Assembly (NCBI GenBank): GCA_029864235.1
Contig: JAOTTW010000003.1
Coordinates: 3,554 to 35,553 of the forward strand
Direction of reading: 5' to 3'
DNA: 32,000 bases
Source of the DNA: Nitrosopumilus sp.
Lineage (GTDB): Archaea; Thermoproteota; Nitrososphaeria; Nitrososphaerales; Nitrosopumilaceae
Shown: positions 1 to 32,000 of the stretch, in pieces
Numbering within the stretch: position 1 is the stretch's first letter
How the letters are laid out: the number at the start of each line of letters is the position of its first letter
Notes under the pieces: model-generated
Databases searched by the model: none
The model's input: only the letters and a program-made list of their open reading frames with translations
What the model was told of the DNA's origin: nothing
Program-made: the position numbers and the translations under genes

Positions 1-604
1 CTTCATATTTTTTAACATCTAAAATAGGAATTCCAGTATCAAATGAGCCTTCTTTTGTAGCTCGAGTAATCATAGAACTGACCACTGAATGCGGGTTTCG
101 AGCAATGTTAATAAAAATGGCATCTGGAAATATTTTTTTAATTGCATTTAATCTCATTATGTTTTGAGGTGCCTTGTTGAGAAATCTAGATTTTTTTTGT
201 CTAATAATTACTTCAGAAAGTATTTTTACTAAATTGATTTGTTTTTCTTTGGGAATGCTTTCAATAAATTTATTCCCGAAATATTGTCTCCAAAATGTTT
301 CACCCTCAATTGGGAATGATCCTGGAGGTAAATTGTCAAATCTTTCAGGGTTTAGATCGGCTCTACCAAAAACTGCTAAACGATGCTCATCCCTTGGAAT
401 TTTTTTATTCTGTTCAGTTAATCGTGAAAAATAATTTTTTAATTGTTCTTTTTCTTCTTTTGAGATCCATAACTTGAGATCATCTACACCAAACCATGCC
501 AATTCAGGATGAGCGCATAGGGTTTGATGTAATAATCCAGTTCCTGAGCGTGGAACTCCTATAATGAAAATTGGTTTGTCTATTTGATAATATTTGGAGT
601 CCAT
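1..604 (-). CDS. Sulfotransferase, stand-alone (N-terminal ~200 aa; C-terminus runs off the window)
   Basis: Absent from the ORF track because it is open at the window edge. My translation of the minus strand from ATG at 604-602 gives MDSKYYQIDKPIFIIGVPRSGTGLLHQTLCAHPELAWF...SRFLNKAPQNIMRLNAIKKIFPDAIFINIARNPHSVVSSM. It has a PAPS 5'-phosphosulfate loop (PRSGTG) and a 3'-phosphate motif (ARNPHSVVSS). It is collinear with the C-terminal half of 653..2350. Confidence 0.8.
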   Translation of the reverse strand, partial: MDSKYYQIDKPIFIIGVPRSGTGLLHQTLCAHPELAWFGVDDLKLWISKEEKEQLKNYFSRLTEQNKKIPRDEHRLAVFGRADLNPERFDNLPPGSFPIEGETFWRQYFGNKFIESIPKEKQINLVKILSEVIIRQKKSRFLNKAPQNIMRLNAIKKIFPDAIFINIARNPHSVVSSMITRATKEGSFDTGIPILDVKKYE

Positions 605-652
605 ATTAGATTCATCTTATATTAAAGAATATCAAGTCACTTAATTTTATTA

Positions 653-2350
653 TTATAATTTAAAGGGATACTTCATTTTATCTATAGAGTCTTGTACTAT
701 ATCAAAGATTTTTTGTTGATCTTCTTGGGTTAATTCAGTCTTCCATTTTTCAGTAGTATCCCGAATTTTTCTAGGCATCATTTGAGATATGGGTTCAGGA
801 ACCTTGAGTTCACAAAATTCCAATATGCTCTTTAAGCTCATTTCTGGTTTTGAAATAAAATCTTCATAAATTATGGTCATAAAATTTTCTGAATTTTGTT
901 GCTTTAAAAATTCTAAAGTATAATTAGTAATATCTTTGTACCCTTGTGCATAATACTTTATTAATTCATTATTTTTTAGGCTGTTTTGAAAATTTAATTT
1001 ATTCTCTTTAATCGCCCAGTCTATATTGAATTGACCTTCATTTTTTGTTCTTGTCAACATTGAAGATATAACAGAACGTGGATCTCGGGCAATGTTAATG
1101 AATTTTGCATCAGGAAAAATTTGTTTTATTGCAAATATTCTAACAGTATTTTGTGGTGCTTTATTCAAGAATCTGGATTTACCTTGGGTTAATAATATTT
1201 TATTAAGTATTTTTTTTAAATCTCTTTTTTTATCTGAAGAAATTTTGGATTCATAAAATTGGATGTAGCGTCTCCAGAAGGATTCAGCTTCAATAGGTAT
1301 CTTAGAAGTGCCTTCTAGAGGTTTTGCTTGGTTAAGGCCAAAAACAAATAATGAACCTTCTGTTCTAGGAATTTTTTCATTGTTCTCTTTCATTTTTAAA
1401 AATTTTTTGCAAAATTTTTCTTGTTCATCTAATGGAATTAAAAATTTAAGATCTTCATGAGAAAACCATGCAAGATCTGGATGCATAGACATTATTATGT
1501 TTAACATGGTAGTTCCAGATCTAGGAACACCAATGATAAAAATTGGTTTTTTAATTGATTCATAATTGTAAAATTCTTCTTGATTTTTTGGTCTTAGATT
1601 CTCATGTTTAAGAGAGTTTATTTTGTAAGATTTAACTAATTCATCATAGTGTGAGATAACTTCTTTGGGTTTTCCTATTTTTAAAATTTTACCCTTATCA
1701 ATTAGAATAACACGATCAGATAAATCTGAAATCATATTAATGCTATGAGTTGTATATACAATTGTTTTCTTTTGTTTTTTAAAATTCAGAAATACTTCAA
1801 AACTTTTTTCTTTAAAGACAGCATCACCTACTGCTAATACCTCATCAACTAAAAGAATGTCAGGATTGATTTGGATTGCTGTAGAAAATGCTAATCGAGA
1901 TCTCATTCCTGTAGAGTAATCTTTGAGTTTTAATTTACGAAATTTTTCAAGTTCTGCAAATTTTATTATACCATCAATTTTTTTCTTTATTTCATTTTTG
2001 GTAAGTCCTAAAAGGAGTCCATATATTAGGATATTTTCTTCTGCATCTAATTCTTTTTTAAATCCTGTTCCAATTTGCAGTAATGGTGCTAAATATCCAT
2101 TAATTACTACAGAGCCTGAATCAGGCTGATAAATGCCCGAAATAGTCCTCAGTAATGTTGTTTTACCACTTCCATTTAGTCCGATTATTCCTATTGTTTC
2201 ACCCTTTTCTATTGTAAGAGAGATATTATCAAGGGCTAAAATTTGATTTGAAGGTTTATTGGGCAGATGAGATTTTTTTGAAATGTTTTTGTTTTTATTT
2301 AGATCGAATTTCTTAGATACATTTGATAGTTGTATTGCAATAGAATTCAA
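653..2350 (-). CDS. Polysaccharide-export ABC transporter ATP-binding protein (Wzt/TagH-like) fused to a C-terminal sulfotransferase domain
   Basis: 565 aa. The N-terminal ~240 aa carry Walker A GLNGSGKTT, signature YSTGMRSRLAF (the YSxGM variant typical of Wzt/TagH), Walker B ILLVDE and an H-loop TTHS. Residues ~266-565 carry sulfotransferase motifs IIGVPRSGTT and INIARDPRSVISS. A 2-bp gap separates it from the upstream permease gene. Confidence 0.85.
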   Translation of the reverse strand: MNSIAIQLSNVSKKFDLNKNKNISKKSHLPNKPSNQILALDNISLTIEKGETIGIIGLNGSGKTTLLRTISGIYQPDSGSVVINGYLAPLLQIGTGFKKELDAEENILIYGLLLGLTKNEIKKKIDGIIKFAELEKFRKLKLKDYSTGMRSRLAFSTAIQINPDILLVDEVLAVGDAVFKEKSFEVFLNFKKQKKTIVYTTHSINMISDLSDRVILIDKGKILKIGKPKEVISHYDELVKSYKINSLKHENLRPKNQEEFYNYESIKKPIFIIGVPRSGTTMLNIIMSMHPDLAWFSHEDLKFLIPLDEQEKFCKKFLKMKENNEKIPRTEGSLFVFGLNQAKPLEGTSKIPIEAESFWRRYIQFYESKISSDKKRDLKKILNKILLTQGKSRFLNKAPQNTVRIFAIKQIFPDAKFINIARDPRSVISSMLTRTKNEGQFNIDWAIKENKLNFQNSLKNNELIKYYAQGYKDITNYTLEFLKQQNSENFMTIIYEDFISKPEMSLKSILEFCELKVPEPISQMMPRKIRDTTEKWKTELTQEDQQKIFDIVQDSIDKMKYPFKL

Positions 2351-2352
2351 CT

Positions 2353-3132
2353 TTATAGCTTCTCCACGATATTGTGTTCCAATTTTTTAAACATTATAAA
2401 TCCAATAAATAAAATTCCAAAGACAAAAATTGTCGTATAAAACCATTCTACTAATTCAGGAATTTGATTAAAAACTATAATTTTATGTGCCATTTCAACA
2501 ATCTGTCCAAAGGGGTTTATTTTTTGAATATCCAAAAGCATTCCTTCAACTTCGGTTGTATACCAAAAAATCGGAGATAGAAATAGTAAGGCATAAACGA
2601 AGATGGTCCAAAATTGCTTGAGATCTTTAATATATACATACAATATTGAGAGAATGTAATTCATTCCTAGTACAAGTAATAAAAATAATATTAACAGTAT
2701 AGGGAGATATAAAATATTCCAACCAGGGGTAAAATCAAAAACTGGCATTAATCCAAAAAGTACTCCTAGTTCAACAAATAATAAAATACAAGTTGTTGTT
2801 GTTGCAATAACTGGAAATAGTTCCTTTTTTATTTTAAGTGATTTTAAAAGAGAAGAATTTTCTTGTAAACTTCCAAGCCCTGTTGTGGTTCCTCTGGAAA
2901 ATAAATGGTAAAAGAGAACTCCAGTAATTAGATAAATTCCAAAATTTTCTTTTGGTATTTCCCTAATGCTAGAAAAAACAACAAACAATATCAGAAACAT
3001 TAGTAATGGTTCTAGTCCAGTCCAAACCAATCCAAGATAACTTCCTTTGAATCTGAGCTTAATATTCATCCATGAAAAATGAAGAATCAAAGAACGTTTA
3101 TCCAACAATTCAATCAATGGGAATTTAACCAA
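2353..3132 (-). CDS. ABC-2 type polysaccharide/teichoic-acid export permease (Wzm/TagG-like)
   Basis: 259 aa with about six hydrophobic spans. The size and profile match ABC-2 permeases, and it lies immediately upstream of the Wzt-like ATPase. Confidence 0.8.
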   Translation of the reverse strand: MVKFPLIELLDKRSLILHFSWMNIKLRFKGSYLGLVWTGLEPLLMFLILFVVFSSIREIPKENFGIYLITGVLFYHLFSRGTTTGLGSLQENSSLLKSLKIKKELFPVIATTTTCILLFVELGVLFGLMPVFDFTPGWNILYLPILLILFLLLVLGMNYILSILYVYIKDLKQFWTIFVYALLFLSPIFWYTTEVEGMLLDIQKINPFGQIVEMAHKIIVFNQIPELVEWFYTTIFVFGILFIGFIMFKKLEHNIVEKL

Positions 3133-3233
3133 ATCTGCTCTGAATTCCTTTGTAAAATATCATATTATATTTCTGATTGCTAAAATTAGGCTGAAAATAG
3201 ATGATTTATCAGAAAATATCTAAAAATTTAGTA

Positions 3234-4253
3234 TCATAGTTTCTTTTTTATAAAATCAATAGATTTGATAGGAGATGGGTCTATTTCAGATAGTACAGCA
3301 TTATAAATTGAGCAATAGTCTAAGAGATATATCAAATTGATAATTTTTGATAATATGCTTCCTTGAACTGACATAACTATTCTAAATTCAATTCCTTGTT
3401 TCTGAAAATATTCCTTTAAGATTTTCCACCTTTCTTTTGTTTTAATGTGGTCATCTTTACCTTCAATTAATATAGGTTGCAGATTTGAGCTTTGTTCCCA
3501 TGCAACTATTCCATTATGACATGATTCAACTACATCCTCTACCATGATGTGTCTTTTTGAGTTCTCTTGAATTGAGTTTTTGAATCTTATAGCTGCAGAT
3601 TGTAAACCCCAAGGATAATAGACCAACGGTATACCTGAAATCCATTTGGCCAAAGATAGTGAAGGGTTGTTTTCATTCAAGTTAGATGATGAAATTAATT
3701 TTTGAGTATTTTCTAATATCTTTATTGATTGTGTGACATCTTTTTTCTTTATTGGTATAACAGGCTCTAAGATCTTTATCATGGAGTAAAGGAATACAGG
3801 AAACGATGCACGTGGAGAATGATGCATTTCTATTTTACGAAATTCAATATTATTTTTATTACAAAAATCCTGGATTTTTCCACCACTACTAAAGGCAATA
3901 ATTTTGTATTTTGATTTTGCTGCAGATTTTAATACAGATAGAGTCTCAGCAGTATTTCCAGAGATGCTAGTAGTTATGATCAAAGTTTTTTCATCTATAG
4001 TATTTGGCAGATGATATCCTTTAACTATTGAAACATGAGTACTAGTTTGAGACATAAGAGAAGAAAATACATCTCCTAAAGATCCCGAGCCTCCCATTCC
4101 TGAAAAAACAATATTATTAATTTCAGAAAAATTAACAGGTTCTAGATTTGAATTATAAGAATCAAAGGCTATTGTAGGCCATTTATCATAAATTTCATAC
4201 ATGTTTTTTGTATCAAATTTTTTTAATGTGTCAAAATTAAACAAGTAATTCAA
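3234..4253 (-). CDS. Bifunctional phosphoglucose/phosphomannose isomerase (SIS-domain, archaeal PGI/PMI family)
   Basis: 339 aa. It has the SIS motif FSGMGGSGSLGD followed by TSISGNTAET, and its length is typical of crenarchaeal-type PGI/PMI. Confidence 0.75.
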   Translation of the reverse strand: MNYLFNFDTLKKFDTKNMYEIYDKWPTIAFDSYNSNLEPVNFSEINNIVFSGMGGSGSLGDVFSSLMSQTSTHVSIVKGYHLPNTIDEKTLIITTSISGNTAETLSVLKSAAKSKYKIIAFSSGGKIQDFCNKNNIEFRKIEMHHSPRASFPVFLYSMIKILEPVIPIKKKDVTQSIKILENTQKLISSSNLNENNPSLSLAKWISGIPLVYYPWGLQSAAIRFKNSIQENSKRHIMVEDVVESCHNGIVAWEQSSNLQPILIEGKDDHIKTKERWKILKEYFQKQGIEFRIVMSVQGSILSKIINLIYLLDYCSIYNAVLSEIDPSPIKSIDFIKKKL

Positions 4254-4268
4254 GTCAAAGAATTTTCC

Positions 4269-4276
4269 AATATAAT
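4269..4276 (+). promoter_or_regulatory. Putative TATA box (aatataat) for the GT4 gene; implies a leaderless or near-leaderless mRNA
   Basis: An A/T octamer is centred about 25 nt upstream of ATG 4296, the spacing expected for archaeal TATA-to-TSS. Confidence 0.4.
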
Positions 4277-4295
4277 GTTTTTAGATACCCGATAA

Positions 4296-5465
4296 ATGAG
4301 GTATTCTGTGAATGTTCTTCTTTTATCACAATTTTTTTCATCTACTAGAGGAGGTGGTGAATATCTATTTTACATAATAGCAGAGAGCCTAGCTAATAAT
4401 AATCACCAAGTATGGATTATCACAAATAAAATTGAAGATGAAAAATATGCTTTACATAAAAATATAAAAATAATTTTTGTACCACCAATTCTAAAATATC
4501 AAGGAGGATTACCTCCTTCAATTAGTGATAATATAAAATATCTATGGAATGGAATTCAAGCAGGAGTAAAAGTAGTAAAACAAAACAACATAGATATTAT
4601 TCATTCAAATAACTTTACACCAGCATTTGTTGGTAGTATTTTATCATTATTAACATCAAAAAAACATGTTACTTCAGTGTGGGATATTTTCACACTTTGT
4701 GGTTCTGATTATTGGAAAAGATGGACAGAGCAAACGGGAATATCTAAGATCAATCAATACATAGGTCCAATTTTTGAAAAATTATCTCTAAAAATCAAAT
4801 GTGATGCATTTCATACAATTAGTAATGCAAGTAAAAATGATTTGATAAAATTTGGTGCAAAAAAACCCATTTATGTAATTCCACCAACAATTAAAAAAAT
4901 TAAATTAATAGAAAATACATCCAATAATAAACAATTCATTTTCTTAGGAAGGTTAGTTTTTTATAAAAATATTGAAGTTTTGATCAAAGCAATCAAAATT
5001 GTAAAAATTCAAGATGATGAAATTAAATTATTTATTGTTGGAGGAGGGCCACAACTTGAAAGAATACAGAGCATTATAACAAATCATGGTCTTCAGAATA
5101 ACATTATTGTTAAAGGGTATGTAGATACAAAAGAAAAATTTGAACTTGTTTCACAATCAAATGCATTACTATTTCCAAGTGTATGCGAAGGATTTGGATT
5201 GGTGATTTTAGAAGCATTTTCTCAAAAAAAACCTGTGTTGGTTTCAAACATAGGACCAATGTCAGAGATTATAGAACATGAGAAAACGGGTTATGTTTTG
5301 GACTCAGATGATGAAAATATTTGGGCAGAACATATTATAAGATTAGCAAAAAATTTTGATGAATCAAAACAGATGGGTGAAAATGGCAATAAAGTACTAA
5401 AATCAAGGTATAATCTTGATGTTATGTATGAGAAATTAATTCAGATGTATAGTAATATTCTATGA
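4296..5465 (+). CDS. Glycosyltransferase, GT4 family (GT-B fold, retaining)
   Basis: 389 aa. The C-terminal half has the E-x7-E motif EGFGLVILEA followed by EHEKTGYV, typical of GT4 mannosyl/glucosyltransferases. Confidence 0.85.
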   Translation: MRYSVNVLLLSQFFSSTRGGGEYLFYIIAESLANNNHQVWIITNKIEDEKYALHKNIKIIFVPPILKYQGGLPPSISDNIKYLWNGIQAGVKVVKQNNIDIIHSNNFTPAFVGSILSLLTSKKHVTSVWDIFTLCGSDYWKRWTEQTGISKINQYIGPIFEKLSLKIKCDAFHTISNASKNDLIKFGAKKPIYVIPPTIKKIKLIENTSNNKQFIFLGRLVFYKNIEVLIKAIKIVKIQDDEIKLFIVGGGPQLERIQSIITNHGLQNNIIVKGYVDTKEKFELVSQSNALLFPSVCEGFGLVILEAFSQKKPVLVSNIGPMSEIIEHEKTGYVLDSDDENIWAEHIIRLAKNFDESKQMGENGNKVLKSRYNLDVMYEKLIQMYSNIL

Positions 5466-5566
5466 CATAAATTTTGTTTGGTATATTGATAATATGGATA
5501 TTTTAGGAATGGAATATAGCTCAAGATTTTCTTTAATTAAATATTTTACATAGAAAAAGAATCAAA

Positions 5567-5574
5567 GATATAAT
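5567..5574 (+). promoter_or_regulatory. Putative TATA box (gatataat) upstream of the polytopic membrane protein gene
   Basis: It is centred about 25 nt upstream of ATG 5595. The TTG at 5574 used by the ORF track lies inside this element. Confidence 0.35.
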
Positions 5575-5594
5575 TGAAAAATAATCATTCAAAC

Positions 5595-6800
5595 ATGTCA
5601 GATTCAAAATCTATTTCTTGGATTATTTTCTTGTTTTCTGTAACAATTGTATCGATTAGTTTTATTTCAGTTGTTTTTCCTGCACTAATTTTAGTTTCAA
5701 ACACAATAATTGTACCAGGAATTGAATCAGTTACTCCAGATCCCTACGAACCAGGAGTCTGGTCAGCAGGATTAATTATATCCAATATTATCATTTTTGG
5801 TTTAACATTTTTGTATTTTAAGAACAAACTTCCAAGATCAATATTGGATTTTTTTAAGAAATTATTTAAATTTGAGGTTTCGAAAAAAATAGCTTTTATT
5901 TGTATTACAATATTACTAATGATATACATTTCTGCAAGCATATCAGAATTATCAACTGAAGAAAAATTTGAAGACTATAACAATGTCAAAAATAGAGTAG
6001 AAGGATGGTCAGTAGATCAGGCTTTAGGATCATTTGAACCTCATGTAAGATATTTTCTAATTTCAACTTCGATGATGTTATTTGGAAATTTCAAAGTAAT
6101 TCCACTTCTAGCAAGCATTGTATTACTAATTATGATTTATTTTACTACAAAAACTATTGCTCAGAAAAGGTTTGCAGGAATTGTTTCGATGGTTATTGTA
6201 TTACAAAGTAATTTATTTCTGACATATGATACATCTGTTGCTTACACAAATTTTTGGATATTATTTTATCTTTTATCGTTATTTTTTGTTTTCAAGTTTT
6301 GGCCCTTATCACCTGTATCTTATCTTCTTTCAATTTCAGCAAAAGCACTTACAGTAACCTTTTTACCAATGTCAATATTTTTTATTCTAAGAAGTCAAAT
6401 TTCAAAAAAACAAAAAATACTTGCTGCAGGAATAACTGCTGCAATAATAATTGTGGGCGGAGTGGCAACGATGGGGAGCAATTTATCACCTACTACAGAA
6501 ACAGAAGAAGAGTTTAGTGTAAAAGAGTTTTGGATGGGTTTTACATCTTTTTCATATCAGCTAAGATTTGATGGGCTTGTAATTTTATTTATGATTCCAC
6601 TAATTGTAGGACTATTTTTATTGTCAAAAAGTGGAGTAAAAAATGCAGAATCAATTATGGTGTTAATTGCAGGAATGTTGTTGATTGCACCAATATTGAC
6701 AGGATTTACCAATCAAACAAATCAGCCATATAGATTTGTACCACTGATAGTATTTTTTGCAATGGGTGTTGGAGTATTGTTATCTAAGAGACAGGCCTGA
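5595..6800 (+). CDS. Polytopic integral membrane protein, possible GT-C-fold glycosyltransferase or glycan polymerase
   Basis: The ORF track gives 5574..6800 from a TTG. I prefer the in-frame ATG at 5595 (MSDSKSISW...). There are about 10-11 hydrophobic helices and an acidic first loop (TPDPYEPG). It lies next to GT4 in the glycan cluster. I recognise no catalytic motif with certainty. Confidence 0.55.
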   Translation: MSDSKSISWIIFLFSVTIVSISFISVVFPALILVSNTIIVPGIESVTPDPYEPGVWSAGLIISNIIIFGLTFLYFKNKLPRSILDFFKKLFKFEVSKKIAFICITILLMIYISASISELSTEEKFEDYNNVKNRVEGWSVDQALGSFEPHVRYFLISTSMMLFGNFKVIPLLASIVLLIMIYFTTKTIAQKRFAGIVSMVIVLQSNLFLTYDTSVAYTNFWILFYLLSLFFVFKFWPLSPVSYLLSISAKALTVTFLPMSIFFILRSQISKKQKILAAGITAAIIIVGGVATMGSNLSPTTETEEEFSVKEFWMGFTSFSYQLRFDGLVILFMIPLIVGLFLLSKSGVKNAESIMVLIAGMLLIAPILTGFTNQTNQPYRFVPLIVFFAMGVGVLLSKRQA

Positions 6801-7230
6801 TAAAGGTCCATATTGACTCCAAAGTATCACCTGAAATTGTAGTGTAACCATCATGAGCAAATCTTGCAAGAAGAATAGGCTTTCCATTGATATTATCGTG
6901 TAGATTAGTGCTTGCAACTAGTCCCTCAGAATCAAATGATTGAGTTTGTACCCTTCTTATTACCTGATATTGTTTTTCATCAATTGTTATTATGGGATCA
7001 TTTCCTCTAGATGCTTCAAAATCCAAAAATGAATCAAGTGCTGTGAGATTAAGATTGGTAAATTTAGATGATTCAAGATATGTTACTAGTTGACCATCAG
7101 AATTTCTCAAGCTAGTCTGCACAAAGATAAAGATATTATCTTTAATTTCAGTTTCAAAGGAACCAAAAGAACTACCCATTAGTGAGAAGATAGTAAGAAA
7201 AAAGATTCCAATAATTACAAATTTGTACAC
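6784..7230 (-). CDS. Hypothetical secreted or membrane-anchored protein
   Basis: 148 aa. It has an N-terminal hydrophobic signal/anchor (MYKFVIIGIFFLTIFSLMGSSFG) and no recognisable family. Confidence 0.55.
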   Translation of the reverse strand: MYKFVIIGIFFLTIFSLMGSSFGSFETEIKDNIFIFVQTSLRNSDGQLVTYLESSKFTNLNLTALDSFLDFEASRGNDPIITIDEKQYQVIRRVQTQSFDSEGLVASTNLHDNINGKPILLARFAHDGYTTISGDTLESIWTFIRPVS

Positions 7231-7256
7231 AATGTAATTACCAAAAAGTTCGATAT

Positions 7257-8597
7257 TTAATTTGCTGTTTTTATTGTCTCTTTTCCAAGCAGATGATTAT
7301 ACAAAGAGATAGCCTCTTCCTCATCTTTTGGTCCAACAATTACTGCAGAGCCTTTCTTCATGAAGGTAACTGACATTTCATTTGTTCTAAGAGATAGTCC
7401 CAACTCGCCTTGGTTTTCAACTAGAAATCCCTGTTGTTTTGCAGTGTTTGTAACACTGTTAACATCAAGATCAAAAGTACTAGTTGGAGTAATAGAGAAG
7501 GTCCTCTTTCCTCTGTTTCTACCACAGAGTTCTTCAAGAATTAATTCTTCTTTTAAAACTTCTTCGGCCTTACCTGTACCACACACAGGACATTCTTCTG
7601 CTCTAAATGTACGAGTGTTTGTAAAGTCTAGATTCTCAATGTCTATGTGTAAAATTTTATCTGACAAGCTTGGTTTTTTGCCTAAAATTACTTTAACTGC
7701 TTCTGCCACTTCAATTCCTCCAACTATAGATAAGATGGAAGGATGCACTCCCTCGATACTACAGGTAGGCATCAAGTCCTCATCTAGAGCTGGAAACATA
7801 CAATGATAGCATGCACTAGTTCTTGGGAGTATTGTAAATATCTGCCCAGAAACTCCTACTGCCGCACCTGTAACAAACGGTATTCCAAATTTTACACATG
7901 CCTTGTTTAGGGCATATCTTGCATTAACACTATCAAGTGCATCTATTACAATATCGCATCCTTCAACAACTTCAAGCGCAGTATAATCATTTACAGATAC
8001 TGCTAATGCCTCTATCTTACAGTCAGGATTTAATTTCTTTAATTTCTTTGCTGCAACTTCGACTTTTACTTGCCCAATATCATCCTCATCAAACATTGTT
8101 TGTCTATGCAAGTTTGATAATTCGATTACATCTCTGTCAACAATTCTTAAAGTACCAACACCCATTGCAGCTAGTCTTGTAGTAATTGGGTTTCCAAGAC
8201 CTCCAGTTCCAACAACACATATTTTAGCATTTTTTAATTTTAGTTGTCCTTGATAACCAATTTCTTCAAGCATTATTTGTCTTGAGTATCTGTCAAGTTC
8301 TTTTGCAGATAATTCCTGTGAACCTCCAGCAACTGCAGGTAGAATGTAGACTTCATCTCCGTTTTTAAGAGGAGTTTCCATACCACCTGAAAACTTTGCA
8401 TTTTTTCCATTAACGTAAATGTTAATTAAAGAACGTGGAGTTCCATCAGTCTCCAAGACTCTTCTCTTAAAGTCATCACCCATAGATTCAGATATTTTTG
8501 TAAAGGCATCTGTAAGTGAATCAGCTAAAATCTCTGTTTTCTTTTCTCCTCCACCTTGATTTAATACAGATGGAATGGTAAATGTGATTTTTGCCAT
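7257..8597 (-). CDS. Fusion of a MoaD/ThiS-like ubiquitin-fold sulfur-carrier domain with a ThiF/MoeB/UbaA-type E1 adenylyltransferase, plus an uncharacterised ~95-aa C-terminal domain
   Basis: 446 aa. Residues 1-92 match the MoaD/ThiS pattern (NIYVNGK...GGMETPLKNGDEVYILPAVAGG), with the diglycine at residues 91-92. The E1 domain begins directly afterwards (LSAKELDRYSRQIML, GTGGLG, DRDVIELSNLHRQ). It has Zn motifs CYHC and CPVCG and a candidate active-site Cys in PTCSIEG. The start abuts the stop of 8598..9836. Confidence 0.85.
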   Translation of the reverse strand: MAKITFTIPSVLNQGGGEKKTEILADSLTDAFTKISESMGDDFKRRVLETDGTPRSLINIYVNGKNAKFSGGMETPLKNGDEVYILPAVAGGSQELSAKELDRYSRQIMLEEIGYQGQLKLKNAKICVVGTGGLGNPITTRLAAMGVGTLRIVDRDVIELSNLHRQTMFDEDDIGQVKVEVAAKKLKKLNPDCKIEALAVSVNDYTALEVVEGCDIVIDALDSVNARYALNKACVKFGIPFVTGAAVGVSGQIFTILPRTSACYHCMFPALDEDLMPTCSIEGVHPSILSIVGGIEVAEAVKVILGKKPSLSDKILHIDIENLDFTNTRTFRAEECPVCGTGKAEEVLKEELILEELCGRNRGKRTFSITPTSTFDLDVNSVTNTAKQQGFLVENQGELGLSLRTNEMSVTFMKKGSAVIVGPKDEEEAISLYNHLLGKETIKTAN

Positions 8598-9836
8598 TTA
8601 GTTTACTACCGCTGATATTTCTCCCACATCTGCTTTCATTACTTTTGGTTTTTGTAAAACTTGCATGATTGCCTCAGTTGCCTTGAGGCCATTTCCAGTA
8701 ACATAGCATACAACTTTATCATTTGAATCAATCTTGCCTTGTTCAACCATTTTTTGAAGAACAGATACAGAAACACCACCTGCAGGTTCTGTAAATATCC
8801 CTTCAGTCTTTGCAAGTAGTAAGATTGCATCAAGTATTTCCTTATTGTTTGATTCTTCAGCAGACCCGTTGTATTGTTGTAATCTTTTCAGAACATATCT
8901 ACCATCACCAGGATCACCAATAGCTAAGCTTTTTGCAATCGTATCAGGATTTTCAACTGGAATTACTTCACTACTATTTTTCTTAAATGCATCAACAATT
9001 GGAGCACAGCCATGCGGTTGTGCGGCAATCATGTGCATATTTGAAACATCATTAAGTAATGAGATTTGTTGTAACTCTTCAAAACCTTTGCATATTGCAT
9101 TTAGCATTGCACCACTACCAACTGGAACTATTAATTGATCAGGAACTTGCCAATCAAGTTGTTCTGCTACTTCATAAGCAAGAGTCTTTGAGCCTTCAAC
9201 ATAGTAAGAACGCATATTGATATTTACAATGCCAATGCCTTTACTGTCACCAATTTGTGCAGCTATTCTATTTGCATCATCATATGTTCCATCAACTGCG
9301 ATATAGTTTGCACCATATGACAATGCTTGTGTAATTTTTGCCATTTCAATATCACTCGGAGCAAAGATGTGACATGGAAATCCACCTTTTGCTGCATGAG
9401 CTGCAGTAGCTGATGCTAAATTTCCTGTGGATGCACAGCCAACTGCCGACAATCCAAATTCTTTTGCCTTAGATACTGCAATTCCTGCTGGTCTGTCTTT
9501 AAATGAAAATGTAGGATTTACTGAATCGTTTTTGATATAGAGATTTTTCAATCCCAGTTTTTTTCCGAGATTTTCTGCTTTTGTAAGAGGAGTCATTCCA
9601 GCATCAATGCTTACAATGTTTGTTTTTTGTTCTATTGGAAGTAACTCAAAATATCTCCAATACGTTTTTTCACGAGTTACAAAAGTATTCTTTGAAACAG
9701 AAGGAAAATCATACTTTACATCTAAGGGGCCAAAACAATCATCACAAATATACTTGAAAGTAGATTTGTAATCCTTTTTACATTCTCTACATTGTAATGA
9801 TATTCTAGCCAAGATATATTCCTCCTTTGTTAGCAT
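8598..9836 (-). CDS. thrC: Threonine synthase family PLP enzyme with N-terminal zinc ribbon (ThrC or a ThrC-like sulfur-incorporating paralogue)
   Basis: 412 aa. It has an N-terminal Cys4 ribbon (CRECKK...CDDCFG), a PLP-lysine motif FSFKDRPA, and a fold-type II PLP enzyme layout (GNLASATAAHAA, GSGAM). Confidence 0.7.
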   Translation of the reverse strand: MLTKEEYILARISLQCRECKKDYKSTFKYICDDCFGPLDVKYDFPSVSKNTFVTREKTYWRYFELLPIEQKTNIVSIDAGMTPLTKAENLGKKLGLKNLYIKNDSVNPTFSFKDRPAGIAVSKAKEFGLSAVGCASTGNLASATAAHAAKGGFPCHIFAPSDIEMAKITQALSYGANYIAVDGTYDDANRIAAQIGDSKGIGIVNINMRSYYVEGSKTLAYEVAEQLDWQVPDQLIVPVGSGAMLNAICKGFEELQQISLLNDVSNMHMIAAQPHGCAPIVDAFKKNSSEVIPVENPDTIAKSLAIGDPGDGRYVLKRLQQYNGSAEESNNKEILDAILLLAKTEGIFTEPAGGVSVSVLQKMVEQGKIDSNDKVVCYVTGNGLKATEAIMQVLQKPKVMKADVGEISAVVN

Positions 9837-9930
9837 ACATAAAAAATCCTAATATCAAGTTAAGTAATACTTAATTTAAAGAGATAAAAAATATAGTGAT
9901 AATTCTTGTTCCATGCAAGTAAATACACAA

Positions 9931-9975
9931 AAAAATTATATTTTTACAAAAAATCAATGAAAAATTATATTTTTA
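9931..9975. repeat. Two perfect 16-bp direct repeats (aaaaattatattttta) at 9931-9946 and 9960-9975, 29-bp period, in a divergent intergenic region
   Basis: Read directly from the sequence. Each unit is TATA-like and nearly palindromic. Three tttttag motifs follow at about 9981-10016. Confidence 0.7.
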
Positions 9976-10028
9976 TGGATTTTTTAGTTTCGAGGAAGGT
10001 TTTTAGTGATTTTTAGAAAAGAGATTTT

Positions 10029-10604
10029 GTGAATAGGAACAAAATTTCCATTCCAATAGGAATTGGAATTGTTGTAATAATAATTGCAGTAATCTTTGGC
10101 ACATATGAAAAATCAGAGAACATAGAAGTTGAGGATGTCTTTGATAAGGAATTAAGACCAGAAGAAGTAAATCCAGAAATTCAGAAAAAATTAGATGAGA
10201 TTGAAGAGATTAATTTAGAAAATGATTATTCGCCAAAACCAAGAGAGTGGATCACATCAGGACCATTCCAGATTGATCGAAGCAAATATGCTTTAGGTGA
10301 AAAAGTTTTTCTCAGAATTGGAGGATTAGGTTTTGATGAAAAGGGTCAGGTAGCCTTTATGAGACCGTTAAATGATACTCATTACTCTGTATATCTAACA
10401 ATACCTTTTGATGGCGCAAAGAAGGATGCATTCAATTACTATATTGACCCCCAGCTTTCAAAAGCTAGAGGACTGTGTTCGGTAGATGATGTATTAGGAA
10501 AATGGGCAGTTGTTTTCAGAGGAACTGATTATTCAAATCTATACTTTGAGATCATAGATGAGTTTGTTCCAGGAACTGAATCTAGTTTCGAGCCTGTTTG
10601 CTAG
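10029..10604 (+). CDS. Hypothetical membrane-anchored extracellular protein
   Basis: 191 aa with a GTG start. It has an N-terminal TM anchor (ISIPIGIGIVVIIIAVIFG), an acidic linker, then a beta-rich domain. I recognise no family. Confidence 0.55.
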   Translation: MNRNKISIPIGIGIVVIIIAVIFGTYEKSENIEVEDVFDKELRPEEVNPEIQKKLDEIEEINLENDYSPKPREWITSGPFQIDRSKYALGEKVFLRIGGLGFDEKGQVAFMRPLNDTHYSVYLTIPFDGAKKDAFNYYIDPQLSKARGLCSVDDVLGKWAVVFRGTDYSNLYFEIIDEFVPGTESSFEPVC

Positions 10605-10605
10605 A

Positions 10606-10935
10606 TTACTTTTCTAATTTGTTGTGAAAACAAACTTTTTCTCCAAGATGGCATGCAGGTCCTGATGGTTCAACCAGATAAATAATTGCATCAGAATCAC
10701 AATCAACTAAAATATCTTTAATTTTTTGTGTGTTACCAGATTCTTCACCTTTCATCCAAAGCTTGTTTCTTGAACGACTCCAAAACCAAGAGTTGCCAGT
10801 TTTTTTTGCAAGTTTTAATGACTCTTTGTTTGAGTATGCTAGTGTAAGAATTTCCTTTGTATTTGCATCCTGAACTATAACTGGAACCAGTCCCCCACTC
10901 TTTTCAAAATCTATATCTTCAATGGATTTTTCCAT
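10606..10935 (-). CDS. hisI: Phosphoribosyl-AMP cyclohydrolase (monofunctional HisI)
   Basis: 109 aa. Motifs are WSRSRNKLWMKGEESGN and DCDSDAIIYLVEPSGPACHLGEKVCF. There is no fused HisE domain. Confidence 0.9.
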   Translation of the reverse strand: MEKSIEDIDFEKSGGLVPVIVQDANTKEILTLAYSNKESLKLAKKTGNSWFWSRSRNKLWMKGEESGNTQKIKDILVDCDSDAIIYLVEPSGPACHLGEKVCFHNKLEK

Positions 10936-10957
10936 AAAAATATTCTAAGAGTATTCC

Positions 10958-11761
10958 TTATAATCTTACAGGAATTTCTTTGTACTTGAGATATTTTTTT
11001 ACACCATTTACTCCATGTGCTTCATAGTGAAATATTGATGCTGCCAAGGCTGCATCAACATTTGATTTCTTGAAAACATCAACCATATCATTAGGTTTTC
11101 CACATCCACCAGATGCAATTACGGGAATAGAAACAGAAGCAACAATATTTTTTGTAAGCAATATATCATAACCATCTTTTGTGCCATCTTTATCAATACT
11201 GGTAAGAAGGATTTCTCCTGCGCCAAGTTTTTCTGCCTGTTTTGCCCATTCAATGGCATCAATACCAGTTTCCTGTTTTCCCCCATAAATGAAAACTTCA
11301 AACCAGAATCGTTTATCATTCTCTGAAAAGACGTTTAATTCATTTTTTATATTATAATTTCTTTTTGCATCAATTGCTACTACAACGCATTGTCGACCAA
11401 ATAATTTCATCAATTCAGTGATTATTTGAGGATTTTTTATGGCACCAGTATTGATTCCAACTTTGTCAGCACCATTAAGAAGAATGTTTCTTGCATCTTC
11501 TAATGATTTTACACCACCACCAACGGTAAACGGAATATTAATAACAGAAGCAACCTTTCGGACCAATTCTTTGATGGTTTCTCTTTGTTCATCAGATGCA
11601 GTAATGTCTAAAAAAACAAGTTCATCTGCACCCTCATTACTATACTTTTCAGCAAGCTCAACAGGATCTCCTGCATCTTTTATAGATTTAAAATGAAGTC
11701 CTTTTACAACTCTACCATTTTTTACATCAAGACATGGAATAATTCGCTTTGTTAAAGTCAT
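10958..11761 (-). CDS. hisF: Imidazole glycerol phosphate synthase, cyclase subunit
   Basis: 267 aa. It starts [16 protein letters not shown] and has the (beta-alpha)8 pattern with GADKVGINT and ASGGCG. Confidence 0.95.
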
Positions 11762-12465
11762 GCGATTTTCTTTGCCTCCTCAATTGAAATCTTGTTTTCA
11801 TAAAGTGCTTTGCCAAGTATAACTCCAAATGCATTTTTTTTCTTAACATCTAAAACATCTCTAAGATTTGAAATACCACCACTAGCAATAACGTTGGCAT
11901 TTTTCAATTTACAAGATTGTTCTAAAAATTCTAGATCTGGTCCTTCCATAGTTCCATCACGATTTACATTGGTTAGTAAAAATTCAGTAAATCCCATTTC
12001 AAGAAATTCTTTAATTGAATCAATTAATTTAATGTCAGTTTTATCCTGCCAACCATGAATTACAATCTTACCATCTTTATGATCAACTGATATAACAATT
12101 TTTTTTGGCCCTAAAGACAAAAGCAGTTTTTTTAGCAATTCTTGATCTTTAAAGGCCAAAGTTCCAAGAACTATTCTGTTTGAAATTTTTGCAACATCTA
12201 AAATTAATGACTCATCCCTTAAACCCCCAGCAATTTCAACCGGAATTGAAATTTGTTTAAGGATTTTTTTGATGAGGGAAATATTAGAACCAATTCCCAA
12301 AGTTGCATCTAAATCTACTATATGAAGCAGATCAGCACCGTTTGCTTCCCATTTTTTTGCAATTTCAATAGGATTGTTGCTGTATATCGTTTTTTGTTTG
12401 GGATCGCCTTTGTAAAGTCGAACTACCTGCCCAGCCATGAGATCAATTGCAGGAATGATTTTCAT
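11758..12465 (-). CDS. hisA: ProFAR isomerase (1-(5-phosphoribosyl)-5-[(5-phosphoribosylamino)methylideneamino]imidazole-4-carboxamide isomerase)
   Basis: 235 aa. It starts [21 protein letters not shown] and has ASGGIS. It shares a 4-bp overlap with both neighbours. Confidence 0.93.
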
Positions 12466-13070
12466 TTTTTACACACTTTTAGAAAGTTTTTTATCATAAT
12501 TTTGCCAACAGAGCCGGATTTTTCTGGATGAAATTGGGTTCCAAAAAAGTTGTCCTGCTCAACTACTGCTGGAACTTTGATACCATAATCTGATTCTGCA
12601 GTTATTACATTGTTAGAATCAGGTTTAACTCGGTATGAATGAACAAAATAAACCCACGAGTTATTATCAACGCCCTCTAAAATTTTTCCTGGTTTTTTTA
12701 TTTCCAAGTTATTCCATCCCATGTGAGGTACTTTCATCGAAGACGGTAAAACGATCACTTTACCTTCTATTACACCCAGTCCTTCTTCTTTTCCCTCTTC
12801 ACTTTTTTCAAAAAACATCTCCATTCCAAGACATATACCTAAAACAGGAGTAGCATCTTTGACAAAATCCTTGAATCCTGTTTTTGAAAATTCAGTAATA
12901 CTTTTCATTGCAGGATCAAAATTTCCAACACCAGGAAGAAGTAATCCAGAATAAACATTAGGTTTTTCAAAATTTGTAATTACATCAATAGTAGCTCCAG
13001 CTTTTTCAAAAGAATTTTTGAGGCTGAAAATATTTCCAGCTCCATAATCAAATATAGCTAAGTTGACCAT
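12462..13070 (-). CDS. hisH: Imidazole glycerol phosphate synthase, glutamine amidotransferase subunit
   Basis: 202 aa. It has the class I GATase triad context: GICLGMEMFF, HSY and FHPEKS. Confidence 0.93.
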   Translation of the reverse strand: MVNLAIFDYGAGNIFSLKNSFEKAGATIDVITNFEKPNVYSGLLLPGVGNFDPAMKSITEFSKTGFKDFVKDATPVLGICLGMEMFFEKSEEGKEEGLGVIEGKVIVLPSSMKVPHMGWNNLEIKKPGKILEGVDNNSWVYFVHSYRVKPDSNNVITAESDYGIKVPAVVEQDNFFGTQFHPEKSGSVGKIMIKNFLKVCKK

Positions 13071-13666
13071 TACATGGTACCTTTAGTACTAGGAATGCCT
13101 TTTTGTTTTTTGTCAAGTGATGATGCTTTTCTTAATGCTACTGCTAGTGATTTTATTGCAGCCTCAACTTTGTGGTGATCATTTTCTCCATATTTTACAG
13201 TAAGATGTATACAACTATTAAGATTCTGGAGAAGGGATATGAAAAAGTGCTCCAAATCTTCCTTTGACATGTCTTCAATTTTATTTCGTTTAATTGATAA
13301 TATTAATTTCCAAAAAGGCCTCTTTATCAGATCAATAGATGTCTCTGCTAGTGATTCATCCATAGGTACAGATGCATAGCTAAATCTAGTAATTCCTCGT
13401 CTATCTCCTAATGCCTTATCAATGGCTAATCCTATTGTTATTGCAGTATCTTCAATTAAGTGATGTTCAATTTTATCATTTGATTTTGAGTTGACTTGAA
13501 GATCTAACATCCCATGTTTTCCAAAGGAAGTAATTAGATGATCAAGAAAATTGATACCAGTTTTTATGTTTGTTTTTCCACTACCATCTAAATTTACAGA
13601 GACCGATACGTTTGTCTCTTTAGTACTGCGGTTAATCAAACTTTTTCTGGCTTTCATATTTTTCAC
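13070..13666 (-). CDS. hisB: Imidazoleglycerol-phosphate dehydratase (monofunctional)
   Basis: 198 aa. It has the duplicated metal motifs [11 protein letters not shown] and [10 protein letters not shown]. There is no fused phosphatase domain. Confidence 0.93.
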
Positions 13667-13683
13667 AGGAGATGTAACTTGTT

Positions 13684-14658
13684 TTATTCTAAATTTAATA
13701 CCTTCGGAAGTAAATTAATTGAATCTAGAACCAATTTGACACCATTTTGCTCAAATAGTTCTAATTTTTTCTGAGGATCCTTGCTAGTTCCTATTATACC
13801 ACAAAATATTATATTATAATTTTTCTCAGTAGCCTTTTTTGACATAATAAAATCTTCCATGGAATCTCCTACATAAATAACATTATTGCAATTCATTCCA
13901 TCAATAGAACAAAGTAATGACTTTGGATTTGGTTTTGCCAAATCTCTTGATTCATCTTCTAAAAATGCTGAATTTTTTAAATCAAATTCATACAGTAAAT
14001 TTTTTAGTGAGTATTTTACTGATTCTTTTCCTCGTCCAGTAACCATAGAGATTTTAGTTGAAAATTTCTTTTTTAATATATTTAATAATTGACTAGTAAG
14101 AATTACCATATCATTTTCAATTAGACCAGATTCTGAAAACTGAGAAGAATAATTGAATAATTTTTTGTAAAGTTCTGGTCCATAAAAGATTTGATCAAAA
14201 ATTTTGTATAATGTATTTTCATGATGAGTTCCAGGATACGAAAGTTTTTTTTTAATTTCTTTAATATCAACATAACTTTCTAAAAATTTTTCAACAGATA
14301 AAATTCCAGAAGAATTTGAATTTTTACTAACTTCTAAAAGAAAATCGTATTGATCTTTTTTTAATTTTTTTGCAGCCACAATTGAAATAATGGTAGCATA
14401 TGTGAGATCGACTTCGTCATTGAATCCACCAGTAGATTTGAAGCAATCTATAATTTTTGAATCAATTGTTATTCCATCAGTAATGTTTGCAAAATGTTCT
14501 AAAACGTATTGAGTTGTTTTATTTATTGTTAGGTCATATGAATTTGTAATATCAATTAATACCCCGTCACAATCAAAAATTATTCCATCACTTTTAGTTA
14601 GAGTCTCTAGAATAGAATCATCAATATGGATTCCATCATATTTTTTTGTTATAGTCAT
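13684..14658 (-). CDS. HAD-superfamily phosphatase with a large cap insert, embedded in the his operon (candidate histidinol-phosphate phosphatase)
   Basis: 324 aa. HAD motif I is [12 protein letters not shown], motif II MVTGRG, motif [11 protein letters not shown] and motif [11 protein letters not shown]. About 170 aa lie between motifs I and II. Its ATG overlaps the hisC stop (ATGA at 14655-14658). Confidence 0.7.
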
Positions 14659-15725
14659 CTTAATAAATCACGAATAGCAAGCAAAAATTTTGAATTCATT
14701 TCTTTGGTTCCTATTGTTACTCTCAAGCATCCTTCATGATTTCCAATTTTTCCAAGTTTTCTTATGGATATTCCTTGTTCAATTAATGCAGAATATACTC
14801 TTTGATAGGAACCATATGCATCAAAGAGTACAAAATTGGCCTTAGAATCAAAAACTTCAAAGGAATCATATTTTCTCAGATTTTCAATAATTCGTTTTCT
14901 TTCTTGTTTGATTGTATTTACTGCATCTTTCATTTGAGAAGGCTTTTCTAATGCTAAAATTCCTGATTCAATAGTTATTGTGCTTAATGGGTATGGATAT
15001 TGTAATACCTGATTAAATGCTGCTGTAAATTCCTTGTTTGCAATAAAATATCCTAATCTTAAGCCAGCTAATCCAAAAGATTTAGAGAGTGTCTGTATGA
15101 CAACAAGATTTTTTTGGTCTTTTACCATACTTGATAATGAATAATCTCCAAACTCACCATAGGCTTCATCAATCATTACTAATCCATTAAAGGATTTTAC
15201 TAATTTTTGTAAATCAATTTTTGAAAACTGAAACCCAGTTGGGTTATTTGGAGAGTCTAGATATAAAATATCTGCATTTTTAGATTGTTTTAAAAATTCT
15301 TCAACATCTAGAACCATAGTTTTTGAAAATGGAATTGCAGTTACAGGTATTGAGTATAATTTGCATCTTTCTTCAAAAAATCCAAATGTGGGGTTTGAAG
15401 TTAATACTTTAGTTTCTTTTGATGCAAAATTAGACAATATTAAATCTAGAATTTGATCAGATCCATTTCCAACACCAATCATTGTTGATGGAATCTTGAC
15501 AAATTTTGAGATTGCTTGTATTAGATTTTCTACTCCACCAAGAGGATATTCTCTAACATCAGAATTTTTTCTAGCAATAGAAAAAAGTTCAGATTGAAAT
15601 TGTTTGGGAATTACATAATTTTCATTGGAATCTAATTTCAGAATATCTTGGTATAATTCTGGTTTTTTATAACCACCAATCAGAGAAAATTTTTTCACTT
15701 TCTGTTCAACCCAGTTTTCTTTCAT
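14655..15725 (-). CDS. hisC: Histidinol-phosphate aminotransferase
   Basis: 356 aa. It has the class II aminotransferase PLP-lysine context LSKSFGLAGLRLGY and SPNNPTG. Confidence 0.92.
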   Translation of the reverse strand: MKENWVEQKVKKFSLIGGYKKPELYQDILKLDSNENYVIPKQFQSELFSIARKNSDVREYPLGGVENLIQAISKFVKIPSTMIGVGNGSDQILDLILSNFASKETKVLTSNPTFGFFEERCKLYSIPVTAIPFSKTMVLDVEEFLKQSKNADILYLDSPNNPTGFQFSKIDLQKLVKSFNGLVMIDEAYGEFGDYSLSSMVKDQKNLVVIQTLSKSFGLAGLRLGYFIANKEFTAAFNQVLQYPYPLSTITIESGILALEKPSQMKDAVNTIKQERKRIIENLRKYDSFEVFDSKANFVLFDAYGSYQRVYSALIEQGISIRKLGKIGNHEGCLRVTIGTKEMNSKFLLAIRDLLR

Positions 15726-16996
15726 TGTAGCCTACCTCGTACTGCCTCAAAGTGATTTGGTAAGCCTTCAGCATTTGTAAATATATCAAGATGTTTTGAA
15801 ATTTTTTTCAATGATGATTTTGAACTAGTAATATAGGTACAGGTTTTGATGAAGTCCAGTACAGAAAGAGAGCCTCGACTCTTTCCAAAGCCATTTGTGG
15901 GAAGAATGTGATTTGAGCCTAAAAGATAATCACTTGCAGAAGAAGGAGTGTAATTTCCTAAAAGAATTAGTCCGGGGGAAGTGATTTTAGAGGACATATT
16001 TTGTGGGTTTAGAGTCATTATTTGTAAGTGCTCAGGTGCTAACTCATTAACAAGTGTAATCATTTCGGATCTATTCTTACAAATAGCGATAAACCCATTC
16101 TGTTTAAGACTTGTTTTAACAAAATCACTTCTTTTTATTTTTTGGACAGTTTCTGATATAACTTTGTTAACGGATTTTGCTAATTTTTGAGAATTTGTAA
16201 TTAAGTAACAAAAAGTATCTTTACTGTGTTCAGATTGAGAAATAAGATCCAATGCAACATATTTTGGATTTGCAGAACTGTCTGCAATTATTCCTAATTC
16301 TGTTGGTCCAGCTAACATGTCAATTGAGGTTTTATCACTTACTAAAGATTTTGCCAAGGTTACAAATGCTCCTCCAGGCCCTACAATTTTGTCAACTTTA
16401 AGAATAGATTTTGTTCCATAAGATAATGCTGCAATTGCTTGAGCACCACCTGTTTTGTAAATTTCAGTCGCACCACAAATGTCAGATGCAACAATTGTAA
16501 GAGGATCTATTTTTCCATCTGGATTTGGTGGGGATACAACTACTATTCTTCGGACTCCTGCAATCTTTGCAGGAATTACAGACATTATGACAGAACTTGG
16601 ATATTTTGCTAATCCTCCTGGGATGTAGCATCCAGTACTTTGAATTGGTAAAAATTTTTTTAAAATTTCTATGCCATCAGTTTTAATTAGTTGGTTTTTT
16701 AGCATAATCTTTACCATAGTTTCAGTTTTTTCAAGTCTATTTTTTGCTATTTTGATTGCATTGATTTGCTCCTTGCTTACTTTAGAGTAAGCAGAAAGAA
16801 TTTCTTTTTTTGTTACTCGTAATGTAGTAAGATTAACATTATTTAGTTTTTTTTCGTATTTTATAATTGCAGAATCTCCATTTTTTTGGACATTTTTTAA
16901 AATAGAATTTACTATAGATTTATTTTTTTGAGATTGTTTTGGGAAAACATTAGTTACAAAGTTTTCAACATTAGAGACACGTATAATCTTCATCAA
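15722..16996 (-). CDS. hisD: Histidinol dehydrogenase
   Basis: 424 aa. Motifs are GGAQAIAALSYGT, SQSEHS and APEHL. It shares 4-bp overlaps with hisG and hisC. Confidence 0.93.
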   Translation of the reverse strand: MMKIIRVSNVENFVTNVFPKQSQKNKSIVNSILKNVQKNGDSAIIKYEKKLNNVNLTTLRVTKKEILSAYSKVSKEQINAIKIAKNRLEKTETMVKIMLKNQLIKTDGIEILKKFLPIQSTGCYIPGGLAKYPSSVIMSVIPAKIAGVRRIVVVSPPNPDGKIDPLTIVASDICGATEIYKTGGAQAIAALSYGTKSILKVDKIVGPGGAFVTLAKSLVSDKTSIDMLAGPTELGIIADSSANPKYVALDLISQSEHSKDTFCYLITNSQKLAKSVNKVISETVQKIKRSDFVKTSLKQNGFIAICKNRSEMITLVNELAPEHLQIMTLNPQNMSSKITSPGLILLGNYTPSSASDYLLGSNHILPTNGFGKSRGSLSVLDFIKTCTYITSSKSSLKKISKHLDIFTNAEGLPNHFEAVRGRLQ

Positions 16997-17970
16997 TTCT
17001 CTTCATCACGCTTTATCTCCTCTAATTCTAGTATCTGACGCGGTTCATGAACAACTAATCCTTGTGCTATTTTTCTCATTTTTGGGATAAGTTTGTGGAA
17101 ATCATCTTTTTTGATAATAGTGTTTATCCCATACCATCCATTCTCACTAAGAGGACTTATTGTAGGTTTTTTTAGAGAAGGTATCTGAAATAGTAATTTC
17201 TTTAGATTTTTTTCTTCCACATTTAGATAAATATGTAGATATTTTCTCCCATGTACTGCTCCACGCATTAAAGTAACAATATCAAAAATTTTTTCTCTTT
17301 TTTTCGGATCATTGAGAGATTTTTTATTTACAATTAAGTGTGCGCTAGACGTTAGAACTTCATCAACAATTTTTAATTTGTTTTGTTTTAATGTGGTTCC
17401 AGTTTCTGTAACATCCATAATTGCATCTACATCTTCAGGTGGTTTTGCTTCAGTTGCACCAAAAGAGAGGTGTATTTGAACCTGTTTGTTAGAACCTAAT
17501 CTAACCCAAGGAGTTACAATTAATGGTTCTTTATTTCCAAAAAATTTTTTGTATGACTTAGATTGTTTTAGAAAGCTTGCAGCAGTTGTAAGATATTCTG
17601 AAGAGATTCTAAGAATCTTTTTCTTTTTTGCATAATCTGCAATCATTGAATCAAGACTTTTGTAATTATATTTATCAGGAAACGCTATCACTAGTTTAAT
17701 TTTTCCATATTCTAAATCCAAAATTGGTTCTACATCTGCCTTAGTTTCTCCTACCCAATCCTTTCCAGTAATACCAACATCATACAGACCTTCTGAAACT
17801 AAAGTAGGAATTTCTTGTGGTCTTAACATTTTTACAATGATATTAGGATCATCAAGATATACGCGGTATGTTCTGCTTTTTCTATTAACTTTGGTCCATG
17901 ACTTTTCCAATAACTTGAAAGTAGCTTCCTCTAGACTACCTTTTGGTATTGCAAACTTTACCTGAGACAT
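16993..17970 (-). CDS. hisG: ATP phosphoribosyltransferase (long form)
   Basis: 325 aa. It starts KFAIPKGSLEE and has DVGITGKDW and VTETGTTLKQN. It is the first gene of the his operon. Confidence 0.9.
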   Translation of the reverse strand: MSQVKFAIPKGSLEEATFKLLEKSWTKVNRKSRTYRVYLDDPNIIVKMLRPQEIPTLVSEGLYDVGITGKDWVGETKADVEPILDLEYGKIKLVIAFPDKYNYKSLDSMIADYAKKKKILRISSEYLTTAASFLKQSKSYKKFFGNKEPLIVTPWVRLGSNKQVQIHLSFGATEAKPPEDVDAIMDVTETGTTLKQNKLKIVDEVLTSSAHLIVNKKSLNDPKKREKIFDIVTLMRGAVHGRKYLHIYLNVEEKNLKKLLFQIPSLKKPTISPLSENGWYGINTIIKKDDFHKLIPKMRKIAQGLVVHEPRQILELEEIKRDEEN

Positions 17971-18008
17971 ATTGGAGTTTTTCCATTTTTATCTATATAA
18001 TTGGATGT

Positions 18009-19265
18009 TTAAATTTGCTCTAACAGTTTTTTGGCTCTATCAAGTGAAATTTTCTTTTCTTTAATCATTTTCTGGACAATCTGATCAATTTGATCTGAAG
18101 TAGCACCTGCTGCTGCAGCTAAATTCCTAGCATGTAGTCGCATATGACCTTTCTGGATTCCTTCAGTAGCCAATGCCCTAATTGCGCTATAATTTTGTGC
18201 TAATCCAGTTGCAGTCATTACACATGCCAGTTCTTTAGCAGAAGTTACGTCTAGTATTTTTGTGCAAATTTTTGCAACAGGATGAACATTTGAAATTCCT
18301 CCAACAATACCAACTGATAGAGGTAACTCCAAAGAACCAACAAGATTTCCATCTTTATCTTTACTCCATTTGCTTAATGAACGATATTTACCAGTTCTAG
18401 CAGCGTAAGCATTTGCACTTGCTTCTATAGCTCTACTATCTTGTCCTGTTGCATTTGCAACAGCAATTGTTCCATTCATGATTCCTTTGTTATGAGTTAC
18501 TGCTCTGTAAACATCATTATCAGCAAATTGATAAGCCATCAAGATATCATCAACAACTTCATCTCCTCCAACTCCATCTTTATCAAAAATTGCCTTTGCT
18601 TTTACAATTCTTCTTGTAGAATAATTTGAAAGGATTCGCAGTAATACTCTTCCACCAGTAATTTTTTCTATTATTGGAGATACTGTTTCACACATGGTGT
18701 TTGTAATATTTGCACCCATAGCATCACCAACATCAATTAAGAGTTCAACAATCAACATCTTCCCCAAAGGTGTATCAATTTCCTTACAAGAAACTTCTTT
18801 TGCACCTTTACCCATTTTTGATAAAGTATTACTTTTGGAATTTGCAAGTTCAAGAATTTTTTTTTCAGATTCTTTGATTTTTCTAATTCCGTTTGATACA
18901 TCAACATCCAATACTTGGATTTGACCAATGCTATAGGATTCATCAGCAGAAACATCAAATCCCCCCTTAATTCTTGCAATTTTGGCTCCTTTTGATGCTG
19001 CAGCAATAACAGATGGTTCTTCAATAACCATTGGAATGAGATAGTCCTTACCATTAATCTTGAAATTTGTTGCAATTCCCAGAGGTAGAGAAAAAGTTCC
19101 AATAGCATTTTCTACCATTTTATCTGCTTTTTCAAATGATATTCCACCATTATTACTTTGTAAAATTTTTAATTCTTCTTCAGATAAATTTGCAAAATTT
19201 TTAACTATATCCAATTTCTCTTTTCGTGATTTTTCAAAAAATTTTGAAATTGATGAATTTCTCAT
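18009..19265 (-). CDS. hmgA: 3-hydroxy-3-methylglutaryl-CoA reductase (mevalonate pathway)
   Basis: 418 aa. Motifs are ENAIGTFSLPLG, EEPSVIAA, GDAMGAN and GHMRLHARN. Confidence 0.93.
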   Translation of the reverse strand: MRNSSISKFFEKSRKEKLDIVKNFANLSEEELKILQSNNGGISFEKADKMVENAIGTFSLPLGIATNFKINGKDYLIPMVIEEPSVIAAASKGAKIARIKGGFDVSADESYSIGQIQVLDVDVSNGIRKIKESEKKILELANSKSNTLSKMGKGAKEVSCKEIDTPLGKMLIVELLIDVGDAMGANITNTMCETVSPIIEKITGGRVLLRILSNYSTRRIVKAKAIFDKDGVGGDEVVDDILMAYQFADNDVYRAVTHNKGIMNGTIAVANATGQDSRAIEASANAYAARTGKYRSLSKWSKDKDGNLVGSLELPLSVGIVGGISNVHPVAKICTKILDVTSAKELACVMTATGLAQNYSAIRALATEGIQKGHMRLHARNLAAAAGATSDQIDQIVQKMIKEKKISLDRAKKLLEQI

Positions 19266-19266
19266 T

Positions 19267-20361
19267 TTATTTCATTATCCTTAACAATTTATCATCAGCA
19301 CTATCTGGAAAACCTTTTCCATCAGTATTTGAAGTTATAACATATAGACTTCCGTCTGGGCCTTGTACGACATCACGGATTCTTCCTAGTCCACTAAGAA
19401 TTGTTTTTTGTGAGTTAAGTCCTTTTTCAAGATCTATTTGGTAAAGATTAGTTGCACGAAGTGAGGCCAGTACAAATGGGGCTTCCAAGTCAATTTTATC
19501 TGCGGAATAATACAATATTCCAGCTGGTTCAATACTAGGATCATAACACATTATTGAATTCTCAAATTGAGCATATCCTGAGCATTGTTGGTCAGGCCAA
19601 CCATAGTTATTTCCCGCTTTAAGAAGATTAATTTCGTCATTTTTTTCTGGCCCAAGTTCTGCCAGATACATATTTCCCTGATTATCCCACGTCATACCCT
19701 GTGGGTTTCTATGACCTAAAGTGAACACAGGTGAATCGGAAAAAGGATTATCTTCAGGAATACTTCCATCATCATTTAATCTCAAAATTTTTCCTGATAA
19801 AGAATTTATTTCTTGAGGAAGATGTGAAGAATCAGAAACAGTTCCAGTACCTACATATAATTTTTTATCAGGCCCAAATTTTAAAAATCCACCATTTGTA
19901 AAAGCAGAGCCAGGAATTTTGTCAAATATTGTTTTTGCATCAATTAGTTTGCTTCCTGATTCTTTAATTTGAAGAATTTTGTTCCAAAGTTTTCCATTTT
20001 CTTCATATGTAAAATATACATAAAGAAAATGAGTTTCTGAAAAATTAGGATGAAGTGTAATTCCAAGTAACCCCCCATCAAAAACATTTGCAGGTCTTAA
20101 TGTAGCAAGTGGTTCTTCTAATAATTTGTCATTTAGAATAACTCTAATCAATCCATCTTTTTCTGTTACAAAAACTCGGTTTTCTGAAATAGCTATTGAA
20201 CGTGGTGAGTCAAGATTTTCTGCCAGTATTAAAACAGAATTATTTTCTGATTTAGAAAAAGACGGTTCAGGAATAGGTAAAGGATCAGAAGGAGATGTTA
20301 AAACAAATGCTGAAAATGCTAATGCACCTGCAATAGCAGCTATTCGGAGTTTTTTATCCAC
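19267..20361 (-). CDS. Secreted soluble glucose/sorbosone dehydrogenase-like (SGDH, PQQ-type) six-bladed beta-propeller protein
   Basis: 364 aa. It has an N-terminal signal/anchor (IAAIAGALAFSAFVL) and the motifs GGLLGITLHP and GHRNPQGMTWD, typical of the family. Confidence 0.75.
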   Translation of the reverse strand: MDKKLRIAAIAGALAFSAFVLTSPSDPLPIPEPSFSKSENNSVLILAENLDSPRSIAISENRVFVTEKDGLIRVILNDKLLEEPLATLRPANVFDGGLLGITLHPNFSETHFLYVYFTYEENGKLWNKILQIKESGSKLIDAKTIFDKIPGSAFTNGGFLKFGPDKKLYVGTGTVSDSSHLPQEINSLSGKILRLNDDGSIPEDNPFSDSPVFTLGHRNPQGMTWDNQGNMYLAELGPEKNDEINLLKAGNNYGWPDQQCSGYAQFENSIMCYDPSIEPAGILYYSADKIDLEAPFVLASLRATNLYQIDLEKGLNSQKTILSGLGRIRDVVQGPDGSLYVITSNTDGKGFPDSADDKLLRIMK

Positions 20362-20413
20362 AAAAAATTAATCTTTTCAAATCCTATTAATTACTTTCAA
20401 GAATTTAATAAAG

Positions 20414-20421
20414 CGTATATA
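20414..20421 (+). promoter_or_regulatory. Putative TATA box (cgtatata) for the tRNA gene
   Basis: It lies 24-31 nt upstream of tRNA position 1 (20445) and is preceded by the A-rich, BRE-like sequence ttaataaag. Confidence 0.45.
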
Positions 20422-20444
20422 CGGCTCGTACTCATTTCTGAGTC

Positions 20445-20534
20445 AGCGGGGTGGGGAAGTCAGACTATTTAGGGCTAGGTCATCCCGGCGGGCTCATAAC
20501 CCGCAAATCAGTAGTTCAAATCTACTCCCCGCTA
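20445..20534 (+). tRNA. Initiator tRNA-Met (anticodon CAU at 20495-20497) with a ~15-nt insertion (putative non-canonical intron) in the D-loop
   Basis: I folded this by hand. The acceptor is AGCGGGG/CCCCGCT (A1:U72) with discriminator A. The D stem is GGGA/TCCC. The anticodon stem is GCGGG/CCCGC (three G:C pairs next to the loop) with loop CTCATAA. The T arm is AGTAG-TTCAAAT-CTACT. No CCA is encoded. The total is 90 nt against about 75 expected. A T-rich tract follows (20535-20546). It is the only GC-rich island in this intergenic region. Confidence 0.85.
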
Positions 20535-20541
20535 TTTAATT

Positions 20542-21864
20542 TTAATAAACACGAAACCAAGAACTGGATTTATCAAATTTAGAATCTTTATTATTTATTC
20601 CAAGACGTTGTTTAGGTCTTGTTAGGTGCCTATGAGCAGAAATTTTAGGAATGTATAGCTGTTTTTTGATGTTTCTTGGCATCGCCCGAATTTCTTTTTT
20701 TGGAGATTTTAAACCACACTTAATACATTGAAAATCCTGATTTTTCCCTTTAGATTTCATGTTTTTCTTACACTTATTACAAATTGGATTAGTTTCTTGA
20801 AGGATTTTTTTTAGAGTAAGAATTTCCATAAATTCAACATTTAATGTTCTACGATATTTTTTGGTTGCCTTTTTGACTCCACCACCAATGCAAATTTTAT
20901 CACCAATAATCAAATTGTTTGCAATAGATGTCATACCTGTTGGTTTGTAAATTGCACAAGGTATTTCCTTAGAGTTTGATAAAATTGAGAATAAAACATG
21001 TCCTCCTTTGATAGTTTTTGGTTTGCTTGAAACAATTCCTGTAACTTTTCCAGAAGCATATGCTTTAAGATTATTTACATTTAATTCATTTTTTAAATGA
21101 TCACCAGTGCCTTGGTTTGATTTAAAGATCATAAATCCGGCTAGTTTTTCTTTAGATTTCAAAATTTTTGTAGCACGTAATAATGAATCAATGTTTTCAC
21201 CTCGTATTCCATAGAAAACAGGATCAGGTCCATGTGGGGTGATTAAAACTCTACCTTTTTTAGCATCAAAACTATTGAAAGTGTATGGAGCAGTATTTTT
21301 TTCCATATCTATGACACTTTTAGTTGAAATTTTTCTTTCCTTACCAAATTTAGAATTTTTACGATAACTAAGTAATTCCAAGGTATAGTCATCAAAGTGA
21401 TAACCTATTGCACCTATTGCACCAATCAAACCTTGACCATTTCCAAGATAAAAAAAATCAAGGTTATTTTTTGAAGCAAATTTCTTTGCATAATTTCTAT
21501 TGATTAACTGCCATAATGCTAATTTGCTAAATTCTGTAAATTCACGAGGAATGGTTTCTTTTTGGTAAAAAACAAGGCCAGGATTTGCACCATTTTTAAT
21601 ATCAGAATATTTTTCAACAAGATTTTTAATTTTGTTTTTTATTTTGGAAGGATTTTTTGTTCTTAGGGACATGGAAATTGCACCATTTCCCCGTGTTTTC
21701 CAAGGAATGTTTGGATTAAATCGGATTAGTTTTGGATAATCCAAGAATTCTGAATCTTCTTTTTTTAATTCATTAACAATTTTGTAGGCAAGAAAAGTTG
21801 TGCACATTCCCTTTAGTGAATCTGTATCATCAAAACCAATAGTAAGAGTTTGCTTTAAATCCAC
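20542..21864 (-). CDS. tiaS: tRNA(Ile2) 2-agmatinylcytidine synthetase
   Basis: 440 aa. It has the N-terminal signature IGFDDTDSLKGMCTTFLA and a C-terminal zinc ribbon (CNKCKK...CIKCG). Confidence 0.85.
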   Translation of the reverse strand: MDLKQTLTIGFDDTDSLKGMCTTFLAYKIVNELKKEDSEFLDYPKLIRFNPNIPWKTRGNGAISMSLRTKNPSKIKNKIKNLVEKYSDIKNGANPGLVFYQKETIPREFTEFSKLALWQLINRNYAKKFASKNNLDFFYLGNGQGLIGAIGAIGYHFDDYTLELLSYRKNSKFGKERKISTKSVIDMEKNTAPYTFNSFDAKKGRVLITPHGPDPVFYGIRGENIDSLLRATKILKSKEKLAGFMIFKSNQGTGDHLKNELNVNNLKAYASGKVTGIVSSKPKTIKGGHVLFSILSNSKEIPCAIYKPTGMTSIANNLIIGDKICIGGGVKKATKKYRRTLNVEFMEILTLKKILQETNPICNKCKKNMKSKGKNQDFQCIKCGLKSPKKEIRAMPRNIKKQLYIPKISAHRHLTRPKQRLGINNKDSKFDKSSSWFRVY

Positions 21865-21948
21865 AATTTGTAGTCAGAATTCCAGATATTTTTATTTGTT
21901 GCAAACCACAGTTGGTTTAAATTAATATCAATACATTCTTAGCTAATA

Positions 21949-22944
21949 TTGATAGTCATAGATGAGAAACGAATTTTCGGTGAAATTGAATCTAGAAAAC
22001 CAGCATCAGTGTCTCTGAATGGTCCAGATGGAATTTTACCACAAGTCCAAGATACTGCAGTAAAAATTACTGAAAAGTTTGGTATTCCTGCATATGTTCT
22101 GGCAGATACGACATGGGGAACTTGTGATTTGAATTCTAGTGGTTCAAAGATTCTTGGTGCAGAAATTCAATTTAATATTGGCCACACAATAAACATAGAG
22201 TCATTTGAAGAGAATGTTATTTTGATTGATGCTTTTGATGATATTGAATTTGACAGAGTGGCAAAAAAATGTATTGGAATTCTAAAAGGTAAAAAAATTT
22301 CATTGGTTACTGATAGTCAACATTTGCATCAAATTGACAAAGTTAACGAAATCTTGACCAAGGGTGGTGTTAAAGTGAAGATAGGTAAAGGTAAAGGACA
22401 ATTAAATGATGGTCAAGTATTTGGCTGTGAATTTTATCCAGCGACTCAATTAAAAGAGGAAGTAGATGCATACGTATTTCTAGGACAGAGTAATTTTCAT
22501 GCTTCTGGGATTGCACTATCCACAAACAAATCAACATATGTTTTAGATCCATATTTCAATGAAGTAAGAGAAATAACAGATTTTGCTCAGAAATTAAAGA
22601 GAAAAGCTACTCTTGCAATTTACAAAGCGGTTGATGCTGAGTCATTTGGAATAATTGTAGGTCTTAAAGAAGGTCAACTTTCCAAAGTTTTTGCTCTTAA
22701 ATTTAAAAAGGAGTTGGAAAAAGAAGGAAAAACAGTTCAATTATTTGCCTTAACTGATATTACAAATGAAAGATTAAGGAATCTAAAGGGAATAGATGCA
22801 TTCATTCAAGTTGCATGTCCACGAATATCTACAGACAACCAATTTGACAAACCTGTTTTATCTACCCCTCAAGCAAATGCGCTGTTGAAAATTTTAAGAA
22901 AAGAAAGTATTGAAGGATATCTTGAAATTCCTCATTGGTTATGA
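21949..22944 (+). CDS. dph2: Diphthamide synthesis radical-SAM enzyme Dph2 (2-(3-amino-3-carboxypropyl)histidine synthase)
   Basis: 331 aa with a TTG start in the ORF track. It has conserved Cys contexts (WGTCDL, FGCE, VACPR) and archaeal Dph2 length. The start codon is uncertain. Confidence 0.8.
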   Translation: MIVIDEKRIFGEIESRKPASVSLNGPDGILPQVQDTAVKITEKFGIPAYVLADTTWGTCDLNSSGSKILGAEIQFNIGHTINIESFEENVILIDAFDDIEFDRVAKKCIGILKGKKISLVTDSQHLHQIDKVNEILTKGGVKVKIGKGKGQLNDGQVFGCEFYPATQLKEEVDAYVFLGQSNFHASGIALSTNKSTYVLDPYFNEVREITDFAQKLKRKATLAIYKAVDAESFGIIVGLKEGQLSKVFALKFKKELEKEGKTVQLFALTDITNERLRNLKGIDAFIQVACPRISTDNQFDKPVLSTPQANALLKILRKESIEGYLEIPHWL

Positions 22945-22946
22945 AA

Positions 22947-23552
22947 TTACAAAATCATTTGTTGGAATCTTTTATTATTCATCAATTTTACAAATGAACT
23001 AGATTTTCTAGCCTTAATTTTATACTCAATTCCTTGAACTGTGGCTTTTTCTAGAGTGTCTAACCCTTCGTCAATTTTAGATAGCATTACAAGATTACAT
23101 GATTTATCATAAAGTACATTACCATTATTTGGATAATTTACAAGAATGCTATCACAGCAAACTATTGATTCATCAAATTTTTTCAGAGAAAATAAAATTC
23201 TTTCTTTATGATATAACGCAATGTTATATTTTGGATTATTATCTAAAATTTTATTACAAAGACAGAATGCTGTGTTAAAATTACCTTTTTTGCGAAGTGC
23301 GGACATTTTATTTACTAAAATTAAGAGATCAGACGGATCTAATTTCAATGCTGCATCATAACATTTCATGGATCCATCAAAATCTTTGAGCTTACTTAAT
23401 GCATAGCCTTTATTGTTAAGAGAGCTAATATGATTTGGGTTTTCCTTTAAAATTTTATCATAATATATAATTGCATCTCGTAACTTTCCTTTAAGAAATA
23501 ATCTATTTGCTTTGTCTAAAGTGGAGTCAATTTTTGGATCAGTCATGTACAC
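22947..23552 (-). CDS. TPR-repeat protein
   Basis: 201 aa with about five 34-residue repeats, for example AIIYYDKILKENPNHISSLNNKGYAL and SMKCYDAALKLDPSD. Confidence 0.8.
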   Translation of the reverse strand: MYMTDPKIDSTLDKANRLFLKGKLRDAIIYYDKILKENPNHISSLNNKGYALSKLKDFDGSMKCYDAALKLDPSDLLILVNKMSALRKKGNFNTAFCLCNKILDNNPKYNIALYHKERILFSLKKFDESIVCCDSILVNYPNNGNVLYDKSCNLVMLSKIDEGLDTLEKATVQGIEYKIKARKSSSFVKLMNNKRFQQMIL

Positions 23553-23553
23553 A

Positions 23554-24624
23554 CTATGGTTTCATTAAGATTTTTCCAAATAGGCCATTTCCTTTAAGCA
23601 TCTTTGTATGGGCTTCAGCTGCATTTTCTAATGTATAGACAGAATCAATAATAGATTTGATTTTACCTTTGGACATCCAATATAGTCCCTGTTCCAATTC
23701 TGCTCGTGTTCCTTGTGTTGAGCCTAAAATATTGATTCCTTTGAAAAAAATGTGTCTTAGATCAGTTTTTACATCATATCCTGTTGTTGCTCCAGTAGTT
23801 ACAATTGTTGCTCCATATTTTAACAAAGTTAGTTCCTTGTTCCAATGTGAGCCACCTATATGTTCAAAAATCACATCAACACCTGGAACATCACCATATG
23901 GTTTAGGAATATTTTTTGCAATGGAACGTACTTCTTTATACCAATCTTTATTTCTGTGATTCACTGCATAGTCAGCACCAAGCTCAATTAATTTGTCCAA
24001 TTTATCTGGGCTAGCAGTTGCAATTATAGTACAACCAAACAATTTTGCAATTTGGATTCCATAATTTCCAACACCAGAACTTCCACCCATTATCAAGACT
24101 AGTTGTCCAGGTTGGATCTTTGCTCTTCCAACTAGCATATGCCATGAAGTAAGTAATGTCATTGATGCGGCAGCTGCATCATCATAGCTTACACCATCAG
24201 GAATTTTTACGACATTTACTTCAGGTAAATGTGTGACTTCGCAATATCCTCCCCACAAAGGACCTGTTTCAAATCCCCAAATCCGTCTCATTCTACAATC
24301 AAATTCTTTGCCACTGGTGCATGCTTTACAAACACGACATGACATGTTTCCATGTGAAACAATCCTATCACCAACTTTGATATTTTTTACATCATTTCCT
24401 ACTGCAATTACTTCTCCAGATGCATCAGTTCCAGAGATATGTGGTAATGGAATAGCCAAAGGTTTTCCCCTCATTCCCCATATATCATCATAATTTAATG
24501 CGGCTGCTTTTACCCTGAAAATCACTTCATCGGATTTTGGAGTTGGTTCAGGAATATCCTTTATTTTTAAAATTTTAGAAAAATCATCATCAGTAGTATA
24601 TTTATCATATACTAGTGCCCTCAT
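23554..24624 (-). CDS. Medium-chain dehydrogenase/reductase (zinc-ADH fold), enoyl-thioester/crotonyl-CoA-reductase-like
   Basis: 356 aa. It has a GroES-like N-terminus, the Cys cluster CRVCKACTSGKEFDC, the motif RIWGFETGPLWGGYCE (which resembles the IWGYETN motif of CCR-type reductases) and the Rossmann motif GGSSGVGNYGIQ. Confidence 0.75.
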   Translation of the reverse strand: MRALVYDKYTTDDDFSKILKIKDIPEPTPKSDEVIFRVKAAALNYDDIWGMRGKPLAIPLPHISGTDASGEVIAVGNDVKNIKVGDRIVSHGNMSCRVCKACTSGKEFDCRMRRIWGFETGPLWGGYCEVTHLPEVNVVKIPDGVSYDDAAAASMTLLTSWHMLVGRAKIQPGQLVLIMGGSSGVGNYGIQIAKLFGCTIIATASPDKLDKLIELGADYAVNHRNKDWYKEVRSIAKNIPKPYGDVPGVDVIFEHIGGSHWNKELTLLKYGATIVTTGATTGYDVKTDLRHIFFKGINILGSTQGTRAELEQGLYWMSKGKIKSIIDSVYTLENAAEAHTKMLKGNGLFGKILMKP

Positions 24625-24712
24625 GATTTCTTTTGATTATTTCTAGATATATGATTTGCCACCAATCAAAATTACCACAAACAATTATAATCATAACATC
24701 AAAATTCACATC

Positions 24713-25264
24713 ATGTCTAAATTTTACACATTTCCAGGTGATAAAATAGCTTCAATTGAGGAATATGAGGCAGGATACAATACATTTGATGATGGAAATA
24801 TGGTACGAGCAGCAACGGTAGGTGAAAAAGACATAGACAAGGTAACTCGTACTGCAAAAATCAAGCATCCAAAAATGCTTTCCATACCAAGAGTAGGAGA
24901 CACAATAATTGGTAAAGTTGCAGCAGTAATGTCTTCAATGATTGCAGTGACAATTGATTATATTAATGGAAAACCTACAACATCCAAAGTTGAATGTGTG
25001 TGTTCTACGAGAAACATTAGAAAAAAGAATGTCGCCTTAGTTAATGATATTGTTACTTTGAAGATAATCAATCACCTTAATGGTACAATTCATGCTGCAA
25101 TGGATGAGTCGGATTTAGGAGTATTATTCACAAAATGTAGAAAATGTGGAGGTAAAGTTGTACAAATGCGGGATGCAATTAAATGTACAGAATGTTCTTG
25201 GATTGATGAAAGAAAACTTTCAACAAATTTCGGCAAAAGTGATTTTTTAAAACTTAGAGAGTAA
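24713..25264 (+). CDS. csl4: Exosome complex RNA-binding subunit Csl4
   Basis: The ORF track starts at TTG 24656. I prefer ATG 24713 (MSKFYTFPGDKIASIEEYEAG). It has an S1-like central domain and a C-terminal zinc ribbon (CRKCGG...CTECS). Confidence 0.8.
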   Translation: MSKFYTFPGDKIASIEEYEAGYNTFDDGNMVRAATVGEKDIDKVTRTAKIKHPKMLSIPRVGDTIIGKVAAVMSSMIAVTIDYINGKPTTSKVECVCSTRNIRKKNVALVNDIVTLKIINHLNGTIHAAMDESDLGVLFTKCRKCGGKVVQMRDAIKCTECSWIDERKLSTNFGKSDFLKLRE

Positions 25265-25267
25265 AAG

Positions 25268-26083
25268 ATGATACGTGTTTCGTTCCAAGGTGAACGGGGG
25301 GCATATAGTGAGACTGCAGCAAAAGCGTTCTTTGATAAAAAAATAGAAACGATTCCTCTTCCAACTTTTGCTGAAGTTTTAGAAAGCACAAAAGAAGGTA
25401 AAACAGAGTTCTCTGTTTTACCTGTTGAGAACTCTTTAGAGGGAAGTGTTGGTGAAAGTTATGATTTACTATATTCAACATCACTTAAAGCAGTTGGAGA
25501 ATATTATCTTAGAATTGAGCATTGTCTAATTGGAAGTGGAAAATTAGAAGATGTAGATACAGTATATTCACATCCACAAGCACTTGGGCAATGCAGAGAT
25601 TTTATTGAGAAATATGGCATCAAGACAGTTCCAACATATGATACAGCAGGAAGTGTAAAAATTATCAAAGACATTGGGACAAAAAATGTGGCATGCATTG
25701 CCAGTAAAATGGCAGCTGAGATTAATAATATGCCTGTTATTTCAAAAGAAATTACAAATAATTTGAATAATTATACACGATTTTTAGTATTATCAAAGAA
25801 ACAAAAACATGAGACTGGAAAAGACAAGACATCAATAATATTTTCAATAAAGCATGAACCTGGCTCACTTTATAGAATTATAGAAAAATTTCATAATTAT
25901 TTTGTAAATATGACCAAAATTGAATCAAGACCAAACAAAAAAAGTATTTGGGAATATAATTTCTATGTAGATTTTGAAGGTCATTCAGAGAATCCTAAAA
26001 TCTCAGAAATGCTAGAGAGGATCAAAAAGGAGACACGGTTTATGAGAATTCTTGGGTCTTATCCTGCAGCAAAATTAAACTAG
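25268..26083 (+). CDS. pheA: Prephenate dehydratase with C-terminal ACT domain
   Basis: 271 aa. Motifs are FQGERGAYSE, VENSLEGSV, NYTRFLVLS and IESRP. Confidence 0.9.
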   Translation: MIRVSFQGERGAYSETAAKAFFDKKIETIPLPTFAEVLESTKEGKTEFSVLPVENSLEGSVGESYDLLYSTSLKAVGEYYLRIEHCLIGSGKLEDVDTVYSHPQALGQCRDFIEKYGIKTVPTYDTAGSVKIIKDIGTKNVACIASKMAAEINNMPVISKEITNNLNNYTRFLVLSKKQKHETGKDKTSIIFSIKHEPGSLYRIIEKFHNYFVNMTKIESRPNKKSIWEYNFYVDFEGHSENPKISEMLERIKKETRFMRILGSYPAAKLN

Positions 26084-26547
26084 AAACCTTTTGGTTTTCT
26101 CAGAGTAAATCCCATGCTAAATCCAATGATCACTACTCCTGATGTAATTACCATGAGATCATATGTAAACCATATTGGATCAGAACTTCTAATTAGGATT
26201 CCTGTTATTTCTAATTCAGTATTACCGGTATTTTGAATTTGGATTTTTGACTCTCCATCTTCTAAATGTATCCAGTCTAATGTTTTTTCTTTTTTATAAG
26301 ACGTGTTTGGAATCTGTAATCCATCTCCAGGACTTTCAAGTTTTAGATCAAAGCTATCACCAATAATTCTCATAGATTGTGGTGTATTTGCAGGCGCGGG
26401 AATTGTATAGAATGTTGAATCACCTACATCTACAAGATAATTTTCATTGACAGTTATAGTTCCAATATGTTGAATTAAAGAAACACCACCAATTGCAATA
26501 ATTATACTTCCAACAATTAATCCAATTATGGTTCTTTTTGATAACAT
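26080..26547 (-). CDS. Hypothetical membrane protein (TM helices at both termini, beta-rich middle)
   Basis: 155 aa. The N-terminal TM is IIGLIVGSIIIAIGGV and the C-terminal TM is LMVITSGVVIIGFSMGF. I recognise no family. Confidence 0.5.
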   Translation of the reverse strand: MLSKRTIIGLIVGSIIIAIGGVSLIQHIGTITVNENYLVDVGDSTFYTIPAPANTPQSMRIIGDSFDLKLESPGDGLQIPNTSYKKEKTLDWIHLEDGESKIQIQNTGNTELEITGILIRSSDPIWFTYDLMVITSGVVIIGFSMGFTLRKPKGF

Positions 26548-27042
26548 AATTCAATGGTTTGAGATACTGCTTAAAAAATTAACTACGTTACAAATGATTC
26601 TATAGTGACATTAACTCAGTCTTTAAGTACCTTAGCTAAGTAAAAACTCAAAATAGAGTCAACAATTCAAGATAAAATTGAAGTATATCTTGAAAGGAAG
26701 TTCCGATTATCACAAAGATATTCTACAAGGAAATCATAGAGTTGTAATTTGCAGTTTTGTTGACTATGTACAAATAGACAGATATATTTTAGCCAAATTA
26801 TTTGAGCAATTTTGGATAAAAGAAGTAAAAGGGTGTTTTTGGTATTACTGAGTTATTTGTCTAAATTACATATCAAAAGCTTGTAGGTGAATTACCAAAT
26901 GATGTTGTAAATAATTCGGGTGAGATATTAGAAAAACTTAGACATTTGCAAAATTATTGACAGATTATTCGGATAAACCATTAATAAGACAATCAGAAAA
27001 ATAATTTCCAAATATAAATATAAAAAATAAAAATGATATTCG

Positions 27043-27396
27043 TTATTTTAGACTCAATTTCCTAGCTTTGCTGATGATTTTGGAATGATCAGTTCTTGCA
27101 CTGGTAGTTAGATAGAGCAGGTGCTTATCATCTAGTGGTATTACTATGCGTTTTATCTTGTCATATTCAGCAAGTGCATACTTTCCTTTTCCTATCTTTC
27201 CTGAGAGTTTATTTCGTGCTTTCCAAGTATTTGCAGATGTTTTCAGTGATTGAAGGCTCTCTTTTGTTGTTAAAAGATTTTTTACTCCTTTTCTATGGCC
27301 ACTGGATTTTATTTTTCCATTCAGGTCAGTGATGGTTGCATAACGAATTGCAGGGCTAATTTTCATAGCTTGTTCCTGTAAACTTTGATAGTCCAT
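27043..27396 (-). CDS. Small hypothetical protein (possibly Roadblock/LC7-like fold; weak)
   Basis: 117 aa. It is the only substantial ORF in a 1.4-kb low-density patch. The alternating beta/alpha pattern (ATITDLNG..., KRIVIPLDDKHLLYLTT) is suggestive only. Confidence 0.45.
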   Translation of the reverse strand: MDYQSLQEQAMKISPAIRYATITDLNGKIKSSGHRKGVKNLLTTKESLQSLKTSANTWKARNKLSGKIGKGKYALAEYDKIKRIVIPLDDKHLLYLTTSARTDHSKIISKARKLSLK

Positions 27397-27536
27397 GTAA
27401 TGATAAAGTGCTTACTAGATGTTAAGTATTTAAAAAAATAGATTTTTTATAATTCTAAAATAACATTCATTGGTTTAAGACTAAGATTCAGAAATAGATA
27501 ATTCTTAATTTTGATCTATGGTTTTAAAAAAATTGA

Positions 27537-27544
27537 GTATATAA
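27537..27544 (+). promoter_or_regulatory. Putative TATA box (gtatataa) preceded by an A-rich BRE-like tract
   Basis: It is centred about 27 nt upstream of ATG 27569, which would make that ATG the 5' end of a leaderless transcript. Confidence 0.4.
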
Positions 27545-27568
27545 TTATGATAAAGATAATAGTATACT

Positions 27569-27871
27569 ATGACAGATTCAAAAAAAGAAACTAAATATTT
27601 ATGGAATTTATATATCCAGTCACTTTAAACATGGAAAAAAGCCCATGAGGTATGGGCAAATACTTGGAGCGAAATTGGAGAAAATCCATATAGATGGTAT
27701 CTGGAGGCTTGGCAAAATATTTGGGAAGAATTTTCAATTGATTCCTTTGATACATTTAATGATTATTGGAAAAAAATACTAATTGAATATTTAGAAGGTA
27801 CCTCTAATGTACATTATGAGACTAGGGAAAAAGTAGCAGAGGATTGGATCAAAACTTGGTTGAAAAGGTAA
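27569..27871 (+). CDS. Trp-rich small ORF (100 codons) interrupted by one in-frame TAA at 27626-27628; status uncertain (pseudogene, sequencing error, frameshift or readthrough)
   Basis: I translated it codon by codon: MTDSKKETKYLWNLYIQSL*TWKKAHEVWANTWSEIGENPYRWYLEAWQNIWEEFSIDSFDTFNDYWKKILIEYLEGTSNVHYETREKVAEDWIKTWLKR*. The 80 codons after the TAA are open but contain no in-frame ATG or GTG, and the only in-frame TTG is 3 codons from the end. That explains its absence from the ORF track. Confidence 0.45.
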
Positions 27872-27920
27872 TTAAAGTTATTAAAAAAATGAGTTTAATG
27901 AAATTTGAAAATTTAAATAT

Positions 27921-29354
27921 CTACATTAAAGAAACATCATGAGGCTGACTTTCAGCAAATCCTGCTCTTGACATTTTAATAAATTCCGCATTTTGTTGCA
28001 TCTGTGGTATAGTATGTGCACCACAATAGCTAAGACCTGAGCGTACACCTCCTGTTAGTTGTTTGAGAATATCAGTTACGGTTCCCTTGTACGGAACCAT
28101 AGCCTCAACTCCCTCTGCAACATAGTCATTAAGATCATCGTCTAGTGAAACCAAGCCTGTTTCTTTTGACTTTCTGCCTATAGAAGCTGCAAGAGACGCC
28201 ATGCCACGATAAACTTTGAATCTTTTTCCATTCTTAGTCAATACAGTTCCAGGAGATTCATCAGTTCCACCAAGCATACTTCCAATCATTACAGATGAAG
28301 CACCAGCAGCTAAAGCCTTTGTTGCATCACCAGAAGTTCTTGTTCCTCCATCAGATATTATTGGTATACCATGATCTTTTCCAATTCTAGCACAATCTAT
28401 TACTGCTGTTAATTGTGGAACACCAGAACCAGTGATTACCCTTGTAATACAGATTGATCCTGAGCCAACACCCACTTTTACAGCATCTACACCAGCTTTG
28501 ATTAAATCTTCAGTTCCCTGTGCGGTTGCAATATTTCCAGCAATAAGTTCACAGTTAGGAAATGCTTTTTTGATATTACGAACTGTACTAATTGCATTTT
28601 CGCTGTGTCCATGAGCAATATCTACAACTAGTACATCAACTCCTGCATCTAAAAGGGATTCAGTTCTTTCCAGAAAGTCCCCCTTAACACCAACTGCTGC
28701 GCCAACAAGTGGTCTACCTTTTTTGTCTTTTGACGCAGATGGATAGTCTTCAATATTTGTAATATCCTTACTTGTAATTAGACCTCTTACAAAACCAGAT
28801 TCATCAACGATAGGTAATTTTTCAATTTTATGTTCGTGTAAAATGGATTTAGCATCATCAAGGCTAACACCGGGTTTTGCAGTGACGACATCTTTAGTCA
28901 TAATATCTTTTAGGAGAAGTTTTGAATTAGTCTCAAACAACAGATCTCTATCAGTTACAATTCCAACTAATTTGGAGTCTGAATCAACAACTAAAAGACC
29001 TGATACCTCTTTGTTTTCTGCATAATCTATTGCATCTTGAACTGTTTTTTCTTGATGAATTGAATAAGGATTTTCAATCATGACACTGCCAGATCTCTTA
29101 ACCTTGAGAACCTCATTGGCCTGCTCTTGAATAGTTAAGAATCTGTGAATAATTCCTATACCTCCAGCGCGAGCCATAGTAACAGCCATAGTTGATTCAG
29201 TTACTGTATCCATGTTAGCACTTACAAAGGGAATGTTGATGAAAGTATTGCGTGACAATTGTGTTTTCAGATCGGTTTGTGATCTACTCGTAATATCAGA
29301 ATATTTGGGTACCAAGAGAACATCATCAAAAGTTAATCCCTCTTTGAATTCCAA
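27921..29354 (-). CDS. guaB: Inosine-5'-monophosphate dehydrogenase with CBS pair
   Basis: 477 aa. It has GGIGIIHR, the catalytic-Cys loop GSGSICITR and GGTRTSGD. Tandem CBS domains lie at residues ~95-205. Confidence 0.95.
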
Positions 29355-29384
29355 TGAAACCTTGTAAACATGATCAAATATGGA

Positions 29385-30251
29385 TTATAAGCCTTTGTGT
29401 GATCTTGATAGTTTGGATGCAATCTTTACAGCATCTTTTGTTTGAGAAACATTGTGAGTTCGAATAATATCTGCACCATTAATAACAGATACAACTTCAG
29501 CTGCAATAGAACCGAATAATCGATCAGATGGATTTTCTTTTCCTAAGAGTTTTCCAATAAATGACTTGTTTGATACTGAGATCAGAATGGGATGATGTTG
29601 TTTTACAGATTTTAGATTTTGAATAAGGAGAAGATCTCTTTCAAGCCAGTCGGATTGGATCTTTGTAAAAAAAGAACCTTTCCCGGATTTTCTAAAAAAG
29701 CCAATTGCAGGATCTAAAACTATTCTAGTGAATGGAATTTTTGCTTTTTTTGCTAGTGTTAAACTCTCTTGAAATAGTTTTTTTGTCACAGTAATATGAT
29801 TACCAGTAACTGTTTTTGAACTAAACGCACACAGAATTAATGATGGATTGTAATTTTTGATGACATCAATCATTTTAGGGTCATATTTTAATCCTGAAAT
29901 ATCATTAATTATTTCAACTCCATTTTCTAGTACTATTTTTGCTACACTAGCTCTGCATGTATCAACAGATATAGGAAGATTTGAAGCATTTTGTATAATT
30001 TTAACTGCATCAAGTACTCGTTTTGTTTCTATTTTTTCAGAAACTGTAGTTGACAAATAAGGAGCAGTTGACATGCCTCCAACATCTATAAAATCAGCAC
30101 CGTCAGTTTCCATTTCTTTTATTGTGTTAGAAATATGAAGTTTAGATATTTTAATAGATTTTCTAAAAAATGATTCGCAACTAGTGTTTAATATTCCCAT
30201 GATTCGAACTTTGTTCCTGCCGCCTACTGATACATTTCCAAGTTTATTCAT
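29385..30251 (-). CDS. folP: Dihydropteroate synthase (pterin-binding domain)
   Basis: The ORF track gives 29385..30275. The start at M9 (MNKLGNVSVGGRNKVRIMGILN) is preferred because it removes the overlap with the divergent gene. Motifs are IMGILNTSCESF, GADFIDVGGMSTAPY and DPAIGF. Confidence 0.8.
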   Translation of the reverse strand: MNKLGNVSVGGRNKVRIMGILNTSCESFFRKSIKISKLHISNTIKEMETDGADFIDVGGMSTAPYLSTTVSEKIETKRVLDAVKIIQNASNLPISVDTCRASVAKIVLENGVEIINDISGLKYDPKMIDVIKNYNPSLILCAFSSKTVTGNHITVTKKLFQESLTLAKKAKIPFTRIVLDPAIGFFRKSGKGSFFTKIQSDWLERDLLLIQNLKSVKQHHPILISVSNKSFIGKLLGKENPSDRLFGSIAAEVVSVINGADIIRTHNVSQTKDAVKIASKLSRSHKGL

Positions 30252-30285
30252 AGGGTTTATGAAAAACCATACCAATTTGAGTCAT

Positions 30286-31023
30286 ATGATAATTTCAGAT
30301 TGGAATTCAAGATATGTGGAGATATTAAAGGAGTTTAGATATGATAAAAAGCAAGATCTAGCATCAGCAGTGATTCTGGATTCCATTTTAAAAAAATCAA
30401 ATACTTTACAAAAAATAAGAGAAATAATCAATTCAAGAACAGTTTTTGTCATAGGTTCTGGACCATCATTGTCACTTGCAATTCCATTTTTAAAAAAATT
30501 CAGAAAAACTGTAAAAATAGTAGCTGATAGTGCAGTAAAACCATTGATTGAAAACGGTATAAAGCCAGATGTTATTGTAACTGATTTAGATGGAGATGAG
30601 AAATCGCTAATAAAAATTGGGAAGACAAATGCAATTTTTGTAGTTCATGCACATGCAGACAACATAATCAAATTACAACTTGTAGAGAATTTTAAAAATT
30701 GTATCGGTACTACACAAACAAAGTCATTTGGAAAAATCCAGAATTTTGGAGGATTTACAGATGGCGATAGAGCAGTATTTCTTGCAAATCATTTTAATGC
30801 AAAAAAAATTATTTTGTTTGGGATGGATTTTGGAAATAAAATAGGCAGATACTCTAACACAAAGATTTCAGATAGAAAAATTAAATTGAAAAAACTTAAA
30901 AAAGGAGAATCTCTTCTTGAATGGCTTTCGAAAAAATCAAGATCTGAATTATTTACTACGTCAAAATCAATAATAGGATTTAAGAAAATAGATTTTCAAG
31001 ATTTAGATATTATAATTACCTAG
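30286..31023 (+). CDS. mptE: 6-hydroxymethyl-7,8-dihydropterin pyrophosphokinase, archaeal MptE type (DUF115 family)
   Basis: The ORF track starts at 30184, antisense to folP. I prefer ATG 30286 (MIISDWNSRYVEIL). Motifs are VFVIGSGPSL, VTDLDGD and VHAHADN. It lies beside folP. Confidence 0.7.
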   Translation: MIISDWNSRYVEILKEFRYDKKQDLASAVILDSILKKSNTLQKIREIINSRTVFVIGSGPSLSLAIPFLKKFRKTVKIVADSAVKPLIENGIKPDVIVTDLDGDEKSLIKIGKTNAIFVVHAHADNIIKLQLVENFKNCIGTTQTKSFGKIQNFGGFTDGDRAVFLANHFNAKKIILFGMDFGNKIGRYSNTKISDRKIKLKKLKKGESLLEWLSKKSRSELFTTSKSIIGFKKIDFQDLDIIIT

Positions 31024-31059
31024 AATGCATTTAATACTCATAGTCACATCAAAGAAATT

Positions 31060-31632
31060 ATGAAATTCTCAGAGGAGCAAATTAAAGATGTGATTGCCTT
31101 TAAAGATAATTTAATTGACCAAATTAGCAAGCATCAAGAGGCAATAGAAATGCTTGAGAAAAATTTGACAATTTTAGATTTATTTCTTAAAGAATCTAGT
31201 TTTACAAAGGCTTCAACTTTAACAAGAAAAACATTAATCAGAGAAGATCCATCTACAATTAAAAATAAACCTGTAGAAAATTTGATTCCAATTAAAAGAG
31301 GAATCAATGGAGAAGTTATTGCAAATGCGTATGTTACGCCTGATCAGGTTTCGATAATTCTTGATGACAATATGGAGATTAATGCAGAGACTCCTCCCTT
31401 CAAATCATTTTTTATTGATAGAATAATTGGAGAGATGAAACGTAAGGATTCATCAGATGCAGATAATGGAAAAATCCAGAAAGAGTCAATTATTGATTAC
31501 ATTATTAACAAGAATGGTTCTGACATAAGAGAAATAATTATCAAAAATTATAGAGAAAAAGAAAGAGTAAACGAGATTATAAGTACTGCAGGATGGTCAT
31601 TAACCCGCATGCTTGAAAACATCAAAAAGTGA
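31060..31632 (+). CDS. Hypothetical protein (N-terminal coiled-coil-like segment)
   Basis: 190 aa. It is a clean ORF in a tight array, with no motif I recognise. Confidence 0.5.
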   Translation: MKFSEEQIKDVIAFKDNLIDQISKHQEAIEMLEKNLTILDLFLKESSFTKASTLTRKTLIREDPSTIKNKPVENLIPIKRGINGEVIANAYVTPDQVSIILDDNMEINAETPPFKSFFIDRIIGEMKRKDSSDADNGKIQKESIIDYIINKNGSDIREIIIKNYREKERVNEIISTAGWSLTRMLENIKK

Positions 31633-31636
31633 TTGT

Positions 31637-32000
31637 ATGGATAAGATAGTAGTTTTAGATTTTGGATCACAGTATAGCCACTTAATATGTAGAAGAATTA
31701 GGGAGTTTTCAGTTTATGCGGAACTTGTTCCTTATGACATAAGTTATGAAGAATTACTAAAGTATAACCCTAAAGGAATCATCTTTTCAGGAGGACCATC
31801 AAGTGTGTATAGTGAAGATGCACCATTTCCAGATAGTAAAATTTTTGAAATGAATTTACCGTTGCTTGGAATTTGTTATGGTCATCAATTAATCGTAAAT
31901 AAATTTGGAGGGAAAGTTAAGAGGGCAAACAAAGAGTATGGTTCATCTCTTCTTACAATCGATAATGATAGAGATCTACTCAGTGGAATTGTAGGGTCAA
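31637..32000 (+). CDS. guaA: GMP synthase (glutamine-hydrolysing), N-terminal GATase domain; 3' end outside the window
   Basis: My translation from ATG 31637 gives MDKIVVLDFGSQYSHLICRRIREFSVYAELVPYD...GGPSSVY...LLGICYGHQL, the classic GuaA N-terminus. It is not in the ORF track because it is open at the window edge. Confidence 0.9.
   Translation, partial: MDKIVVLDFGSQYSHLICRRIREFSVYAELVPYDISYEELLKYNPKGIIFSGGPSSVYSEDAPFPDSKIFEMNLPLLGICYGHQLIVNKFGGKVKRANKEYGSSLLTIDNDRDLLSGIVGS

Follow-up and report, generated by a model that had tools for sequence, protein, structure and literature searches.

A sulfotransferase fused to a Wzt-type ABC exporter ATPase in a Nitrosopumilus glycan gene cluster

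We identified a gene in Nitrosopumilus sp. that encodes, according to ORF and profile analysis, a complete Wzt/TagH-type ABC ATPase, a linker of ~23 residues and a complete PAPS-type sulfotransferase (ST) in a single polypeptide. We consider it fairly probable (roughly 0.55) that this protein is a bifunctional Wzt-ST subunit of an archaeal ABC-transporter-dependent glycan pathway, in which sulfation is tethered to the exporter and takes place before or during export. The fusion gene directly follows the gene for a putative membrane partner in the 32,000-nucleotide stretch of DNA that was analyzed (the window):

653..2350, minus strand: Wzt-ST fusion gene, 565 aa plus stop, TTG start
2353..3132, minus strand: Wzm-type ABC-2 permease, 259 aa, identified by an ABC2_membrane match and PDB sequence matches

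The TTG start lies 2 nt past the TAA of wzm and is preceded by a conserved GTGGAG; the 2-nt gap implies that Wzm and Wzt are co-translated. The wzm gene shares the orientation of the fusion gene and is found immediately 5' of it in 10/10 fusion loci examined. A scan for sigma-70 promoters and terminators returned chance-level matches, the sigma-70 model not being applicable to archaea. A first-pass annotation of this DNA had described a Wzt/TagH-like nucleotide-binding domain (NBD) and an ST in one 565-aa ORF 2 bp after an ABC-2 permease gene, and all of the motifs that it quoted are present.

The ATPase half consists of an NBD with an intact motif set, every element of which was located:

1616..2350, minus strand: NBD, aa 1–245 (Pfam ABC_tran, NCBIfam, PDB alignment)
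2156–2182, minus strand: Walker A, GLNGSGKTT, aa 57–65
2060–2083, minus strand: Q-loop
1886–1918, minus strand: ABC signature, YSTGMRSRLAF, aa 145–155, of the Wzt type (YSxGM)
1841–1858, minus strand: Walker B with its glutamate, ILLVDE, aa 165–170
1823–1837, minus strand: D-loop
1742–1753, minus strand: H-loop

The Pfam profile ABC_tran matches aa 40–171 (2.1e-22, 80.7 bits, cut-off 25), and the top NCBIfam matches are TagH (1.3e-58), galactan Wzt (1.3e-54) and a further TagH model (2.5e-52). The nearest other subfamily is DrrA (3e-38), and the NodI and DrrA models together span 1e-27 to 1e-38. Because all of the NCBIfam scores fall under the equivalog cut-offs, the NBD is a member of Wzt/TagH at the level of the family, not of orthology. 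The top PDB matches are Wzt, TarH/TagH and RfbE. The best solved relative is Wzt from Aquifex aeolicus (E 5.7e-54, with a residue alignment spanning aa 6–241), whose WzmWzt complex (PDB 6OIH, 6M96, 7K2T, 8DKU) serves as the structural prototype. The permease matches Pfam ABC2_membrane (2.3e-10), the NCBIfam galactan Wzm and KpsM models weakly and, among PDB sequences, Mtb galactan Wzm (9qfx, 1.3e-11), Aquifex Wzm (6oih/6m96, ~7e-9) and TarG. Judged by sequence, the exporter is a member of the Wzm/Wzt-TagGH family of ABC-2 (type V) glycan exporters, and glycan export itself is predicted.

The NBD is under purifying selection among orthologues (dN/dS 0.12–0.18), and its nearest relatives are NBD-only Wzt proteins of 249–252 aa. 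The Wzt_C domain (PF14524) was not matched in the fusion protein in a Pfam profile search, the C-terminal half having an alpha/beta sulfotransferase fold. The first-pass annotation had proposed that the ST occupies the place of the recognition module. Its location is indeed the one taken in some Wzt proteins by a carbohydrate-binding module (CBM). However, replacement of such a module is not borne out: the nearest relatives of the ATPase end without any C-terminal module, so that the ST was added to a CBM-less Wzt and not swapped for a cap-recognition module.

The C-terminal half, also proposed in the earlier annotation to be a sulfotransferase, matches both ST profiles and ST structures:

656..1546, minus strand: PAPS-type ST domain, aa 269–565 (Pfam, AF2 model, Foldseek)
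1508–1525, minus strand: 5'-PSB, PRSGTT, aa 276–281
1148–1171, minus strand: FLNK(397)APQN
1061–1087, minus strand: 3'-PB, RDPRSVISS, aa 422–430

Sulfotransfer_3 matches aa 269–518 (3.8e-30, 106 bits, cut-off 27) and Sulfotransfer_1 matches at 8.7e-14. The AF2 model of the domain has a pLDDT of 90.4, and a Foldseek search with it against the PDB gave 107 matches at E <=1e-3, of which the best 50 are all sulfotransferases. Among solved structures, the nearest relatives of the domain are STs that act on protein tyrosine and STs from mycobacteria, not glycan STs. TPST1/2 and Stf1/Stf9 (PDB 3AP1, 5WRI, 9WWE, 2ZQ5, 2Z6V) share the fold (probability 1.0, E ~5e-9, TM 0.5–0.58), and the 5'-PSB sequence GVPRSGTT is identical in TPST. 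However, sequence identity is only 14–17%, and the domain described here has an insertion of ~55 residues after the P-loop helix. Residues R277, K397, R422 and S430 align with TPST2 R78, K158 (the catalytic lysine), R183 and S191. Across the family R277, G279, G274 and S430 are invariant, P276, T280, K397 and R422 are conserved in >=90% of members, and E331 and E354 are invariant or nearly so. In the sequence alignment a His-Glu pair, H298-E299, falls at the position of the TPST2 base E99; these are the majority residues but not invariant. The PAPS-binding and catalytic-equivalent residues are kept in fused and unfused family members alike, and the degeneracy that would have spoken against an active enzyme is not seen. 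The dN/dS of the domain is 0.08–0.20. The fused ST is complete and apparently functional, and PAPS-dependent transfer is predicted. Although its solved relatives include protein-modifying enzymes, the genomic context argues that the acceptor is a glycan rather than a protein.

The two domains are connected by a short segment:

1547..1615, minus strand: inter-domain linker, aa 246–268, predicted disordered, near-neutral, always in frame

In a structure prediction of the full-length fusion (pTM 0.56) the pLDDT is <50 over aa 244–262; this prediction used alignment A4 (fusions plus STs), a shallow MSA with which confidence in the NBD is only moderate. The linker is predicted to be disordered, with no fixed packing between the domains. 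Its dN/dS is 0.85–2.0, estimated from few sites, compared with 0.08–0.20 for the two domains, both of which are under purifying selection. The linker sequence drifts, and the frame is kept across orthologues at dS up to 0.67.

At least 10 independent assemblies contain this fusion ORF, with synteny, frame and start unchanged. The 565-aa protein is identical to P0001, and its orthologues P0002–P0005 are 566 aa long with 83–85% identity. An assembly or frameshift artefact, which the earlier annotation had raised, can be ruled out given the number of assemblies, the never-interrupted linker and the selection on both domains; no stop codon separates the halves among the fusion orthologues of the 10 assemblies. 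NBD-ST fusions are very rare, accounting for six of 5.8 billion protein clusters. No fusion was found in GTDB species representatives using exact peptide patterns, a scan that detects close relatives only. An exhaustive representative search gave no NBD+ST fusion among the best 150 matches, and each of the ten matches of ~520–860 aa that were checked was either a tandem NBD or an ST with a different N-terminus. This search cannot be used to count fusions, as a single-domain protein apparently serves as representative of the 50% cluster to which the query belongs. The fusion is restricted to a narrow strain-level clade of uncultured Nitrosopumilus strains. Such a narrow spread, with absence from the GTDB representatives, is also expected of a near-neutral fusion in a flexible island. 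In the literature searched we found no characterized Wzt-ST or ABC-exporter/sulfotransferase fusion, in agreement with the first-pass annotation, and nothing relevant on Nitrosopumilus sulfotransferases. A separate, unexplained ST-domain gene adjoins wzt in Aeromonas salmonicida (PMC4483657), and upregulation of an ST is mentioned for biofilm-grown soil ammonia-oxidizing archaea (AOA) (PMC11561398).

Sister strains carry the orthologous ST as a free protein. One such locus (L008) lacks the 1.6 kb that encode Wzm and the NBD and has in their place 212 nt of AT-rich DNA of unrelated sequence. The breakpoint lies within the linker: homology to locus L003 resumes at codon ~255, and the ST is a stand-alone gene. 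The free STs of L008, L009 and L039 are 76–78% identical to the fused domain, no transporter was found on those contigs of 2.5–7 kb, and a gene split by a stop codon was ruled out as the cause. Tethering is thus not required for ST function. The DNA does not polarize insertion versus deletion, since the unique stretch in L008 has no homologue in L039 or L009; insertion of wzm-NBD is favored, by parsimony on the ST tree only.

A similar architecture is found in a second lineage (P0048), whose ST is only ~24% identical and lies outside the family. Monophyly of ST4 with P0048 was recovered in 0/60 NBD bootstraps, and the P0001 clade nests within NBD-only Wzt proteins (53/60, 50/60 and 60/60 bootstraps). 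P0048 and the P0001 clade fall apart in the NBD tree as well as in the ST tree, and the fusion thus had two independent origins. The components also occur unfused: within 4 kb, a Nitrosarchaeum locus (L011) carries genes for Wzm, for a Wzt of 252 aa and for two STs. In thaumarchaea, the Wzt NBD is joined promiscuously to methyltransferases and to many unrelated domains, and Wzt-methyltransferase fusions of the same NBD subfamily form ~12 clusters compared with six for Wzt-ST.

The fusion gene is surrounded by genes consistent with glycan synthesis:

1..604, minus strand: stand-alone ST paralogue P0054, 327 aa, first 201 codons only in the window
3234..4253, minus strand: bifunctional phosphoglucose/phosphomannose isomerase (PGI/PMI), upstream of wzm (bact-PGI_C 2.4e-39, NCBIfam PGI/PMI 4.6e-59)
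4296..5465, plus strand: GT4-family glycosyltransferase, divergent (Glycos_transf_1 7.4e-43, Glyco_transf_4 3e-15), syntenic
5574..6800, plus strand: 408-aa polytopic membrane protein at the edge of the glycan island, membership based on synteny only

P0054 is 47% identical to the fused ST domain, and each fusion locus has a gene of this type 48 nt downstream of the fusion gene. The PGI/PMI gene is syntenic in all fusion loci and in L007, and its role is hexose-phosphate supply for GDP-mannose. The 408-aa membrane protein has no Pfam family match, even at E up to 10, and counterparts of 397–416 aa adjoin the GT4 gene in L001, L003 and L035. In addition to PGI/PMI, the cluster contains a GDP-mannose dehydratase (GMD, 1e-111), an SDR reductase/epimerase, five or six GT4/GT1/GT2 glycosyltransferase genes and two further STs, so that the fused ST is not the sole candidate for any given sulfation. 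One cluster ST, of 508 aa, has a helical and DUF4214-like N-terminus of ~200 aa and is the sole helical-extension ST there. An apparently truncated SDR gene in L001 (128 aa) is a gene-caller start artefact; tblastn gives a single intact in-frame match over residues 1–293. No WbdD- or WbbB-like protein was found in the locus, and no peptide precursor or lipid-synthesis genes adjoin the fusion. The PAPS synthesis genes sat and cysC were not found in the window, in L001 or in the 10 kb beyond the window; soil AOA MAGs have been reported with sat, cysC and cysH (PMC9530722).

Homology to Aquifex WzmWzt, TarGH and the galactan exporter of mycobacteria points to a Wzm channel driven by a pair of Wzt NBDs, each of which bears an intact cytoplasmic PAPS-dependent ST on a flexible tether of ~20 residues. 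The cluster glycosyltransferases would assemble a lipid-linked glycan on the cytoplasmic face, its sugars probably derived from GDP-mannose (mannose and/or a 6-deoxyhexose), and the stand-alone and tethered STs may sulfate it there; sulfation is placed in the cytoplasm because PAPS exists only in that compartment. The tether could hold the ST 1:1 with the pump and place sulfation at the transporter entrance, as the final step before translocation or during it, and the sulfated glycan would then reach the cell envelope, on S-layer protein or on lipid. The fusion may have originated when a wzm-NBD cassette landed in frame before an ST gene already present in one sublineage of Nitrosopumilus, and a comparable fusion arose independently in the lineage of P0048.

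Sulfation in the cytoplasm by a PAPS-dependent enzyme followed by ABC export is known for rhizobial Nod factors (NodH with the NodIJ exporter, in which NodJ is an ABC-2 permease) and for a sulfated Xanthomonas peptide (RaxST with RaxB). RaxST is TPST-like, as is the ST domain described here. However, in both systems enzyme and exporter are separate proteins, the substrates are a lipo-chitooligosaccharide or a peptide, and the ABC subfamilies are other than Wzt/TagH. The Wzm-Wzt(CBM) and WbdD systems of E. coli O9a and K. pneumoniae O3 are also comparable, with the same transporter family, the same wzm-then-wzt order, an NBD carrying a C-terminal extra domain on a linker, and cytoplasmic non-sugar modification before export, which for the fusion is predicted from its genes. 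They differ in that their extra domain is a beta-sandwich CBM and not an enzyme; moreover, the system described here has no identified WbdD-like coiled-coil terminator, an archaeal host and an NBD ancestor without a C-terminal module. [quoted passage not shown] The NBD-only nearest relatives suggest by sequence that the underlying transport mode likewise needs no cap recognition, although the NBD described here has gained a catalytic domain.

Close parallels are the thaumarchaeal Wzt-methyltransferase fusions (P0044, P0050, P0055, P0060, P0077, P0307–P0311 and P0360; locus L040), of which we found no description in the literature searched. Their NBDs belong to the same subfamily (47–55% identity) and share the order NBD, linker, tailoring enzyme and the wzm-wzt adjacency. 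However, they carry a SAM methyltransferase in place of the PAPS sulfotransferase and are somewhat commoner. Loci for the Pseudomonas common polysaccharide antigen (D-rhamnan; in part PMC7820976) contain gmd, rmd, PMI, wzm, wzt, GT4 rhamnosyltransferases and an O-methyltransferase. They closely resemble the present cluster, which likewise combines PMI and GMD with an SDR reductase, with wzm-wzt and several GT4s, and with an enzyme for tailoring. They differ in that the product is bacterial LPS and not an archaeal envelope glycan, and the modification is methylation by an enzyme unfused to Wzt.

A passive 'Rosetta-stone' fusion is a serious though rather unlikely alternative to tethered sulfation. 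The ST would act as its free orthologues do, anywhere on the membrane, and the fusion would serve co-expression or be a near-neutral by-product of cassette insertion into a hypervariable glycosylation island, with no kinetic or spatial coupling to export. The free orthologues with no adjacent exporter, the narrow strain-level distribution and absence from GTDB representatives, the disordered linker with no predicted domain interface, and the promiscuity of the thaumarchaeal NBD are all consistent with this explanation. It accounts less well for two independent origins, the parallel methyltransferase fusions and a frame preserved through a drifting linker. Additionally, fusion to the NBD fixes the ST at the transporter, so that some spatial coupling is unavoidable. 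It is improbable, and not favored here, that the fused ST places a terminal sulfate, halting extension and licensing export, as the first-pass annotation had suggested, and so unites a WbdD-like terminator and a Wzt checkpoint in one polypeptide. The CBM-less nearest relatives place the NBD ancestor in the class that couples extension and export without a cap (PMC11231755), an enzyme that releases its product is no recognition module, and the long coiled-coil rulers of known terminators, which are characteristic of capped systems, are not evident in the fusion, the helical-extension ST of the cluster being a different protein. With two other STs in the cluster a unique terminal role for this one would be arbitrary, and sister strain L008 has the ST without the pump. 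Nevertheless, the ST lies at the CBM position of capped systems, the addition of non-sugar caps (methyl, methyl-phosphate, pyruvate) in the cytoplasm ahead of export is firmly documented (PMC11231755; PMC9445017), and the Wzt-methyltransferase fusions would fit a cap-adding logic, methyl being a known cap.

The ST might instead be a non-catalytic or product-binding pseudo-CBM that binds glycan sulfated by the free STs, or senses PAPS/PAP to gate the ATPase. Such a role would suit its location at the position of Wzt_C modules, and CBD-glycan binding modulates ATP hydrolysis in Aquifex WzmWzt (PMC9445017). However, we consider this highly improbable, as all PAPS-site and catalytic-equivalent residues are kept, the strength of selection equals that on the free enzymes, and the domain diverges by only 22–24% from free orthologues that must act as enzymes. 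The least likely explanation is that the substrate is not a polyprenol-linked glycan but a sulfated lipid, lipo-oligosaccharide or peptide, in the manner of NodH/NodIJ or RaxST/RaxB. The tyrosylprotein and mycobacterial Stf1/Stf9 relatives of the ST and the NodI and DrrA matches of the NBD point in that direction, and ABC-2 exporters do transport Nod factors and drugs. Yet the NBD and permease are closest specifically to Wzt/TagH and Wzm/TarG, the gene sits inside a glycan cluster, and peptide precursor or lipid-synthesis genes do not adjoin it.

In archaea, the ABC-dependent export of glycans and their sulfation by PAPS enzymes have hardly been studied. Two modes of ABC-dependent glycan assembly are known, one in which a cap added by a terminator is read by the Wzt CBM and one in which a module-less Wzt is coupled to extension. 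A Wzt bearing its own tailoring enzyme would be a third arrangement and a natural system for studying mechanical coupling of modification to translocation, with natural controls in the sister strains that have an unfused ST and no pump, the second independent fusion and the methyltransferase analogues. For now its practical value is limited: the fusion occurs in uncultured strains only. We raise tentatively the broader possibility that ammonia-oxidizing archaea have repeatedly evolved 'tailor-as-you-export' pumps, in which a Wzt-tethered ST (twice) or methyltransferase modifies lipid-linked glycans at the Wzm channel mouth, along the threading chain or as an obligatory last step. If true, the coupling would work differently from both the CBM checkpoint and extension-coupled export, and the pumps would directly set the anionic envelope charge of marine Nitrosopumilus strains. 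Surface charge may be relevant to ammonium capture in marine ammonia oxidizers, and a strain-variable sulfated envelope glycan could therefore carry ecological and phage-defense consequences.

We identified a gene that joins a Wzt-type ABC ATPase to a sulfotransferase (ST), immediately downstream of a gene for an ABC-2 permease (Wzm). The two genes, positioned by ORF call, are:

2353-3132, minus strand: wzm ORF, 259 aa
653-2350, minus strand: Wzt-ST fusion ORF, 565 aa, TTG start

The TTG start lies 2 nt past the TAA of the 259-aa ORF. The first-pass annotation had described a complete Wzt/TagH-like nucleotide-binding domain (NBD) and an ST in one 565-aa ORF, 2 nt past an ABC-2 permease gene, and Pfam, NCBIfam and structure matches bear this out. 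All of the motifs that it quoted are located in the protein, and the Q-, D- and H-loops are found alongside them in the NBD. Pfam ABC_tran matches aa 40-171 (2.1e-22, 80.7 bits) and Sulfotransfer_3 matches aa 269-518 (3.8e-30, 106 bits), both with scores several-fold over the curated cut-offs; Sulfotransfer_1 matches additionally (8.7e-14). The best NCBIfam models for the NBD are TagH and galactan Wzt (1e-58 to 1e-52), with the next subfamily twenty orders of magnitude weaker; because all of these scores are under the equivalog cut-offs, they indicate family membership and not orthology. The nearest solved structures are Aquifex aeolicus Wzt (5.7e-54), TarH/TagH and mycobacterial RfbE. The 259-aa ORF matches Pfam ABC2_membrane (2.3e-10) and the solved structures of mycobacterial galactan Wzm, Aquifex Wzm and TarG. 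Judged from sequence, the N-terminal half groups with Wzt/TagH in particular, and the system, which shows each defining feature examined at the level of sequence or structure, is a predicted member of the Wzm/Wzt-TagGH exporter family. It falls outside the cap-recognising class of Wzt, which carries a carbohydrate-binding module (CBM), since the defining Wzt_C module is absent.

The C-terminal half belongs, on sequence and modelled structure, to the PAPS sulfotransferase superfamily. Modelled from a 54-sequence alignment, aa 251-565 have a pLDDT of 90.4 and a pTM of 0.89, and the best 50 Foldseek matches of this model in the PDB are all PAPS-dependent sulfotransferases, those at probability 1.0 including TPST1/2, mycobacterial Stf9 and Stf1, CurM-ST, 3-OST, NDST and the cytosolic SULTs. 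The 5'-PSB sequence GVPRSGTT is the same in the fused ST and TPST, and K158, R183 and S191 of TPST2 align to K397, R422 and S430 of the fused ST. In family members both fused and free, the 5'-PSB residues and these three positions are invariant or at least 90% conserved. Candidate catalytic bases are H298/E299 and two conserved residues, E331 and E354. The domain apparently is functional. Two grounds for doubt named in the first-pass annotation, a lack of ST matches and a degenerate PAPS site, do not apply: the half matches both Pfam ST families as well as PDB sulfotransferases, and the site is kept across fused and free relatives.

Public collections contain one protein identical to it (P0001) and four further clusters of 83-85% identity; all are 565-566 aa long and carry only the NCBI label 'sulfotransferase [Nitrosopumilus sp.]'. 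The fusion gene was recovered from ten independent assemblies (ENA ERZ27296337, ERZ28013244, ERZ27296376 and ERZ27296365; Logan SRR7132224; JGI 3300022413, 3300022220, 3300022201 and 3300022202; NCBI GCA_029862105.1). The same TTG start, 2-nt gap after wzm and conserved upstream GTGGAG occur at all seven loci from which the junction was extracted.

dN/dS along the fusion (Nei-Gojobori, four orthologues, dS up to 0.67)
NBD: 0.12-0.18
ST domain: 0.08-0.20
23-residue linker: 0.85-2.0 (few sites)

No stop codon interrupts the linker in the orthologues compared, where a break between the halves had been suggested as the sign of an artefact. An assembly or frameshift artefact is ruled out by the ten assemblies, the constrained domains and the stop-free linker. 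In an AlphaFold model of the whole protein the ST is confident, the NBD is moderately confident and linker residues 244-262 have a pLDDT below 50; the pTM of 0.56 indicates no fixed packing between the domains. The shared frame and start, the dN/dS values, the uninterrupted linker and the model together indicate that selection maintains the protein as two domains joined by a flexible tether.

Core-metabolism genes (the his operon, HMG-CoA reductase, TiaS, IMPDH and folate genes) fill the right two-thirds of the window; the glycan genes lie at its left edge and run on past it. On longer contigs the order is a polytopic membrane protein of no family, GT4, PGI/PMI, Wzm, Wzt-ST and a free ST (306-327 aa), then GDP-mannose 4,6-dehydratase (1e-111), an SDR reductase/epimerase, GT4 and a 217-aa unknown protein, and finally two GT1-family genes, a third ST (508 aa) and GT2. 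In its gene content the cluster is a close parallel of the ABC-dependent loci with which bacteria make 6-deoxyhexose or mannose polymers, for example the Pseudomonas common polysaccharide antigen (PMC7820976).

The stand-alone ST (P0054, 327 aa; window 1-604, minus strand, cut by the window edge; L001:11747-12730 in a longer fusion locus) begins 48 nt downstream of the fusion and has 47% identity to the fused ST. The 508-aa ST lies ~7 kb beyond it (L001:19339-20865); its N-terminal ~200 aa are helical and DUF4214-like, and it may be terminator-like, carrying a short ruler. An apparent SDR pseudogene in L001 (a 128-aa call) proved to be a gene-caller start artefact, as L001:13860-14738 is intact in one frame of 293 residues.

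The polytopic membrane protein (408 aa; window 5574-6800, plus strand) is conserved beside GT4 in every long fusion locus, where the glycan island borders other genes, and has no Pfam match even at an E of 10; as pure inference, it may act outside the cytoplasm as a glycan transferase or ligase. A 148-aa protein (6784-7230, minus strand) begins with a hydrophobic, signal-like segment and matches no family; it is conserved at this length, at the boundary with the core genome, in two further fusion loci (L003 and L035). Minus-strand genes at 7257-8597 and 8598-9836 encode a 446-aa protein with an N-terminal ThiS-like (ubiquitin-fold sulfur-carrier) domain and a ThiF/E1-like adenylyltransferase part, and a directly abutting PALP (PLP-dependent) enzyme. 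The former may be a fused sulfur-carrier/activating enzyme pair of a sulfur-insertion pathway.

The fusion is rare. When 5.8 billion clusters were searched with a two-domain profile, proteins matching both halves being ranked first, only six ABC_tran+Sulfotransfer clusters appeared among the best 120 matches listed, namely P0001-P0005 and the singleton P0048; this word-indexed search could miss distant bacterial fusions that use other ST families. No NBD-ST fusion occurred among the best 150 matches of an exhaustive search of 1.84 billion representatives, or in GTDB species-representative genomes searched with exact peptide patterns, which detect close relatives only. The first-pass annotation knew of no characterised Wzt-sulfotransferase fusion, and we likewise found no description of a Wzt or ABC-exporter/sulfotransferase fusion in the literature searched. 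The nearest mention, from Aeromonas salmonicida (PMC4483657), is of a separate, unexplained gene with an ST domain next to wzt.

The architecture is not unique to one lineage. P0048 (511 aa) is encoded with its Wzm at L007:9220-11536 on a low-GC Nitrosopumilaceae-like contig, in a locus with GT2s, a methyltransferase and an RmlC-like gene. Compared with its counterpart in the window, PGI is 63% identical, the NBD 53%, Wzm 34% and the ST, which is very different and shorter, about 24%. The P0048 NBD groups with the P0001 clade in 0/60 bootstraps and its ST falls outside the entire Nitrosopumilus ST family. These separate placements indicate that an NBD-ST fusion arose at least twice. Within this thaumarchaeal subfamily of NBDs, about 12 clusters carry a C-terminal SAM methyltransferase (P0044, P0050, P0055, P0060, P0077, P0119, P0307-P0311 and P0360), one example having the same wzm-wzt layout (L040:2495-4557). 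Further partners are YVTN beta-propellers, LamG, N-terminal TPR arrays, DUF4214 and classical Wzt_C. The subfamily is unusually combinatorial and appears to be undescribed.

A related strain has the locus without wzm and the NBD. In this locus (L008), recovered from the metagenome that also yielded fusion locus L003, PGI/PMI is followed directly by a free ST with 78% identity to the fused domain. Comparing L008:1-3612 with L003:7361-12334, DNA homology ends ~50 nt past the PGI stop and restarts at fusion codon ~255, inside the linker; 212 nt of unrelated AT-rich sequence stand in place of the 1.6 kb of wzm and NBD. Other free orthologues (P0007, P0264-P0266; 76-78% identity) occur in other contexts, with no exporter nearby on their 2.5-7-kb contigs. 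In free-ST strains the upstream gene (L039:133-837) encodes a DUF4214-like and SAM-methyltransferase protein, and the downstream 340-aa protein (L039:1929-2951; also L009:954-1979) weakly matches Gal-3-O-sulfotransferase (E 0.007), indicating that these islands mix sulfation and methylation enzymes.

The fused STs group as a single clade within the free STs in a neighbour-joining tree built without bootstrap. In the NBD tree the fused clade is nested in NBD-only Wzt of 249-252 aa (bootstrap 53/60 and 50/60; wider clade 60/60), including a Nitrosarchaeum MAG Wzt with two free STs 2-3 kb downstream. This nesting implies a module-less Wzt ancestor, contrary to the earlier proposal that the ST took the place of a recognition module. 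We infer that a wzm-NBD cassette, coming to stand in frame ahead of an existing ST gene, gave rise to the fusion; parsimony, rather than the DNA comparison, favours insertion over deletion in L008.

The protein is a Wzt-type ATPase to which an apparently active ST is flexibly tethered; it is encoded in a glycan cluster with further STs, and the 2-nt spacing implies co-translation with the Wzm permease. The tethered ST is necessarily cytoplasmic and, since PAPS is cytoplasmic, sulfation of the glycan would take place on the cytoplasmic face. We propose, with a probability of about 0.55, that the substrate is a lipid-linked, GDP-mannose-derived glycan and that the tethered ST adds its sulfate at the transporter, either as the final step ahead of translocation or while translocation proceeds, with the ST:pump stoichiometry fixed at 1:1. 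The main rival explanation is a passive fusion within a hypervariable island, one that provides co-expression. Free orthologues without the pump and the strain-level distribution support it; however, the fact that such a fusion arose twice, the analogous methyltransferase fusions and a reading frame that has been kept argue against it, and we consider it a real but distinctly less probable explanation.

The first-pass annotation had proposed that a sulfate cap ends the chain and licenses export. This is possible but not favoured, and appears unlikely, because the ancestral NBD lacked a CBM, and transporters of that type export without recognising a cap (PMC11231755), and because an enzyme is not a recognition module. 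In addition, the coiled-coil rulers of known terminators are not evident in the fusion, and two other STs are present, one with a helical N-terminal extension. A non-catalytic recognition role for the ST domain is very improbable, and a non-glycan substrate of the pump even more so.

The architecture is well supported, rare, convergent and uncharacterised, and tethered sulfation at the exporter is a plausible mechanism. Its weight is limited in that it is a domain fusion of two pathway partners, seen only in uncultured strains. However, the finding should be notable to glycobiologists, and the natural controls are ready-made, with L008 effectively a natural domain-deletion control.

Follow-up and report, generated by a model that had tools for sequence, protein, structure and literature searches.

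In Mycobacterium tuberculosis, the CysO/CysM/MoeZ/Mec pathway delivers sulfur as a protein thiocarboxylate to a fold-type-II PLP enzyme acting on an O-phospho amino acid. In Wolinella succinogenes (HcyS/HcyF/HcyD/MetY), a thiocarboxylated ubiquitin-like (Ubl) carrier supplies the sulfur of homocysteine; this carrier is made with an extension past its Gly-Gly, a single alanine, which the JAB-type HcyD removes. The MetM-type protein-thiocarboxylate route to methionine is known so far only from Streptomyces, through the MetM/MetO/MoeZ/Mec pathway of S. albulus (Hasebe et al. 2024, Appl Environ Microbiol 90:e01247-24). A "unique ThrC lineage" of cyanobacteria belongs with MetM: the enzyme of Microcystis aeruginosa (PMC12172450) shares 51.6% identity with its S. 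albulus counterpart, and its gene adjoins a metO-like one. In archaea, the "Ubl-E1-TBP" architecture of Thaumarchaeota was listed by Makarova & Koonin in 2010 (PMC2948915), so the Ubl-E1 fusion itself is already known. Their supplement records an arCOG01434 (ThrC) neighbour in N. maritimus, a neighbour that the survey, which predates MetM, did not discuss. We found no link of the thaumarchaeal fusion to MetM in the published literature.

The window analyzed here is a stretch of 32,000 nucleotides from Nitrosopumilus sp., in which a PLP enzyme gene and a Ubl-E1 fusion gene lie head to tail with the following features:

8598..9836, minus strand: ThrC-family fold-type-II PLP enzyme of the MetM-like clade, 412 aa (Pfam PALP, TIGR00260, PRK08197, neighbor-joining clade)
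9735..9791, minus strand: N-terminal Cys4 zinc ribbon CRECx11CxxC, residues 16-34, followed by FGPLDVKYDF (seen in the sequence)
9492..9506, minus strand: PLP-lysine motif SFKDR (Lys113) inside NPTFSFKDRP, where canonical ThrC has NPTGSFKDRG (alignment)
7257..8597, minus strand: gene of the fusion protein (Ubl, E1, C-terminal domain), 446 aa; its ATG abuts the upstream stop codon
8322..8597, minus strand: Ubl sulfur-carrier domain (MoaD/ThiS, CysO/MetO-like), residues 1-92, ending LPAVAGG (Pfam ThiS)
8322-8327, minus strand: Gly-Gly codons of the carrier
8310..8321, minus strand: linker S93-Q-E-L96, with the presumed cleavage site after Gly92 (AF2, insertions in relatives)
7563..8309, minus strand: ThiF/MoeB/UbaA-type E1 adenylyltransferase domain, residues ~97-345 (Pfam ThiF)
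7278..7550, minus strand: C-terminal alpha/beta domain, residues ~350-440, "TBP-like" in the literature (NCBIfam, AF2)

The two genes follow each other without a spacer: the TAA of the 412-aa frame is the reverse complement of 8598-8600 and the ATG of the 446-aa frame that of 8595-8597, exactly as the initial annotation had placed them. A MoaD/ThiS carrier ending in Gly-Gly therefore adjoins the PLP enzyme gene, its domain starting at the very next codon. The true start of the PLP enzyme may be the TTG at 9810-9812, giving 404 aa as annotated in N. maritimus. The zinc ribbon and the ~100-aa C-terminal E1 domain are features that the earlier description did not mention. We conclude, with a probability of roughly 0.58, that the pair is a homocysteine module of the MetM/MetO type, in which carrier and E1 are translated as one polyprotein and a peptidase then frees the carrier.

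By profile models the PLP enzyme would pass as a threonine synthase: besides matching Pfam PALP (E 1.5e-72), it exceeds the cut-offs of both thrC equivalogs, with 294.8 bits against NCBIfam TIGR00260 (cut-off 167.1) and 305.7 bits against PRK08197 (cut-off 303). These scores favor a reading in which an ordinary threonine synthase sits beside an unrelated Ubl-E1 serving tRNA 2-thiolation and/or sampylation, their adjacency being inherited synteny. The thrC equivalog models do not discriminate here, because Nonomuraea metM-type proteins are named threonine synthase as well. The Nonomuraea homologue is 45% identical to the window enzyme over 405 aa, zinc ribbon included. Its gene lies directly downstream of a SAM riboswitch (RF00162, 68.7 bits) and is directly followed by a free 91-aa Ubl ending IIPAVAGG-stop, which is the metM-metO arrangement (SAM riboswitch, enzyme, free carrier) described for S. 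albulus (Hasebe 2024). Assignment to the MetM clade is thus by proxy, through a homologue defined by its riboswitch and neighboring gene and not through the S. albulus MetM sequence. In a neighbor-joining tree of 14 sequences (321 core columns, 200 bootstraps), four thaumarchaeal-type proteins and the Nonomuraea protein formed one clade and the four solved ThrCs a separate one, each in 200/200 bootstraps. Core identity of the window enzyme was 49% to the Nonomuraea protein versus 36-40% to ThrC.

Signature columns tell the two clades apart. Forty-four columns that are invariant in the four solved ThrCs are changed in every member of the MetM-like clade, including NPTGSFKDRG to NPT[FYH]SFKDR[PV], STGNT to STGNL, NSVNPxR to N[IV]N[LM]RxYY, GNAGN to [GA]SG[AS]x, TIATAIxIGNPxSW to TIAKSLAIG[DN]PxDG and EPASAA to E[PT]AGGV. 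All five canonical ThrC active-site motifs examined (NPTGSFKDRG, STGNT, NSVNPxR, GNAGN and IGNPxSW) are altered in the window enzyme, as they are in the metM-type homologue, and the PLP-binding lysine of a fold-type-II ThrC-family enzyme is kept (SFKDR, Lys113). The zinc ribbon, in the form CRECxxxY...CxxCFGPL(D/E), is common to all members of the MetM-like clade and absent from the four solved ThrCs. Placement in this clade, apart from canonical ThrC (bootstrap 100%, 44 signature columns, Nonomuraea as proxy), agrees with the kinship to MetM raised in the initial annotation. We conclude that the PLP enzyme, judged by its sequence and through this proxy, falls into the MetM-like clade instead of being a canonical threonine synthase. 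The 44 clade-specific changes, shared with a methionine-regulated homologue, argue against an ordinary ThrC. No riboswitch, the SAM type included, was found anywhere in the window (Rfam, gathering threshold), but riboswitches are rare in archaea and this absence says little.

The enzyme may nevertheless double as the threonine synthase of the cell if no canonical thrC exists. A search of the window and of ~1 Mb of related loci found no second ThrC-like gene, and if a second, canonical thrC is lacking, the PLP enzyme must also make threonine. This leads to a sub-case of our main reading with a separate claim on threonine, in which the sole ThrC homologue is a branch-point enzyme: attack by water would yield threonine, and docking of the charged carrier would yield homocysteine. 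Positions T88, S155, R160 and N188 of Thermus thermophilus ThrC, which we take to be its phosphate ligands, are replaced by L, N, Y and S in the MetM-like clade, which speaks against such a dual role. In its favor, the PLP enzyme is strongly conserved (80-94% within the family, above the E1). In vitro, the M. aeruginosa enzyme was reported to act both as threonine synthase and as deaminase (PMC12172450), in a host said to have lost the canonical copy; since an enzyme of the same lineage is reported to show threonine synthase kinetics, clade membership is compatible with threonine synthesis. In the account of Sheridan et al., threonine synthase (EC 4.2.3.1) was gained by the ancestor of ammonia-oxidizing archaea, and a list in their supplement, apparently for that ancestor, holds a single arCOG01434 entry, together with LysC and MetF. 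We regard the branch-point role as possible and hold it tentatively.

In the fusion protein (AF2 model, mean pLDDT 86.4 over 446 aa), a MoaD/ThiS beta-grasp ending AVAGG92 is joined by 4 linker residues to a ThiF/MoeB E1, which carries a C-terminal extension. Pfam ThiS (PF02597) matched residues 54-92 (E 2.4e-8, above the gathering score), which bears out the earlier assignment of residues 1-92, ending AVAGG (88-92), to a MoaD/ThiS domain; the strand/helix pattern predicted by AF2 is consistent with a beta-grasp and, with its terminal Gly-Gly, with a carrier of the CysO/MetO type. The best PDB sequence matches were CysO-type: 4n6e_B (1e-12) and, second, M. tuberculosis CysO (3dwg_C, 6e-12), from the CysM-CysO complex. 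SAMP1 followed at 3e-6 and MoaD at 4e-4 or worse. That the closest solved relatives of the carrier serve PLP enzymes, with MoaD and SAMP1 far lower, is in keeping with the CysO parallel first drawn for this locus; a nearest neighbor of CysO type, and not of SAMP2, Urm1 or TtuB type, is also unexpected if the Ubl-E1 were unrelated to the PLP enzyme. The carrier and the Nonomuraea MetO-like protein share 31% identity and the same C-terminus.

The E1 continues in the same frame with no stop, as previously noted, its first helix LSAKELDRYSRQ starting at residue 96, 4 residues past Gly92. Pfam ThiF (PF00899) matched residues 104-337 (E 1.4e-74), and Foldseek aligned the domain to E. coli ThiF (1zud; TM 0.95, rmsd 1.7 A). 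The sequence has the Rossmann ATP site (GTGGLG, 130-135), the Arg finger (RYSRQ), the catalytic Asp, the SNLHRQ motif (161-166), a structural Zn Cys4 site (CYHC, 263-266; CPVC, 336-339) and Cys279 in the cross-over loop; R106, G130/132/135, R165, K178, D222, C263, C266, C336 and C339 are invariant. Residues 102-438 align to profile positions 3-338 of 338 of NCBIfam PRK12475, so that the C-terminal ~100-aa domain is shared with MoeB of this type. AF2 folds it as strand-strand-helix-4 strands-helix (pLDDT ~85), and it had no PDB sequence match. Pfam detected no rhodanese domain in the fusion protein, and the MoeZ model scored 162.5 against a cut-off of 647. The SAMP1 (43-44 bits versus 60) and UbaA (219 versus 450) equivalog models also stayed below cut-off, which weighs, at the level of sequence, against the reading of an ordinary ThrC beside a Ubl-E1 for tRNA thiolation and/or sampylation, though the fusion protein may still act in conjugation.

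According to published tables, N. maritimus and C. symbiosum have a single E1, two JAB proteins and 3-5 rhodaneses; their thiamine synthesis is of the Thi4 type, and they lack both ThiS and the genes for Moco biosynthesis. Moco and thiamine roles of the Ubl-E1 were ruled out on these grounds (no Moco genes, no ThiS, a Thi4-type thiazole route). N. maritimus also has an NcsA/TtuA-family PP-loop ATPase in its published table; with a sole E1, this ATPase suggests that the E1 is needed for tRNA thiolation anyway, a point in favor of the ordinary-ThrC reading. Under our main reading, tRNA thiolation may also draw on this carrier and E1, since the genome has no other such pair.

The coupling of the two genes is conserved. 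In every one of the ~76 Nitrosopumilaceae loci with room for both, 0-20 nt separate the PLP gene from the neighboring Ubl-E1 gene, and the recurrence of this two-gene layout in ~76 other genomes is far beyond chance. The pairing is also kept in three to four distant lineages: the genes overlap in L084 and L085 and are adjacent in L097 (fusion identity 42%, 41% and 34%), with different flanking genes in all three. In Nitrososphaerales-like contigs the pair is adjacent but convergent, and therefore not co-transcribed there. Conservation across Nitrosopumilales, on which the initial proposal depended, thus holds and extends far beyond that order (L084, L085, L097 and the Nitrososphaerales-like contigs). 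Synteny between Nitrosopumilaceae and Nitrososphaerales extends to the neighboring his genes as well. While this shared his neighborhood would suit inherited synteny, the pair persists, with overlapping or abutting frames, where the flanking genes differ entirely. Weighing these points, we consider an ordinary threonine synthase beside an unrelated Ubl-E1 unlikely.

In the window protein Gly92 is peptide-bonded to Ser93, and a free C-terminal carboxylate occurs only in a natural variant, L041. The initial annotation had left two ways out, release by a protease or an unprecedented cis mode. Of these, peptidase release is favored by JAB genes, JAB operons and free carriers, whereas adenylation requires the carboxylate to be free, which makes a cis mode implausible on chemical grounds. 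The window encodes no JAB protein, rhodanese or homoserine kinase, confirming what had been said of JAB; the peptidase sought elsewhere in the genome has candidates in the two JAB proteins of the thaumarchaeal tables. Residues 90-93 are the sole internal stretch with an AF2 pLDDT below 50, and relatives have a hot spot of insertion at the junction, where 11 to ~20 acidic or Gly-rich residues are added. LPAVAGG is invariant in 78/78 related sequences that reach the junction. In L041, a TAG directly follows the GG and the E1 has decayed to fragments (48-56% identity), with an insertion sequence present; in L083, the carrier ends GGSDLS-stop and the E1 is deleted. The PLP gene and the carrier are intact in both, at a carrier identity (74-75%) within the range of intact fusions (70-100%). 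A carrier that stays with the PLP gene after loss of the E1 is hard to reconcile with chance neighbors.

These variants also bear on whether the Ubl is released at all. The fused domain could instead be a docking or regulatory element, for instance recruiting the PLP enzyme to the E1 or filling its Ubl-binding site, while another, unannotated small protein carries sulfur; Iyer et al. (2006), who described bacterial Ubl-ThiF fusions, argued the same for those co-occurring with free ThiS, and the window linker is only 4 residues long. Docking would not need an invariant Gly-Gly, however, and natural versions end freely at GG-stop or GGSDLS-stop. No other GG-ending reading frame was found in the window, N. 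maritimus has no further GG-bearing Ubl in the published table, and in the supplementary alignment of the same paper the Cgi121-Ubl domain ends FGS, not GG. With JAB genes sharing operons with other Ubl-E1 fusions, we judge a permanently fused Ubl quite improbable.

Some of these related fusions have a different partner. In L086 and L099/L100 the Ubl-E1 fusion adjoins a CysM-like gene together with a Prok-JAB gene, and in L087 a CysM-like gene without JAB. The L087 and L099 E1s end in a rhodanese domain, while the alignment of the L086 E1 extends through the window protein's C-terminal domain; the L086 operon also encodes a cysteine desulfurase, and the L099/L100 cluster includes a Gemmatimonadales MAG. 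Such pairings, and the presence of cysteate synthase in the ThrC family (TIGR03844, 83 bits), would allow the thiocarboxylate to be used on another acceptor, e.g. O-phosphoserine to give cysteine in a CysM-like manner. The window enzyme groups instead with a SAM-riboswitch-controlled, methionine-linked homologue, and the cysteate synthase and CysM models score far under their cut-offs, making this product very improbable.

For the cleavage, thiocarboxylation, substrate and product of the homocysteine module, we infer the following course. A JAMM/JAB metallopeptidase encoded elsewhere would cut after Gly92 and free a 92-residue CysO/MetO-like carrier with a C-terminal Gly-Gly, whose carboxylate the remaining E1 would adenylate with ATP. 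The acyl-adenylate would be converted to a thiocarboxylate with sulfur from a stand-alone rhodanese, a cysteine-desulfurase persulfide or sulfide; the fusion E1 itself has no rhodanese domain. The PLP enzyme would bind O-phospho-L-homoserine and eliminate phosphate, and the carrier thiocarboxylate, not water, would attack the PLP-bound intermediate to yield homocysteine, the methionine precursor. The carrier would then be recycled, possibly with the aid of the same JAB peptidase. Every computationally testable part of the compact sulfur-insertion module first suggested for this pair held. If the reading is correct, "threonine synthase" is a misnomer for a homocysteine-making enzyme of the MetM type, and the abundant ammonia-oxidizing archaea of the ocean probably put sulfur into methionine by a protein-thiocarboxylate route.

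Known systems share different parts of this module. The UbaA/SAMP system of Haloferax volcanii has an E1 of the same family, yet the UbaA and SAMP1 models fall below cut-off here, and MoeZ carries a rhodanese domain where the fusion E1 has the "TBP-like" domain. The Wolinella carrier is comparable to the L083 variant in being extended past Gly-Gly, by a single alanine and not by a whole E1; its PLP enzyme, MetY, is a fold-type-I O-acetylhomoserine sulfhydrylase. M. tuberculosis differs in its CysM/CysK-family PLP enzyme, its O-phosphoserine substrate and its separate carrier protein. The bacterial CysM - Prok-JAB - (Ubl-E1-rhodanese) operons (L099/L100, L086), known from their genes alone, have the same N-terminal carrier-E1 fusion with Gly-Gly conserved at the junction, but they encode their own JAB peptidase and a CysM-like enzyme. 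M. aeruginosa ThrC is, like the window enzyme, of MetM lineage and annotated as threonine synthase, with an unfused carrier. In the S. albulus MetM/MetO system, the gene of a ThrC-homologous PLP enzyme likewise adjoins that of a MoaD/ThiS carrier with a terminal Gly-Gly; charging by an E1 and a peptidase of the JAB family are part of that pathway, as we propose for the archaeal module. Compared with that system, the candidate activity is in an archaeal host, lacks a SAM riboswitch, belongs to an enzyme only 45% identical to the proxy MetM, and would depend on a carrier fused to the N-terminus of its E1 and not made as a free gene product; the enzyme shares its zinc ribbon and active-site signature with the actinobacterial metM-type gene of Nonomuraea.

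Two genes were followed up on the minus strand of the window, which is AT-rich (G+C about 31%) and whose closest relatives are all Nitrosopumilus or Nitrosarchaeum genomes:

8598-9836, minus strand: PLP enzyme of the ThrC family, 412-aa ORF
7257-8597, minus strand: Ubl-E1 fusion (a MoaD/ThiS-type carrier, a ThiF/MoeB-type E1 and a C-terminal domain), 446-aa ORF

The initial annotation had placed both genes exactly: the TAA of the PLP gene (8598-8600) abuts the ATG of the fusion gene (8595-8597). A possible true start of the PLP ORF is the TTG at 9810-9812 (minus strand), which is preceded by AAGGAGG and would give 404 aa; this is the length annotated for the enzyme in N. maritimus, and many orthologues align from residue 8 only. 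The pair is flanked by two conserved proteins without family match, each with an N-terminal hydrophobic segment: one of 191 aa (10029-10604, plus strand) and one of 148 aa that is possibly secreted (6784-7230, minus strand). Metagenome contigs encoding an identical fusion protein also carry both of these genes. An Rfam scan found no riboswitch in the window, and a promoter/terminator scan around the pair gave counts close to shuffled expectation, using a bacterial consensus unsuited to archaea.

A histidine operon lies upstream of the pair and glycosyltransferase/ABC genes downstream, with no sulfur-related gene among the flanking genes in the window. The histidine operon also holds the gene of a 324-aa HAD-family hydrolase (13684-14658, minus strand), flanked by those for imidazoleglycerol-phosphate dehydratase and histidinol-phosphate aminotransferase. 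This hydrolase shows only a faint histidinol-phosphatase-domain match; it could fill the "missing" HisN step, the commonest gap according to GapMind. On the other side, a 565-aa protein (653-2350, minus strand) joins an ABC-transporter ATPase to a sulfotransferase domain; this unusual fusion adjoins an ABC-2 permease and a glycosyltransferase, and possibly serves sulfated glycan export. ARAGORN found no tRNA in the window; immediately upstream of TiaS, Rfam gave a weak partial tRNA match (20470-20526, plus strand) that covers model positions 8-63 and scores 31.7 bits.

The PLP enzyme is recognised by PALP (E 1.5e-72) and by the NCBIfam thrC models. Its residues 16-34 form a Cys4 zinc ribbon, which the initial annotation had left unmentioned. 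The solved proteins most similar to it are true threonine synthases, although their alignment begins only at residue 60. A tblastn search of a plasmid collection revealed a far closer relative, 45% identical over 405 aa (zinc ribbon covered), on a replicon of Nonomuraea gerenzanensis. A SAM riboswitch (RF00162, 68.7 bits) lies directly upstream of the Nonomuraea gene, and a free 91-aa Ubl ending in IIPAVAGG-stop directly downstream; the matches listed in a homologue search with the Nonomuraea protein were from Streptosporangiales. According to papers citing Hasebe 2024, Streptomyces albulus MetM is a ThrC homologue that makes homocysteine from O-phosphohomoserine and the thiocarboxylate of its free carrier MetO, and MetM is "often misannotated" as threonine synthase. 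As those papers describe metM-metO, its layout is that of the Nonomuraea locus.

In a neighbor-joining tree (321 core columns, 200 bootstraps), four thaumarchaeal-type proteins and the Nonomuraea protein formed one clade (200/200) and four solved canonical ThrCs another (200/200). Core identity of the PLP enzyme was 49% with the Nonomuraea protein versus 36-40% with ThrC; bacterial ThrCs share 57-61% with T. thermophilus ThrC. All clade members differ from the solved ThrCs at 44 columns that are invariant in the latter and cluster in active-site loops. The T. thermophilus positions T88, S155, R160 and N188, which we take to be phosphate ligands, are L, N, Y and S in the PLP enzyme. The clade signature also occurs in ThrC-like genes beside Ubl-E1 fusions of two distant lineages (L085 and L097), and is absent from "thrC" genes that have an N-terminal extension and no Ubl neighbour. 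The zinc ribbon alone was rejected as a diagnostic, as plasmid "thrC" genes with an N-terminal extension (Chlorohelix, Haladaptatus, Aliarcobacter, Priestia) fall outside the clade and lack a Ubl neighbour. We conclude that, judged against the Nonomuraea protein as a proxy for MetM, the PLP enzyme is MetM-like in sequence.

As proposed earlier, the carrier is fused in-frame to its E1: residues 88-92 read AVAGG, and from residue 96 on the first E1 helix (LSAKELDRYSRQ) follows. Pfam ThiS matches residues 54-92 and ThiF residues 104-337 (E 1.4e-74). The initial annotation had not reported the C-terminal domain of about 100 aa, which the MoeB-like model PRK12475 matches end to end. By sequence, the closest solved relatives of the carrier are of the CysO type, namely an Amycolatopsis ThiS/MoaD-family protein (4n6e_B, 1e-12) and M. 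tuberculosis CysO (3dwg_C, 6e-12), with much weaker matches to SAMP1 (3e-6) and MoaD (4e-4 or worse). An AlphaFold2 model of the fusion (34-sequence alignment as input, mean pLDDT 86.4) predicts a strand/helix pattern fitting a beta-grasp at residues 1-87, an E1 core that superposes on E. coli ThiF (1zud; TM 0.95, rmsd 1.7 Å) and on MoeB (1jw9), and a compact alpha/beta C-terminal domain. The only internal stretch with pLDDT below 50 is the A-G-G-S junction (residues 90-93). The E1 appears fit for catalysis, because its Arg finger, GxGxxG motif, catalytic Asp and four zinc cysteines are invariant in homologues with identities as low as 26%. The gene context of the closest unfused E1 (P0126) was uninformative.

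The pairing was traced through 80 orthologue loci, one genome per species. All were Nitrosopumilaceae-type, a few of them under other bin labels, and their genera included Nitrosopumilus, Nitrosarchaeum, Nitrosotenuis, Nitrosotalea and Nitrosopelagicus. The Ubl-E1 gene follows the PLP gene by 0-20 nt in every locus with downstream room. The homologue search with the fusion protein listed matches at least 86% identical; more distant fusions were reached through a search of representatives.

Ubl-E1 fusions of distant lineages (L084, L085, L097) and fusions adjoining CysM-like genes
L084: fusion 42% identical to that of the window; paired with a ThrC-like gene
L085: fusion 41% identical; paired with a ThrC-like gene, TusA nearby
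L097: fusion 34% identical; paired with a ThrC-like gene, then TusA
L099/L100: Rrf2, CysM, Prok-JAB, Ubl-E1-rhodanese
L086 (291-6045): GHMP kinase, Ubl-E1, cysteine desulfurase, AlaX-like, CysM-like, Prok-JAB
L087: Ubl-E1-rhodanese, then CysK/M

Within Nitrosopumilaceae the pairing could be plain synteny, and the adjacency might then carry no sulfur-transfer meaning. The adjacency is conserved beyond that family in the three distant lineages, where the paired frames overlap or abut amid unrelated flanks; on Nitrososphaerales-like contigs the two genes are neighbours, but convergent. Across lineages, a fold-type-II PLP sulfhydrylase-type gene adjoins the fusion in 8 of the 9 examined, and a JAB peptidase shares its operon in 2 of the 9. 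The L086 operon seems to hold on its own all the genes of a thiocarboxylate pathway to a sulfur amino acid. We hold an adjacency devoid of sulfur-transfer meaning to be quite improbable.

Several of these loci have further features. The GHMP-family kinase of L086 is not clearly ThrB, and its AlaX-like gene encodes an editing-domain protein. Three Nitrososphaerales-like contigs (L088-L090; 1-1303 and 8001-10756) carry genes for ATP sulfurylase and PAPS reductase at a distance of about 7 kb from the Ubl-E1/ThrC-like pair, and past Gly-Gly their linker exceeds that of the window by about 20 acidic residues. On another contig (L098, 221-5601), a 337-aa Ubl-E1 fusion has a NIL-ferredoxin protein on one side and a class-V aminotransferase with SufC/SufBD on the other; this contig has no PALP gene. 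NIL-ferredoxin proteins are part of the homocysteine route of anaerobes.

The Gly-Gly of the carrier is buried in the fusion. All 78 related sequences reaching the junction have the motif LPAVAGG unchanged; past it the residues vary, some lineages inserting 11 to about 20 acidic or Gly-rich residues. The initial annotation had entertained activation in cis, which we reject on chemical grounds, since a fused Gly-Gly offers no free carboxylate to adenylate. Intein-like self-cleavage was also set aside as unlikely, because the residue after GG (Ser, Ala, Glu or Asp) is not always a nucleophile.

In two assemblies the E1 is lost while the PLP gene and carrier are intact. In a Nitrosopumilus (L041, OZ240211.1, 7227-9420), an intact 93-aa carrier ORF ends exactly in GG-TAG and the E1 region is a decayed pseudogene, reduced to fragments 48-56% identical and carrying deletions, into which a 408-aa transposase-like ORF (7806-9032) is inserted. 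In a more G+C-rich relative whose PLP enzyme is 73% identical (L083, OZ244651.1, 7239-7529), the carrier frame ends in GGSDLS-stop, so that C-terminal trimming would be needed; the E1 is absent, and unrelated genes follow (zinc-ribbon protein, CofC-like, CofD-like). Both carriers are 74-75% identical to that of the window, within the 70-100% spanned by intact fusions. Both are metagenome assemblies, where an assembly error is possible but unlikely: random error would not be expected to leave a 93-codon frame intact next to a decayed E1. Because the PLP gene and carrier are kept without the E1, these loci show, as far as gene content tells, that the carrier can work on its own as a protein ending in GG or nearly so, that the E1 can act in trans, and that selection acts on the pair of enzyme and carrier.

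Published gene tables for N. maritimus and C. symbiosum (Makarova & Koonin 2010, PMC2948915) list one E1, two MoaD-family domains (the fusion's Ubl and a Cgi121 fusion whose Ubl ends in FGS, not GG, in the supplement alignment), one NcsA/TtuA-family PP-loop ATPase, 3-5 rhodaneses and two JAB peptidases; a releasing peptidase is thus available. ThiS and Moco biosynthesis genes are absent and thiamine synthesis is Thi4-type, which excludes a Moco or thiamine role and with it the earlier alternative of a Moco-only Ubl-E1. The carrier of the window's type is the only GG-bearing Ubl in that record, and may therefore also serve tRNA thiolation.

No ThrC paralogue was found by tblastn in the window or in about 1 Mb of related loci. 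Sheridan et al. (2020) assign the gain of threonine synthase to the ancestor of ammonia oxidisers, and their supplementary list apparently for that ancestor holds a single arCOG01434 entry, plus LysC and MetF. Threonine synthase activity has been reported for a cyanobacterial MetM-lineage enzyme (PMC12172450). On these two grounds, the PLP enzyme may be bifunctional or, less likely, a threonine synthase only. In our main reading (probability about 0.58), the enzyme uses the released carrier to make homocysteine, with or without threonine as a second product; the sub-case in which it serves both roles is a tentative one.

A route consistent with the observed architecture, clade membership, gene coupling and natural free-carrier forms would begin with a JAMM peptidase cutting after Gly92. 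The E1 would then adenylate the carrier, a persulfide or sulfide donor would supply its thiocarboxylate, the PLP enzyme would couple this with O-phosphohomoserine to yield homocysteine, and the carrier would be recycled. In a more specific version, which we regard as rather unlikely, a single enzyme of the ThrC family would stand where the pathways branch at O-phosphohomoserine in ammonia-oxidising archaea, making threonine by default and homocysteine when the thiocarboxylated carrier docks, with the carrier made as a polyprotein with its E1 and released by JAMM. The division between threonine and methionine would in that case be controlled, and tied to sulfur supply, by a cassette of two genes, and precursor processing of the ubiquitin style would have a metabolic use in archaea.

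The fusion has been known since 2010 and the MetM/MetO pathway since 2024. Iyer et al. (2006) proposed that Ubl fused to ThiF differs in role from free ThiS and noted one such fusion beside sulfhydrylase genes. Makarova & Koonin (2010, PMC2948915) listed "Ubl-E1-TBP in Thaumarchaeota" as a fusion that bacteria have too, and their supplement records the N. maritimus arCOG01434 (ThrC) neighbour uncommented. The GapMind update (2026) added MetM steps with N. maritimus among the test genomes, without discussing the PLP-enzyme gene. We found no paper that joins the fusion with MetM/MetO or gives it a homocysteine role in archaea, and none on homocysteine synthesis in Nitrosopumilus-type archaea, which are among the most abundant cells of the ocean. 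Every named relative examined is labelled "threonine synthase"; if the homocysteine reading is true, this enzyme really, or also, performs the sulfur-inserting step of methionine synthesis, and metabolic models assigning the gene to threonine alone would need correction. "Ubl-E1-TBP", unexplained since 2010, would gain a concrete role, and the junction would offer a simple natural system for JAMM cutting of a Ubl from a linear precursor followed by its use as a sulfur carrier. The MetM/MetO route, so far described in Streptomyces only, would reach globally abundant archaea as a fused module, differing from MetM/MetO in that the archaeal carrier is fused to its E1 and that this E1 lacks a rhodanese domain.
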